A DNA stretch of 64,000 nucleotides from Octopus vulgaris (lineage: Eukaryota): positions 39,246,001 to 39,310,000 of the forward strand of contig OX597820.1 in the NCBI GenBank assembly GCA_951406725.2, in the 5' to 3' direction. The number at the start of each line of letters is the position of its first letter. Position 1 is the first letter of the stretch. The position numbers and the translations under genes were made by a program. The notes beneath the pieces are model-generated. The model did not search any database, was not told the DNA's origin, and worked only from the letters and a program-made list of their open reading frames with translations. Positions 1 to 64,000 of this stretch are shown one piece after another.

Positions 1-1423
1 TTCTGGCAACTTCATGATTCCGCACTTATATAACTTCTGGTCCTTATCAGCCAAACACTGAAGCAAGTGCGATTTCAGGTCATCATAATTTTTGAAAATT
101 TCATCCTTCAAAGAATTTTGCAAACTTCGAAATAAATGGTAGTCTGATGGTGCAAGGTCAGGGTTATATGGTGGGTGTGACATCATTTCTCAACCAAACT
201 CCAATAATCTTTTAAGAGTTAGCCAAGATGTGTTTGCTGTAGCGTTGCCATGGTGGAACACAATTCCTTTACTATTTGCCAATTCTGGATATTTTTCTTT
301 GATTACTTCTTCCAGTTTCATACCATGGGTAGTAGTTGTTGAATCGGATATATGCGACAAAGCAATTCTTGAAGAAATATCACAAACAGGAACAGGCATG
401 GCTGTTTATTTAAGAAGCTCAATTTGTAGCTACATCGTCTCAAGTTCCCACCACTTTTCGACCGTTTTACCACTGAGGTTTTGTTTACTTTCCCACAACC
501 TTGCGTTTCGGCAAAAGACACCAATAGAACACGTGCCCGTCTTTAAGAATAAGTATTGCTGTCGATTTGTCCTCCTAAAACCCGTTGACAGTAAACATCT
601 GAATTGATTGTTTGGTTCCTTGGAAGCAGCTCAAAATACACATCACCTTTGTAATACCACTAAATTGACAGCATAACCTTATTTTGATGCAACTCAACTT
701 TTGATGTGGTTTATGCTGGTTCATTACGCTTGGACAACGATCGTTCCCGATTCATGTTATTGTAGACGATCTGTTTTTCATCACCAGTGATGATTCGGTC
801 CAAAATAAGTTCGATTTCATTGCATTTTAGATGCATATCGCAAATATTGATTCGTTGTGTTACGTGAATCACTTCCAATTTATGTGAAACCCAAATACTG
901 AGCTTCTCAACGAGTCCAAGATATTTTAAGCGATTTTCAATTGTCGTGCGCGACACATTTAACCTCTCTGCAATCTCTCGCACAGTTATATGACAATCAG
1001 ATTCAAGTATAGCTTTGATTCGGTCTTCATCAACTTCAGTAGGTCAACCATAACGTTGGTCATCTTTGAGTGAAAAACTCCAGAACGGAATTCTTTAAAC
1101 TATTTCTGACATGTGCGTTCTGTTAAGTACTCAACACCATGAATTTCACATATCTCTCTGTGGGCCTCAGATACCTTCTTGCTTTTATGGAAATAAAAAA
1201 TACAAAATATAGCGAAAATGTAAATTTTTGCACTGCATATTAAACTTAACATTGAACTAACAGCAGCAAACAAAATTACGCATAATTTGCTTCTAAAGTA
1301 AACTAAAAATAATGGTTATCAAATGTCAAAAGGAAAAAAAAATCATACCATTAACAAAAGTCATTAAAAAACTCGTACCTTTATATATTTGCGAAAAACG
1401 AAATTACTTTATTGCCAACACAA
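1..1423 (-). mobile_element. Decayed mariner (DD34D) transposon, running off the left edge of the window
   Basis: Minus-strand fragments: WVSHKL (WVPHEL-like) and IITGDEK in ORF 711-983, IVFHHGNA (HHDNA-like) in ORF 190-399, and HPPYNPDLAPSDYHLFRSL at ~121-185. The 5' end at ~1394-1423 reads TTGTGTTGGCAATAAAGTAATTTCGTTTTT on the minus strand, resembles a mariner TIR and is bounded by TA. Contains stops and frameshifts. Confidence 0.9.
482..585 (+). mobile_element. Old SINE fragment inserted in the mariner ORF
   Basis: gtttactttcccacaaccttgcgtttcggcaaaagacaccaatagaac...aagaataagt aligns by eye with the 3' part of the SINE at 2696-2775 and interrupts the transposase reading frame. Confidence 0.65.
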
Positions 1424-1434
1424 TATATATATTT

Positions 1435-1590
1435 TTCTCTCTCTGCTTATTTCTGCGTTCTTTTCTGTTGAAGAGCGTAGGCTCGAAACGTAAAAGACTT
1501 TCTCACTTCCCGAACGTTAAATTAATACACCTGTTTGTTGTTTACACACCCGTCTTCGTCTTTTGTTTTATTTTTTTGTAAATTCCAAAT
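1435..1590 (+). mobile_element. Penelope-like terminal-repeat fragment (family A) with a hammerhead-like motif
   Basis: Homologous to minus-strand copies at ~28558-28735 and ~29478-29625. All three abut (TA)n. Contains CTGTTGA-A-GAGC-GTAG-GCTC-GAAA-CG-TA-AAAGA. Confidence 0.55.
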
Positions 1591-1619
1591 ATATATGTGT
1601 ATATATATATATGTGTGTG

Positions 1620-1651
<32 letters not shown>

Positions 1652-1672
1652 GAGAGAGAGAGATAGACAGAC

Positions 1673-1734
<62 letters not shown>

Positions 1735-1852
1735 GTGCATATATATATATATATATGCATGTATTTATGTATGTATGTATGTATGTATGTATGTATGTAT
1801 GTATGTATGTATGTATGTATGTATGTATGTATGTATGTATGTGTATATATAT
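1589..1852. repeat. Compound microsatellite (TA)n/(GA)n/(TATG)n
   Basis: Directly visible. It accounts for the YI/HT/CV pseudo-ORFs here. Confidence 0.97.
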
Positions 1853-2404
1853 GTTTAAAAATGCATATCGTAGTATTGTACAGATTTGATTGTATTTACT
1901 TCTGCATAATTGCATACAGAAGTCTATATGAGTGTATGTGCATATGTAAACAAGCTAAACTTATAATGTTTTACACATAATTGCACAGCTAATAATGGCT
2001 TTTAATTGAAATTTCTTAATTAGCTATTTGATTTCTGGTTTTGTGAAACGCAGTTTCTCATGTCTGGTGCTGAGATAGTTAGTTATATAACCAAATACTT
2101 CAATAATCACAGGTATTAATATATATTTACCGTCCAGATAGCCTATCAGCAGACTTCTCATTAGTTCGGCATAGAAGTCTTGTGTTTATTCTTATATTTA
2201 ACATACTCCGTCTTTTCGCTGTCTCAGATCGATTGTTTGTATGTAATCTTCCTTATATAATTATTTGGATATTACCTTTAAGGGAGGAGCTAGTATATAT
2301 TTATGTATCTGTTTTCAGATGTATTTATGTATATGTATGCAAGCATGGAAGTCATTCCATGCGTGATACAGTATGTTTAGATTCATGAATATATACACAT
2401 AGTA

Positions 2405-2575
2405 GGCGTAGGAGTGGCTGTGTGATAAGTAGCTTGCTTACGAACCTCATGGTTCCGGGTTCAGTCCTACTGTGTGGCACCTTGGGCAAGTGTCTTCTAC
2501 TATAGCCTCGGGCCGACCAAAGCCTTGTGAGTGGATTTGGTAAACGGAAACTAAAAGAAGCCTGTCGTATATATG

Positions 2576-2627
<52 letters not shown>

Positions 2628-2838
2628 TGTGCGTGTGTGTGTATGTTTGTGTGTCTGTGTTTGTCCCCAACATCGCTTGGCAACTGATGCTGGTGTGTTT
2701 ACGTCCCCATAACTTAGCGCTTCGGCAAAAAGAGACCGATAGAATTAGTACTAGGCTTACAAAGAATAAGTCCTATAGTTGACTAAATGCGTTGCTCCAG
2801 CTTGGCCACAGTTAAATGACTGAAACAAGTAAAAGAGA
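2405..2838 (+). mobile_element. tRNA-derived SINE (family 1) with an internal (TA)/(TG) microsatellite
   Basis: A-box-like GTGGCTGTGTGATAAG, B-box-like GGGTTCAGTCC, central CCTTGGGCAAGTGTC and tail AATGACTGAAACAAGTAAAAGAG. Related copies lie at ~30091-30325 (+), 42215-42590 (+), 41448-41583 (-), 39330-39410 (-) and 62945-63080 (-). Confidence 0.88.
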
Positions 2839-3883
2839 CATATACTTGTATGTTTACATATATATATATATATATTTATTTTAGGCTAAGCTTTTGCAAT
2901 ACATTACATATTGAAAATTCAATTTATGGTTTTTAACTGTAATGTCTTAATTCGCTGTATCCTTTCTGGGTTTAAGAAAAGCAGCTTCACATGTCTGATG
3001 CCGATACAGTCACTTTCATAACCAAGTAACCCCAATCATTACAGATATAAATGAATAGCGACAGTTTGGTTTAGATTTGTTCAGATATTTTCTTCTCTAC
3101 CTGTTAACGTTTTTAACTTGTTAACTTCTGCTGGACCACTTGATTTCTATTACTGCGCAAAATTGTATGCGGGTTTGTATTTATGTATGTACGTATGATA
3201 GCATTCGTGTACGTATGAAAATGTATATGTGTGGCTATGCACACTTGTATGAATATGTGTCTATATTCAATAAATTTGGAAGTATGAATCTAAAGCATCA
3301 GCATTAAAGATGACAGGTGCTTTGGACACCTTGCTTTTCCAATATCAAATCGCATGGCATAATTCTTGCGAAGAATTGATTTTTCCACTGTTTCTATGTG
3401 TAAGTTATGTCGATGAAAAGGCAGAGGAATCAAAATCCGATAGAATATGGCAAGTTACAGCACTCAATTTATGTCCTTTGGCGTCTAAATCTGGCACTTA
3501 GATTGTATTTGCATTTAGAAAAATCTGTCCATTTTTGTCTTCGTAATATGTGGAAGACAGGAATTCGAATATTTTTTCAGCTGAGTCGATCAGTTTGATT
3601 ATATCAGTTGATGTATATCTCTATGCGGCAGATTCTGAGAGCTGGTATGTCTGTTTTTGTGTGTGGAAGAATGTGTGTTTTTCTTCGTTTTTATTGTTGT
3701 GCTTATGTTCTTATGTGTGTATATCTTTTCAGATTACGTGCACATTGCACATGTTTTGTATATGCCAGTATGTGTACGTATGTTAGTACGCGCGTATTTT
3801 GCGAGCTGATCCTTTTTTTGCATGCTTTTATGTGTTTATAAGAGTGCGTGTGCGCATGAAGAGAAATATATATATATATATAT

Positions 3884-4023
3884 ATATATTAGAAGAAATA
3901 AGGTACTCAGAAATCTGGATGGCTTTATATTTACACATTATTATTAATATGTCACATGTTTTTATAAATCATATATTAGCGCTTGCATCCACTCTAGTGG
4001 ATCCTTATTTCTTCTAATATATA
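3884..4023. repeat. Short inverted-repeat element next to (TA)n
   Basis: atatattagaagaaataagg (3884-3903) is the reverse complement of ccttatttcttctaatatat (4003-4022). The left part matches 22131-22195. Confidence 0.6.
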
Positions 4024-4383
4024 ATACGTGTACATCATCTCCAAACCTTCTAATATATCTACTTATAAGAATTTACGATAAACAAGTTTATATAAATTAT
4101 TCCTTCGTACGTTTTACCATCGTGGTCGTTTGAACACTGCTATGGATCTTCCAGTTACAATTGAATACATAACCACATTGTACATAGAAACAATTAATAT
4201 CATCCTGTGTTTATCGTAATTTAACTTTTTGTGTATATCATAACTAGTAACACTAATAAGTATAGTATTAGATTAACCACCATACTAGAATATGTTTGGC
4301 GGTGATGATCTACGTACAGTTCTGAACATAATAGTAGAAGCCGTACATCTATTTGTACACACAAGATACTCTGTGTATATGTG

Positions 4384-4434
<51 letters not shown>

Positions 4435-4855
4435 TAGCATTAAAGACCCGTCGTTGCCGGGTCATAGTGCTAGTGCATGTATATATGTGTATATATATGT
4501 GTACATATTACATGTACATCTATATATATACATCTACACATAAAATGCAAAATACAAAGTTATATCTTGATATCGCTAGTGATAACAATACTCAAAATAT
4601 ATAACAGACTGGAATTGTCTTATTATTACCCACAAGGGGCGAACATAGAGGGGACAATACAATCTGATGTGGGGTCAGATATACGAATGGGTTTACAAAA
4701 AAGGCGAATTTAAGAGTTTACAAAAATTACAAAAATAGAAAAAATCGAATGGAGAACAGACCGGAAGACATTACGGATGGAGTGGGAGCGGGTTTAGCTT
4801 GGACCCCACGAGCCCTGCCTCCCCACTGATACTTTGGTTTCGTCTATGTTTACAT

Positions 4856-5944
4856 TTATGTGGTATCATCCACTCGCAACTTTCGTGCTACATCTTTCCA
4901 TCGTTCTTCATACACTCTCTTAGTCAGGCATTTTCTCTCCAGCCCTATCTTCCTTTTCAGGTGAAAAATGAAGTAATTCATCAAACCAGGGCCGGAGATG
5001 AACTTGCCTGACCGTAAACCTTTCATTCTCGTCTTCCATATCACCTCTTTCGCAATTGCTACTACAACGAGAAAACAATTCTTACCTTCTTTCGCGAGGA
5101 AATCTGGTGGGTCAATTTTTGTAATAGACTCAGTCGACAGCTGTACTCTTCGTGTGCTTGACAACAGCTGTTCGGCATAAACCCACACCTCAGACACGAC
5201 CGAACAATGAACAATAGCGTGCGGGACGGTTTCCCTATCCCGCTCGCAACTTGGACATATCGGACTGTCTTGGCCACCGTGCCTTGCGAGTTTAGCCCGA
5301 ACAGGTAGAGCTCCTCTGTAGCATTGCCATGCCAGAGACTTCTGGAAGTTGTCCAGTGTCTTCGGCTCGAACGTATGTCGGAACAGACTGGCCAGCTGAT
5401 TATCGTCGAGACCTAGGGTTTCCCCCAAGGTATCTTCACATTCCGCCTCTACCAACCCTCTATAGAAGAATGTGGTGGAACCCCCACCGCAGCCGTTGCC
5501 CGAGCGACGGAATAGCAGGAGAGCCTTGCGACACTCCGTGTACCATGTGCCCAGTTTCGATCTACGATTCAGCCAGGTTTCCCATCCACCGAAACTAGTG
5601 AACTTGGGAAACATCAGTTTTGCTAGCGGAGACCACACCCGTTCACCATCCAGGTAGAGCCACAGATGTCTTAACCTCAGCGCATGTCTGCGCATCATCA
5701 GCCAAGGCATCCCTAGCCCACCCTTTAACGGTTGTTGACAGCAAGTAGAGCGTTTCACAAGTGGTTTCCCGCCCTTCCACAAGAAGTAGAAGAGCTGTCT
5801 TTCCAACTTGATCAACCACGAATCAGGGCAAGGAACGACGGAAAGGCGGTAGGTGATAACCGATGCGATAAACACATTGGCTACCTCCGCCCTCCCTTTC
5901 AGGGATAGCCACCGCCAAGACCAGGTCTTGGTTACTGCAGCCAC
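4856..5944 (-). pseudogene. LINE ORF2 C-terminal segment (post-RT region plus zf-RVT-like CxxC...HxxxxC)
   Basis: WSWRWLSLKGRAEVANVFI, FLWKG, GGLGMP, CPSCERDRETVPHAIVHC and IWKTR are typical of L1/Tx1 ORF2 C-termini. Confidence 0.9.
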
Positions 5945-6107
5945 CCTGCTCGATACCTCGCCTCAATTCTTCTCTATTTGGAGGTCTGGACAGAACCAAA
6001 CCCCTAGCAACTTAATCGGACCTTCCGTCCAACGTCCCACGACGCTGTCAGGAGGCATCGACTTGCCTCTTCAGGTACCGAGTTGCAAGCCGACTGACTT
6101 TTCGCGA

Positions 6108-6767
6108 TTAACTTTTTGCTCCTGTCACCGTCTCGTAAACCTCTATGGCCTTGCCTACTTTACGTAGGTGATCCATTTCGGTTACGATGATGGTGATGTC
6201 ATCCGCGTACGCTGACACCGATTTTCCACTACCTGGCTGTCTCGGGATGCCGCTCAGTTTTCGCAGTAATGGCTCAAGAGCCATCACGTACAAAATCGGG
6301 GAGAGCGGACACCCTTGACGAACCGAGCGCTTGATGTTGAACGGCTTCGACAAGAAGCCGTTCACCCGAACTACCGAGTCGATGTTCTCGTAAATTTGGA
6401 TAATCCACCTGAGGAAGCCAAGGCCCAGCCCGAACTGTGCCAGGGCAGATACCAGGTAGCGATGGTCGACCCTATCGAATGCTTTAGATTGGTCTAAATG
6501 GACCAGTTCCCCACCCTTGCCAGAATCACTATTAAACCCCTCTATAGTGTACCGCATAAGATGGAGATTATCCTGAATGGTTCTGCCGGGAACGGCACAT
6601 GGCTGTGCCTCCCCGATCAGACCATCTGCGACACGCGCCAATCTTTTCGATAAAACTTTGGCCAAAATCTTCAACTCTGTGTTTAGCAGAGTGATGGGCC
6701 TGAAATTATCAATGCACTCCCCCTTGCTCGGGTCCTTTCTGACGAGTGTCACTACTCCCCGGCGCAC
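6108..6767 (-). pseudogene. LINE ORF2 reverse transcriptase core
   Basis: NFRPITLLNTELKILAK, LDQSKAFDRVDH, VRQGCPLSPILY and AYADD. Frameshifts on both sides. Confidence 0.96.
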
Positions 6768-6870
6768 AGATCTGGGTATTAACCCGTTCTGCTGCCAGTT
6801 CGCATAGACCTCCCCAGTGGGTGCCCGAACAAGTCTGGCATACTCTTATATAACTCATAGGGTAGACCAT

Positions 6871-8079
6871 CTAAACCCGGCGCCTTGCCCACGCCGCAGT
6901 CCGCCATCGCTTCAACCACCTCCCCAGGCGTGATTGGCCCTTCACAGCCCTCCGCATCTCGCCCCGATAAAGCGCGGCAGCCTGTCGAAGGAGGTCCGTA
7001 AAGGCCCTCCTCCTATCCAGTCCGCTGCACTCACCGAAAAGCTGAGCGAAGTGCTCCTGAAAGGCCTCACACATCTGGTTTAACGCCGGTCTCTTGGCCG
7101 TCACCTGAACCGCAGAGCCAGTTTTCAAGGCTTCCTCTAATTCCTTAACTACAGTAGATTCCCTCCTAACCTCTCTAGCCACTAATCCTATGCTATATCT
7201 AATAGACTCGAATTTGATGGCTCGCTTGAGGGCATACCACCATTTGTTATTAATGATGGCACCAGATAGCGCCCTCTGGATTATTGTCCTAATCCGGTCT
7301 CTGTACTCCTTAATCGCCAAAAGGGACGTATTAAGTTTCCAGTAACCGGAGCCCCTATTTTTAACCTTATCTATGTCAAGCTTACAGGTGACCATTTTAT
7401 GATCACTGTAGCTGACCAGGTAAAACTTTGGACACTTAGCTATTTTTCTGTCTACTTTTCTAATTAATATCCTATCTATAAATGACCTGGAAGATCCGTC
7501 GCTGTTTGACCATGTCCACAATGGAGCGTTCGGAAATTCCAACCTATAAGGATCTGCTAGCTCAAAGTGGCTTAGCAGTTCCAGGAAGCCAATGTTACCT
7601 TTTCTATCTGGACGCAAGCCAACACAATCTACATCCGTTTTGCAAATTGTGTTAAAGTCTCCTAGCACAACTAATGAATGCGAAGTACCAAGAAAGTTTT
7701 CCAGTTCTCGAAAATAATCACTTTGCCCTTTTTGGTTGGGTGTGTAAATTGCAACCAGTCTGATAACTTTACCGTTACCGAACGTCAAATCCATGACGAC
7801 CAGCCTACCTTCTGGGTCTGAAAAAATTAACTTTTTCTCAAAAACCCGGTTTCTTTTTAATAGGACCAATACCCCACCCCCGCCTGTAGGACTGGCCGGA
7901 GAGAAAAAACTCTCGTAGCCGTCAAACAGTGGGAGTAGACCTCTTGGCCCCTCTAACCGGGTTTCTGTAGCAACAATAACATCCAAATTACGCGACCTTA
8001 TATCATTAAGGAAGCGACATTGCTTCCAGCTTGATCCCAGGCCGCACACATTTAAACAACCAACATAAATGCAATCCAT
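6871..8079 (-). pseudogene. LINE ORF2 apurinic-like endonuclease domain and linker
   Basis: LNVCGL, ATET, AIYTPN, LGDFN, WTWSN...SFIDRIL, SDH and GSGYWKLNTSLL. Confidence 0.95.
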
Positions 8080-8271
8080 GACTTACCTTATATCAGTAGT
8101 TCGACTTGTTCGACTTGTTTTTCTTCTTCTTCTTCACTTTTATTTTTTTCCTGGGTTCGTGGGGGAGTCCGACGCAGGCCCTCGTATAAATATGGAGATA
8201 TGTCCAATCTCAGAGGGCCCACGTCGTGAAAGAATTCGGATTTTATCCGTCCGTAATCCTTCCGGCCTATT

Positions 8272-9453
8272 CTATAAACAATACAAGTCTTTTGTTTTTT
8301 TAATTTTCTCCACCTTGGCCATGGCTGCCAAAACGTTAATTAGCCTGTTGTTGGCAGCCTTAATGGCCATAAATGTATTCGTCGCTTCTTTCCTCTTTTT
8401 TTGGCTCTCTTTCTGAGGGGTGGTTTCTGTTTTCCGTTTTTTTGGGGGGTAATTTTTGACCACCCCTCCTCTTTTTCCTTTTCTTCACCACTTGTTGTTT
8501 CTGTTGCTTCTTTGGTTTCTGTAGTTTCTGGTGTTTTCTCTTCTGTTTTCTCTTCTGTTTTTTCTTTTTCTGGCGGTGCTGCTTCCTGCGGTCTAGGTTG
8601 GCACTCCGCTCTCACGTGCCCTTTTTTACCGCAGCCGAAGCACCTCGGCTTTCTGCCCTCCACAAACACAAACACCCTCTCCTCCTCGCTGATCCTCAAT
8701 ATCTCTGGAATTTCTTCCAACGTCTGGACCTCCGCCTGTATCGCCATTGAGATGCATTGACCTTGCCAATACTCCTCCTCCTCTACTGTAGCCTGGAGGA
8801 TAGTGATCTTGTCCTCCAGGCCTAACAACACTGCCACCACTAGGCATGTGGCATCCGCTTCTGGCGGAATATTTTTTATTAATATTCTTGAGGTCCTTCT
8901 GCCTCTGTACAGGGGGAGGAGGATTATATTCTCCGCTTTTAGAGGTTCGGTTGATAGCTTCTTGGCTATCTCCTCAGTCCTGAACCTCACCTCAGCCGTT
9001 CCAAATTTTCTGCCACGGTTTATATACGTGATGTCCTTCCATATTGTCTTTAGACAATTCTCGATTTTTTCTCTTCCACTCTTTGAATGGTTTTCATCGT
9101 CGTATTGTATGTTTTGTAAATAATCCTTCTGTTATCTACTTCCTCTGTCTTTTTGACGTCTGGTATCACTGTTACTTCATTACCTTCCTTTTTCAAACAT
9201 GCTGCATATTTTTCTAAGTTGCTTTTATCCGTGTTGATTTTTTTCTGTTTTTTCCTGCAACTTCTGCGAACTTCTTCGCTGGGGCTTCTTCTATTTTCGG
9301 CGTCACCGCCGGTGAAATTTCTTCCCCTGATACAGGTGAATAGGAGATTGGAGTCTCCATCTCTGGATGGGCCTTTTCAATTGGCTTTAACAAGCCTTCA
9401 AAAAAAGAATTCTGGCTTCGCAAGCCTTTTATGTGTATTTTAAACTGTTGCAC
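8272..9453 (-). pseudogene. LINE ORF1 (Gag-like nucleic-acid-binding protein with CCHC knuckle), frameshifted
   Basis: Pieces at 9214-9453, ~8990-9220, 8340-8990 and 8272-8463. VEGRKPRCFGCGKKGHVRAEC (CX2CX4HX4C) is followed by an E/K/T-rich tail. Confidence 0.88.
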
Positions 9454-9634
9454 AATAATTGTTTCACAACAATTCCCCCGCAGGGGGGAATTTTAATACG
9501 TAGCCTTCGCGCGAAGGCTAATAACAGTTTTACACAAAATACACAATATATAAAACAAAGTAACAATAATTAACTTAACAAACCGGTAATAAACAGCAAT
9601 CGACAAAACAGACTGGCGTATAACAGACTGGAAT

Positions 9635-11549
9635 TGTTTTATTCCTACCCACAAGGGGCAACATAGAGGGGACAATACAATCGGGAAAAATAAAATAATG
9701 AATTATGAAGTTTGTACAATGTGGTGTAATGCCCACTCGATCCCCGAAATCGAGCGGTTACATTTCGTCATTTTTTTATTACGTCAACAATATTTTCCAA
9801 ATAAAAACATTTTACACATTTTCAACAAACATTTCAACAATCTTAGAAAGTTCAACGTATTTTTTTTCAGAATTTAAAGTTCTTTTTATCATTTCCAAAT
9901 TAAAGTTTTCACAATACCTTTTCTTTTATATATACTCCATTATCTCTACCAAATCTTGGTAAATTTCCATCATTCGTGGCCACCTTGTAAGTCGGCATTT
10001 CATATGTTTTGACACGTTCTTGCCAGCTGCCTCGATGAACGCCTCAGCGTCGTTCTCGTGGACGAGTGCACCCGTTTCTTTCCATTCGGTGCCCATCCTG
10101 ACCCACGTATATCCATTTGTTACGTTTATTAAATCTTCCATCTCCTCACAGTGCCTGTGATGGATCAATGTTCCATAGTATTTGAATTTTCTATTCGTAC
10201 CTGCATTTTCTCTAGTTTTTCTCTTAGGACTTACTTCCTCTTTTTTCTCCTCTCTCGGTTTCTCTCTTTCTCTCTTTTTGCTTTCTCTTCTTTCTTTTTC
10301 CTTCTCTTGTCTTTTTGGCTCTTTGTCTGTCGTCTCTCTACCCTGTGCCTTATGTTCCTTTCCTGTTGTTTCTTTTCCTTTTTGCATACCATCTTTTCCT
10401 TTCTCTTGGTTCTGTCCCTTCTCTTGTTCTTTTCCTGTTTTTTCTCTTTCCTTTAATGTACTTTCCTTTTCTTTCTCTTGCTTCTGCCTTGGCTCCTTCT
10501 CCACTACTTCTCCACCCTGTGAATTTTGTTCCTTTTCTACTATCTTCTTCCCTTTGTTTTCATTGTCCTTCAGTGCGCTGTTACTTCCCTTCTCTTGTAG
10601 TTTCTCCGTTATTTCCTTTTCCTTGTTTTCGCTGTTCTTTCCTTCGTGTTCTTTTTCCTTCTCTCCACTTTGTGTCTCTTTTTGCTCCGCTGTGAATTCA
10701 TACAGCGGACATTCCTTTTTTATGTGCCCTCTTGACCCGCACAAGTAGCAATTCGGTTTTCTCCCCTCCACAATTACACTAATTGTTTTCTCGTTTTCTA
10801 TTTCTATTTGGAAGGGAAACCTTTCGATATCTTCCATTGTGGCCATCAGCCACAACTCTACTCCGAATCCCTTCCAATTTACAACGTTGCTCTCCTTGAC
10901 TGACCCTATTTCTACTTCCTCCTTTGCTGACCCTAGAATGGCTGTTACCAGCATTTCTGTTTTTATTTCTGGGGGCACCTTTGGGACTCTTACCCGTACC
11001 CCTCGTCTTCCTTTATACGTCGGCCACATAGTGAAATTTTCGGCTTTCAAACAGTGGAAGCTAATGAGGCCGCCACTTCCTTTGTTGCGCATCTCACCTC
11101 CACCGTACCATATTTCTTACCTCTGTCTACAAAAGTCGCTTTTTTCATAATGTCCCCCAGACATTTCTCTATTTCTTCAATCGTCACTCTCACCAGTTTT
11201 CTCGTGTTCCTATATTGCGTTCTATACGTTATCGTCTTGTTATTTCTCTCCTCTATTGTTTCAACAGGCGGGACCAGCTTCACGCTGTCACCCTCCCTTT
11301 TGACGAACTTCTCGTATTCCTTCAATTGTTCTTTTCTAAAGAACACTTCTCTTATTCTAAGAGACTCATCCCTTTTTGTTGTGGCGACCCCCGTGTAAGT
11401 CTTCATGACTAAGGGGTCAACACACCTTCTATAAAAGGTTCAAACACGCAGCGGCAGACGCCTCGTGCGATTCAATTTTTTGACAATTTTTTAACAGTTT
11501 TTTTTCCAAATTTTTCACATACAAAATAACTAACCAACACACTCAATGA
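9635..11549 (-). mobile_element. ORF1-only non-autonomous retroelement ('half-Tx1'), copy 1
   Basis: Consists of a short 5' UTR, one Gag-like ORF and a 3' UTR ending in the LINE-like tail. No APE or RT. Bounded by AGACTGGAAT (9625-9634) and AGACTGCAAT (11550-11559). Confidence 0.88.
9926..11406 (-). CDS. ORF1/Gag-like CCHC protein (~490 aa reconstructed), one frameshift near 11050
   Basis: ORFs 11047-11406 and 9926-11092 join when compared with copy 2. Contains VEGRKPNCYLCGSRGHIKKEC, a long K/E/Q-rich linker and a ~85-aa C-terminal domain (FKYYGTLIHHRHCEEMEDL...EIMEYI). Confidence 0.8.
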
Positions 11550-11559
11550 AGACTGCAAT

Positions 11560-13489
11560 TGTTTTATTCCTACCCACAAGAGGCAACATAGAGGGGACAA
11601 TACAATCGGGAAAAATAAAATAATGAATTATGAAGTTTGTACAATGTGGTGTAATGCCTATTCGATCCCCGAAATCGAGCGGTTACATTTCGTCATTTTT
11701 TATTCGTCAACAATATTTTCCAAATACAAAACCTTTTACACATTTTCAACATACATTTCAAAAATTTTAGAAAGTTCAACATTTTTTTTTTCAGAATCTA
11801 AAGTACTTTTTATCATTTCCAAATTAAAGTATTCACAATACCTTTTCTTTTATATATACTCCATTATCTCTACCAAATCTTGGTAAATTTCCATCGTTTG
11901 TGGCCACCTTGTAAGTCGGCATTTCATATGTTTTGAGACGTTCTTGCCAGCTGCCTCGATGAACGCCTCGGCGTTGTTCTCGTGGACGAGTGCACCTGTT
12001 TCTTTCCATTCGGTGACCATCCTGACCCACGTATATCCATCTGTTTCGCTTATTAAATCTTCCATCTCCTCACAGTGCCTGTGATGGATCAATGTTCCAT
12101 AGTATTTGAATCTTTTATTCGTACCTGCATTTTCTCTAGTTTTTCTCTTAGGACTTACTTCCTCTTTTTTCTCCTCTCTCGGTTTCTCTCTTTCTCTCTT
12201 TTTGCTTTCTCTTCTTTCCTTTTCCTTCTCTTGTCTTTTAGACTCTTTGTCTGACGTCTCTCTACCCTGTGCCTTATGTTCCTTTCCTGTTGTTTCTTTT
12301 CCGTTTTGCATACCATCTTTTCCTTTCTCTTGGTTCTGTTCCTTCTCTTGTTCTTTTCCTGTTTTTTCTCTTTCCTTTAATGTACTTTCCTTTTCTTTCT
12401 CTTGCTTCTGCCTTGGCTCCTTCTCCACTACTTCTCCACCCTGTGAATTTTGTTCCTTTTCTACTATCTTCTTCCCTTTGTTTTCATTGTCCTTCAGTGC
12501 GCTGTTACTTCCCTTCTCTTGTTGTTTCTCCGTTATTTCCTTTTCCTTGTTTTCGCTGTTCTTTCCTTCGTGTTCTTTTTCCTTCTCGTTTTTGTTCTCT
12601 CTCCACTTTGTGTCTCTTTTTGCTCCGCTATGAATTCATACAGAGGGCATTCCTTTCTTATATGCCCTCTTGACCCGCAGAAGTAGCAATACGGTTTTCT
12701 CCCCTCCACAATTACACTAATTGTTTTCTCGTTTTCTATTTCTATTTGGAAGGGAAACCTTTCGATATCTTCCATTGTGGCCATCAGCCACAACTCTACT
12801 CCGAATCCCTTCCAATTTACAACGTTGGTCTCCTTGATTGACCCTATTTCTACTTCCTCCTTTGCTGACCCTAGAATGGCTGTTACCAGCATTTCTGCTT
12901 TTATTTCTGGGGGCACCTTTGGGACTCTTACCCGTACCCCTCGTCTTCCTTTATACGTCGGCCACATAGTGAAATTTTCGGCTTTCAGTTCAGTGGAAGC
13001 TAATGAGGCCGCCACTTCCTTTGTTGCGCATCTCACCTCTACCGTACCATATTTCTTTCCTCTGTCTACAAAAGTCGCTTTTTTCATAATGTCCTCCAGA
13101 CATTTCTCTATTTCTTCAATCGTCACTCTCACCAGTTTTCTCGTGTTCCTATATTGCGTTCTATACGTTATCGTCTTGTTATTTCTCTCCTCTATTGTTT
13201 CAACAGGCGGGACCAGCTTCACGCTGTCACCCTCCCTTTTGACGAACTTCTCGTATTTCTTCAATTGTTCTTTTCTAAAGAACACTTCTCTTATTCTAAG
13301 AGACTCATCACTTTTTGTTGTGGCGACCCCCGTGTAAGTCTCCATGACTAGGGGGTCGACACACCTTCTATAAAAGGTTCAAACACGCAGCGGCAGACGC
13401 CTCGCGCGATTCAATTTTTTGACAATTTTTTAACAGTTTTTTTTTCCAAATTTTTCACATACAAAATAACTAACCAACACACTCAATGA
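11560..13489 (-). mobile_element. ORF1-only non-autonomous retroelement ('half-Tx1'), copy 2
   Basis: Colinear, highly similar copy of 9635-11549 with scattered substitutions. The right boundary is AGACTGGAAT (13490-13499). Confidence 0.88.
11850..13345 (-). CDS. ORF1/Gag-like CCHC protein, one frameshift near 12590
   Basis: ORFs 12533-13345 and 11850-12428. Contains VEGRKPYCYFCGSRGHIRKEC. A 14-nt extra segment (cgtttttgttctct) relative to copy 1 shifts the frame. Confidence 0.8.
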
Positions 13490-14170
13490 AGACTGGAATG
13501 TTAGCTCTTCTTTTTTCTCTACATTGTATACTTTATAGACAATAGTCTTTTCTTTAATCGAATTTTTTATTATCCATCTGGACTATTCCATTTCTGCACG
13601 CTAATTTTATTTTTAATTTAATTCCCATTCATGTGAAACCACTTATTCAAGTTCAAATCATTGATGCAATTTTATACCAATTGCTATTTTTACTTATATT
13701 ATACTTTAGTTTGATTTTAATTATTACTTACTACATATAATCCAATTGTTATTATTATTTTTATTGTTAAAGTGAAAGCATCTGACATAAAAATAGAGAA
13801 ATATTTTTGTTTCACTTTTAACACGTAATACTGAAATAGTGGAGAAGATATGATATTGCTATGGGCTCGCTCTAGGCAAGAAGTTGAACATTTTGTTTGC
13901 CCATGAAAGTACATTGACCCTAAGTAAGGTATGTGTAAAATTTGAATGAAATTGGTTGTGTAGTTCTCAAGTTTTAGGGAATCGTAGTGGAAAAGAAATG
14001 ATATTATTGTGGGCTTGCCCTAGACAAAAAGTTAAATTTTTTTGCCGATAACACTCCCCGGACCCTAAGTAAGGCATATGTAAAATTTGAATGAATTTGG
14101 TTTTGTAGTTCTCAAGTTTTAGGGAAACACACAGACAGACAGACACATATTCTCAGTTTTATATATATAA

Positions 14171-14223
<53 letters not shown>

Positions 14224-14611
14224 GGGGGTGATTGAGTGTGCGTGAGTGTGTGTGTACAGAGAAAGAAGGAAAACTTGAGAGATATAGAAAACAGATAGAC
14301 AAAGTCATTAGTGTGAACTGCCGTTAAGCAGCAAAGTATAATCAATATGGTTAAAACGGTATATCTTCCAGAATGTGTCTGTTTTAATGCCTTTTCCGAA
14401 TTTCTCATTCTTGTTAAATATATTCCATATTTGCCCTGCAGTCTAATGTAGTTTGTGAATCCTAACCCATTAGTAAGTATTTATTCAGCACTTTGCACTA
14501 ATTTTACATCGATAAATATCCGATAAATATATATAAAAACTCTTAAATTTCATAATATAGTGTTATCTTAAATTACACGATGTAATTTTTATCGTAAATT
14601 TCAACGTAACA

Positions 14612-16626
<2,015 letters not shown>

Positions 16627-17233
16627 ATGTGATCTATTTCTAGCATATGGCTGTCCACATCGTGGTTTTTAGCCCTAAATATATACATGTATTGGAATTT
16701 TCTCTGATTTTCCAGATTTTTATATGCTAGGCTACTGGTTTTAAATTGATATTAATTAAATTAATATTCAATTTATCTCCCTCATTATTTAAATGTTAAA
16801 ATAATTATGATCTCTAATACGCAGCATTAACTGCAGTAGATTATTTGCAGCAGATTTTGTTTCCGGAATTTAGCGCGCCAGAACTCATACATTTGAAATT
16901 AACCCCAATGTAATCGGTGGAACTAAGCACGTGTCTGGTTTTATACAGAAAACTGGTGGTTAGTTTTACAAATTATATTGCTTTTGGAACGATCGTACTG
17001 ACGAGTTCTACGGACGAAGGATTACGTAAGTAATTTACTCGTTGATAGACGAAACCGGTATACGATTAATTCTTGATTTTTATATAATTTTTATCTGTCT
17101 TGCCCGCCTATTGTTCTGGTGTCCGCTGAATTTTCTCTAGAGAACATTCTTTCTTTTTATTTTTGATCGTATGTGATCTATTTCTAGCATATGGCTGTCC
17201 ACATAGTGGTTTTTAGTCATAAATATATACATG
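16627..17233 (+). mobile_element. Terminally redundant, apparently non-coding hammerhead-containing element (retrozyme-like or Penelope pLTR)
   Basis: A 63-bp direct repeat at 16627-16689 and 17171-17233 gives a period of 544 bp. It has an internal hammerhead and is followed by (GATA)n. Confidence 0.7.
16992..17066 (+). ncRNA. Type I hammerhead ribozyme
   Basis: ATCGTA-CTGACGA-[helix II: TCTA/TAGA, GACGA/TCGTT, GATTAC-GTAA-GTAATT]-GAAA-CCGG-TA-TACGAT. Helix I is ATCGTA/TACGAT, helix III is the palindrome ACCGGT, and the GUA cleavage triplet ends at 17060. Confidence 0.88.
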
Positions 17234-17238
17234 GATAG

Positions 17239-17294
<56 letters not shown>

Positions 17295-19074
17295 GAATGT
17301 GTGTGAATGCATTTAGGAGCGAGATGAAAGAAATTATATATTTGTAGAGTGTGGGTGGAGTCGAGGGGATGGTAGAGTCAGTTTCTCTGGTTTGATAATT
17401 TATAGGAAAAAATCTTTATCAACTCAAACACTTTAAAAATAGGTGAAAATTTCTTAATAGAAAACTAACATCAACGCTAATTTTAACCTCGCTTTGAGGT
17501 ACGCTCTGTAACAAATCGAATTGACATTATCTGCAAACATCTTATATGATACTAAAATAGCACAACACCATCTTAGAAATCCTTACGTGTCCTATCTAAG
17601 CCAAGAACATTAATTAATCAGCAGAGAACCATCGAGCAACACAAATTCTGACATGAACCAACATGCAAATTTACTTCATATAATCTGCTTTGAAAACATG
17701 CCTAACAGAACCCACACAATTCGTTTATCAAACACGAAAATTGTCCCTTCCTCTCCAGTCTTACCCGCCTGCTCTTCCCTATTTATCCTTCGTAAATGGA
17801 CACTCCTGATTACAAATTCATTGATACCCCACCTAATCTTCATATATATTATCCCATCCACCGAAGGAACACCTTGCCATAAACAGTACATGTGAAGCTC
17901 GGACACAAAACTAAACCACAGCCGAATTCGTTAGAAAGCCGAAACTTCGAAGTTACTGCCAAACTTTTTTTTGTCAAAATTAATTATGATTGTATGTTTA
18001 TTTTTGGCTGTGTGTTTGTGTATGTAAGCATGCATATATGTACGTACGCACGTATGTATGTAGGTATGTATGTATGTTTGTATGCATGTATGTATGTATA
18101 ATGCCCGTTTATCTTTATACTAGTGTCCTTCATAATACGGCAGTCATGCGTCTAGTGTTTTAGCCGATCGTATTTGCACTAGCACTTATTTCAATCTGGT
18201 ATATATCATTTTATCCAGGCGATAATAAACGGGTATAACATAAAAGAGAAACATCAGTTTTTAGAAAGTATCGGTTTTCGAAATAAGCATCAGCTCAGAT
18301 GCCTACATTCTTACACATCTTTTCACTACTGTCTCTTGTCCTCTCCACTCTCTCTCCTTCTGAACTCGAGTCTGCTATCGGGGATATGTGCCCCCAGCTT
18401 CTGTGCTTGGGAATAAAGTCGGGAAAGACTTGGTTAAGAAGTAAACTTTCTAATTATACATTTGCTTCTTATGCGTCTATTCGTGACAGCGCTTGTATTT
18501 CGTTTGCTGATGTAAAAAAAAAAAGGTGTTGTATCAACATTTGATAAATACAGAAAGAGTACTAGACTGAAATATTTACTGGGGTTGAAATGACCAAATA
18601 AAATTTCTGGAATGCGATGCCCCATCATTGCCACAGTTACATCACTCAACCTCAGGAAAAAATGGATAAACGCATAGTTAAGTAGGTTATGTCCCTCATC
18701 CCTTCAAGGTTAACAAAATAGAAATATTAATTATATACAAGGAGACGATTACGTCAAACTTTTGCCCTGTATTATCATCCATGTGGTTTTCAGGCTTGCT
18801 CAAATAAGAAACATTTTATTTGGTGGATTAAGACGAATGCCGCAAGTTAATCTTGCAGATAATTTTAGCAGATAGAACTAAATATCTATTAGTGAAAGTA
18901 ATACTTCTCTGTCAATTGTCCTAATTGATTATTCATTATAACTGTTTGGAAATAATTACCACATCGTTCCACCATTCATCTGCGAATTAATTCAATTAAT
19001 TAATTTCTGAAACTTTCCGTTACGTACACGCGCATACATATGCGCGCGCATGGCTGTGTGGACGCGTATATAAG

Positions 19075-19106
<32 letters not shown>

Positions 19107-20162
19107 TATACATATATGTGTGTGTATATATATTGTGTTTGTGTGTACGTGGTGGTGAGTGTATTGTGTGTGCATACTCATTAAAGGTATCGCCCGTCGC
19201 AGAATAGAAACTAATTCGATGTGGAGATATATGTATATGTGTATGTACATATACGTATGTGTGTGTGTGCATGCGTGCAAGCACACATATATATGTGTGT
19301 ATGTATGCATGTATGTATATATGTATGCAGGCATGCATGCATGTATGTGTGTATCCATGTGTGTGTGGGTTCATATATGTATGTACGTGTGTGTGTATGT
19401 ATGCATTGGAAGGAGTGCATATCTTAATTAAAACGGTGTTATAGCTATCCATATCATTAATATAGAAATCCTGTATAAGATGCAAAACAAGAATAAGTTA
19501 TAAAAAGCTACCATTACTAAAATGTATTTATCATGCTCTCTTCTACAAAATCTCTTTTAAAAATGGAAGGAGAATATCTCTTGTAAGGAAATATTTTCGA
19601 CGTAGAAATGTTAGATTAAGAAGCAGCTAACAAAATCCCTGTCTATAGCTTAAATATATCAGGTAAATCTTGGCAAGGATATAATTACCTTCAGAGACGT
19701 CTTAATATAGGGTATTAATTTGGCTCGGAGCGATGACTAATGTACAAACTCTACCTTAATTTTATTTCATGGCAAGTATTTATCAATGATAGAATATTTA
19801 TAAATAATAAATTATATCGTAAAGAACACAGTCGCATGAAAAAAATCCACCTTCTTGATTATAGTTATTACATGTATTTCACAAGATACAACCGCAAAAT
19901 AGCTTATATTCTTGGAACTAGCGCATATCGCGAATAAATTGCTTTAGTAGCTATTGTTATACACATACAGTTGTTATGCACATACAACAACAGAATGAGA
20001 TGGGAATTGTAACTGTTTTTGATGATAATTAAGGTGAACCAAAATAGACTTTCTGAAAAAGTTGGACAATAACAATTCCTGAGAAATTCAAGATATATAT
20101 AAATTCAATTCAAGATATATATATATATATATATATATATTCATTTCAGGATATGTGTGTTT

Positions 20163-20256
<94 letters not shown>

Positions 20257-20351
20257 GTGTGGGTATTAGGGTTAAAATTGACATTTTGCATTATATCCCA
20301 TTGAAAAATAAAACTACTTTTAAAAGAAAATGAAAATCTATCAAATATACT

Positions 20352-20745
20352 TACTCAGAGTAGCTACCCTCAGTCTCCACAACTGCCTCAAGACCGCCGC
20401 GGAATCTAGCGCATGCGTTACTTACTACATCCTTTAGACTACCCGCTCAGCCTTGGAGTTGCAAGCAGAGTGGTTGGTGTCTTTCCCAACGTGGTCCACA
20501 CATAATAATCCATGGAATTACAATCGGATTAATTAGGAGGCAAGGATCTGGGGCTGGTGAAATTGTAGAAATTCTGACAACCATTTCTAACTCTTTCTGG
20601 AAGTATGACTCGACCCGACTCATTCTGCTACGCATATGGCTTTCCAGCAGCAACTGTCTTCAGTCAAGATTTGATTACAGTCTCCAGCAGTTTCATATAT
20701 CCAGCTGAATTGAACCCAAGCCCCTGCTTAAAGATGGGTGACGAA
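20352..20745 (-). mobile_element. Tc1/mariner (maT/DD37D-like) transposase C-terminal remnant
   Basis: Minus-strand translation across stops: IFKQGLGFNSAGYMKLLETVIKS*LKTVAAGKPY...HTSRKS*KWLSE...PPN*SDCNSMDYYVW...ACARFRGGLEAVVETEGSYSE*. Confidence 0.82.
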
Positions 20746-21112
20746 TCCTGGCGTGTGAATGCAGTCAGAGCGTGTACTGTGACCCGTCCTACTGACCACG
20801 GTGACGTAGACTCCGTTGCAGTTGTCAATGTCACGTCTTAAAGCTTTTGCCGTGTTCACATTGCATTGTCATGATGTCGGCCCTTTGATATCTGGCGTGA
20901 ATCATCATAATACTGGTAATTTTTTTCTTTTTGAATACTCAGATTACTTCCATTCCTCCATGTCAGCTAACTATCCATCAACAACAATTTAATCTTTATG
21001 CTCTACAACGTCCAACGCCATTTACAATTTACCAATACTGAAAACATTTAGTGTGCATACCCTATAAATAAATAAATAAATATATGGCGGGTATGTGTCT
21101 GTATTATGTGTA

Positions 21113-21483
21113 TGTCGGTGTGGAACATGTCCTAATCTTTTGGAAGGTTCAGAATTCCATTTTAAACAGGGGCAAAAATTCAACTTCACATGCGCCTCAG
21201 CAAACCTCATTTATGTCATAAGATGCTCGGGCTCTCATTAAGATTATATAGGTTCAACAGGAATGTCACTTAGACGTAGATTTACAGTTCACAGACAACA
21301 GATCTCTTCCCCACAATATCGCCAGATACATCTCAGTGAACACATTGACAGTTGTGCAGAACAACTGCTACCACACTTCCTAATCTTCCCATTATATGTA
21401 GGTGCCATTTGGACCTCAACTTAAGTGCTACTAAATAAAGAGGCCTCATTTATCGAAAAAATATAAGCCAGAACTGAATATAA
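21113..21483 (+). pseudogene. Penelope-like element GIY-YIG endonuclease remnant
   Basis: CGTCPNLLEGSEFHFKQGQKFNFTCASANLIYVIRCSGSH*DYIGSTGMSLRRRFTVHRQQI...LSEHIDSC...FLIFPLY. Homologous to ORF 25183-25620. Confidence 0.85.
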
Positions 21484-21805
21484 CCTCATAGTGAAAATTA
21501 AAGATTTATTTCCCTTTTAGTGATAAATACTTTGTTACCAATTACCCAGCCCCACTCCACTAAGAAACGAAACTTCTTATTTTGAATTGCATCTAACACC
21601 CAAAATTTGAAAAGGTCCAGCGGAATGGTTATTTTATTAGAGGAAAAAATTTTATTTTGTATAATATTGTATGATACTTTTGTCATGAAGATTTAAATAT
21701 ATCTTTTAGTCTCGTATAAGAAATCTTGTATGGTTTTTATCTTATTTCTTTCCTTATATATTCAACCACATGTAATCACCAACCGTACTTTCTCACTTAT
21801 ATGTA

Positions 21806-21848
<43 letters not shown>

Positions 21849-21854
21849 GTTTAA

Positions 21855-21961
21855 ATATTTGTTGTGCAAGATTTTTTATGTGAAGTCGTGTGTTGAAACA
21901 CCAAATATATAGTGCGTGTGTTTTTATTGGCTAAACTGGCAATATGACCATTCCGAAATAT

Positions 21962-21966
<5 letters not shown>
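21855..21966. repeat. Rearranged fragment of a dispersed repeat also present at 41100-41345
   Basis: tatatagtgcgtgtgtttttattggctaaactggcaa...gaccatt matches 41234-41290, and 21855-21900 is the reverse complement of ~41298-41345. Both sites are embedded in (TA)n. Confidence 0.75.
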
Positions 21967-22003
<37 letters not shown>

Positions 22004-22056
22004 GAATAATATGACAACAAAAGAATGAATGAAACCTCGATATTATGTAAGTAGAG

Positions 22057-22138
<82 letters not shown>

Positions 22139-22633
22139 GAAATGAGGTACTCAGAAGATCGGATGGTTTATATTTACAGATCTTTATTTATATATTACAT
22201 TATTATATATATATATATATATATATATCATATCACTTAGATCATTAGCACTTTCTCCCATTCTAGTGGGGTTTTCAAATCAAACTCAGTTCCTGTGTGA
22301 GGAATTTTGATCATTTTATAGAGTTTCGTAGTGGTGGGGAGGAATATAAGACAGTACAAGAGGATGATGGATGAGGAGAAAGTGAGAGAGAGAACATGTG
22401 TGTATGTGTGTGTGTGTATGTGTTTTTGTATCATATAAAGAGAAAGAGAGGAAGGGAGATGGAAGAAGAAGAAAATAATTTTTTGGGTCTGCTGGACAGA
22501 ATATTTACTCCAATGGGGTTCTAAGGCCGTAGGAAAAAAAAGAAGAATTTCAGCTTTGACCACTTCACAGTGTCACTGAGTGTGTGGTGGCGGGGAGGCA
22601 GGCCATAAATTATATTTCCTTTTATCATTGTGA

Positions 22634-22831
<198 letters not shown>

Positions 22832-22869
22832 TAAGGGAGGAAGGGGAAAACATTGTGTTGATATTTATA

Positions 22870-23031
22870 CCACTATATATATATACATGCTTATACATGA
22901 AATATTAGAAAAAATACACCTTTTATCGATTCAAAATGAACAACTAAATTACACCATCTTGAAAATTGCATATCATAGGAAAGTTAAAATTAAAATGACA
23001 ATTACAAAAATAACATAATGTATATAACAGG

Positions 23032-23037
<6 letters not shown>
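22870..23037 (-). repeat. Direct repeat of 24893-25088 (3' UTR of the Penelope-like GIY-YIG element)
   Basis: The sequence catgcttatacatgaaatattagaaaaa...tgtatataacagg is shared, with one ~20-bp indel. Confidence 0.85.
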
Positions 23038-23092
<55 letters not shown>

Positions 23093-23237
23093 AAAAGCAA
23101 TAAAGATTCAAGTCAATTTTAATGAATTTACTTGAATATGGTACCTAACTTAGATGCACCAAAAAACTATACGGTTTTAACAATACAGTAATGTGGGGTG
23201 ATTATAAGCGAGAAAGAAGCAACAAGAATGGATAAGT

Positions 23238-23328
23238 TTTTAGTACAATCGTTTCATACAAAGACAGGCTTTATTAAAAGTTGCAAAAATTGCAGCATAT
23301 AAACGTGTCCCGTACTCATCAGCTAAAA
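23238..23328 (-). ncRNA. Type I hammerhead ribozyme (left-arm copy)
   Basis: Reverse complement of 24648-24738. Confidence 0.8.
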
Positions 23329-24647
23329 TACATGTGAGTTCTCTAGACATCTTAGTGGTTGAGGCTATACTCATGAAGTAATGTAGATAATTAAGTAACA
23401 TAAACAGATTTCCAAAGTTCATTAAAGTTCTTTAAAGATGATGTACAGTCTTATCACAGATTTTTAAAAAAGTTTTAATAGCATCACAGAGAAGGTGACT
23501 TAATCCATAGTGTACATATGAATTTCCAGAGATATGAGGAGGGATTACATACTCACAGACGACAAATTTATCCATGGCTAATCACAACGAGGTGGGTATC
23601 AATTCCTGCTTATTAGCATTACAGAGAGGGTGAATTAATCCTTTGTATAGGTGCACAATTTCCAATGGTGTAGATGTAAATTTCCAGAGAAATGAAGAGG
23701 AATTTCATATTCACAGACGATAAATTTATCAATGGTTTAACACAATGAGGTAGGTATCAATTCTTGCTATATGATTAGGTATTTGCCACATTAATCACAT
23801 TACTGCTATTTTCAAGAGACTGTAGCTATTTAACTTTTAAAGGCTGAAGGGCTTTCTAGAGAGGCAAAGAACAGAAAGGGAAGGAAAGAGAGGAAAAGAG
23901 AGAAAATAAAGGAGGAGGGAGCAAAAGGGGGGGACTAAAAGAGAAGAGAAAAGGAAAAAGAAAAAAAGAAAATAGAGAATAAGAAGAAGAAAAAGAAAAA
24001 GAGAAAAGAGAAAGAAAAGAAAGAGGGAAAGAAGGGAGAAAAGAAAAAGAAAAAGAGGGTTCTAGTTATACAGAAGAATTTCTCTCTTTTCCTCTCTTTC
24101 CTTCCCTTTCTGTTCTTTGCCTCTCTAGAAAGCCTTTAAAAGTTAAATAGCTACAGTCTCTTGAAAATAGCAGTAATGTGATTAATGTGGCAAATACCTA
24201 ATCATATAGCAAGAATTGATACCTACCTCATTGTGTTAAACCATTGATAAATTTATCGTCTGTGAATATGAAATTCCTCTTCATTTCTCTGGAAATTTAC
24301 ATCTACACCATTGGAAATTGTGCACCTATACAAAGGATTAATTCACCCTCTCTGTAATGCTAATAAGCAGGAATTGATACCCACCTCGTTGTGATTAGCC
24401 ATGGATAAATTTGTCGTCTGTGAGTATGTAATCCCTCCTCATATCTCTGGAAATTCATATGTACACTATGGATTAAGTCACCTTCTCTGTGATGCTATTA
24501 AAACTTTTTTAAAAATCTGTGATAAGACTGTACATCATCTTTAAAGAACTTTAATGAACTTTGGAAATCTGTTTATGTTACTTAATTATCTACATTACTT
24601 CATGAGTATAGCCTCAACCACTAAGATGTCTAGAGAACTCACATGTA

Positions 24648-24738
24648 TTTTAGCTGATGAGTACGGGACACGTTTATATGCTGCAATTTTTGCAACTTTT
24701 AATAAAGCCTGTCTTTGTATGAAACGATTGTACTAAAA
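24648..24738 (+). ncRNA. Type I hammerhead ribozyme (right-arm copy)
   Basis: TTTTAG-CTGATGA-GTACGGGACA...TGTCTTTGTAT-GAAA-CGATTG-TA-CTAAAA. Helix I is TTTTAG/CTAAAA, helix II is GU-rich with a long loop, helix III is the quasi-palindrome ACGATTGT, and the triplet is GUA. Confidence 0.8.
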
Positions 24739-24766
24739 ACTTATCCATTCTTGTTGTTTCTTTCTT

Positions 24767-24819
<53 letters not shown>

Positions 24820-25182
24820 TATATACATATACACGCATATACTAAATGTTCTACTATATTAAATTGTAAATCGAAAGATGTGTCCTTCAATGTCACTATA
24901 TATGTATATATACATGCTTATACATGAAATATTAGAAAAAAACACCTTTTATCGATTCAAAATGAACAATCAAATTACACCATCTTGAAAATTGCATATT
25001 ATAGGAAGGTTAAAATTAAAATGACAATTGGAAAGTAAAGATTAAGTAAATTACAAAAATAATATAATGTATATAACAGGTAATATATAAATACACACAT
25101 ATATATACACACATATTAAATGTTCTACTATATTATATTGTAAATCGAAAGATTTGTCCTTCAATGTATGATGAGTAAAATT

Positions 25183-25620
25183 TCAGCCATTTAATTTGGG
25201 TGAGAACTTAGCTATGAAATATTTTTCCATATTCCTCCTGAAAGAGGTGTCGTTCTTCGGACATTTGTAGAAGGGAAAGATCTTAAATTTTCCTTCTCCA
25301 CACGTAGCTAGGTGTGTACTTAGTGGTATTTTGCGTAGTTCTTCCTGCCGAATATGTTGTCGGTGAATCCTGGCTCGCTGGCACAAAGAATTACCAGTTT
25401 CACCTACGTAATTATCCTTGCACGTGGGGCAGGTTATGCAGTATATAACGTTCTGCGTCTTGCAGTTCATATCTGCATTTACTTTGAATACGTAACCACT
25501 TTTAAATCTCATCTCTCTGTTTCCCTCTATGTATTTGTAGGTGGAGTTGCTGCAGATCACTGTATCCACCAGATTATCGGATGTTGTTATACACCTCTGA
25601 TCATAATTGGCCTTTGTCAC
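25183..25620 (-). CDS. Penelope-like element GIY-YIG endonuclease domain (5'-truncated element, frame still open)
   Basis: MNCKTQNVIYCITCPTCKDNYVGETGNSLCQRARIHRQHI...LSTHL...RRNMEKYFIAKFSPKLN, with the VIY-YVG, R, E and N motifs plus CxxC. No RT upstream. Confidence 0.88.
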   Translation of the reverse strand: MTKANYDQRCITTSDNLVDTVICSNSTYKYIEGNREMRFKSGYVFKVNADMNCKTQNVIYCITCPTCKDNYVGETGNSLCQRARIHRQHIRQEELRKIPLSTHLATCGEGKFKIFPFYKCPKNDTSFRRNMEKYFIAKFSPKLNG

Positions 25621-25689
25621 TTCGTTGTAGCTTAAGAATGATGCTATCCTGCTGGATACTCGTGAAGGCCAATGTAGACATTAACCTTG

Positions 25690-25816
25690 GACAGGGTTAC
25701 ACATTTAGCACTGAATAGACTGGAGGGATGTGAACTGAAGTGTCCTGCTTAAGAACAAAACGCGCAGCCAGTCTAGGAAATGAAATCATACATCTTAACC
25801 ATTATGCCATACACCT
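25690..25816 (-). mobile_element. tRNA-derived SINE fragment (family 2)
   Basis: Minus-strand TGGCATAATGGTTAAG...GTTCTTAAGCAGGACACTT. Related copies lie at ~28195-28330, 30360-30421 (-), 46545-46740, 53818-53930 and 63632-63950. Confidence 0.65.
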
Positions 25817-27204
25817 TCATAAATGTGTGTACGCGTGTAAATGACTTTTACCACACTTCGCAAATATCTCCTTCGAGTAAAAGCACCAATAGAAGAGAAT
25901 ATGACCAAAAACTGCGTGTACACCATCCCATGCAGCTGTTGTAGGTTATACAAAGGCGAAATATGAAAGTAATATACCGCTCTTCGCGAAAATATTACTA
26001 CCCGACAAGCACTCTGGACGCATTTATTCCAGACCAACTAATGGAATATTCTTTCGGACAGTTAAATATATACCGTTACCTATTTTATTATTTTATATAA
26101 TCAATGCCTATCATAACAGCTAAATTTTTATTCAACATTTCTATTCAGATACTCACCTCGTCTTTCTGTATGTACTGACTCTTTATACATTTATAATTTT
26201 CTATATACTTAAATATTTGTAATTATGTTAGTAATATATTCATGTATATGTGCCTCTTTACTTGACCGTACAAAATTAAATATATTAACGTTTATGTTTG
26301 CAGTATTAGCTTTACGCTTCATAACTTACTATTCTTTCTTTCTTACTTCCTTCCTTTCTTCCTTTTTCTGTTCATTTTTCTTCCCTGGGTATTCTATAAT
26401 AATATGCTCTAATGTATGATTTTATAAGAGTTGCTATTTTAATGTATTTGCTCTCTGATATAAATATAGCTATGATAATATATATGTTAATATATATCAT
26501 TACAGCATTACCGAAGAAGTGATTTTAACATGTATGTTTCACTAGATTACGTACCAAATATACATGCCAATAACGGTGCTATTCGAGGTAACTTATTTTT
26601 CCCTCACCAGTGTTTCCCTTTTACAGCCAACACAATTTTAACAATTACTTCTCATAAGAGCCACATTCCGTTCACAAGTACAAATTGACAAACATATTAA
26701 AACTATATTAAACTCTCAATCGTACAGACATGTTTATTTCCTTTCCAATTCCGGGCAATTTTCTTCCATTGTAAGCCCTGACATGTACATATACACAGAG
26801 ACCAAAATATGGTTTTAAGATTCTTAATTCAGATTTCTCTGTTTAGATTTACACTATTTTTATTCACGGCCTGTATGTCACCTCTATTTAAAACTCTTCA
26901 TATTGGGGTCCTGCGTAGCTGCAGTCCCAAAACATGGAGTTGAGTTAGTAAATAAAGAAAAGTCATCCCTCGGATACGAGAAATATGGAATACTTTTAGG
27001 TATTTGCTTATTATTTACCGTATCTTTTCTAAGACAGTGAAACAAAACATTCTATCCTGCACAACAATCCAACTAGGATGTTGTTTAACATGTATTAAAT
27101 AACATTAAGCTTTGCAAAATATTAAAGTAAGCATGGCTGTTTGTCTATGAGCAAATTAAGAAAACAATTAAAATTCCTAAATTAATATAATCGCCAAATG
27201 AAAT

Positions 27205-27580
27205 TTGTTGGCGAAAAGGTTAATTAAAACCAAGATCAATGAAAAAGGAGAAAAAGAAAAAGACGCAATAAATATCATGGAAATTCCTTCATCGACAAGT
27301 ATCGTCTGTATTGAATTGAAGCCCAGTATTACAGTGAAGTTAGACTGCGATGGTAGGAAACTCATCACAATGTATAAAGCAAATCAGCCAGAGGCAGATG
27401 TCCACAAGCTATATATATAAAATGAAATTGGTTGGCAGAGGTCAAGTACAAACAGAAGCCAATTATAAAACTGTCACTATTAGAATGAATGCACACCTCA
27501 AGCAAAGTAAAAACGAACTGATGCCAATGAGATGAATGAAAGACACTGAAAAGCATTTAACTCCAGTGTCAAATACACCG
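27205..27580 (+). mobile_element. Second, older R4/Dong-like RT fragment adjacent to (TAA)n
   Basis: DAINIMEIP...RKLITMYKANQPEADVHKLYI resembles AINALAIP...HHPNADIERLYL of the element at 14861-16626. Followed by (TAA)n at ~27583-27760. Confidence 0.65.
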
Positions 27581-27594
27581 ACATAATAATAATC

Positions 27595-27655
<61 letters not shown>

Positions 27656-28475
27656 TGATGATGATAATTATGGTTATTATCATCATCATTATCATCATAA
27701 TCATCATCATCATTATCATCATCATCATCATTATTATTATTATTATTATTATTATTTATTAGTCACAAGGGCTCGATGATTTAGTGACAAATACAAAGAA
27801 ACGACGAACAGCATCATTTAAAAGACACGTGAGGTGGTACGAACCAGTTATAATATGACGAGAGAAGGGTGATGTTATACAATATGTAAATGGGCGAATT
27901 AATAATTTATAAAAGCACAAATATTTGCACAGGATAATTATAACAAGCTATCTACATACAAATTAAACGTTCATTTGTCCTTTTGCACTTATCAGGGCAG
28001 CTCCCGTTCTTAACAAAGCATCTACTCTAATTCCTTCAATTATTGTTCATAGATGCAGATCTCAAAATCGTCCCTTGAGGAGGTTTTTTTGTTGTAGTGA
28101 ACAAATGTAGTGAACAAATGTGAACAAATGTAGTGAACTAATATTAATTGAAACAGCATGTTAGGACCTATTTCCTATAAGCAAAGCCTCAAGCAAGGTT
28201 CAGAGTTTAATGTGTTGGCACTCACAATCACGAGGTAGTGCTTTCGGACCCCGGACCGGGCTGTGTGTTGTTTTCTTGAACAAGACACTTTATTATTTCA
28301 CGTTGCTACAATTCACAGAGATGTAGAAATGATTTGCGACGTCATTGGTGTCAAGCTGTAACTGGGCTAAAAAGTCACATTCGATCACAGCGCCAGTAAC
28401 AGTTAAGCTTCGTGCAATGGCCATACTCGATACCGAGGGAGCAGCCATAATGTATGTATATATACATATATATAC

Positions 28476-28555
<80 letters not shown>

Positions 28556-28557
28556 CG

Positions 28558-28735
28558 GGAAGCTTTATGAAAATAAACAAAAGACGAAGGCAGGTGGAAT
28601 ACAAACAAACAATTGTATTAGTATGCCACTCAGGAATATAAATAAAACAAGTCTTTTACGTTTTGAGCCTACGCTCTTCAACAGAAAGATACACAGAAAA
28701 GAAACACAGAAAGAAACAAGGAGAGACAAAAAATG
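28558..28735 (-). mobile_element. Penelope-like terminal fragment (family A)
   Basis: Reverse-complement homologue of 1435-1590. Abuts (TA)n. Confidence 0.6.
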
Positions 28736-28868
28736 CGTGCAGAGGCTAGCGAATCAACATGGCGATCTGATTTCGGCCAGAAGTCAAAGATCAAACGTGA
28801 GACGCAAGAACGAAATTAGGGGAGATAATAGGGTTAAATGACCTCGCCCCAACATAATACATATATAT

Positions 28869-29101
28869 ATAAGGAAATAATTTTATTCTCAAACGCAGCA
28901 TAATGCTAATAATATAGCATGAACAGGATAAACTACCTGTATTTTGCAGACAAAGCACTGGCCGCGTAACCACAGGGGTGTGAGTTCGAATCTCATGGCT
29001 GGCCGCCGACACATTTTTTTCTGAAAAATATGGGTAGTTTATCCTGTTCATGGTATATTATTAGCTTTATCCTGCGTTTAAGAATAAAATTATTTCCTTA
29101 T
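28869..29101. mobile_element. MITE-like element with ~86-bp TIRs and a tRNA-like core
   Basis: 28869-28954 and 29016-29101 are imperfect reverse complements. The core AGCACTGGCCGCGTAACCACAGGGGTGTGAGTTCGAATCTCA contains a T-arm/B-box. Confidence 0.75.
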
Positions 29102-29436
29102 CTTTTAATACATCTCAACATTTCTAAAGCAAAGTTTGTTTCTTTACTTTCATCGTAATTTGAATTATATATATATATCCACACACACACACACAAACTC
29201 ATAATATCTTCAGTCATTCAACTGTAAGCTTGTTGGGGCTGCTCTTTGAATATTTTAACTGATCAAATCGCCACAAATAGATAATATTAAGTTTATACTT
29301 ATTATAACGGTTTCTTCCGAGCGAAATGTTAATTAATTAATGACGTAAACAAAACAACACCAGTTATATGGCGAGGATCCACATCAAATACAAACACTAA
29401 TACGCACGGGGACACACACAAATACACAACACACAG

Positions 29437-29477
<41 letters not shown>

Positions 29478-29480
<3 letters not shown>

Positions 29481-29625
29481 AAAGTTTACGAAAAAACAAA
29501 AGACGAAGACAGATGTATTAGTATAACGCTCCAGAATAGAAAAAGTCTTTTACGTTTCGAGCCTATGCTCTTCTACAGAAAGGTACACAGAAAAAACAAG
29601 GAGAGAAACAAGGAGAGAAAAAATG
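29478..29625 (-). mobile_element. Penelope-like terminal fragment (family A)
   Basis: Homologue of 28558-28735 and 1435-1590. Abuts (TA)n. Confidence 0.6.
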
Positions 29626-30322
29626 TGTGTAGTGGCTAACGATCTATCATGGCGACTAGTGCCGGACAGAGGGATCAGACAGGAGAAGGAAAGTAGGGGA
29701 GATAACAAAGGTGTGTGTGTGTGTATAAGAGAGTATTACGTGCCTGTGAAAGAGGGCTGGTGGTCTGGACGTGTGTGTGTTTGTATGTGTAGTTGTGAAG
29801 ACGTGAAATGGGTGTATGGGTGGTATGTGATTTTTTAAAATTATTAGTGACAGAAACAATATTAGTACAAAATGATATTCTCCATATATAAACTGAACAC
29901 TGCGTGATCCTCTCATATAGGAACTCGACGCATCAAAGGCCATACATAGATCGTTGCAGACAAGAATTGTCTGTCATTGGCGTGAAAGCGCCTATATCAG
30001 TGTCCGGTCACACCATGCCAGTCGAATCTTGATGTCACATGTACAATACCAGCATCTTTTCAGACACGGATGTTGCAAATAGCCACCAGGCAAGCCTTGT
30101 GAGTGGATTTGGTAGACGGAAACTAAAAGAAGCCCGGAGTATATATGTATATGTATATGTGTGTGTGTTAGTGTGTCTGTGTTTGTCCCCCCATCATCGC
30201 TTGACAACCGATGGGGGTGTGTTTACATCCTCGTAACATCAGCGGTTCGGCACAAGAGACCGATAGAATAAGTACTAGGCTTACAAAGAATAAGACTTGG
30301 GGTCTATTTGCTCGACTAAAGG

Positions 30323-30362
<40 letters not shown>

Positions 30363-30427
30363 TCTTGCTCAAGAACACAACACGCAGCCCGGTCCGGGAA
30401 TCGAACTCACAACCTCACGATCAACTT

Positions 30428-30477
30428 AATCCGTTTGTCTTTCCTTGTTTGTCCCCTCTGTGTGTAGCCCCTTGTAT
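30428..30477 (+). mobile_element. Isolated Tx1-type 3' tail fragment
   Basis: ttgtcccctctgtgtgtagccccttgt matches the reverse complement of the tail at 4630-4658 and 9650-9676. Confidence 0.6.
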
Positions 30478-31054
30478 ATATATGTATATGACTCTCGTTG
30501 CACACACGTGACTAACGACTATCCATATTTCTTTCTTCCACTTCTTTCCTAAAACCAAGACGTGCTTTTGCCTGTTGCTTCTCAAAGCTCGTTTTTCCAG
30601 CGTTCCCCACTTCACATCGCCTTGGCTTAACAGCACTCACCGTTTGTTTTTACTGTTTTCTTCTTACTTTCCTGCTTTTGTTACCACTTTAACCCTCCGC
30701 AAAAAATACTAAATTTTATTTACTTTGCTTTGCGGGAAAGACTGTTTTAATGAAGTCGCGTCTTGTCCCTACCTTCGATACGCGGAGTAGATAAAACAGG
30801 GGACAACTGATGAAGGGAATATTCTTTATGTTGCCTGTCTCGTGTCTCTATTTGTTTTTTTTTTTCATTGCTCGAAAAAATCGTTTCTATGTTTTTGTTT
30901 TTATGTTCTCGTTTCTCATTTTGTTGTCGTTTTTTGATGTCCTGTACCCATATATGCATGTATATATACATATATATGTCGGTATGTACATACATGTATG
31001 TATGCATATATTCTTATATTATTCATATACAAATATATATGTGTGTGGTGTGTG

Positions 31055-31114
<60 letters not shown>

Positions 31115-31561
31115 TGTGTGCGTGCGTGTGTGTATACTAGCAGAAACACTCATCATTGACCTGGTTAAAAGAAGCTGCCAAAATCGTGCTATGAATATTC
31201 AAAGTTATTCACTTAGATTGTATTGAACATATATAAGAAATAGTTGTTAACTTTCATGTAGACGATAAAACTGCTTTCTTCTAGCGAATATTTTCATTGG
31301 TGCACATAAACGTCTGATTTATGAACTATAGTATTTCAGTCTAAAATTGAAAGAAACATCGCACACACTTTGGCTTATGTCTAGTGCAAGATATGTAAAT
31401 AAAAGTTCGGGGAAAACTAAAAAGATATGTACTATAGCTTATTGAACTTAAATACTACAAGACACAAAAATACAAATAGCTTTTCTTAGACGAATATACT
31501 GTGACGTTGACAATATCAGTTCAAAGTTTTTAATCATTCTGCAAACATTTGCTCGTTGGTC

Positions 31562-32870
31562 CTATAGTAAAACTTCCTTATAGACAATGTTTTGGGTTTT
31601 ACTAGTAGGGACGAAAATAAAAAATATAGTTCTTGCTCCCCACTTTAGATGTCCCAACATATAACTGACTGTGTGAGAAACAGTCGTCTTCTAAATGCAA
31701 ACCAACAACTTTCAGGACTTATTAATGAACATCTCAAAAGACAGACGTATTGGAAATTGAAGTCATTTGAACTCGAAGGGCATATTGAAAAGTATTAAAT
31801 GTAAGCGTGTAATAAATACATCTTCACCTTTTTCACAGCCAGAAATTATTGTGACCTTTATGATATTTCTCATTAATTTCTTGACAACAACTCTTGTGCC
31901 ATTGCACAGCTTAGTTGTGAAAGGTTACACGGAAGCATGATTGGAACGCCTATTTTCAATAGGAGGCAATAAAGAAGAGCTCCTGGTGACTGCAGTGAGT
32001 TTAATAACTCAGCCGGGTAATTGACTATTTCCGATTCACCCTCAACAGAGCCTACATATTTGTATGTTCGTTTCCTGGTAAAAGTTTCTCGAGTCTTCCA
32101 TTTAAATTATTCACAGTAACGTGTTTTGGTGCCATAATTGCTCTTCCGCACATACAAGCACCATTTGTGCAATTTGAAATCTTTTTCAATAAGCTTCTCA
32201 ATCAAGCAGACCAAGGTGCAGATTTTTGATGGATTCAAATCACCTTCATGATTGATATCTAGCCTTCCTTCTCCAAGTTGTAAAATAGCATGGGCAATTT
32301 TTTCCGACAGAAGATCCCCATGGAAATGTGCCCTCATATTTGTAGAAAGCTTTAATACTTTGATGTTTCCATAAAATAAAAAAATTTCAAGCATACTTTC
32401 AATTCAGCCACCCTGGGAATCACTAGCAAAGTTTCTCTGAAACCACCTGAAGGTACTGCTGACACACCTCGCATCAAACAGTTGGAATTGCGCAAATACT
32501 GCAATATTCTGTTAACAGTTTCTACTGATTTTTTATGAAGCATTGTAGCTTCGTCCAATATGAGCAAAGAACATTTCATGAGAACTTGAGCTAAAGAAGA
32601 ACTTTTACTAATATTGCAGACAGGCTTATCATTTGAAGTTAGTTTGAATGGTAGTTTGATTGCTGCGTGAGCTATTCGACTTCTTGAGAGTAAAATCGTA
32701 GCAGTTCCAGTGCTCGCTACCGCAAAGTTTATTTCCTATTTCTGCCGGACATTGGCTTTTCTAGTTCCTCCATGGTGTGTCTAAAATATATAATCCTCCC
32801 CTCTTATGTGTCACTTGGTCAATGATTGTTGTATATACAAGTTGTTGGTCTGGCAAAAGTTTCGGGACAT
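31562..32870 (-). pseudogene. Helitron PIF1-family helicase remnant
   Basis: AVASTGTATILL...AHAAIKLP, CSLLILDEATM, GGFRETLLVIPR (GDFRQTLPVIPR-like), [35 protein letters not shown] and NIVYKEVL*. Many stops and frameshifts. Confidence 0.9.
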
Positions 32871-32934
32871 TTTCTTAAGGAATCTTGTTAATGAATCAAT
32901 ATCTAACAAAACTTCTGACTATAGAGGCTTTTAG

Positions 32935-33945
32935 GGTTTCTTTGATGTAATGAGGGCGCTCATTAACCTCTTTCTCAACTACGCTCCATACATAGTAGTA
33001 CAATGGATTGAGATATGGGGAGCTAGGCGGTGAAATGTTGAGGGTTATGTGGTGATGAAACTTTCCGGTGCATACATTATCGAACCATTGTATTCAGAAC
33101 ATCTATGTAGGCAGCAGAGTTTACTCGAAGACCTTGTAGAAAAAAGTGAGGAGGCATCATATGTCCTTTATTGCTGATAACCCCCAAAACCATGACAGTT
33201 TCAGGGAATTTTGTATTCATTACTCTTGGATCTTCCGAAGGCATCTGTCATTTCTTAGTTACGTCTTGTCATCATTAGTTACGTCTGTCATCATTAGTTA
33301 CGTCTTGTTGCGATCTGACTTCAAGTTCGTAGGCATCTGTCATTTCTTCTATTTATTTTTTGATCTTGATCAAAGTTTTTCTCATCTGAGAAGAACCAAA
33401 TTACATCTTTCTCTACAGGGTTTTTAAGTTTGTTCGGGAGTCTATTTGATGTGATTAAGCGATTTTCCTTCACTGTTTCTGACATGAAATGACCTTTTCT
33501 CATCGCATAAGGTTTTATCTCAGGTTTTTTTTTGGGGGGGGGGGCAACATTTCGGATTGTTCCTTCTGACACATGATATGCAATCATGGATCTTCTGGGA
33601 TAGTCATCAATGATCTGCTTTACTTGTTGAATAAATTCTGGTATTCTAATAGTATCAGTGCATCTACAATATTTCTTACGGTTTGATACTGGCGATTCAT
33701 TTCCGTCTTTAGCCTATAACTACTTGCGAATTTTGTAGACGAAGGATCTAGCGACTTATAAAAATCGTGGTATTTCTAAATTGCTACGTTCAGCCTTTAT
33801 AGTAACGATGACTGCGTGTCTGTTTTTTTTCCTGTGTAATCATAGGGTCTTCCATTGATAATTCTGAAATATAGAAAACATTAAGTTGATAAATATGCTG
33901 CTATAGTAAAATTAACATATGTTCTCAAATACCTTACGCACTCTG
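32935..33945 (-). mobile_element. Tc1/mariner (maT/DD37D-like) transposon remnant
   Basis: YAMRKGHFMSE...IWFFSDEKNFDQDQKINRRNDR (33321-33587) and PPSSPYLNPLYYYVWSVVEKE (~32968-33033). Possible 5' terminus CAGAGTGCG... near 33945. Confidence 0.85.
33257..33330 (-). mobile_element. 74-bp insertion with an 18-bp target-site duplication
   Basis: AGGCATCTGTCATTTCTT occurs at 33239-33256 and 33331-33348. The insert has ~19-bp tandem repeats, and a 31-bp identical stretch occurs at 34777-34807. Confidence 0.75.
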
Positions 33946-33968
33946 TGTATATGTGTGTGTGTGTGTGT

Positions 33969-34012
<44 letters not shown>

Positions 34013-34146
34013 ATGTTTGTGTGTGTATACTAGCAACAGCGAACAAATGAACGAGCCTAGATTTGAATAAATGAACGTCAACTTTGCTGTCCATCCATTT
34101 TGGATATTAAGTAAAGTACCAGTTTAAGGCGGTGGATTTATGAAAG

Positions 34147-34201
<55 letters not shown>

Positions 34202-34260
34202 TAGATAGATAGATATACATATACATATATACATATATATACATTTATATAAACGTACAT

Positions 34261-34318
<58 letters not shown>

Positions 34319-37300
34319 TCATATACATATGTATATATATATGTATGTATGTATATATATATATACATATGCATATATATACATATATATACGTAGATAT
34401 ATATGTGTGTGTGTGTGTGTGTGTGCATGTATATATACACACGTACTTGCACATATACGTATGTGTGGATTTGAACAAAACACTGCCATTTGCTGTTAGC
34501 TACATTTCGGTTTAAAGTAACATAAATAACAAAGGATTTCGGAAGTCTTCATATTTGTTTAATATTCAATTCCTCATGGGAGTAAGAATTATAACCGAAG
34601 ACTATAGAATATTTTTCTAAACATTTCTTCGAGTAAATACAATAATCTTATTGCTTACAGTATCTTGTAGTATATTTGCAATTCTCTCAAGTGTCAATAT
34701 TTTTAAAATTTTATTTTTACTATTGTTGACGCAATTACGTAAACAGGTAGAACATCGGGAAAATGTCTTGCGGCGTTTAGTTACGTCTTGTTGCGATCTG
34801 ACTTCAAATCCTGACTAGTTTCAACTTTGTATTCTATCTACCGGTTTTCGTTAAAATTAGTGTCTTCCAACTAGAAGAAACGATCTAAAACTATCTGCAC
34901 TCTATCTACTTCCATGATTGTAGTCTTATGTCTATGTTAGAAATGCTTATTCTAAGGAATCAGAGTATTAGATTGGCAGAATAGCTAAAGTAGTGGAATT
35001 TATGTAACTGACTAATCTCCCTTTAAAATTACTACTCTTGTGTGCGTAAATTTATAATTAACTCCAAAAACGCTCAGTGGGTGGAGTTGCCGAATCATTA
35101 GAGAGTTCGAAAAAATTACCTTACAGCATTTGTAGCAGCTTTGTGCCTTCTGAGCACAAACACAACAGAGATATAGAATATAGTACCAGTCAATTACAGG
35201 AATCAATTTAATTGACTAATTCTTACCTTCACCGTTTTGGTTTTGTGCCAGAGATTCTACAAATATTTTGAAAAATCGATAGATAAAACTCATTGCGTCA
35301 TTATTTACGTATATTTGTATTATGTATTCAGTTCGTACATGGGTCAAATTTGCCTTTCACTCTTTCGATGTTGATAATTAACTATCCCGCTTAAATGCAC
35401 AACGACGTGAGATCAATATTGTTTATGACTAAGCGATTATTTTTAAATGCTGAATGTCTTCGTTAAAAGAAATTGGAGCATATATTATCGTAATATTTTT
35501 AACCGCATACGATGTTTGTCAACCTAGCGTGGTGAAGTTAAGTGTAACATGCTGTATTAGACTCAACTTCGACCTTGTCTTTGGTCAAACACTTCTGCAC
35601 ACTAACCATAAATCTTAGCATTTGGCTTTATATCTCACAAATAGTAGACAAAAACCTGGGCAATAGACATGTATATTGCCCGGTTTAGCAGCCCCAAATA
35701 ATATCTGAACATCTTTAACAGACTCCATAATGTTGCAAGCATTTAGACCAGCTTTCTTCCAACAAGTATTTAGACTAAGTTTTCTGTAAGGCAATCAAAA
35801 GGTCTTTTGTCCTTTTCGTGTTTAAATGCACCGGTTATATACTTAAGATAAATCTTATGATTTCATGATTTGTTTTTGTCTTTTTTCGTTATTATGCCCA
35901 TAGAGAAAGAATACCATAACGAGCATTTTAGGTTCATTCAAGATAAGCAATAGCGTATCAGAAAGAATGTGAGCTGCGGTCAGCGTGGAAGAGGCTTCTA
36001 TAGAGAAGATGTTATTGGTGTAGAGATGGCAAGAGATTATATAAGTTTTCTGTAAGGCAATCACATAGCATTGAGTAACAAGTGAAGTGTGAACATTTAA
36101 ATACATTGGGCACAAAAGTGGTTCTCTGAGTTAAGTAGCGGATACAGAAGGAGGTACGAGAGCGGGAAAGAATGCATTTCTGGGTTGGAAGTGACATTTG
36201 AGGTTTGGACATTATTAGATGTATGTTATAGTTCAGCTTTTGCTCGGCTGTTTAAAGGTGCAGGAAAAACAAGACGGCAGATTTCAATCATATGTATAAA
36301 TGATTTGTTATAACGTTACAAGAGATAAAATAGCCATAAAGCAATCAGGGAACTGGATCAGGAATGGCAATACTCTTGTATCAGACAATCATTCAAATAC
36401 AAACAAAATATGACCTCGCAGATCAGAACTATTATAATATGTAATAAGTGCCCCAAATAACTTAACATGGAAAATTACTGTTTATTCAGCAAAATCCTTT
36501 CAAAGCAGTTCAATTATCGATGCTACCATCCCATGGAGAAATACTGACGTCACAATTTCCCATTTCTTTTCTTTTTGATAGATCTTAACCTTGATGCCCA
36601 CATAAGAAATAATTATTCTTGATGCTTTCTTGATAAGAATGACGATATAAATAATAACGTTGATTTCTTGCATTACATTAGAAGAACGATTCCATTTGTT
36701 TATTTCCATTAAACTTTCTCTGTTGAAAGATTGAGTTCACTGAAAGAATCCCATTATAAACAGAAAGATTGGAATTCAATTCAGTTTCTTGTCATTATAT
36801 ATAATTATAGTGAAAAACTAGAATGCCAATAACCATATTTTTTATTGATATATTCATGTTTGGACGTTGCTTAATGCATCATTTCCTTTCCTAATATATT
36901 TTTGTCGCTATCATTATTGTTGTTTATTTATATTTATTAGTATTGTTTCTGATTTTGTAACAATTTCCATGCTTTTTTTTTATTGGTATTATGTTTGTTT
37001 TGGGCTCATCATTATTTGTTTCAAACACATGTGTACGGTAGATATATATGGATGTATGTGTATGTGTCGTAATTTATTTTCGAATAGCTGTTCTTAATTC
37101 TAGAACTCCTGTAAACGCTGAAACTAATCAAAGAAGAAACAGATAAAATTTAACAAAAACAGTGATTCAGAATTATGAATAGAAATTGTTCCATTCTTCC
37201 ATCTGCTGGAGTCTCAGAATTCCATTTTATTCTAATCGTTTTATCTCTCTCCAAAGATTGATATCACAAGCCCATTCCGATTTTTGCTCCCTGATTATCA

Positions 37301-38731
37301 TAACAAATGACCAGCGGAAAGAAATTTAAATAGAAAAAAACTGAATCTTTTTGATTTTCCAGAACAATTTTCATTTATGTATATTTTCTCACAAAATATA
37401 TTGCCTGTATGTTCTGTTTGCTTGTTTCACTAGAGATGATTGTAAAAGGTAAACCAGTAACCGCATTTTTTCAGCGGTTATCTGATTATTTCTTAGGAAT
37501 GAACGTTTTAATACCAAAATGTTAAGCGTGATTACTCCAAACATAGACTAAATGAGTTGTTTTGAGAGGCCAAAACATCACTGATCTTATCATAAATCGA
37601 TTTTAATTTAGGAACCAAGGCAAATGAACAACAAAATTAGGAAGAACGCCACCATCATAATGTAAGATTTGATTGTATGGCAGAGCTAACATTGTCATTC
37701 TAGGACATGTATTTAAAACATATTGCAGAATAATCTATATTATTAAAATTAACTGTTGCCCTAAAAAATTACTCAGAATTTCTGGACAACTACCTATCTT
37801 CTGATCATAATTAAATATGAAGTCATTTTTAACAATTTAAAAGAAAAAGTCAACACCAAATACTGCGTTATTAGTACTTGGTGCATAAATGCACAAAACA
37901 TTGATAGTAGATAGTATCGGACGGTAATCAATTGTCATGGGGGCCAGAATTCCCAAATGTGATTTCATTCTACTGGAAATCATCAGTGGAGGGGGTCTGG
38001 CTCCTGCATGCCAGTAAAATATCGCAGTTATGGCATATAAAATATCAGCATCTTTTCAGATACTGATGTGTGTGTGTGTCTGTGTCTGTGTGTGTGTGGT
38101 TATAGATATAGACGTGTATACCTATATTCATATATGAATGTATCTATGTAAGCAATCCTTGGCTAAACTCCAGTGCATTAATACAGAGTTACAATGATGC
38201 GTACATTTGTGTCTGTCTCTATATAGCGAAATTATATCTTCGTTTTTACATATTTTAGTTGAGAGAAAAAGCAGCCCCAGGGTTTTATTACATGGCCCCC
38301 GAAACTATTAGGAAGGATGCAGGTAACTATCCTCAAGCTGGAATGCTTACAACAGAGTGACTACTGCAAAACAAAAAGAGAAAGTTCACGAAGATACTAG
38401 GAGGTAGTGTTAAACCAGTTGATGAGTTAATCCTACCATCCAATTAAACCATTCTAGGACATGAACTCAGAACGCAAAGAGCCGGAATAAATACCGTCTA
38501 CCCACCGCTTTAGATTGGTATATTTATATCAACCACGAATGGAGGAAAAGGGAAGTTGACCTCGGTTAGATTTGAACTCTCGGAGTACATAGATAAAATA
38601 CTGTAAAGCATTTTGTACAACGCTCTAACGACTTTGCCAGTGCACCACCTGTTAGGGCATTTTTAAACCGCTTCGAGTGATGAACTGTTACTTCTTTTAT
38701 ACACATATTCTATATGATAATCTATATGTCT

Positions 38732-39135
38732 TACGAGGTGGTATGAAAAAGTTCCACCTTGCTCAGGCAGTATACCGGCTGACAGCGTTGTATTTACTTC
38801 ACAAGATGTGAAATTAGTGATTTTGTGATCACCCGTATGTTGTAGACTGCGATTTTGTCATGGACAGGAACAAAGAGCCAACGTGAAATTTTGCGTTAAA
38901 CTTGGGAGGTCTTCTACAGAGACATTGAGTATGCTTCGGCAAGTTTACGGCGACGAGGCAGTAGATCGTACGTAATGTTTCAAGTGGCATGGGCGCTTCA
39001 AAAGCAGAAGAACGTCCCTGCAAGACGATGAACTATCTGGAAGACCTACCACGAGTGTCACTCAAGAAAATGTGATATTGTGCATCGAGAATTCAACTCC
39101 CAGGGTCAGACCATCAATCGACGTTTTGAAGCATT
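38732..39135 (+). mobile_element. Internally deleted mariner remnant (N-terminal HTH)
   Basis: TA-CGAGGTGGTATGAAAAAGTTCC terminus. Translation EQRANVKFCVKLGRSSTETLSMLRQVYGDEAVDRT*CFKWHGRFKSRRTSLQDDELSGRPTTSVTQENV. Confidence 0.85.
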
Positions 39136-40840
39136 TAAATTTTTTTTTTTTTACTTGTTTCAGTCATTTGACTGTGGGCATGCTAAAGCACCACCTTTTT
39201 TAGTTGCGCATAAATAGAAAACAAGGTGGGAGAAAATAGTACTCGAATACCGAAGGTAGTGTAATATGCTCTCATTAAAGTTGCAGAAATTTTCACAAAT
39301 TGTTGCTCAGACTTTTACGTTAGTAGAAAACACTTGCTCAAGGTGCCGTGCAGTGGAACTGAACCTAAAACAACCTAATTGCAAAGCGAGCTTCTTACCT
39401 CCTCACAGTTAAACGCTGTATACATATCATTATAGTAAAGTGAGAATTATTGTCATCTAATATGAACTAGAAGCTTGTCTTCTAAACAGCTGAATTGTAT
39501 GCGATTAAATCCTGTCGCTACAGTTGGTTCTCTCTTCTGCTCGTCAGGTTAAATAACGTATACGCATCGATTGTAAGTGGTGACACTAACGTGATGGGTC
39601 ACACAATCCTATCATTTCTTCAACATATCCGTTCACATAATATGACATATTAATTAAACAACATATTGACTTTTCCTCAACAATGCCCAGTCGATTGACT
39701 AATCTTTTGTTTTCTGTGTTTTTTTCTTTCTTTCTTTCGCTATGGTTTACTGTCTATCATTTCAAATTTCTATTACGCAATGCGCATGCGGCTGTGTGTT
39801 GATACTTTGCTTGTGTTATCATCATCATCATCATCATCATCCTCATCATCGTTCTCATTATGCACATTGCATCATTGTCGTCGTCATTCCCTTTATTATT
39901 ATCATCATCAGTATTTGTAAGCGCCATTGCAGTCATCACGAAGATGCTTTAGTATTCTGTGATGTCTTCATTTACTTCAGTTAATACACCAGTTGCTTTA
40001 GTAATGACTTTGTCCAAGTTTGGAAAGTTTCAAAATGCTTTTTATATAAATTCTTCGTAATCATAAACCCAATGTTGTATGCAGTGTTTCATTCTTTTCA
40101 TCTAGTACACCATTGCTTACTAATTTCCCTTGGGCTTCTTAGTTGACTAATATGTCTCAATATATCTGAGAGTGATAATGACCATTGGATCAGCTTTAAA
40201 TCCGGTTTCAAAGGGAAATCTTCATCTCAATTCAGTGATCAAAGAGCTAAAAGTAATCCCATTCAATAGAAGTCACCTCATCGCAGTATGAAAGAAAATT
40301 ATTACGTCCATAAAACCCATCCTCTCATAATACCTGAACAAAACATGATGTATTACTCGGGTAGGAATGAAATTAAGGAAGAAAATAAGACTCAGTAACT
40401 TTCTGAGAAACCATTTCCAGATTTTCTGGAAGGTTTCACTTCGGTAATACATATTTATGAAGAACACAAGGTGTTGCCAATTTTGCGTTACAAGATTTAT
40501 TTTTGGAATTTACTCCAATCGGAGTCCATAGGTCACTTTAAGGCGGAGATTTAGTGGAATTAGTGGAATGGTATTAAAACCACAAAACACTGTATCTACT
40601 TATTTAAGGTAACAATTGGAAGATAGCAATACAATAATTGACAAAAATTTTACATGAAATGCAATAGTTTTAAATGAAATGAGAAGGTAATAAAAGAATA
40701 GACGAAAAGACCAATAGCAATAAAATACGGTAAATGAGATAACACTAAAGAGCTAAGAGCTAATAAACTGTGTTTGCGTCCCCGGCTACGTTACAGGGAC
40801 ATAAACATAGACACAAGCAAACACACACACGTGTATGTGT

Positions 40841-40961
<121 letters not shown>

Positions 40962-41013
40962 CGTGTGTGTATGTGTGTGTATATATATATGGATATATAT
41001 ATATATGTATATA

Positions 41014-41099
<86 letters not shown>

Positions 41100-41108
<9 letters not shown>

Positions 41109-41296
41109 ATTTCAGAATGGTCATTTTGCCAGTTTAGCCAATAAAAACGCACGCACTATATATTTGGTGTTACTTTGCTTCAGTGTTATTTATTTTTTAC
41201 ATTAAACTTAATCTTATTTCGGCCAGTGGTTATTATATAGTGCGTGTGTTTTTATTGGCTTAACTGGCAAAACGACCATTCTGAAATACAACAATA
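41100..41296. repeat. ~63-bp inverted repeat embedded in (TA)n
   Basis: 41100-41162 and 41234-41296 are imperfect reverse complements. Confidence 0.8.
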
Positions 41297-41359
41297 TCTG
41301 TTTCAACACACGATTTCACATAAAAAATCTTACACAACAAATATATGAAGGTATATATA

Positions 41360-41416
<57 letters not shown>

Positions 41417-41701
41417 ACACACACTCACGCACATTATATATACACGACGTGTTTCAGTTTGCGTCTGCCGAATTCACTCACAACGCTTTGGTCGGCCCGA
41501 GGCTCTATAGTAAAAGACATTTACGCAGTGGAGTTGAACCCGGAACCATGTAGTTCGGAAGCAAACTTCTTACCACACAGCCGCGTAATCAATAACTTCT
41601 TGAAAAATAACTTGAGACATTTCACAAATATTTCAGATAATTCAATCAACAGAAAGTGGAATGTCGTGACTGTTATGTTTTAGTTCGTTCCCATATCATA
41701 C

Positions 41702-41921
41702 ACGAAGTGGTGCCGAAAAGTATCTGGCCTTTAGGGTATCGCAAAAGGCCTGGTTATAAGCCCAACCTTCCGTCTTCTTTTTCAAGGCTTAGAAAAACTG
41801 AAAGATCGCTGTAATATGTGTGCAGATCTGAGACAGGAATATCTTGAATCAAATCATAACTAACTGATCCTTCTGAATTTACTTTTACACAGAGCCAGGA
41901 ACTTTTCAGAACCCTCCCGGT
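41702..41921. mobile_element. Non-autonomous mariner-like MITE
   Basis: The left end cgaagtggtgccgaaaagtatctggc matches the reverse complement of the right end (cgggagggttctgaaaagttcctggc) and resembles the terminus at 38732. Confidence 0.6.
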
Positions 41922-42214
41922 GCAAAGTAAAACCAGCTTGTCGGAATTGTCGTAGGGTTTCTTTGTATTTGCTATAACTGTGGAATGTGACAGAAAACTG
42001 CGAGCATTAGTTTTCTTGTTAGAAATTAGATTTGAAGCCATGTTTGTGTAGTTCTCAGCGTAGCTCTCTTAATTTCACAAGTAGGGTGGCTTAACTTGTA
42101 GGTATTACGTTAGTGTTAAAGAACTCAATGCATCATTTCCAAGAAGTTTTCATCAGAGTGGTTACTAAGGATTTAATTCATCTTCAAAAATTTAATCTTA
42201 ACCATATTGTACTA

Positions 42215-42590
42215 GCGCAGGCGTACTTGTGTGGTCCCACGTTCAGTCCCACAGCATGGAACCTAGGGCCGACCAAAGCTTTGTAAGTGGATATGTTAGG
42301 CGGAAACTGAAAGAAGCCCGTCGTACATATATATATATATATGTATGTATGTGTGTGTGTGTGTGTTTGTGTTTGTGTTTATATGTGTCTGTGTCTGTCC
42401 CACCACTTGACAACCGGTGTTGGTGTTTTTATGTCCCTGTAACCTAGCGTTTCAGCAAAAGTGACCGATAGAATAAGTACTAGGCTTAACAAAAAACTAA
42501 GTACTGGGGTCTATTCATTGGTCTAAATCAAATTGTTCAAGGCAGTGCCCCAGCATGGTCACAGTCTAATGATTGAAACAAGTAAAAAGG
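42215..42590 (+). mobile_element. tRNA-derived SINE (family 1), internally deleted
   Basis: Homologous to 2405-2838. Confidence 0.85.
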
Positions 42591-43799
42591 AAAAAAATTA
42601 AAAAAAGATGTATGAATCCATGTATGCATAATTTTTAGACATAACAAAATTGATTTATAATAAAATCGCTAATTAGTTTATTTATATTATTGAAATTAAA
42701 GAAGTATTAATATCTTATCTGGTGTTATACTTTAATGATTTTACCTTGGAAAATAATCAAATAAGATTAATAATTTATGAATAAAAATTGAACATAGATG
42801 AAAGAAGGTTGAGTAAATCAAGACAAAAGAACAGAAGAACTAAGCGAGAAAATGAAGTGAAACTGAAGTTGTGTTTTTCTTTGTTCTTCTTTCTTTTTCT
42901 GTCTTTTTTTTGTTTGTTTTTTTGAATAATTTGTATAGACTGTGCAAGTCTGTATGTTGTATTACGTGCTGTCTGTCTTACATCACAACGATAACAGAAT
43001 TATTGATTTTGTCTGAAGTTACTAAAAAATATCGTCATAAACATGATGAATCACATAACAAGTATCATCATCATCATTACCATCATCATCATCATCATCA
43101 TGATTATTATAAAAATAGCTACACTGACTTGAAATGAAAATGAAGTGTGAATAAAAGAGCACATCGTCATTATAGTGTTGCAAGCGAAGTGTGCAGATGA
43201 CGAGGAAATAGTTTATGGAGAGAATCATTCTGAATTATAATGAAGTCACAGATATGTTATCTTGCGGCTAATACAAAAAAAGTGAGATTTTTTTTTACTC
43301 CTTCTCCTTTAAGAGATGAACAATAATGAAAAAATATTGCTTAAATAATAACATACTGTACTACAAAATATATCTATAATACATCTATAGATTTTAGTCA
43401 ACATTGTATGAAATATTGTAAACACTTCTTAAGGTATGTAAGAGACCGATGTAAAACATATGTAGAGGTCTTTTTCATCTGTCTATTGCATACAGTCTTG
43501 GCTAAAATCTATGCATATACTTATCCTGTAAGGCGAAGTAGAAAATCAGCACATTCGATTTACTTAAATCGTAAATAATAATGGATTCATAAGCGGCGTC
43601 TTAGCAGACATTCTATGGGAGAATCACTCGTTAATGAAATCCCTACATAAGATTGAAACTAGTCTCGTTAATTCATGTCTGTGGTGTTGACATCTGCTAT
43701 TAGATAGTGTTGATTAATATATATTGATGTGTGCTATAACTCACTATAACTTTGAAACAAAATATAGTTAACCCTACACCAATGTATTGAATAATTTGT

Positions 43800-44447
43800 T
43801 TTCTAGTATAGGCACAAGGCTCGAAATTTGGGATGGGGGACCAGTCGATAATGTCAACCCCGATTCTTAACTTGTACTTATTTCATCGACCTTGAAAGAA
43901 TGAAAGGAAAAGCCGACTTCGACGAAATTTGAAACTGGAATGCAAAGAGCTGGCGGAAATACAACTAAGTTTTTGTACGACACGATAACGATTCTGCCAG
44001 CTCGCTACCTTACGAAATGATCCTTTCTACAGTAGGCACAAGGCCTGAATTCTTTTAGGGGAGGGATCTTGTCGATTACATCGACCCCAACGTTAAAATG
44101 GTAATTATTTCACCCACTCCGAAAGAATTAAAGGCAAAGTCGACCTCAGTGGAGTTTGAAATTAGAACGTGGAGACAGACGAAATGCCGCTAAGCATATT
44201 GTCCGGCGCTCACCGCTTTTAACTTGTTAAATAACCCTTTCTACTATAGGTACAAGACCTGAAATTTACAGGGATGGAGCTAGTTGACTATGTCGACCCC
44301 AGTGCGCAACGGATGCTTATTTTATCGGCCCCGAAAGAATGAAAAGCATTGTCGACCTCGGTGGAATTTGAGCTCAACATAAAGACGGATGAAATGCCGC
44401 TAAGCATTATGCCCTGCGTGTTAACGATTCTGCCAACTCACCGCCTA
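43800..44447 (-). mobile_element. Three head-to-tail copies of a tRNA-related SINE (family 3, Nin/Deu-like core)
   Basis: Units at ~43800-44012, 44020-44218 and 44235-44447 share GAGTTCAAATTCC-like, GTCGACTTTGCCTTTCATTCTTTCGGGGTCGATAAAATAAG-like and CCTATAGTAGAAAGG-like segments. Other copies lie at ~34745-34950, 38455-38650, 48846-48915, 52050-52255 and 55503-55725. Confidence 0.85.
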
Positions 44448-45817
44448 ACCTATTAAATGATAAAAGTTATAGGATGTATTACAAGCTTCTCCGCTTCGTT
44501 ATTCCCCTCGCTACCATTACCATCACATAATACCTCTTTGTAACCTCACATCAAAAGGAAGTGATTTTTTTTTAAAGCAAACTTCGTAGATTATGTAAAG
44601 ACTATTACTAATTACTAAAAATAATTTGGGATGGAAACGAAATTAGAATAAGTACAACGTATTAAATTAAAATTTGATAATAAACATTGAAAAAGAAGTA
44701 CGAAAATATATAAAATCTTAACTACAAATTCTCTTTCAAGGACAAATATTTATTGAATCAAATATACGAACTATATTATTTGTTTAAGATTTATAAATGT
44801 TGAATGATTATATATTATGTTATTAATAAACATTACCGAAAGTATTTCTGTTCTTTCTTTTTTTGTTTGTGGTTCAAGCATTATAAAATGTGTATTTTAT
44901 TTTTGTAAATAAGGTAGATTGTAATCTTTTCGTTGGGCTTTATCCTTTCTTCATATACTTTAAAGCATTCCCTATTTCACAGAACAATATAGTAGCACTT
45001 CTTCAGACATTTGTGACAGTGGCGAATCGCGAGTCCATAATGGTTTACAAAGATTGCTGTAAAAGATTTCACTCCTCTACCTCTCTTTGTCTGTCACTAA
45101 TTTATATAATAAAAAAAAAACTCTTTCCTATATCGTTTTGTGCTTTTCTTCTCTTTTTCTGCAGACAGCAATTTTTTCAGTCTGTAGTTTTCGAAAATTC
45201 TTGTCTTATCTCCTCGCTGAGAATGGGATACTCTACATAAGCAAAATAAATTCGAATTATGAAGTACAAACAGCTCAATAATATTAAAACAAAACATTAT
45301 CAATAGAGTGTACATAACGTTGAGTGTTGTTTAAACGCAAGACATTATTCTGCTTATGCGGCACCATTGCAAGTCAGCTAATAGTATATATATACTATCT
45401 ATATATACTTCAGACTAGTGGATACGATTTTGCTTCGGAAGAAACCCCAGTATGTAACACTGATAAGCTTCACATAAACGGAATACACATATATCGTTCT
45501 AGTGAGCTCTTCTAAGTCTATTTCACTTTGCCTACCTCAGCTCTGGGGTTTCTTGAGTTTTTTTTAACGCTGTACGTCTTTAAAGGAATATTTTTTTCAA
45601 ACAAAACAACTGCAGTTTCTGGCGTTTAAACTACGCCCGTACGTTAATTTTGTTGTATTGATGTTTTTATGATAGAGACACTTCTGTTACATAATTCGGA
45701 TAAACATGTATTAATGCATGTATGTATGTATGTATATATACATACATACATACATACACGCACATACATATGTATATATATATATATCAACACGTGTGTT
45801 CCTTTTCAACCCTCTAC

Positions 45818-45900
<83 letters not shown>

Positions 45901-46106
45901 AGATAATGGTGTCATTGAGACCCAAAGGTGTCAGGTAATGCTGAATAAGTGCTATAGACAGACCATAGTTTAGTTCCAGATTCGGTAATATTGCGAATAA
46001 AGGATTCAACGCTGGTTCTATGTCAGCGTGTGTATATAAGAATTTTTTACATGATAAGATAAAAAAAACAAGGCTGTGTAGATATTAGAGCATTTATAGA
46101 CAGAAG

Positions 46107-46158
46107 GTCTTACAGCTGTTTCTAGGATATTTATTAATTTTATCCCTTCATCGGAGAC
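46107..46158 (-). ncRNA. Hammerhead ribozyme variant (left-arm copy)
   Basis: Minus strand GTCT-CCGATGA-AGGGATA...TATCCTA-GAAA-CAGCTG-TA-AGAC. Confidence 0.7.
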
Positions 46159-46321
46159 AGTGTGAGAGGATAGTTAAGTCATAGTTAGTTTAGTTGTGAT
46201 GCGAAATAGAGAGTGAGGTGGTGGAAAGAATACATATCTTGCATCTATTGTCTTTCCTCCACCTCACTCTCTATTTTATATCACATCTAAACCATCTATG
46301 ACCTAACTATCCTTTCACACC

Positions 46322-46373
46322 GTCTCCGATGAAGGGATATAATTAATAAATATCCTAGAAACAGCTGTAAGAC
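46322..46373 (+). ncRNA. Hammerhead ribozyme variant (right-arm copy)
   Basis: GTCT-CCGATGA-A-GGGATAT-loop-ATATCCT-A-GAAA-CAGCTG-TA-AGAC. Helix I is GTCT/AGAC and helix III is the palindrome ACAGCTGT. The core has C at position 4. Confidence 0.7.
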
Positions 46374-46488
46374 CTTCTATCTATAAATGCTCTAATATCT
46401 AATATATACATATATATTTACATATGTATGTGTGTAATATGTATGTATAGATGTATGTATTCATATATACATGTGTGTGTGTGTTTGT

Positions 46489-46548
<60 letters not shown>

Positions 46549-48729
46549 CTTAGCGATTAAGGTGTTGCACTCACGATCGTAATATTGTGGCTTCGATTCC
46601 TGAACAGGGCGATGCGCTGTGCCCTTGAGCAAAACACTTCATTTAACGTTGATCCACTCCACTCAGCTGGCAAAAGTGCAAAATAACTCATCCTGCTATG
46701 GACCGTTGTCTCGTCCAGGCATATGGGAAATATATGCGTCACAGAATACGGGAAACGAGCCTTATAAGCCTATGGTGCTGGAAGGACCGAATACACTCTC
46801 TTTTAGAGCGCCCTCATAGAACTATGTTACTCTGTCGAAAATTTTGTTGTTGATCGATGTGCATGGATTCTCCGACAGATGCTAAATTCTTAATGATTGG
46901 TAGGGGTACCTCATTTGGTTTTCTTTAAGAGCAGCGTTTTCTTGTTATTACCTTTAACATTGTTTCCATGGTCGATAAGAGAACATAACCTCAAAAACTA
47001 CAATACTGTATGTAGGACAGATGAAAGAAAATCTACATTAGTGCAAACAGCTGAACATTTATAATCAGACAGTCACTACATGCGCATTAATTCCGAGATC
47101 TAAATATCCTAGGCTAAGCCGATTTTGGATTTAATGAAAAATACGGTAAACATAAACGGACAACGGCAAAATATTAGACTATGCACCTGTATATAAATGG
47201 TTCCACAATGGGCACGCAATGTATCATAGAAACTGTAACATAGCTACACAAAAGACATTTACTTTTTCAAAACAGAAAAAAACAATTGATCATACGACAC
47301 TAGGTTATCAAATTAGTTCGATCTTTGTAAGCGCTCTGAACTACAAATAAGGCTGACAGTCAATGATACAGTTTCAGCTGTACTAGCAGTGGAAACACAA
47401 AACTGTCTATGCCAACAGTAACATCTTCATTTAAATAAATAGATTTAGATTTACAAGGAGCTTAAATAGGAGTTTAATATAAGTCAACAAGTGAATCCCA
47501 AAGTAATTGCTCTGGCCTTTCAGAACTAGAAACTGAATCCGCCTGAAACCAAACTGTTCCCTCTTGAAAAGAAAGGCTAAATGCATAATGTAGTCCTAGG
47601 TTCAATATGTCCGCAAAAAAACAAGTGGTCACGATTAAAACAAATTTGCTTATATTGCCTTGGTTAGAGTTGGCATTAAAGCTAAGCAAGAATTCATAAT
47701 TGCAGCATCCACCAACAAGTGGATTTTCACATAAGCTACGAAGTAGTACAACAAAAATAGGGGGTAGCAAAACTTCTCGAACAAACTCTGTAAAATTATT
47801 TTCTGTGGACTTTTATCAAGTTAACATAAAATCACATTAAAACAATAGGTAAACATTGCATTTTATTAAGCATAGAATGGTTTTGTGATACTTTCAGATG
47901 AATTGCATTTTACAGGATTTGTCTGGAAGTGGATAAATTTGTGACTCCAAGTAACACAAGGCAGATGACGGGCACCAAAGAGTAAACTGTTCGTAAAGCT
48001 ATCTTTCTTCAGTTACGCTTTTAATCGTTTTTAGAAAAGCATAAATATATCATACTACTGACTACTTCTATTACAGGTACAGTCCATTCAACAGGTTTCC
48101 TCAAAGTTTCTGTCTACTTATAGTTAATCATAAGGCTTAGATGACCTCCGAAAGCGACAGAATATCTTTGCGAAGTGCTGTAGAGAAATCGAACTCAAAA
48201 CATTATGATAGTAAAGCGAACGATTTAACCTGGGGGTCATGACTGCACCAATAATTAAAGTACAATTAAAATGATATACACTTTAATCTTTAAGATAATT
48301 TTCTTAATCCGCTAATCATTATCGTATTAGCTGCTCACCCATAAAATATGGCTTCAACGTATACTCTCAGGTTCGACTTTGCTTTTACTACGCAAAGAGC
48401 AGAATAAACGGATTTTTAAAAATTGTACAGATTGCTAAATGTATAAAGAGATTAACAGATTAAAGTGAAATCTGATGTTAATGACGACAACGACAACAAC
48501 GATAACGATGACGATGATGACGATGACGTTGGTGGTGGTGGTGGTGTTGGCAGTAGTGCTTGACGTCGTCATTGCAGTGCAAGCGCTGACTGTGATTTCC
48601 TACATTGGCACAATTCCATATATTGGCTGTGGGCGGGAATTGGTAATGCACTATATTGGAGAAAATAGTTCAGAGGTGATTTATATTCTTGCATTCTAGG
48701 AGGCAAAAGGCATACTTGACTCCTGTAGA

Positions 48730-48846
48730 GAAAGAAGAAGAAAAGAAGAAGAAGAAGAAGAAGAAGAAGAAGAAGAAGAAGAAGAAGAAGAAGAAGAAGA
48801 AGAAGAAGAAGAAGAAGAAGAAGAAGAAGAAGAAGAAGAAGAAGAA
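48730..48846. repeat. (GAA)n microsatellite at the tail of a family-3 SINE fragment
   Basis: Directly visible. It produces the poly-K/S/L pseudo-ORFs. Confidence 0.97.
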
Positions 48847-48914
48847 TCCTTTCTACAAGGAGGTAAGGTAAGTGTTTCATTGGTGCTTAATTTATCGACC
48901 CCAGAAGGATGAAA

Positions 48915-49360
48915 GTCTTCGCAGCCCATTTCTGGGTAAGACTGGCCGCCCTGTTTGCCACTTCGTCCCAGTTTTTATTGGGACGAAATCAGATCCCGAG
49001 CAGTTTAACTGGCCCGTCGGTCCAGCGTCCTACGACCGTCCGATGGCATCGACCTGCCTCTCTAGGAGCCCAACCGCAAACCCACAGATTTGCAGGCGTT
49101 TTATTTTTAGCCTTTGCAACCGACTCATATCCCTTTAGGATAGTACCAACCGTCTCCACTTCGGAGGCATCCGACACCATTACGATGGCATCGTCCGTGT
49201 ATGCACACACTGCCCTTCTGTATCCCACTTCGAAGGGGATGCCTCAACTGTTCCAACTTACGCAGCAGTGGCTCGAATGTCAATACCTACAGAAGAGGCG
49301 AGAACATGCAACCCTGACGGATGGAGCGTGCGATGCCAAACGGTTCCGAACCTAGTACGG
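48915..49360 (-). mobile_element. Diverged Tx1-like RT fragment
   Basis: AVCAYTDDAIVMVSD...GYESVAKAK...VVGRWTDGPVKLLGI, homologous to 5980-6330 of the long LINE. Confidence 0.85.
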
Positions 49361-50154
49361 GGTACAGCTTCAGAACCACTTTTTAGTTTACGGGGATCAT
49401 TCAAACTTCTAATGTTGTATAGCTCCCATCTTACTACATATCCTTACAGTTCACATCAGCGTTCACCACCAGTCCATAATGAACTGCAAAATATGATATA
49501 ACGAGCTATGATATTCCAGATATTTCTTTCTGTCATATACTGCGGGAGTAGCCTATGTACAGCCTGAACTTGCAAAGCAGGAACACCAATAGTTGATACA
49601 GGTAGTCCATTCTATCCCGCATACAAGGAAAATTATATAAATAACAAATATTTCAATAGAAACCCACTACAAAGTAACAAGGTTTCGCCTAGGAAAATAG
49701 AAAGAAGCAAATGAAAATTGATTAGAGTAACAAGGCAACATTAAGAAACTAAAACAATACTCATGCATGTATATATATATAAAGAAAAAGAGAGGAGGAT
49801 TTACGTATAAATATCTATATAGCTGTGTGTCTGTGTGCATGTATAAGCATAAGAAATCAATTAAGTACAAATTAGAAATTAACTACATCAAAGTAAGAGC
49901 TTCAGATAAGGACAATGAAACGGAAAAAACTTTCAAAAAAAGCAACTAAGTCAAAACAGAATTTGAATATATAATAAAGAAAATGTGGCGAGAAAAACTA
50001 CTCGAGTAAGATTGGACAGATAGAGTAAGATTGAACAGATAGATTGTAAGCCAGATTGAAAAAGTTAATGGTTTAAAAGCTCTGGGATGAAAGCGGAAAC
50101 GCTAGATCCTATATTAGTTTTCACAGAACAAATACCTGATCACAAATATAAAAT

Positions 50155-50560
50155 AATAGAAAGCAGGTGGAGAGGTTCAAGTATCTCGGGGCCGTTTTCA
50201 CAAAAGATGAAAGGCAGAAAGCTGAATTAAGAGCGAGAGTTGCAGAAGCTGATACAATAATGTACCAGATTCATCATTAGCTTATCAGACGTTGGTGTAA
50301 AAGCGAAAGTCGTTATCTTCAATTCTGTTCTCATGCCTACCCTTAACTAGGGCCATAAATCTTGGATTATGACAGAAAGAATACCATCGCGAATACAAGT
50401 GGTCGAGATGGAGAATAACGTCACTCGATAGACTGAGTAGCTCGGAGATCAGATAGGCGATCCAGATAGAGCCGCTTCTTCGCCGAATCGAGGGATCATA
50501 GATACGATACCACGGACTTGTGGTATGACTGTCTCGGGAAAGAATGGCTGGACATGAGCG
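50155..50560 (+). mobile_element. RTE-clade LINE RT C-terminal remnant
   Basis: KQVERFKYLGAVFTKDERQKAELRARVAEA...AKVVIFNSVLMPTLN*GHKSWIMTERIPSRIQVVEM. Confidence 0.78.
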
Positions 50561-50964
50561 AGCAAAATGGTTGGATAATTCCATGAGCACGATTGGGTTC
50601 GCTTGGGGATCAAGCCGAATTAATTAGGGACGATAGCTTCTGAAGAGACCCGATGGAAGACGTATTTGTAGACTCTGCTCCTACGACCCTCCCAAGAATA
50701 AAAAATATACTGCCGGTAGACAGGGTAGACAACGCAGTAATTAGACATGAAAAAAGGTCATTTATGAGTATATTCAAAGATATAAATTGTTGGTCGCTTT
50801 GTCCATTGAAAATATGCTGATATTTCAAACTGAAATTAATAAGAAGCGATAAGAATATGTGCAAGCCATTGAAAATAGCGAAGTAATGACCACATTCGTA
50901 TACCACAAGCATGTCCTGAGTACCAAATACATAAAGACAAGCATTCTGGCTATAGTTATGGGGG

Positions 50965-51215
50965 ACTGAAACATGTGAATTTTCATGATGTTTTCATTCG
51001 TTCAGGAGGTCGATGGACGCCCTGAGCGAGGTTGGTTTTCAGGCGACAAGAGAATATACCTAAAGCGTGAGAACCACTCGCAAACTTGTATGCTCATGGT
51101 AGTATATTTCTAAGGGGTTAGAAGCATGACAACTGTTTCAGCCGCCGTTTTCCTTAGCAGAAAGCAGAATTTCACGGAAGCACGCTGTTTTTTCGCTACA
51201 GCCAGGTCTGCAAAC
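50965..51215 (-). mobile_element. Mariner N-terminal remnant
   Basis: ADLAVAKKQRASVKFCFLLRKTAAETVVML, followed by EWFSRF and GRPSTS-like segments. Confidence 0.75.
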
Positions 51216-51796
51216 TTACGCTGGCAAATCGCTTTTACTATATATATGTACTCTATATATTTACAAACCGTTGGTATTATGCAAAAGTGTCGTAAGTCCA
51301 AAACATTGCTTATTTCAGAAAATGAAAAAATAGTTTCACCATTACATTCCTTTTTACATTAACAACAGTTTCAGCTTAACAATAATACTTTGTTAGGTAC
51401 ATGAAATCGTAACTTCATGCACGTATGATATTTTCAGTCAGAAATATTTTCGCAAAACTGTCGTATGTGGGACTTACTACAATTTTGAAAAATGCTAATT
51501 CGTTGTATTACACTTTGACAATTTTCATCTGAAGCAGCTGGAGATACGATAGTTTGACTAAAAGTACCTGCTATTGCAAGCAAAATTAAATGTTGAGAAA
51601 ATAACATCCGACAGTTTAACATAATAGCAACGATATGTACAAACGTATCGCAAGCATATTTATATGTGTACAAACGTTTATATGTATATCATTTAAAACA
51701 GTTGGATTCGATTCCATGCGAATGATTCTCAGGACTCTAACAGAAGCCCGTATCTTTTAGGCTATCTATTTATCTATCTATATCTATATCTATCTA

Positions 51797-51866
<70 letters not shown>

Positions 51867-51869
<3 letters not shown>

Positions 51870-52040
51870 TCATCATCATGGCTCGGCTTCGAGAACGAAG
51901 GTCAGGAAGGCTGTCCACGTCGCGTGCATGCACGCTCATGACTGACAAGTCCGATATGGGAAAGGCAGGTCCGTGAGCAGTGTCCGCAGACGAAGGTAAC
52001 ATCCAGTGTTGTGTCAGAGGCGGCTCGCGCCTTAGAGAAG
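51867..52040 (-). mobile_element. RTE-clade LINE 3' end with C-terminal C2HC finger and (GAT)n tail
   Basis: Minus-strand [23 protein letters not shown]...*, then a short UTR and gatgatgatgat running into (TA)n. Confidence 0.82.
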
Positions 52041-52300
52041 GAGAACTGGTAGCTTCATTAACACATCGGTCAAGATGCTTAGATACTTAACGACAGTTCT
52101 TCCGATTTCTTTACGTTCTAAGTTCAAACTCCGCCGAAGTCAACTTTGCTTTCCAGTGAGAAAATAGGTAGAAGTTGAGCACTAAGGTAGATATAATAGA
52201 CTAGCCCTCTCCCTTAATTTTCATGACTTATGCTTATACTAGAAAGGACTATCACTGCTGTTGTTCGAGAAATAAAATGATCGACAATATTCAATTAAAA

Positions 52301-52373
<73 letters not shown>

Positions 52374-53001
52374 ACAATCTAATCAAACGCATTATACATC
52401 CCGATCTCCTTATCGTTGGAGGCTATACTTTTGGCAAAAATGTTCTTTATGGTTTAAGTCTTTTTATCATTACGGGCTTCCATTTTGCTTTAAATTAATG
52501 TAAACTTTTATAGAATTCTGATATAATTGTTCCAAATTGAACTGTTATCAACTTTGCCTTTCACACTTCTGAAGACAATAAAATTAATAGAGCTAAGTTC
52601 CAATGATATACCGTAGGTTTTTCAACTGGCGATAACTCTCTCCTAAAATCTGTGGCATTGTGCCAATGTAAGACGTTATTATCTTTAATATTGTTACATT
52701 TGCTCTTTCTTTTATCACACTCGCCGCTGTTACAGCTTTGGTTACTTTTAATGTTCTTCCTATTAATTGTGTTTCTATATGAGTGTTTCGTTTTTTTTTT
52801 TTTTGTACTTCTCTTGTAGTTAATGTGTGTGAAGATGGACTTGTCACTGTTTGAAGTAACGTTACTATTAGTTTACGAGTTCATGGTGAATATATATATA
52901 TATACACGCACACGCAATCACAAACACACTCTATATCTTCATTTGCTTCCCCTCCCTATCTTTCGTTTTATATATATATATTTATATATACAGACATATT
53001 G

Positions 53002-53037
<36 letters not shown>

Positions 53038-53097
53038 GTTTCTCTGTATATGTGTGTGTGTGTGTGTGTGTGTACGCATGCATCTTTCTTACACGCT

Positions 53098-53163
53098 CTC
53101 ATTCACTCCATGCAAGTAGGTTTTGTAAACTCATTCACTCCATGCAAGCAGGTTTTGTAAACT
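53098..53163. repeat. 32-bp tandem duplication
   Basis: ctcattcactccatgcaag(t/c)aggttttgtaaa occurs twice. Confidence 0.9.
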
Positions 53164-54254
53164 TAATTTAGTAATTTCTGCTTCCCTTCCTGCAATGTGT
53201 ACATACCAGGTTATCGGTGTGTCAGAAATTGTGGCGAAGGAACGCAAGGTTTTATTATCAGCAATAGTTTTAAAAGTAGCCATTACCTACTTCAGTAACA
53301 TCATCCAATAACGTCTTATCTCGAGGGACCATTCCGTAAACATTTAACACAGAAATACTTTGATACGCATAAAACAAGGGAGAGTTCAGCGATTAATGGG
53401 GTATTGATTGTAAACATTGCAAATTATTTCTTACATGGGTTATTGCTATTGATGTTGGTGATGTTGGTGACGATGGTATTAATGGTGGTGATGTTGCTGA
53501 TACTGTTGCTGTTGCTGTTGTTGAGGTTGATGGTGTTGCTGCTGTAACCTATGATAACCTTCTTTGATCAGACCTATGATCTAAACCGTAATCGTCAAGA
53601 ACTGCTTTCAAGAATTTCACATAAACGCCTATATTAGCCAACGCAGTCATCCATTTCCAAAACGAGACTTCGACGCTATTTCTAGCATACCGGCTATTGC
53701 AGGTGTTACGTGTGCTTCAATTGCAATCATAATAATATTAAATTCTGATCCTCTTGGCTAATACTGAAATCCCAGTCTGATGTCATTTAATTAACATCTG
53801 CTAATTAACTTTTAGTAAGGGCATATGGCCTCGTGGTTCGGGTGTTGCATTCACGATTGTGGTTTCAATTCTTGAAGCAGGTGATTCGCTGAGTTCTTGG
53901 GCAAAACATTTCATTTCATGTTTGCTCTGCGATTTATTCGACACTTGAAGAGTGGCACACCATGCGCCTCTACAGGCACTGGACATTTGATGAGTGAGCT
54001 AAAGACAGTACAAACATTGGGTCACTATAAACAAATAATCTGTGCAGGTTATTCTGTAAGAAATTGTAGAGTTCTCATCTATGACTGGAGAGTCCACCAC
54101 CACCAATTAAATAATAAACTTAATTCAAAACTTTATTTCTCTTCTCTTCAAGAGTAAATGTTTTGTCTCATAAATTACTCAATGGTTTCAAAGCCAAAAA
54201 ATTTTCAGTTCTAAAATGTTGCTTAACCATAGATATAGCAGTGCAGTTGATATA

Positions 54255-54331
54255 CGGGGTGCGGCAGAAAGGTCGCTGCGATTTCAAAGGTTAATGAGTT
54301 GAAATCGGGTCAACCTTTCTGCCGCACCCCG
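54255..54331. mobile_element. 77-bp palindromic Tc1/mariner-type MITE with TA TSD
   Basis: TA|CGGGGTGCGGCAGAAAGGT...ACCTTTCTGCCGCACCCCG|TA, with an inner CGATTTCAA/TTGAAATCG pair. Confidence 0.88.
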
Positions 54332-54844
54332 TATTAAGATATTTTGGGGGCTTCGCAACGATACCGTTCATTATTTGATGTTAATGTTCATTACTTTGGT
54401 CAAGTGTCTTCTAATTTTGTCTCGTATTGAGTTCTCTCAGTAGAATCTGAAAGGCGAAAATTGTGCTGAAGCCTTTCTATGTGTGTATGTATGTGTATGT
54501 ATGTATGTATGTATGTATGTATGTATGTATGTATGTATGTATGTATGTATTATTGTGAAGTGATATAGTAATGATTGCCGTTTGCTGCTTTGAGATAACG
54601 GCCTATTTATTAAAAGGGTGCTCATTTTCGCGTTGTCAAAGTAACAGTTTGAGGATGAGAAGCGGGGACAGGAGGAAAAGGTGAGGAATTGGGAGGGGAT
54701 AAGGGGTGGAAGAGAAAGAGCAACGATTCGATTTCGATGACGACGGAAGGATATGAATGTGTTGACGATATTAACAATTTTGTCGCGTCTTATTCCAGAA
54801 ATATCCTTAAACTTACAAATAAATTTCCAACAGTCAAATGTTAT

Positions 54845-55170
54845 CCATGGTTAGATGCATTTGAAATGTGGAAACTCCATAGACTGAGCAGGAAATGCTG
54901 AAAAGATATAGTAGGAGACATTGCTGTACTAGAAAAGCAGATACTGCGAAGGCATATATTGTCGAGAATTAAGTCCACAGAGTTATCATATTTTGGAAAT
55001 ACGATGCAACACAAGTAACTATTCAAGACCTTTCTGACAGCAAGTTTGGAGAGGAGAGAGAGTGACAGGCCGCGAAAGATGTTTTTAAAGTGATGACTTC
55101 AAAGAATGGATCGAAATCAATAGGCTGTATAACTGCATGCGCCCATCACAACCTAGAGAGAACTGAAACC
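54845..55170 (+). mobile_element. Highly decayed RTE-like LINE 3' region
   Basis: LDAFEMWKLHRLSR, later YFG and RPRK-like segments typical of RTE C-termini. Confidence 0.55.
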
Positions 55171-56241
55171 AAGTGCCCTGCCTGTGTCCAAGATTTCCGC
55201 AAATCGAACCATGGACACATGGCTGGCACTTGACTGATGGCCGATGATGGTGTTATGTTAGGACGACATAACAATTAAGGCGAGGAATTTTTCCAACGCT
55301 CTAACGATTTTGTAAATTTTCAACTAGTTATAAAAATACTACGACAGCTACATTCTCTATTAAAGAAAACTGAAGATTTAGTATAATGGCAAACCAACAA
55401 ATTTTAAAGGAATCAAATGAATGAGCGAGCTTCAAATCTACAACTAGTTATAAAAATTTCTGACAGCTACATTCTCTACTCTAAATTTACCTCAAGCAAA
55501 AAAGGCGGCGAGCTAGTAGAATCATTAGCACTCCGAGCAAAAATGCTTAATGACATTCCTCCTGTCTACACGCCCTGATTTTCAAATTCAGCCGTGATCG
55601 ACTTACCCTTCCGTCACTTTCAGGCTCAATAGAATAGGCACCATTCGAACACTGGGATCGATGTAAGTGACTTACCGCCCCTACCCTGAAAATTGGTAGC
55701 TTTGTGCTAAAGTTTGAAATCAATTTACCCCCCAGAGAAAACTGAAGGTTTAGTATAACGACAAGCCTACAAAAATTAAACGAGGGAAGTGAATAAGCGA
55801 GCTTCAATGAGTCTGTATTAGTGACATTATATTTATTAACCAGCATACTACTTTCCTTCTAGTGTCTTTAAATCTAAAATTATGCTGAAGCTAGACTGAA
55901 TATATTATTCTTCATAATTGGTTTAGTGATTTGTTTACTGTGTATAATGCAGTATTTTCTCGACATTATTGTTGAAACAGCTGACAATTATATCATAGTG
56001 ATGTGGTGCAATTTGGTTGTTGTTGCTTAAACAGACATTAAGTACATAAGTATAGAAAAAATTAATGTCTAAACAGAAAGTAGAGACAGACAAAAAAATA
56101 ATAATGTAGTTTTCATAACGCCCGATATTAATTGAGAAAGCAACAGGCAATCTTTTGACTTTTAAGCCATCACAACTAACGCACGAACACAAACACAAGC
56201 GCACGCACGCAACCGTTTCTTGTTTCGCCCGAGGGTGTAAA

Positions 56242-56738
56242 GGTGGCTGTAAGGAAAAAGGCCGGATTTCCAGGAGTTCTCAGTTGAAGTGGCTGTCGGG
56301 AAAAGTGCCGGATTTCGAGGAGTTCTGTCCGGAGGTGGCTGTCGGGAAAAGTGCCCGATTTCCGGGAGTTCTGTGTGAAGATGGCTGTCGGGAAAAGTGC
56401 AGGATTTCCGGGAGTTCTTTGTGGAGGTGGCTGTCGGGAGAAGTGCCGGATTTCTGGGAGTTCTCTGTTAAGGTGGCTGTTGAGAAAAGTGCAGGATTTC
56501 CGGGAATTCTGTGATGTGGCTGTCGAGAAAAGGCGAGTTTCCGGGAGAGATATTTGGAGTTGGCTGTTATGAAAAGTGCTGGACATCCCCCCGATGCTCT
56601 GTTGGAGATGGATGTCAGGAAGAGTGCCGGATTTCCGGTATTTCTTTGATGAGGTGGCAATCGAAAAAAGTGCCGGATTTCCGGGAGTTCTGTGTGGAAT
56701 TGGCTGTCGGGAAAGTACCGGATGCCGGGAGTTCTGCG
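56242..56738. repeat. GC-rich minisatellite, ~38-39-bp unit, about 13 copies
   Basis: Unit approximately GGTGGCTGTCGGGAAAAGTGCCGGATTTCCGGGAGTTCT. Confidence 0.93.
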
Positions 56739-56740
56739 TG

Positions 56741-58015
56741 TCGTTAAATGAAATTAAATAACGTTATATGAGTGACGTTACATGGCGTTGAATGACGTTA
56801 AATGACGATCAAATGATGTGAACTTAAATTACATTAAATGACGTTAAATGACGTGACGTTAAACGACGTAAAATAACGTTAAATAATGTTACGTTAAATG
56901 TCGTTAAATGACGCTACATGACGTGACGTTAAATGGCCTAAACTGACGTTAATTGACGTGGCGTTAAATGACGTTAAATGATGTCATATTAAATGAAGTT
57001 AAATTAGGTGACGTTAAATGACATGACGTTAAATGACGTTAATTGACGTAGCGTTAAATAGGTTGAATAACGTTAAATGACGTGACGCTAAACGACGTTA
57101 AATGACATGACGTTAAATGACGTGATGTAAAATGACGTTAAAGGACGTTATATGGGTGACGTTAAATTACGCTAATTGACGTGACGTTAAATGACGTTAA
57201 TTGACGTAACGTTAAATGGAGTTGAATAAAGTTAAATGACGTGACGGTAAATGGCGTTAAATGACGTCAATTTAACGTCATTCATGTAATGTCATTTAAC
57301 GTCATTTTATATCACGTCATTTAAAGTCCTTTAACGTCCCTTAACGTCATTTAACCTCATGTCTTTTAACGACATTTAGCGTCACGTAACGTCACGTCAT
57401 TTAGCGTAATTTAGCGTCACCCATATAACGTCAATTAACGTCATTTTACATCACGTCATTTCACGTCATTTAAAGTCACGTTATATGAGTGACGTTAAAT
57501 TACGCTAAATGACATGACGTTAAATGACCTTAATTGATGTAAGGTTAAATGGCGTTGAATAAATTTAAATGACGTGACGGTAAATGACGTTAATTTAACG
57601 TCACTCATGTAATGTCATTTAACGTCATTTTACATCATGTCATTTAAGGACCTTTAACGTCATTTAACGTTACTTAACGTCACGTCATTTAGCGTAATTT
57701 AACGTCACCTATATAACGGCATTTAACATCATTTTACATCACGTCATTTAACGTCATGTCATTTAACGTCATTTAAGGTCGTTTACCGTCACCTCATTTA
57801 AAGGTTATTCAACGCCATTTAACGTTACCTCAATGAACGTCATTTAACGTCATCCATATAACGTCATTTAACATCATTTTACATCACGTCATTTAGCGTA
57901 ATTTATCGCCATTTAACGTCGCTTATCATCACGTTATTTAACGTCAATCAACGCCATTTAACGCTACGTCAATTAACGTCATTTAACGTCACGTCATTTA
58001 GCGTAGTTTATGTCG
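56741..58015. repeat. AAATGACGTT-based satellite, block 1, with internal inversions
   Basis: 10-bp core with 5-bp variants. Orientation flips near 57268, 57480 and 57592. Confidence 0.93.
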
Positions 58016-58233
58016 CCTAAGTTATGTCTATAGCTTGTCTATAGTTCTGTCTATAGTTTTAAACTATAGTTTTGCCTGTAGTTTGCCATAGAAATTTCAA
58101 CCTATAGTTTTAGCCTATAGTTTGTCTATACATGATCCATAGATTTTAATGATTTTTCTATAGTTCTGCCTATAGTTTTAGCCTATAGTCTTGCCCATAC
58201 TTTGCCTATATTTTGCCTATAGATTTAGCCTAT
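58016..58233. repeat. (G/T)CTATAGTTTT-based minisatellite
   Basis: Units of 11-13 bp with a palindromic CTATAG core. Confidence 0.9.
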
Positions 58234-58655
58234 ACATTCCAGATATTTCGGACATTACCGGCATTCCAGACATTCCGAACATCCCAGCCATACCAGATAT
58301 TCCAGACATTCCAGTCATTTCACCTGACTAATAAAATACAGTTCGCCAAAAGCAAGCCATAAAATAGCAGACATTTCACAATTCTAGACATCACCGGTAT
58401 TACAAACATTCCGGACATTCCACACATTCCATACATTCCAGACATTCCACATATTCCAGGTATTCCAGGCATTCCAGAATGACATTCCAGAATGACATTC
58501 CAGACATTCCACGCATTCCTGACGTTCCTTTATATGACGTGACAATAAATTCCATTCCATGTCGTGACAAGACGTGACATTCCATTTTATTCAAAGACGT
58601 GAAATGACGTGACATTCCATGACGTTCCAGATATTGAGGTATTCCACACACCCGA
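58234..58655. repeat. GACATTCCA-based 9-bp minisatellite
   Basis: Repeated gacattcca variants. They produce the ECL/ECV pseudo-ORF. Confidence 0.88.
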
Positions 58656-58659
58656 GGTA

Positions 58660-61600
58660 TTAAATGACGTAACGTTAAATGGCTTTAAATGACGTAATGA
58701 TAAACGACGTTAAATGACGTGATGTAAAATGACGTTAAATGACGTTATATGGGTGACGTCATTTAACGTCATGTCATTTAACGTCGTTTACCGTCACGGC
58801 ATTTAACGTCATTGAACGCCATTTCACGTTACGTCAGTTAACGTCATTTAACGTCACTCATGTAATGTCATTTAACGTCATTTTACATCACGTCATTTAA
58901 CGTCCTTTAACGTCATTTAACCTCAAGTCGTTTAACGTCATTTAACGTCGCTTACCGTCAAGTCATTTGGCGTAATTTAACGCAACACATATAACGCAAT
59001 TTAACGTCATTTTACATCACGTCATTTATCGTCATTTAACGTCATGTCATTTAACGTCATTTAACGTCGTTTAACGTCCTTTAACGTTATTCAACGCCAT
59101 GTAACGTAATGTCTATTAACGTCATTTAACGTTACGTCATTTAGCCTAATTTAACGTCACACATATATAGTCATTTAACGTCATTTTAAATCACGTTATT
59201 TAACGTCATTGAACATCATGACATTTAACGTCATTTAACATCATTTACCGTCACGTCATTTAACGTCATTTAACGTCATTTTAAATCACGTCATTTAACG
59301 ACACATCATTTAACGTCACGTAATTTAGGGTAATTTATCGTCACACACATATAGTCATTTAACGTCATTTAACGTCATTTAACGTCATGTCATTTAACGT
59401 CATTTAACATCGTTTAACGTCATTTAACGCCATTTAGCGTTGCGTCAATTAGCGTCATTTAGCGTCACGTCATTTAGCGTCACGTCATTTAGCGTAACTA
59501 AACATCACCCATATAACAACATTTAACGTCATTTTACATCACATCATTTAGTGTCATTTAACGTCACGTCATTTAACGTATTTTAATGTCACCCATATAA
59601 CGTCATTTAACGTCATTTAACATCATGACATTTAACGTCATGTAACGTCGTTTACCGTCAAGTCATTTAACGTCATTTTAAATCACGTCATTTTACGTCA
59701 TTTAACGTCATGTCATTTAACGTCATTTAACGTCGTTTACCGTCACATCAATTAACGTCATTTAACGTCACGTCATTTAGCGTAACTTAACTTCACCCAT
59801 ATAGCGTCATATAATGTCATTTTACATCACGTCATTTGACTTCATTTAACGTCATTTAACGTCATTCAACGTCACGTCATTTAGCGTATCTTAACGTTAC
59901 CCATATAACGTCATTTAACGTCATTTTACATCACCTCATTTAACGTCATTTAACATCATGACATTTAACGTCATTCAACGTCGTTTACCGTAACGTCATT
60001 TAACGTCATTAAACGTCATTTTAAATCACGTCATTTAACGTCATGTCAGTTAACGTCACTTAACATCGTTTACCGCTGTATCATTTAATGTCATTTAACG
60101 TCACGTCATTTAGCGTAATTTAACATCACACATATAAATGACGTCATTTAACGTCATTTTAAGTCACGTTATTTATCACGTCATGTCATTTAACGTCATT
60201 TAACGTCGTTTAACGTCATTCAACGTCGTTTACCATCACTTCATTTAATGTCATATAACGTCATTTACCGTCGTTTGACGTCATTCAACGCCATTTAGCG
60301 TTACGTCAATTATCGTCATTTAGCGTTACGTCATTTAACGTAACTTAACGTCACCAATATAACGTCATTTAACGTCATTTTACATCACGTCATTTAACGT
60401 TATTTATCGTCATTTTACATCACGTCATTTAACGTCATTTAACATGACATTTAACATCATTTAAAGTCATTTAACCTCATTTAACGTCATTTTAAATCAC
60501 GTCATTTAACGTCAGTTAACGTCATGTCATTCAACGTTGTTTACCGTCGTTTACCGTCACATCAGTTAACGTCTTTTAACGTCAAGTCATTTAACGTCAT
60601 TTAACGTCGTTTACCGTCACGTCATTTAACGTCACGTCATTTAGCGTATTTTAACGTCACACATATAACGTCATTTAGCGTCATTTTACATCACCTCATT
60701 TAACGTCATGTCATTTAACGTCATTTAACGTCGTTTACCTTCACATCATTTAAGGTCATTTAATGTCATTTTAAATCACATCATTTAACGTCATTTAATG
60801 TAATTTTAAATCACATCATTTAACGTCATTTAGCGTCATGTCAGTTAACGTCACTTAACGTCGTTAACCGTCACATCATTTAACGTCATTTAACGTCATT
60901 TAGCGTAATTTAACGTCACACATATAAAGATAGTTAACGTCATTTAACGTCATGTCATTAAACATCATTAATGTCGTTTAACGTCATTCAACGCCATTTA
61001 ACTTTACGTCAATTAGCGTCATTTAGCGTCACGTCATTTAGCGTAACTTAATGTGACCCATATAACGTCATTTAACGTTATGTTACATGACGTCATTTAA
61101 CATAATTTAACGTCATGACATTTAACCTCATTTAACGTCGTTTAGCGTCACGTCATTTAACGTCATTTTAAATCACGTCATTTAACGTTATGTCATTTAA
61201 TCTCATTTAACGTCATTTCACGTCGTTTACCATCACATCATTTAACGTCATTTAACGTCACGTCATTTAGCGTAATTTAACGTCACATGTATAAAGTCAT
61301 TTAATGTCATTTTAAATCACGTCTTTAACGTCATTTAAAGTCATGTCATTTAACGTCATTCAACGTGGTTTAACGTCATGCAACGTCATTTACCGTCATG
61401 TCATTTAACGTCATTTAACGTCACGTCATTTAGCTTAAATTAACGACACCCATGTAACGTCATTTAACGTCATTTTACATCACGTCATTTAACTTCGTTT
61501 AACGTCATTTAACGTCGTTTACCATCACGTCATTTAACGTCATTTAACGCCATTTTAAATCATGTCACATAACGTCATTTAAAGTCATTTAACGTCGTTT

Positions 61601-62410
61601 ACAGTCACATCATTTAACGTCACGTTATTTAGCGTAATTTATCGTCACACATATATAGTCATTTAACGTCATTTTAAATCACGTCATTTAACGTTGTTGC
61701 CCGTCACATCATTTAACGTCACGTCATTTAGCGTAATTTATCGTCACATATTTATAGTAATTTAACGTCAATTTATATCACGTCATTTAACGTCATCTCA
61801 TTTAACGTCATTTAACGTCATTCAACGCCTTTTAACGTTACGTCAATTAACGTCATTTAGCGTAACTTTACCTCACCCATATAACATCATTTAACGTGAT
61901 TTTACATCAAGTCATTTCATGACATGACGCTAAATGACGTTAATGACTTGATGTAAAATGACGTTAAATGACGCTATATGGATGACGTTAAGTTACGCTA
62001 ATTGACGTAACGCTAAATGACGTTAATTGTCGTAACGTTAAATGGCGTTGAATGACGTTAAACGACGTTAAATGACTTTAAATGAGATGACGTTAAATGA
62101 CGTTAAATGACGTAATTTAAAATGACGTTTAATGACTATAAATGTGTGACGATAAATTATGCTAAATGATGTGACGTGAAATGACGTTAAATGATGTGAC
62201 GGTAAACGACGTTAAATGACGTGATTTAAAATGACATTAAATGACTATGTATGTGTGACGATAAATTACGCTAAATGACATTTAACGTCATTTAACGTCA
62301 TTTAACGTTATTTACTGTCACATCATTTAACGTCATTTAACGTCACGTTATTTAGAGTAATTTAACGTCACCCATATAACGTCATTTAACGTCATTTTAC
62401 ATCACGTCAC
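58660..62410. repeat. AACGTCATTT-based satellite, block 2, with higher-order units and inversions
   Basis: Recurring higher-order landmarks (tagcgtaatttaacgtcacccatataacgtc, ttttacatcacg, ttttaaatcacg, gtttaccgtcac). Orientation flips near 58757, 61919 and 62280. Confidence 0.95.
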
Positions 62411-62780
62411 TAAAACTATAGGCAGGACTAAAACTATAGGCTAAAACTATAGATAGGACTATAGACTGACAAAATAGGCTAAAACTACAGGCAAATCTAT
62501 AGGCGACAAAAACTATAGGCAGACTATTGACGGCAAAAACTTTAGGCTAAAACTATAGATAAACTTTAGATAAATTATAGATAATCTATAGGCTGAAATT
62601 ACTAAAACTATTGGTAGAACTATAGACAAGATACAGGCAAAACTATAGGCGGCAAAAACTATAGGCTGAACTTATAGTTTCCTGCTTATAGTTTAAGCTA
62701 TCGTTTGCCTATAGTTTTTGTTGCCTAAATCTTTGTCTATAGTTTCAGCCTATTGTTTGCCTATAGTTTTAGCCTATAGT
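62411..62780. repeat. AAAACTATAGG-based minisatellite (inverse of 58016-58233), flipping near 62672
   Basis: Directly visible. Confidence 0.9.
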
Positions 62781-62828
62781 TATTATTTATCAAGCGTATA
62801 TATATATAAATATATATATATATATGTA

Positions 62829-62893
<65 letters not shown>

Positions 62894-63631
62894 TTATATA
62901 TATATATATGTGTGTGTGAGAGACGGACTTTCACACAGCCTCAGTCTACTAAGTTCATTCACAAGGCTTCGGTGTGTCTGAGGCTAATAATTGACACTTA
63001 GCCAAGGTGTCTCGCAGTGGGGCTGAACCTAAGACCACATGACCGGGAAGCAAGCTTCGTAACAGGACAGCCATGCCTGCATTTATGAGTATGTGAGTGT
63101 GTATGTGTGTGTGCGTGCGAATAAAGAACGCGTCAATGTGTGTATGTGTGCATAAAATGAATGACATTTTAGACGAATTTGTGGCGATTGAACACATTTC
63201 TCTGTAAGACAGGATGATGGAACAAATTTGTTTTGAATGAATGAAAGATGGACGGAAGGAAAGAAGGAAGGAAGGAAGGAAGTAAAGAAGGAAGGAAGGA
63301 AGGAATGGGTAACTGATGAAATAATGATGGAGGATATTAATCAAGGATTGAGTTATTAATTAAATAGATGATAAATGAATGAGTTAGGAAACAACCTGTG
63401 TAAATAAGTCACTGAATGAATAATTAAATAATAGACTTAACAAATGAGTAAGAGAAAATATAATTTGAATGAATGAATGAATGAGTGAGTGAGTGAATGG
63501 ACAGAGAAAGGAATGAATGATTCGTTACATGAATGAGTCAATATAAATAAGTAAATAAATCAGTGAAAGCCTCGATCAATGAATCAATTGTTTTTCGTAT
63601 TATTTCATATAGTTGTAGTTTCTCATAGGTG

Positions 63632-63950
63632 AAGGCGTGGTTAGTAGTATTCGGCTCAAGATTATGACGTCGGAAGTTCGATTCCCGGCGGCTCGCTTTG
63701 TCTTTGAGCCACTCGAGATACATTATTTCACGTTTGTCCGGTCCACTCGACTAGCAAATATGAGTTGTACCTATAACTGTTATACTCTTTCTCATGCTGT
63801 ATCACCCCCGAGAACTACGTTAAGGGTACACGTAATTTTGAAGTCATCAGCCTCTTGCACGCTAATTCCACGAGCAGTCTGTTCTGTTGATCCGATCAAC
63901 TGGAATCATCGTCGTCGTAAACGACGGAGTGCCACCAAAAGAGTTTCTTA
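63632..63950 (+). mobile_element. tRNA-derived SINE (family 2)
   Basis: GGCGTGGTTAGTAG, AAGTTCGATTCCCGG (B-box-like), CTTTGAGC...ACATTATTTCACGTT. Confidence 0.7.
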
Positions 63951-64000
63951 TAGAGGAACATTTGAAGGAGTAGTAGGTGCAGGAGTGACTCTCTGGTGGT

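Follow-up and report, generated by a model that had tools for sequence, protein, structure and literature searches.

Introduction

In Xenopus laevis, the LINE Tx1L sits in Tx1D, a non-autonomous piggyBac transposon (PMC4494074, PMC1950540), and comparable associations are described in crocodilians, where Tx1-Mar and SINEU are found in Mariner-N4_AMi and Tx1-9_AMi in Harbinger elements (PMC4494074). As described there, the target preference of SINEU families is partial (13-90%), copies of SINEU-3 are described as having inserted in tandem, one after another, with a duplication separating them, and target specificity is assigned when more than 20% of flanks fall in one repeat type (PMC4494074). 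The DNA-transposon targets known for Tx1 LINEs are piggyBac, Mariner and Harbinger; no report of a Tx1 LINE with a Helitron target was found in the literature, and the main text of PMC4494074 holds 0 occurrences of the word Helitron. Other described elements, HAL1, HeT-A and Ag-Sponge, code for ORF1 only and keep a LINE 3' tail (PMC5786205, PMC5753468).

Here we describe a locus of Octopus vulgaris in which three related retroelements (C, B and A) lie head-to-tail on the minus strand inside a probable small Helitron. As with Tx1L in Tx1D, an APE-type LINE occupies a fixed position in a DNA transposon of the non-autonomous type; the initial annotation had pointed to this Tx1L insertion, in agreement with the two papers describing it (PMC4494074, PMC1950540). 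The octopus locus differs in that the host is Helitron-like and not piggyBac, the LINE copy is dead, its placement near Tx1 is a putative one from domains and similarity, and specificity for the host family is a candidate property. It resembles the Tx1-Mar/SINEU pair in combining an autonomous LINE and a non-autonomous partner at one DNA-transposon site, with tandem copies separated by the target duplication. In contrast to SINEU, however, the octopus partner contains an ORF1 coding region and shows no similarity to an snRNA (0 Rfam matches in the window). Like HAL1, HeT-A and Ag-Sponge, units A and B have ORF1 as their sole coding region and retain the LINE tail, but their ORF1 is of the zinc-knuckle kind, L1/Tx1-type and 37% identical to that of the neighbouring LINE, and they stand at a common motif. 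The Helitron itself can be likened, by description, to the insect non-autonomous Helitron Hel-2 in its 5'-TC, 3'-CTAG, flanking A/T, 3' stem-loop and (CTGT)n near the 5' end (PMC4344730), from which it differs by two 145-bp internal repeats, by the absence of a subterminal inverted repeat between its flanks and by a near-palindromic 3' end.

Results

The window, a stretch of 64,000 nucleotides of contig OX597820.1, contains between Helitron-type ends one dead L1/Tx1-type LINE (unit C, 4616-9618) and two 1.9-kb ORF1-only units (B, 9635-11549, and A, 11560-13489). These units are on the minus strand, as are the flanks H5 (13500-14173) and H3 (4434-4599), the 5' and 3' parts of a probable non-autonomous Helitron. 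Read directly on the minus strand, the 5' end is TC at 14173-14172 preceded by A at 14174, with a TA-rich head, and the 3' end is CTAG at 4437-4434 followed by T at 4433. This register would fit a Helitron that entered between A and T without target duplication; each terminus, however, borders a (TA)n microsatellite of the host site (14174-14220 on the 5' side and 4376-4433 on the 3' side). A GC-rich hairpin (4445-4463, with a 6-bp stem and a 7-nt loop) stands 7 nt before the CTAG, and the 40-nt 3' end has a folding energy of -10.1 kcal/mol (z = -5.1), a stability equalled in 0 of 200 shuffles. H5 carries (CTGT)n/(GT)n at about 14127-14147 and two 145-bp repeats at 13837-14126. When the array is removed and one duplication kept, 856 bp remain. 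The Helitron-type termini in (TA)n reported in the initial annotation, and its estimate that excision of the array leaves ~0.85 kb with one copy of the target, were both reproduced.

The distinctiveness of these ends was assessed within the window. A detector for a hairpin plus CTRR followed by T gave 3 sites, whereas 25 windows resampled by dinucleotide averaged 0.44; two of the sites are the H3 end read on both strands and the third (37485) is weak. The end at 4434-4473 is near-palindromic, with a second CTAG (4470-4473) followed by T (4470-4474 in all), and thus also reads as a plus-strand Helitron 3' end; a degenerate TA/CA repeat occupies about 4474-4540. The 5' pattern TC...TATA...TAAA has its sole match at 14173, a circular result because the pattern was written from that end, and the (TA)n setting of the termini is weak evidence by itself since 32 (TA)8+ arrays were counted in the window. 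H5 and H3 have no repeat in common other than TA runs and no subterminal inverted repeats (local repeat scores were matched by 122 and 175 of 200 shuffles), so that their unity rests on geometry and on the duplicated 10-mer described below. At 47 aa or less, the stop-free frames that end at the junction are too short for finding the empty site through proteins. Further copies of H5 or H3 within the window were limited to microsatellite matches. Searches with short exact motifs taken from H5, from the hairpin end and from the tail of the LINE gave 0 matches in viral contigs and 0 in metagenome contigs, and the LINE-tail motif had 0 in prokaryote genomes; 14 matches of the 19-bp hairpin in prokaryote records were taken as chance GC-rich matches.

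The flanks might instead be separate, H5 being a 3'-truncated Helitron and the 4434-4473 end deriving from another or opposite-facing element, joined by deletion or by LINE-array recombination at the motif. Such an origin is in keeping with an end equally readable on both strands, the microsatellite-like character of 4474-4540, the lack of a subterminal repeat common to H5 and H3 and the absence of an uninterrupted copy from the window and from the viral, metagenome and prokaryote motif searches. It accounts poorly for two ends in exact register, each bordered by (TA)n, for outer junctions that both carry the 10-mer and for a remainder whose length is usual among non-autonomous Helitrons, and we consider it improbable. 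Given that the termini face each other, that each outer junction has the 10-mer and that H3 seems to be high in copy number (see below), H5 and H3 are likely to be one Helitron-type element interrupted by the array.

A 10-bp duplication is present at all four junctions and extends to 16 bp around C. The right-hand 16-bp copy (4600-4615, minus strand, as are the others) includes the 10-bp core ATTCCAGTCT at 4606-4615, and an identical 16-bp copy lies at 9619-9634; B and A are separated by a 10-bp copy with one mismatch (11550-11559), and the left-hand 10-bp copy is at 13490-13499. In the whole window, the 10-mer has 3 exact copies, all at junctions, in addition to the 1-mismatch copy at the fourth junction, and its chance of occurring at a given place is about 1e-6. 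Immediately upstream of the 10-mer, a single letter sets the left-hand duplication apart from the other copies. A further CCAGTCTGTT is found at 9607-9616, within the 5' end of C, and CAGTCT could belong to the elements' own 5' ends. These junctions suggest an endonuclease that would prefer a short motif around CTAACA(A/T)TCCAGTCT. As Rfam gave 0 matches in the window, the target is not an RNA gene. Related LINEs also accumulate beside one another in Zepp-type self-targeting L1 clusters, which the octopus locus recalls by its LINE pile-up and by the motif copy in C's own 5' end; the octopus units differ in that they follow one another head-to-tail at a target duplication, with no nesting within coding sequence.

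Domains and alignments define unit C as a decayed full-length L1/Tx1-type LINE. ORF1 (about 9360-8340) has a zinc knuckle and a frame break. ORF2 (about 8079-4856) encodes an APE endonuclease, a reverse transcriptase (RT) and a zf-RVT domain (PF03372, PF00078 and PF13966); about 85 aa are missing near 7057-6958, where the frame is also broken, and further frame breaks near 6815 and near 6114 are accompanied by a stop near 5963. The 3' tail corresponds to 4616-4664. An ORF2 with APE, RT and a C-terminal zinc finger, a separate ORF1 and a 16-bp target duplication fit the L1/Tx1 group, and the PDB matches of ORF2 (9 of 9) are human L1 ORF2, its endonuclease or chimeras thereof. Relatives include intact proteins of about 1150 aa (53-55% over the RT), the closest named one being an Argonauta hians hypothetical protein (61%). 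No named Tx1 reference occurred among the protein matches, and the L1/Tx1 grouping is here by domains and similarity.

Units A (1930 bp) and B (1915 bp) are HAL1-like: zf-CCHC is present, similarity to ORF2 is absent and the LINE 3' tail is kept, with 94% identity to the tail of C over 63 bp. The ORF1 of C is 37% identical to that of A/B over 193 aa, and the DNA common to C and A/B is confined to the tail and the zinc knuckle. C and A/B are therefore different lineages, and at least two insertions occurred at one site. The two ORF1-only units differ from each other at 54 of 1913 aligned bases (2.8%), with 5 gaps, and their 5' starts and 3' ends are identical; pN/pS between them is 0.61, not different from 1 (p = 0.19). 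All of this would agree with one insertion followed by a local tandem duplication, through unequal crossover at the duplicated target, which would make two insertion events in total and is compatible with every other reading considered here. However, the frame breaks (near 11050 in B and near 12600 in A) include none in common, and the B-type appears to be a multi-copy family, with other tail-to-B-head junctions; we give tandem duplication somewhat less than an even chance. Read depth over bins of the B-type ORF1 and 3' UTR was 24,000-51,000 in read run X2 and 4,000-18,000 in run X1, and no single contig covers the whole unit. The Octopus gene model P0175 is built upon the ORF1 of unit B, and gene model P0171 shows a 56% alignment to the same ORF1 C-terminus.

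Copies elsewhere were sought in public contigs of X1 and X2 over positions 4424-11612; H5 and unit A lie outside this interval, which therefore could not yield a joint that bypasses the array. The junctions reported are those among 24 of 2430 loose ends and 15 of 272 joints that were listed. Two other runs with the species label of X1 (X21 and X22) had 165 and 50 of 12.9 million reads placed, all partially, and gave no junction counts. Junctions between a tail and a B-type head that carry different letters at 11561 and 11569 were present in at least 3 X1 contigs and at least 4 X2 contigs. In one multi-copy junction, an X2 joint that links 11555 to 4620 across 29 letters at a depth of 285, a B-type head follows sequence that matches the H5 side at 14 of its last 15 letters but at only 4 of the next 20. 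The same 15-nt core thus precedes a B-type head in an unrelated context, suggesting motif recognition and not Helitron-only targeting. In a second X2 joint (5425 to 4623), the motif is missing from the 25 letters after the tail. At 4623, moreover, 92 X1 contigs depart from the tail into mixed flanks (agreement 0.49), so that tail-bearing elements land at many sites. These 92 contigs were rejected as proof that C is unspecific: depth is about 500,000 at 4640 compared to about 1,500 at 4714, and they probably come from a far more abundant repeat that shares the tail. With the tail removed, depth over 4424-4615 is about 154,000-253,000 against about 1,300-1,500 at 4714, values that are arithmetic on summed contig depths and not a copy number; the 3' flank H3 thus looks far more abundant than the LINE, as would fit a high-copy Helitron family.

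Combined, two lineages at one site and similar junctions in X1 and X2 contigs support a LINE lineage that would be sequence-preferring. A genome-wide preference for the Helitron family is plausible. In its strict form this preference would direct most insertions of the L1/Tx1 lineage, and of the ORF1-only partner, to a single position in a non-autonomous Helitron family of high abundance. It would be suggested by the use of one nucleotide position within the element by two lineages, the apparent high copy number of H3 and the Tx1-clade precedents for DNA-transposon targets described in PMC4494074 (Tx1L in Tx1D, Tx1-Mar in Mariner-N4). We nevertheless find it doubtful. The only other readable B-type 5' flank matches H5 just in its last 15 letters; later insertions beside C would require nothing beyond the duplication made by C, which leaves the locus as a single case of insertion into the Helitron; and, weakly, neither H5 nor H3 was matched by any of the 24 of 2430 loose ends and 15 of 272 joints listed. 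None of the listed loose ends fell at 4600-4616. The proposal of the initial annotation that this Helitron family may serve as a safe haven for the LINE is in keeping with the use of one site by two lineages and is weakened by the B-type head found behind the 15-nt core elsewhere; we regard it as less likely than not.

The initial annotation had also suggested that the composite might be moved by rolling-circle transposition. Copying of the Helitron with its LINE train, the retroelements hitchhiking, would be favoured by two termini that look intact and by recent Helitron activity in O. vulgaris (8 families, 178 insertions; PMC13282606). An amplified composite would show C's private changes in several copies. 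Among the 27 unit-C differences listed, which are the best supported after a record filter and are indicative only, the letter of the window was absent from X1 contigs at 24, from X2 contigs at 16 and from the contigs of both runs at 13. The window's version of C was thus not seen amplified among these 27, the suggestion gains no support and we judge such movement very unlikely; the composite appears to be a dead, local structure.

Discussion

The locus probably represents a motif-preferring L1/Tx1 family within one Helitron copy. The order of events may have been as follows. A non-autonomous Helitron of 856 bp, if the flanks are one element, would have inserted between A and T of a (TA)n tract, where its termini are seen. 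The autonomous LINE C would then have entered it by target-primed reverse transcription, the established mechanism of LINE insertion, with the 16-bp duplication that is observed. This duplication would leave a fresh target at the 5' end of C, at which an ORF1-only element of a related lineage may have inserted with a 10-bp duplication, using in trans the ORF2 of an autonomous relative, and the second ORF1-only unit would have arrived by further insertion or tandem duplication. With its copy of the motif, the Helitron may provide targets in large number; as the motif also occurs in other contexts, the Helitron would not be the sole landing pad. A Helitron interrupted by a motif-preferring LINE and ORF1-only units, and being one landing pad among others, is the best explanation of the whole, to which we give an even chance.

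A more elaborate, speculative picture is a three-tier system in the octopus, in which a (TA)n-settling Helitron hosts a site-specialised L1/Tx1 LINE and an ORF1-only parasite of that LINE stacks at the regenerated site, while the LINE's 3' tail also occurs in an abundant SINE-like repeat; Helitron activity would renew the targets and occasionally carry cargo. We hold it possible, though less probable than its alternatives taken together.

If Helitron targeting is false, the locus is an ordinary nested transposon cluster, chiefly useful for repeat curation (as for P0175, on the ORF1 of unit B). If it is true, HAL1 would have a counterpart among cephalopods in this ORF1-only partner. Should most copies sit in this Helitron, the family would add a new member to the sequence-specific APE endonucleases, one whose motif of 10-15 bp is readable, and rolling-circle transposons would join piggyBac, Mariner, Harbinger, LTR elements, RNA genes and microsatellites among the known targets of Tx1-type LINEs.

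Helitron-type termini around a retroelement array

The initial annotation had placed the array inside a short non-autonomous Helitron, and the ends that it described can be read directly on the minus strand. The 5' terminus is A followed by TC (14174/14173) and the 3' terminus is CTAG followed by T (4434/4433), with a hairpin at 4445-4463 (minus strand; 6-bp GC-rich stem, 7-nt loop). Each terminus directly adjoins (TA)n, also as described, and excision of the array with one duplication kept leaves 856 bp, in agreement with the ~0.85 kb proposed. The fold of the 40-nt 3' end (-10.1 kcal/mol, z = -5.1) was equalled in stability by none of 200 shuffles. A detector for a hairpin plus CTRR followed by T gave 3 matches in the window against a mean of 0.44 in 25 resampled windows; two of the three come from a single end that can be read in either direction, owing to another CTAG-T at 4470-4474. 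The segment 4434-4473 is near-palindromic (CTAGCA...TGCTAG flanking the hairpin), and the hairpin with CTAG-T is readable on either strand. In the 5' part of the element (H5, 13500-14173, minus strand) the head is TA-rich, and there are also a (CTGT)n/(GT)n run and a pair of 145-bp repeats that are 83% identical. The TC and CTAG ends, flanking A and T, 3' stem-loop and (CTGT)n run resemble those of the insect non-autonomous Helitron Hel-2, as described in excerpts of PMC4344730. That the two flanks are separate elements is improbable in our view. No second copy of either flank was found in the 64-kb window, and motifs of the flanks and tail gave no relevant match when scanned against viral, metagenome and prokaryote collections. 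No uninterrupted Helitron was seen in these or in the contig comparison below, which covered 4424-11612.

Composition of the array

Three minus-strand units, arranged head-to-tail, make up the array. Unit C (9618-4616), a LINE of full length, has both ORF1 and an ORF2, the latter carrying APE endonuclease, RT and zf-RVT domains. In units B (11549-9635) and A (13489-11560) the coding content is restricted to an ORF1 with a zinc knuckle. None of the matches bore a Tx1 name, and the clade is therefore given as L1/Tx1-type; the nearest named RT relative is from Argonauta hians (61%). Compared with intact relatives (~1150 aa), C lacks ~85 residues and carries three frame changes and one stop, and is thus dead. 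The alignment of A with B has 54 differences over 1913 bases and 5 gaps; the two have no frame break in common, and their pN/pS is 0.61 (p = 0.19). Outside the 3' tail (94% identical over 63 bp) and the knuckle they show no DNA likeness to C, and the ORF1 of A is 37% identical to that of C over 193 aa; two lineages are seen at one site. ORF1-only LINE derivatives are already known, including HAL1, HeT-A and Ag-Sponge (PMC5786205, partial text). All six matches of the ORF1 of A are gene models labelled Octopus by the source. The Octopus model P0175 starts with 244 aa identical to the ORF1 of B (10106-10837) and continues with other sequence; it may be a transposon-derived or mis-predicted gene. 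A second, internal RT fragment of the LINE group of C lies at ~48857-49355 (minus strand; 160 bp of it match C at 68% DNA identity) and adjoins (AAG)n at 48732-48846; neither the tail nor the target 10-mer was found near it.

Target duplications and order of insertion

The 10-mer ATTCCAGTCT occurs in the window in three exact copies (13490, 9625 and 4606) and in a fourth with one mismatch (11550), and these are the four array junctions; the duplication flanking C is longer (16 bp). At a given place ATTCCAGTCT would arise by chance with a probability of ~1e-6, unless the 10-mer belongs to the elements' own heads. CCAGTCTGTT is repeated in the 5' end of C, 16 letters further in (9607-9616; 10 target letters), which could represent a target-derived head or a means of self-targeting. 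The nested structure is real and well bounded. Elsewhere, a 6-kb satellite block (56235-62245) begins with 46/138-bp repeats, which give way to arrays, alternating in orientation, of 10-bp units of the ACGTCATTTA type; its 9-bp ACATTCCAG array (58234-58528) has the letters of the H5 junction, and the full 10-mer is never formed.

LINEs insert by target-primed reverse transcription with duplication of the target. The best reading, to which we give even chances, is that the Helitron came first, that C inserted into it and that B and A followed, the ORF1-only units being mobilised in trans and the feature recognised being a motif of ~10-15 bp. Such a duplication regenerates the target site upstream of the first insert and so accounts for the head-to-tail order of the units. 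Stacking of this kind is also described for tandem SINEU-3 copies (PMC4494074, in part).

Related copies in public contigs

The stretch 4424-11612, which leaves H5 and unit A outside, was compared with four of 24 listed public runs, among them two contig sets, X1 (organism A) and X2 (organism B), and contigs of both cover 30 of its 30 bins. The results below come from the best 24 loose ends (2430 in total), the best 15 joints (272 in total) and the best 40 difference rows (842 in total); the 4600-4616 junction is not among them. The other two, raw-read runs X21 and X22, carry the species label of X1, yet nearly nothing of this repeat-rich stretch is present in them.

Mean depth in bin 4424-4663 is ~250,000 in both sets, the tail accounting for part only. 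Without the tail, 4424-4615 has an average depth of 154,000-253,000, assuming tail widths of 29-60 letters (summed contig depths, not copy numbers), against 1,496 and 1,296 at 4714 in the 3' UTR of C. Judged by such summed depths, the Helitron 3' part (H3, 4434-4599, minus strand) thus seems to outnumber the C-type LINE by a factor of 100 or more. This excess is as expected if most Helitron copies are empty, and it fits a LINE lineage specialised on this Helitron family, the safe-haven use that the initial annotation suggested. We regard such specialisation as possible but doubtful. An X2 joint from 11555 to 4620 (depth 285; most long pieces 37-76) places a B-type head behind a sequence that matches the H5 side at 14 of the last 15 positions and 4 of the next 20. 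This joint supports a motif and speaks against this Helitron as the only context. At least three X1 and four X2 contigs have a tail joined to a B head, with other letters at 11561 and 11569, and tandem stacking is thus not confined to this locus.

At tail position 4640 the depth reaches 500,000 and 400,000, and 92 X1 contigs depart at 4623 into mixed flanks (agreement 0.49): the LINE 3' tail (4616-4664) also occurs in a repeat whose abundance is hundreds of times greater. This repeat resembles a common octopus SINE, and is probably a SINE mobilised by the LINE lineage of C. B-type depth in ORF1 and 3' UTR bins is 24,000-51,000 in X2 and 4,000-18,000 in X1; the 5' end of C is lower (1,050-1,500). 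Among the 15 joints, one in X2 (5425 to 4623) lacks the motif in the 25 letters beyond its tail and, at 85% likeness, may be a sister family; in one from X1 (4679 to 8341, depth 102) the end of a C-type ORF1 runs straight into the 3' UTR, which may represent a second ORF1-only derivative, of C type. At 11124, among the 24 loose ends, two X2 contigs leave a B-type ORF1 with identical other letters, suggesting a relative with a different 5' part.

Movement of the composite itself, Helitron plus array, is very unlikely: among the 40 difference rows, 13 of the 27 in unit C with contig support (row 9560, seen in raw reads only, being left out) lack the window's letter in any X1 or X2 contig, so the decayed copy gives no sign of amplification.

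Relation to known target systems

The precedent named by the initial annotation holds: Tx1L inserts in the piggyBac-type Tx1D (PMC4494074, PMC1950540). In the same partial text of PMC4494074, Tx1-Mar inserts in Mariner-N4_AMi, Tx1-9_AMi in Harbinger elements, and other Tx1 elements in LTR elements, U2 genes and microsatellites. Known DNA-transposon hosts of Tx1 LINEs include piggyBac, Mariner and Harbinger types, whereas the host here is Helitron-like. No description of a LINE with a Helitron target was found in the literature searched (mostly outside subscription papers, Repbase and the PMC4494074 supplements), nor is one given in the available portion of the Dada paper (PMC8869645). According to extracts of PMC13282606, O. 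vulgaris has 80 L1-Tx1 and 84 Helitron families, both with recently active members. The array in a Helitron-type element would belong with the known systems in which LINEs insert into DNA transposons.

What the first reader, a model, noticed from the sequence alone, without database searches (positions are those of the whole stretch)
4600..13499. Three retroelements stacked head-to-tail at one target sequence, AGACTGGAAT
Seen: the same short sequence marks all four junctions: TATAACAGACTGGAAT (4600-4615), TATAACAGACTGGAAT (9619-9634), AGACTGCAAT (11550-11559) and AGACTGGAAT (13490-13499). All three elements have the same orientation, and each 3' tail joins at the same position of the motif. 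The LINE's own 5' end also carries a target-like stretch (AACAGACTGG, 9607-9616). Known: many Tx1-clade elements are sequence-specific. Inference: the endonuclease recognises ATTCCAGTCT. TSD formation, or an element 5' end that contains the motif, regenerates the target, so mixed arrays of autonomous and ORF1-only elements can grow.
Basis: partly seen in the sequence, partly recalled or inferred. Interest (0 to 1): 0.8.

Follow-up and report, generated by a model that had tools for sequence, protein, structure and literature searches.

The report
Octopus retroelements stacked at one site
In an octopus genome, a broken full-size retrotransposon and two shorter relatives that lack their own copying enzyme sit head-to-tail at one duplicated landing site inside a small DNA transposon; this stacking is known from other animals, but the short partner family looks undescribed.

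Summary
On the minus strand lie E1 (4616-9618), a decayed L1/Tx1-type LINE, and E2 and E3 (9635-11549, 11560-13489), two ORF1-only elements 97% identical to each other. All three share a ~49-nt 3' tail. E1 has an exact 16-bp target-site duplication, so it integrated separately, at the same base as the short family.

The four motif copies are one original site plus its duplications, not four independent targets. Real support for specificity is narrower: two different families used one base, and one contig joint in a public run shows a second locus with 14 of 15 matching letters before an E2-type 5' end.

The short elements belong to a multi-copy family with Octopus ORF1 relatives (two RRM-like domains, one CCHC knuckle). 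E2 and E3 share variants absent from the bulk family, so E3 may be a local duplicate. New here: the whole stack sits inside a non-autonomous Helitron-like element (4434-14173).

Stacking around a duplicated target inside a DNA transposon is published for crocodilian Tx1-Mar/SINEU-3. An ORF1-only partner in this lineage was not found in my searches. Genome-wide flanks could not be tested.

The parts
4434..14173 (-). Non-autonomous Helitron-like host element, about 850 bp without the inserts, lying between A and T in a (TA)n tract
   Evidence: 5' A|TC at 14174-14172, (CTGT)n at about 14127-14146, 3' CTAG|T at 4437-4433. Features as described in PMC4344730 (passages). No second copy in the window.
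4445..4463 (-). Helitron-type 3' hairpin GACCCG...CGGGTC, 7 nt before the terminal CTAG
   Evidence: DNA fold of 4430-4480, -11.9 kcal/mol; no shuffle control
4600..4615 (-). 3' copy of E1's 16-bp target-site duplication, ATTCCAGTCTGTTATA
4616..9618 (-). E1: full-length, decayed L1/Tx1-type LINE (5,003 bp)
4616..4664 (-). Shared 3' tail of E1, 49 nt, 90-92% identical to the E2 and E3 tails; no poly(A)
4856..8082 (-). E1 ORF2 in pieces: APE endonuclease (6871-8082), RT (6108-6845), C-terminal zf-RVT part (4856-5962). Deletion of about 150-180 bp near 7050-6970; frameshifts near 6813 and 6113
   Evidence: Pfam PF03372, PF00078, PF13966 above cut-off; tblastn with relatives; table 4
8340..9376 (-). 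E1 ORF1 remnant in two frames; 39% identical over 157 aa to E3 ORF1
9607..9618 (-). E1 5' end: two extra letters CG, then CCAGTCTGTT, a 10-nt match to the target
   Evidence: Whether this is the family's 5' end or a slip at this one insertion is not known.
9619..9634 (-). 5' copy of E1's 16-bp duplication; also the 3' flank of E2
9635..11549 (-). E2: ORF1-only element (1,915 bp). ORF1 from ATG 11406 to stop 9926 (about 490 aa), frameshift near 11052; tail 9635-9682
11550..11559 (-). Junction copy of the target with one change, ATTGCAGTCT
11560..13489 (-). E3: ORF1-only element (1,930 bp), 54 substitutions and 19 gap columns from E2. ORF1 from ATG 13345 to stop 11850, frameshift near 12600; two RRM-like domains, CCHC knuckle, long K/E-rich tail
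13490..13504 (-). 5'-most target copy with its upstream context, CTAAC^ATTCCAGTCT
   Evidence: 14 of 15 letters match the second locus table 5c
13837..14126 (.). Two 145-bp tandem copies (82% identical) inside the Helitron-like element

Best explanation
An L1/Tx1-type retrotransposon machinery with a preference for a short sequence (about CTAAC^AWTCCAGTCT) hit one site inside a non-autonomous Helitron at least twice. Inferred steps: the APE endonuclease nicks the window's plus strand at AGACTGGAAT/GTTAG; RT copies an RNA recognised by its ~49-nt tail; a staggered second cut duplicates 10-16 bp, which leaves an intact target at the 5' side of each new insert. Shown: E1 carries its own 16-bp duplication, so it integrated separately from the short family, and both families end at the same base. 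E2 and E3 are ORF1-only elements moved in trans by an ORF2 of E1's kind (inferred from the shared tail and the absence of RT). The third unit is either a third insertion from the same source lineage or a local duplicate of the second; I put these about even.
For: 16-bp exact repeat flanking E1 only. E1 and E3 ORF1 are 39% identical with unrelated 5' UTRs, so they came from different RNAs. From rough depth ratios, a same-base double hit by these two families is expected 2e-7 to 4e-6 times per genome if insertion is random, and 0.2-3.5 times if it is confined to about 6,200 10-mer sites. Second locus: a contig joint in run X2 (11555 to 4620, depth 285) puts CTAACAATCCAGTCT before an E2-type 5' end (table 5c); chance of the 8-9 letters outside the shared end is 2e-4 to 8e-4. 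E2 is covered end to end in 4 of 4 runs, and named Octopus ORF1 relatives exist. Published precedent for sequential insertion sandwiching a duplication (PMC4494074; 10.1101/158386).
Against: Only one outside locus supports the motif, and I picked it from 12 shown of 96 rows of table 5c. In that contig the neighbouring tail ends about 19 letters before the presumed nick, at a site without the motif. Another joint (5425 to 4623, runs X2 and X12) has a tail running into ORF2-like sequence without the motif. In X1, 96 contigs leave the tail at 4623 into mixed A/T-rich flanks (agreement 0.49); these pool many families at 80% likeness. E2 and E3 share 6 of 13 alleles that differ from the contigs. 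Counting all L1-Tx1 insertions, 0.07-1.1 chance coincidences per genome are expected. Depth is not a copy number.
Confidence: 0.62

Rival explanations
1. Two insertions only (E1 and one short element). E2 and E3 arose afterwards by DNA-level tandem duplication across the 10-bp repeats, or were homogenised by local conversion. This is compatible with the best explanation and replaces only its third step.
For: 6 of 13 scorable sites where nearly all contig depth differs from E2 are shared by E3 (14 sites listed, 1 fell in a gap). One of them (E to D) is also absent from 4 of 5 protein relatives. ORF differences look neutral: 9 synonymous, 26 non-synonymous, pN/pS 0.70, p=0.23. Both copies have the same 5' and 3' junctions.
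Against: The sites come from the 40 best-supported of about 2,800 differences. Two of the six are covered only by low-depth contigs, one is a CpG change, and X1 (80% read) hardly covers two others. A small source lineage gives the same pattern. The second locus has the same 5' junction, so identical junctions do not need duplication.
Confidence: 0.47
2. The real target is a site within a multi-copy Helitron family, as Tx1L uses Tx1D and Tx1-Mar uses Mariner-N4. The motif is only the local sequence of that host.
For: The stack lies inside an element with all Helitron terminal features. Tx1 families that target DNA transposons are published (PMC4494074). A 15-mer is expected only about 7 times by chance in 2.8 Gb, so long specificity would need a multi-copy host.
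Against: The second locus matches only 5 letters upstream of the nick and then differs from the Helitron flank. No other copy of this Helitron is in the window, so it is unknown whether the site is a conserved part.
Confidence: 0.25
3. CCAGTCT is simply the elements' own 5' end (an initiator-like start). The endonuclease has only a weak A/T preference and the stacking is a local hotspot or chance.
For: CCAGTCT stands at E1's 5' end and before both short elements. It fits the YYANWYY initiator consensus (recalled). Bulk tail flanks are mixed.
Against: It does not explain why the host flank at 4600-4615 carries the motif, nor the shared CTAAC upstream at two loci, nor the same-base hit by two low-copy families.
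Confidence: 0.15
4. One integration event with RT jumping from one RNA to the next made the whole array.
For: Same orientation, all units full-length.
Against: The E1/E2 junction holds 16 bp of host flank, including GTTATA, which is not in E1's own 5' end. Jumping leaves no internal target copy. It remains possible for E2/E3 alone if their RNA starts inside the motif.
Confidence: 0.06
5. E2/E3 is an assembly artefact (two haplotypes written in tandem).
For: High similarity; no contig spanned the locus.
Against: 2.8% substitutions, separate indels in each copy and a distinct junction sequence.
Confidence: 0.03

Closest known systems
Tx1-Mar with SINEU-3 in Mariner-N4_AMi, crocodilians (PMC4494074; passages and section 16 read)
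   Same: A Tx1-type LINE and a non-autonomous partner share a site inside a non-autonomous DNA transposon; tandem copies sandwich a target duplication and are read as sequential insertions.
   Different: Here the partner codes for ORF1 and shares the LINE's tail; the host is Helitron-like; preference for the host is unproven.
Tx1L in Tx1D, Xenopus (as described in PMC1950540 and PMC4494074, passages)
   Same: APE-type LINE inserted at a fixed site in a DNA transposon.
   Different: Tx1L specificity is shown biochemically; here it is inferred from two loci.
HAL1, HeT-A and Ag-Sponge, the ORF1-present non-autonomous LINEs (PMC5786205 and PMC5753468, passages; the HAL1 paper itself was not available)
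   Same: ORF1 only, no RT, 3' end like an autonomous LINE.
   Different: Those derive from mammalian L1, Jockey and CR1. E2/E3 have an RRM+CCHC ORF1 related to an octopus L1/Tx1-type LINE, 39% identical to the neighbour's ORF1.
Double-insertion tandems of TEs and the R1 array in Drosophila (10.1101/158386, passages)
   Same: An element with a site preference that duplicates its target regenerates the site, forms head-to-tail dimers, and these can expand by unequal exchange.
   Different: Here the array mixes two families and all units are full-length.
Non-autonomous animal Helitrons such as Hel-2 (PMC4344730, passages)
   Same: 5' TC, (CTGT)n near the 5' end, 3' hairpin, CTRR end, A|T insertion.
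   Different: No sequence relationship tested; copy number unknown.

Membership tests
L1-group non-LTR retrotransposon (E1) | N-terminal APE endonuclease, RT and C-terminal zinc-binding region in ORF2 | tested here: met
   best solved matches are human L1 ORF2 for both EN (E 2e-11) and RT (E 3e-23, ahead of R2)
L1-group non-LTR retrotransposon (E1) | Upstream ORF1 and a target-site duplication | tested here: met
Tx1 clade | RT groups with named Tx1 references | tested here: inconclusive
   Tree of 33 RTs: E1 groups with Argonauta (94/91), and more distantly with turtle and hagfish RTs. No named Tx1 element was available as a reference.
Tx1 clade | Type I ORF1 (RRM plus CCHC) rather than mammalian Transposase_22 | tested here: met
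   Model pLDDT 91.8 with two RRM-like domains and PF00098 for E3; PMC5203782 links such ORF1s in non-mammalian animals to Tx1. E1's own CCHC is below cut-off.
Target-specific Tx1 family | More than 20% of copies share a flank type (criterion of PMC4494074) | not testable with these tools
   No genome held; contig summaries show only a few flanks
Target-specific Tx1 family | Target is a multicopy RNA gene or microsatellite | tested here: not met
   No Rfam match over the site, no tRNA; a transposon target remains open
ORF1-present non-autonomous LINE (E2/E3) | ORF1 only; no EN or RT | tested here: met
ORF1-present non-autonomous LINE (E2/E3) | 3' tail shared with an autonomous LINE | tested here: met
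   49 nt, 90-92% identity
ORF1-present non-autonomous LINE (E2/E3) | Multi-copy family, not a single deletion product | tested here: met
   Covered end to end in 4 of 4 runs at depth about 70-630 times that of low-depth contigs (rough); Octopus vulgaris relatives at 80-91% in the matched part
HAL1 proper | Derived from mammalian L1 (Transposase_22 ORF1) | tested here: not met
   it works like HAL1 but is not one
Non-autonomous Helitron (host) | 5' TC, 3' CTRR, 3' hairpin, insertion between A and T | tested here: met
   features
Non-autonomous Helitron (host) | Dispersed copies with the same ends | not testable with these tools
   None in the window; no genome held

The most novel reading that the evidence does not exclude
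Octopus carries a 'half-Tx1' family: ORF1-only, hundreds of copies, moved by a sequence-specific L1/Tx1 endonuclease. Its target core CCAGTCT is also the first sequence of both the autonomous and the short RNA. The duplicated target would then supply the transcription start and the 5' joining homology, while the tail end (...AAACA) mimics the upstream flank (...CTAAC). Every tail-to-head junction would be a new target, and a Helitron could carry such stacks around.
Probability: 0.22. Interest if true: 0.68.

Novelty: new variant of a known kind. Interest (0 to 1): 0.42.

Why it matters
It adds a likely further independent origin of ORF1-only LINE parasites, in a lineage and an animal group where my searches found none described. 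It also gives a precise candidate cut site for an octopus APE endonuclease, which a flank census and a nicking assay can test directly. If the target doubles as the elements' own 5' end, it would link targeting, promoter supply and array growth in one short sequence. The stacking itself is an expected result of site preference plus target duplication.

Tried and rejected
No whole genome is held, so no flank census. Exact tail patterns found nothing in metagenome, viral or prokaryote contigs. 80 metagenome loci were distant (best RT segment at most 47% identical) with no tail similarity, and 5 scattered motif hits that I did not follow up. ORF1 search among longer proteins gave nothing; the HMMER search found it (436 hits). 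No RNA holder was listed, which says nothing on expression. An RNA-gene target was rejected. Earlier scan notes: nothing by sequence, words or place. The ESM Atlas gave only generic zf-RVT clusters. Three consecutive O. vulgaris accessions with one ORF1-like protein (CAI9739099-101) could be a tandem array or isoforms, so I do not count them. The tail fold is weak (-6 to -7.5 kcal/mol, no control). Literature: searches returned no paper whose listing or read passages describe an ORF1-only Tx1 element or a Helitron-targeting Tx1. Repbase entries, Kojima and Fujiwara 2004 and Bao and Jurka 2010 could not be read and may hold such cases. The O. vulgaris repeat paper lists 80 L1-Tx1 and 84 Helitron families, but its supplement has no sequences (PMC13282606; first third of the text and the supplement read).
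Full report
OBSERVATION. The four motif copies and the fifth partial copy are at the stated coordinates. The exact 10-mer occurs three times in the window, always at a junction. With one mismatch there are 14 matches against 4.5 expected. Read on the minus strand the order is: flank ...GAGCTAAC, ATTCCAGTCT, E3, ATTGCAGTCT, E2, ATTCCAGTCTGTTATA, E1, ATTCCAGTCTGTTATA, flank. The motif copies are one site plus its duplications, so their number is not evidence of specificity.

THE LINE. E1 (5,003 bp) has an APE endonuclease, RT and zf-RVT region, all above Pfam cut-off. The best solved relatives are human L1 ORF2. The closest named RT by identity is from Argonauta hians (61%), and E1 groups with it in a tree of 33 RTs. 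Named ORF1 relatives are all Octopus, so the host is an octopod. ORF2 is broken by a deletion of about 150-180 bp and two frameshifts. No named Tx1 reference was available, so clade membership rests on architecture: an RRM+CCHC ORF1, which PMC5203782 links to Tx1 in non-mammalian animals (passages).

THE SHORT ELEMENTS. E2 and E3 differ by 54 substitutions and 19 gap columns. Each holds one ORF of about 490 aa with a frameshift, and no EN or RT. The N-terminal 244 aa fold with pLDDT 91.8 into two RRM-like domains followed by a CCHC knuckle. This ORF1 is 39% identical to E1's over 157 aa. At DNA level the only match between E1 and the short elements is the 49-nt tail. Contigs of 4 of 4 public runs cover E2 from end to end, at about 70-630 times the depth of low-depth contigs, against 14-36 times for E1's 5' part (depth is not a copy number). 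O. vulgaris proteins match at 80-91% over part of the ORF, and a sister group of 7 proteins ends in a similar C-terminus. So this is a real ORF1-only family, in the manner of HAL1, HeT-A and Ag-Sponge (PMC5786205, passages).

THE HOST SITE. The flanks are the ends of one element: 5' A|TCTTTATATATATAAAA at 14174-14157 with a (CTGT)n tract, and a 3' hairpin followed by CTAG|T at 4463-4433, both inside (TA)n. These are the features given for non-autonomous animal Helitrons (PMC4344730, passages). No RNA gene overlaps the site.

HOW MANY INSERTIONS. The 16-bp repeat flanks E1 alone and includes host letters absent from E1's own 5' end, so E1 integrated by itself. The short family used the same base. 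That gives at least two events by different RNAs. Whether E3 is a third event is open. Of 14 sites where almost all contig depth differs from E2, one fell in a gap; E3 sides with E2 at 6 of the other 13 and with the contigs at 7. These sites are the best-supported 40 of about 2,800, and several are weakly covered. Differences in the ORF are 9 synonymous and 26 non-synonymous, not distinguishable from neutral, and both copies carry private changes. Local duplication and a double insertion from one source lineage both fit. On the scale in PMC13282606 (JC 0.09 = 25 My) the pair split about 4 My ago (rough).

EVIDENCE ON SPECIFICITY. For: a same-base hit by these two families is expected 2e-7 to 4e-6 times per genome at random, and 0.2-3.5 times if insertions use about 6,200 10-mer sites. 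One contig joint in X2 (depth 285) shows an E2-type 5' end preceded by CTAACAATCCAGTCT, 14 of 15 letters as at 13490-13504; beyond that the flank differs (table 5c). Matching tail variants at 11561 and 11569 in all four runs suggest the same junction there (inference from table 3). Against: that joint is 1 of 12 rows shown out of 96. Its neighbouring tail ends at a site without the motif, as does the tail in joint 5425-4623. In X1, 96 contigs leave the tail into mixed A/T-rich flanks (agreement 0.49), though these pool many families. Depth at the tail-to-5' junction is 0.4-10% of body depth, so stacks are the exception. Over all L1-Tx1 insertions, 0.07-1.1 chance coincidences per genome are expected.

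MECHANISM. Most likely target-primed reverse transcription from a nick at AGACTGGAAT/GTTAG on the plus strand, with the tail as the RT recognition signal and ORF2 supplied in trans to the short RNA (inferred from known L1-group biology). Each event duplicates the target and leaves a complete site 5' of the new insert. CCAGTCT also begins E1 after two extra letters and directly precedes both short elements. It may be the RNA start (initiator-like, recalled consensus), which would make the 10-bp duplications partly element sequence and explain the identical 5' junction at two loci. It may instead be a one-off slip at E1. The order E1 then short element is the simplest but is not shown.

COMPARISON. 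Tx1 elements that target DNA transposons, with non-autonomous partners stacking around a duplication, are published for Tx1-Mar and SINEU-3 (PMC4494074), and Tx1L in Tx1D is biochemically specific (PMC1950540, passages). Regeneration of targets by double insertion is a described general route to tandems (10.1101/158386, passages). My searches turned up no ORF1-only Tx1 family and no Helitron-targeting Tx1, but Repbase and key subscription papers were out of reach.

VERDICT. Real feature; known stacking mechanism; probably an undescribed ORF1-only partner family with a plausible, partly supported target. New variant of a known kind, interest 0.42.

Noticed in passing
window 23211-23845 and 24131-24765: 635-bp inverted repeat, 100% complementary, around a 285-bp G/A-rich spacer that ends in a further inverted piece. 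Could be a long-read assembly palindrome or a recent fold-back.
   Followed up: partly
window about 56800-62300: Satellite of 10/15/25-bp units (TTAAATGACG type) present in both orientations.
   Followed up: no
window 48857-49355, minus: Old internal RT fragment of a related L1/Tx1-type family (up to 52% to P0019), no shared tail, ending beside a (TTC)n tract.
   Followed up: partly
table 5c, joint 11555 to 4620 in X2: By eye, the 29 letters between the two sides partly resemble an inverted copy of E2's 5' end; not tested, may be chance.
   Followed up: no
proteins P0156, P0284-P0289: Sister ORF1 group in O. vulgaris, about 60% identical to E2 in the C-terminal half; one sequence has three consecutive accessions (tandem copies or isoforms).
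   Followed up: partly
window 9720-11400 table 2: E2-family depth relative to E1's 5' part differs about eightfold between runs (highest in X2), hinting at lineage-specific expansion of the short family.
   Followed up: partly

Follow-up and report, generated by a model that had tools for sequence, protein, structure and literature searches.

ORF1-only retroelements sharing a tail and an insertion site with an L1-group LINE inside a Helitron-like element of Octopus vulgaris

Two 1.9-kb units found in a 64,000-nucleotide stretch of Octopus vulgaris DNA (hereafter the window) very probably represent an old ORF1-only family of non-LTR retroelements, which has its 3' tail and its insertion site in common with an L1-group LINE, is likely copied in trans by the ORF2 of that LINE and likely piles up at the upstream end of arrays in a Helitron-like host. 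As judged from the sequence, both units and the LINE occupy a single site within a non-autonomous Helitron-like element, a setting that the original prediction had not recognized; the features are as follows.

13500..14173, minus strand: host upstream part, with 5' TC after a (TA)n run and a 145-bp two-copy repeat; found ahead of arrays at other loci as well, and joined without interruption to the downstream part where the site is empty
13531..13537, minus strand: TATAAAG motif, TATA-box-like (putative function), 38 nt upstream of the insertion point
11561..13499, minus strand: unit A, ORF1-only element of family h1 (target-like 5' head, 5' UTR, ORF1, 3' UTR and tail)
11850..13345, minus strand: unit A ORF1, frameshifted near codon 249 (about 12600)
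about 12644-12691, minus strand: unit A CCHC knuckle, inside its ORF1
11561..11607, minus strand: unit A 3' tail, common to the LINE (89.6% over 48 nt)
9636..11560, minus strand: unit B, second ORF1-only element of family h1
9926..11406, minus strand: unit B ORF1, frameshifted near codon 120 (about 11050)
9636..9682, minus strand: unit B 3' tail, common to the LINE (91.7% over 48 nt)
9619..9635, minus strand: left copy of the LINE 17-bp target-site duplication, AATTCCAGTCTGTTATA, single copy at empty sites
4617..9618, minus strand: broken partner LINE, L1-group (Tx1-like), with ORF1, AP endonuclease, RT and zf-RVT and no poly(A) tail
4600..4616, minus strand: right copy of the LINE 17-bp target-site duplication
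4434..4599, minus strand: host downstream part, with a hairpin (4445-4463) and 3' CTAG before a (TA)n run

The window units and their partner LINE

Units A and B follow each other head-to-tail on the minus strand (13499-11561 and 11560-9636) and are 97.1% identical (55 mismatches in 1922 columns). As originally predicted, both are about 1.9 kb long, have a 5' UTR and a 3' UTR, and are devoid of endonuclease and RT; the peptides quoted at that time are present in the sequence. The single ORF of ~490 aa that had been assigned to each unit has to be corrected since a frameshift interrupts it in both window copies: unit A has ORFs of 270 and 153 aa owing to a 14-nt insertion near codon 249, and unit B has ORFs of 119 and 388 aa owing to one missing base near codon 120, both breaks being located outside homopolymers. 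The near-match of the last ~50 nt to the LINE tail was recovered over the last 48 nt of units A (E 5e-12) and B (E 1e-13), similarity to the LINE outside the tail being limited to ~70% patches within ORF1. The units carry no poly(A) tail, folding of the two tails gave no structure in common, and an Rfam search of 4300-14300 returned no match.

The protein is homologous to the LINE ORF1 yet strongly diverged from it (33-36% identity for h1), as anticipated, and the proposed Gag knuckle was confirmed by zf-CCHC matches above the Pfam cut-off in both units. The predicted architecture of the h1 protein combines an RRM, a ferredoxin-like domain and one CCHC knuckle. In the alignment-based model (pLDDT 88.8), which was used after a single-sequence prediction had been dropped (pLDDT 38.8), residues 46-134 match the La RRM (Z 9.5, rmsd 2.4 over 82) and residues 135-216 are ferredoxin-like, with a middling score (Z 8.1, rmsd 2.7 over 78). 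The order typical of Gag-like ORF1s, a modelled RRM fold followed by a zinc knuckle detected by Pfam, is thus found here. The C-terminal domain could not be aligned to the LINE ORF1s found. In the ESM Atlas, residues 1-250 gave leads of CCHC and ZCCHC3 type and residues 400-493 no usable match, neither being a sign of novelty; databases carry these units as uncharacterised octopus proteins.

On sequence grounds, the partner LINE belongs to the L1 group, with an AP endonuclease, an RT and a C-terminal zinc-binding region (Pfam) and an ORF2 closest to L1 ORF2p (human L1 ORF2p, E 2e-63 over residues 3-863, versus 1e-21 for R2). No Tx1 name occurs among the 120 matches listed for its protein, and the Tx1 label is putative. 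As in the Tx1 clade, it prefers another repeat as target: 13 of 30 LINE 3' ends adjoin the Helitron-like host and 5 adjoin a second repeat. The window copy is broken and misses about 170 bp near 7075; another copy has an open ORF2 of 1127 aa. A related tail is also found at the end of a SINE-like repeat (39,105 exact matches), and the same arrays contain a second LINE family; the helper is therefore not pinned to one LINE.

Insertion site and growth of the arrays

Helitrons are characterized by a 5' TC, a 3' CTRR, a subterminal hairpin and insertion between A and T, and the host element displays all four. Its empty form is common: of 109 exact host sites, the first 30 were inspected and 29 were empty. 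The main insertion point is fixed and lies about 38 nt past the host TATAAAG, irrespective of which of two unrelated sequences occupies it, and a motif of 9-17 bp, like the host absent from the original prediction, is present at 4/4 junctions of the window array. The same junction motif has a different upstream sequence at 28 of 30 sampled sites and no array was seen at such sites among the arrays examined, which indicates that site use depends on the upstream sequence. A universal TATA ruler was rejected, as no TATA motif occurs at the ~38-nt distance in a third target, located in another repeat, or at any of 10 distinct single off-target sites. Besides, the GCTGCC head variant was present at 3/3 filled host sites versus 1/30 for the ordinary form; it also follows a local duplication of 17 bp at one off-target site, and its presence in both contexts supports an RNA-borne 5' head.

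Mobilization in trans by the LINE ORF2 is likely in view of the common tail, site and duplication length. In the mechanism that we propose, ORF2 would bind the common tail and prime target-primed reverse transcription. With an RNA start located a few bases upstream from the cut, full-length copies would carry a target-like 5' head in place of the left duplication, and each new copy would be inserted between the host motif and the element that arrived before it. The element may have kept an ORF1 of its own as a coat for its RNA.

At least six ORF1-only (half) families use the Helitron-like site, where an array can comprise as many as 22 units and a LINE (23 per site). Later-branching subfamilies are upstream in 108 of 117 informative pairs (9 opposite), with the same sign in 7/7 arrays, and this agreement between unit order and subfamily tree points to addition at the upstream end. 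The C16/C31 pair was set aside as evidence for growth direction, for it shows none. Building of arrays in one event or as blocks, in which ORF2 would copy the LINE RNA and then jump to half-element RNAs, or a read-through RNA of half element and LINE would be copied whole, is in our opinion unlikely. It would suit the terminal position of the LINE in 17/17 mixed arrays (6.6 expected), the on-target 3' ends that adjoin another element in 17/20 cases for h1 versus 1/14 for the LINE, though most host sites are empty, and a contig of run X1 that passes from tail into head. However, a local 17-bp duplication separates h1 from the LINE at the C16/C31 off-target site, where two insertions are needed, and solo h1 copies and LINE-free arrays were found. 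Moreover, adjoining h1 and LINE copies do not co-vary; indeed, h1 copies within 5% of each other precede LINE 5' parts differing by up to 34%, and h1 plus LINE is thus not a fixed module. Finally, the subfamily order is common to arrays on different contigs.

Much less probable still is an origin of the window units and of the long arrays by local tandem duplication of one inserted unit, through unequal crossing over between junction repeats or assembly expansion. The window units are 2.9% apart and neither is the nearest neighbour of the other, arrays mix several families and LINEs in varying orders, and junction heads vary along arrays, although near-identical h0 runs (distance of 1.2% within arrays versus 3.8% between) and the C31 pair, which differs at just 14 of 1904 columns, speak for such a process. 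Local duplication does contribute: in multi-unit h0 arrays, the nearest neighbour of a unit belongs to the same array in 39 of 54 cases, with a distance of zero for some of them. It could supplement stepwise insertion at the upstream end and cannot substitute for it.

Origin of the ORF1-only lineage

Family h1 is dispersed, with at least 33 near-full-length places on 17 contigs (best 40 of 565 candidates scored), and many dispersed copies share the same ORF1-to-tail junction. As in HAL1-like elements, copies have ORF1 and no ORF2 and include solo and 5'-truncated ones with their own 16-18 bp target duplications (16, 17, 17 and 18 bp for off-target insertions). Overall, 109 of 131 segmented units are ORF1-only, and an open frame of 486-498 aa is present in 9 of 30 copies fetched (other or same family). 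In h0, 46 of 62 units have the same frameshift in a C7 run, which reflects either a mistake in the assembly or the spread of copies unaided by an ORF1 of their own. Contigs of runs presumed to be RNA cover the h1 unit; contigs cannot show starts and we drew no inference on expression from them.

The h1 protein belongs to a clade of ORF1-only families (21 of 36 tree rows, support 100/100) with a stem of about 0.6-0.7 changes per site and a relative in O. bimaculoides. None of its 21 rows in the 36-row tree is linked to an endonuclease. Among 130 ORF1 domains in 49 stretches, the 23 followed by an endonuclease are all outside the clade; one row of this set labelled as half was discounted, as it consists of a truncated LINE with a SINE-like tail behind it. 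In 17 deeper relatives, ORF1 is never directly followed by an endonuclease. Between three ORF1-only families, dN/dS is 0.13-0.17 at dS 1.0-1.6, revealing purifying selection on ORF1 without ORF2; between 7 open copies, it ranges from 0.16 to 0.59 in 21 non-independent pairs, a range conditioned on the copies being open. The purifying selection seen between families is in favour of an old protein-coding lineage, and the sequence data as a whole support the view, already expressed in the original prediction, that it evolves independently and is not a recent internal deletion of this LINE: no autonomous LINE with a near-identical ORF1 was found among the best candidates scored in genome searches (147 of 13,507 and 93 of 30,587). 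The least probable explanation is a derivation of the unit, by deletion, from an autonomous family beyond the reach of these searches, since families 43-75% identical to the h1 ORF1 are likewise ORF1-only, the C-terminal domain resists alignment and the clade stem has the length given above, even though only best candidates were scored, the lineage must have lost ORF2 once and one deep relative (L239) is ambiguous, having a piece of ORF2 located distally but no tail behind its ORF1.

Comparison with known systems and evolutionary significance

Mammalian HAL1 proper was ruled out by the CCHC knuckle of the octopus units and their lack of a poly(A) tail; mammalian L1 ORF1p is not known to have such a knuckle. 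The likeness to HAL1 (half-L1), described as a non-autonomous L1-group element of several independent origins encoding ORF1p only (PMC5753468), lies in general features: a non-autonomous unit, an L1-group partner and ORF1 only. In contrast to HAL1, the octopus units have a LINE-shared tail without poly(A) and an RRM/CCHC ORF1, and they prefer a particular site and are stacked in tandem within another transposon. HeT-A and other ORF1-only telomeric elements, as described in 10.1101/782904 and PMC13534243, likewise form mixed head-to-tail arrays together with RT-bearing partners, with upstream-derived 5' tags and same-subfamily runs. While HeT-A is a Jockey-clade element of chromosome ends with a host benefit, the octopus units are of the L1 group, with 16-18 bp duplications and no known host role; a HeT-A-type telomeric element was ruled out, the arrays being internal and bounded by host sequence on both sides. 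Dictyostelium TRE5-A.2 similarly has ORF1 without ORF2 and an ORF2 helper; it is reported to be trans-mobilized, to require a 3' module and to insert at a fixed distance from a promoter complex (PMC3159450). It is a deletion derivative of its helper, unlike the octopus element with its diverged ORF1, and the putative octopus counterpart of its promoter complex would be the TATAAAG motif, at a fixed distance seen in the sequence. In Drosophila R1 tandems, new copies are described as entering the duplication at the 5' end of earlier ones, and upstream target sequence in the transcripts as annealing at the 5' junction (PMC2718515); R1 is autonomous, in 28S rDNA and at most two to three per unit on average, whereas the octopus arrays are mostly non-autonomous, of several families and up to 23 per site. 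Finally, crocodilian Tx1-Mar and SINEU-3, and Xenopus Tx1L in Tx1D, are Tx1 elements and non-autonomous partners inserting into DNA transposons, with sequential tandem copies that sandwich a duplication (PMC4494074). Their partners are non-coding SINEs in Mariner, Harbinger or piggyBac hosts; those of the octopus are protein-coding, in a Helitron-like host.

Each ingredient has thus a precedent (HAL1, HeT-A, TRE5-A.2, R1 tandems, Tx1-Mar/SINEU). None of the papers searched describes their combination in an octopus, mollusc ORF1-only Tx1-like elements or elements of that kind that target Helitrons; these families may be present in Repbase, in Dfam or in the Zenodo library of PMC13282606. More tentatively, the Helitron site might be a promoter-like landing pad for which ORF1-only parasites and LINE helpers compete. 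The newest copy, beside the TATA motif and transcribed from there with a target-matching 5' tag, might be the next source, arrays would be a one-directional evolutionary record, and the divergent ORF1s, with a C-terminal domain of no known family, might steer insertion in front of residents, by analogy with HeT-A Gag and TRE5 ORF1.

To conclude, these arrays would offer a second, telomere-independent case of HeT-A/TART-like communities, in which several old ORF1-only lineages and their helpers form ordered arrays at a neutral site. Why a non-autonomous element retains its own ORF1 would become testable, given the divergence between helper and parasite ORF1s, open copies of both ORFs and a short, defined target. 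Besides, the upstream determinant and the cut sequence can be told apart thanks to two natural host variants, which is relevant to site choice in the L1 group. Ordered arrays would also provide a relative chronology of subfamilies without a clock, and RT-based classification would miss these units in genome annotation.

Window units and the dispersed h1 family

The two ORF1-only copies (units A and B, family h1) and their partner LINE share one strand of the window, and both units end in the tail that they have in common with the LINE.

Features in the window
13499-11561, minus strand: unit A, half element (ORF1 without ORF2), head-to-tail with unit B
11560-9636, minus strand: unit B, half element, followed by the LINE
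9618-4617, minus strand: LINE, downstream of unit B
9619-9635 and 4600-4616: 17-bp target duplication made by the LINE
25183-25512, minus strand: GIY-YIG endonuclease ORF (Pfam, E 1e-6), probably a Penelope-like fragment

The original prediction of two ORF1-only units with a LINE-like tail was confirmed: both contain zf-CCHC and neither an endonuclease nor an RT according to Pfam, the latter two being present in the LINE, and their terminal 48 nt are 89.6% and 91.7% identical to the LINE tail. Beyond the tail, similarity to the LINE is confined to short patches of ~70% in ORF1. The proposed ORF of ~490 aa per unit holds for the family, since an open frame of 486-498 aa is kept in 9 of 30 fetched h1 copies, but it is broken in unit A by 14 extra nt close to codon 249 and in unit B by one missing base near codon 120; apart from these two lesions, the initial interpretation stands overall. 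The closest named proteins are Octopus vulgaris predictions. Units A and B are 97.1% identical, and because they are 2.9% apart and the nearest neighbour of each is some other copy, their sequences hint at two separate insertions.

The unit is indeed dispersed. A DNA search of its own genome, scored for the 40 best of 565 candidates, located near-full-length h1 copies at at least 33 places on at least 17 contigs (93-100% identity), and 34 places match a 31-nt motif from its 3' UTR exactly. Off-site copies include some flanked by duplications of their own, 16 and 17 bp long for 5'-truncated copies and 17 and 18 bp for full-length ones. Such duplications and 5' truncation are hallmarks of target-primed reverse transcription. 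The unit also occurs in contigs of sequencing runs under four organism labels. Paralogous segments at C16:18.2 Mb and C31:4.35 Mb (L007, L006/L010) bear the same off-target insertions, the C31 segment holding one h1 unit more; L023, L024 and L029 on C11 share off-target insertions likewise.

Elsewhere in the window, 23211-24765 is a perfect 635-nt inverted repeat with a 285-nt purine-rich spacer, either a fold-back element or an assembly product, and 46079-46401 is a MITE-like inverted repeat of 151 nt, its arms 92% complementary and 21 nt apart. Two ORFs at 15068-16170 (minus strand), with no Pfam match, resemble in their motif the C-terminal region of a restriction-like endonuclease LINE. 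A 148-aa ORF (48909-49355, plus strand) has a weak acyl-CoA thioesterase match under the Pfam cut-off, and 56235-62245 is a satellite built from 10/25/35-bp units, whose blocks alternate in orientation; a 46-bp repeat lies ahead of it.

Helitron-like host and inferred RNA start

The original prediction overlooked the motif shared by all four array junctions and the host element. The array flanks recur elsewhere in the genome and are two parts of one element with 5' TC, a hairpin and 3' CTAG, lying within (TA)n, features that define a Helitron-like element. Empty hosts contain a single motif copy, and 29 of the first 30 sites (of 109 exact sites) are empty. In a long host variant with about 310 additional bases, insertions occur at approximately the same distance behind TATAAAG, where the sequence differs, and the short-form motif, lying further down, remains empty. 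Among the first 30 of its 1,742 sites, the short-form motif is accompanied by other upstream sequence in 28, a context in which none of the arrays examined is found. Upstream sequence is therefore required for insertion. Some copies of half-element families h3/h5 (L204-L233) sit further upstream within the same host.

The heads of full-length units are target-like, yet different from the local host. They follow the host type, being CAGTC-type in 18/19 cases in short hosts and in 0/89 in long hosts, and the h1 tree divides largely according to host type. A GCTGCC variant is found upstream of the cut in 3/3 filled sites, as well as behind the local duplication at one off-target site. We infer that transcription begins a few bases upstream of the cut and that the tag on the RNA stands in for the left duplication. 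In host coordinates, the off-target head starts about 32 nt past the T that opens TATAAAG, which corresponds to TATA-promoter spacing; an internal promoter would yield identical tags. At the sole off-target site with two hits, TATAAA lies at -39, a motif found at that spacing in 0/10 distinct single off-target sites. A third recurrent target, within another repeat (L290-L294, L120, L128), has its own matching heads, is used by the LINE and half elements, and displays no TATA motif at that spacing.

Order of the arrays and proposed mobilisation

The largest array assembles 22 units of half-element family h0 and one LINE in a single host copy over 44 kb (G000:C7:100087097-100131552; L101-L105), and other arrays mix h0, h1, h3, h4, h5, h10 and LINEs in differing orders. 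Later-branching h0 subfamilies lie upstream in 7/7 h0 arrays (108 concordant versus 9 discordant pairs, permutation p 0.0002, the pairs not being independent), and the LINE is terminal in 17/17 mixed arrays as segmented. Very probably, an ORF1-only RNA would be coated by its own ORF1, its shared tail would be bound by the LINE ORF2, which would insert it at the host site, and every new copy would land upstream of the previous one. Structure, dispersal, duplications, empty sites, selection and array order are observed; trans-mobilisation, the transcription start and the part played by ORF1 are proposed. Formation of an array as a block or by template jump seems unlikely. Junction heads shift stepwise along the 44-kb array. 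On-target 3' ends adjoin another element in 17/20 cases for h1 (from the first 30 of 34) and the host directly in 13/14 cases for the LINE (from the first 30 of 55). Half elements thus insert ahead of residents much more often than expected from the fraction of filled sites, an excess only partly accounted for. Local duplication adds to array build-up, the nearest neighbour of 39 of the 54 h0 array units being a unit of the same array; as the sole process it is very improbable.

Two points count against the preferred scheme of trans-mobilisation. First, the helper is not unique: the same arrays contain a second LINE family (L033-L034, L118-L119, L126), whose endonuclease is 65-70% identical to that of the window LINE, and a related tail also ends a SINE-like repeat, with 33 nt matched exactly 39,105 times. 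This repeat (L254-L259, genome-wide) often forms 184-bp tandems, and no tRNA was called in it. Second, a common frameshift in a C7 run, carried by 46/62 h0 units, may reflect faulty assembly or indicate that copies can do without ORF1 in cis.

An ORF1-only clade among known systems

Cutting 49 stretches, the window among them, at their tails gave 131 units, 109 of them ORF1-only and 22 with ORF2 domains, with at least six half families. The h1 N-terminal 238 aa are 71% identical to h0 and h4 and 33-36% to LINE ORF1, and selection is reflected in a dN/dS of 0.13-0.17 among h0, h1 and h4, at dS 1.0-1.6. What follows the 130 ORF1 domains is a tail in 100 cases, an endonuclease in 23 and neither in 7, and no endonuclease-linked one falls inside the h0/h1/h4 clade. 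The best outside relative, an O. bimaculoides protein (49% identical), retrieved as query 17 deeper loci, 43-70% identical to h1, with an endonuclease directly after ORF1 in 0/17; the tail is clear in 7 and weaker in about 5, and one locus, L239, is ambiguous, with a distal ORF2 piece and no tail behind ORF1. Including these loci, the clade comprises 21/36 rows (support 100/100); h3 and h10 branch outside it and, in a tree without a known root, may have lost ORF2 separately. No autonomous LINE with a near-identical ORF1 was found among the scored candidates (the best 147 of 13,507 and 93 of 30,587), and an origin as deletion product of an unseen LINE is very improbable. The h3/h5 copies end in a tail variant of their own (122 exact matches), with ORF1 in 28/30 and ORF2 in 0/30 of the 1.5-kb stretches upstream. 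In a structure model from a 61-row alignment (pLDDT 88.8), an RRM aligns with the La RRM over 82 residues (rmsd 2.4, Z 9.5), and a domain of ferredoxin-like fold (Z 8.1) and a single knuckle are also seen. Behind them come an extended charged linker and a C-terminal domain for which neither Pfam nor Atlas gave a match.

The partner ORF2 is of the L1 group, with an open 1127-aa copy, and is a candidate member of the Tx1 clade. The octopus half elements resemble HAL1, which has several origins, in encoding only ORF1p (PMC5753468). HeT-A is described as non-autonomous, tagged and arranged in arrays (10.1101/782904), and about 40% of Drosophila telomeric families as ORF1-only (PMC13534243). R1 tandems extend at a 5' duplication, and some R1 RNAs include upstream target sequence (PMC2718515). 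TRE5-A.2 is moved in trans, and TRE5-A ORF1 binds TFIIIB (PMC3159450). A Mariner is the target of Tx1-Mar and SINEU-3, which form tandems (PMC4494074). For O. vulgaris, the repeat annotation of 2026 reports 80 L1-Tx1 families, with no mention of ORF1-only families in the parts covered here (PMC13282606).

To conclude, the units belong to an old ORF1-only clade with several families, allied to an L1-group LINE and organized in ordered arrays inside a Helitron-like element: the kind is known and the variant is new.
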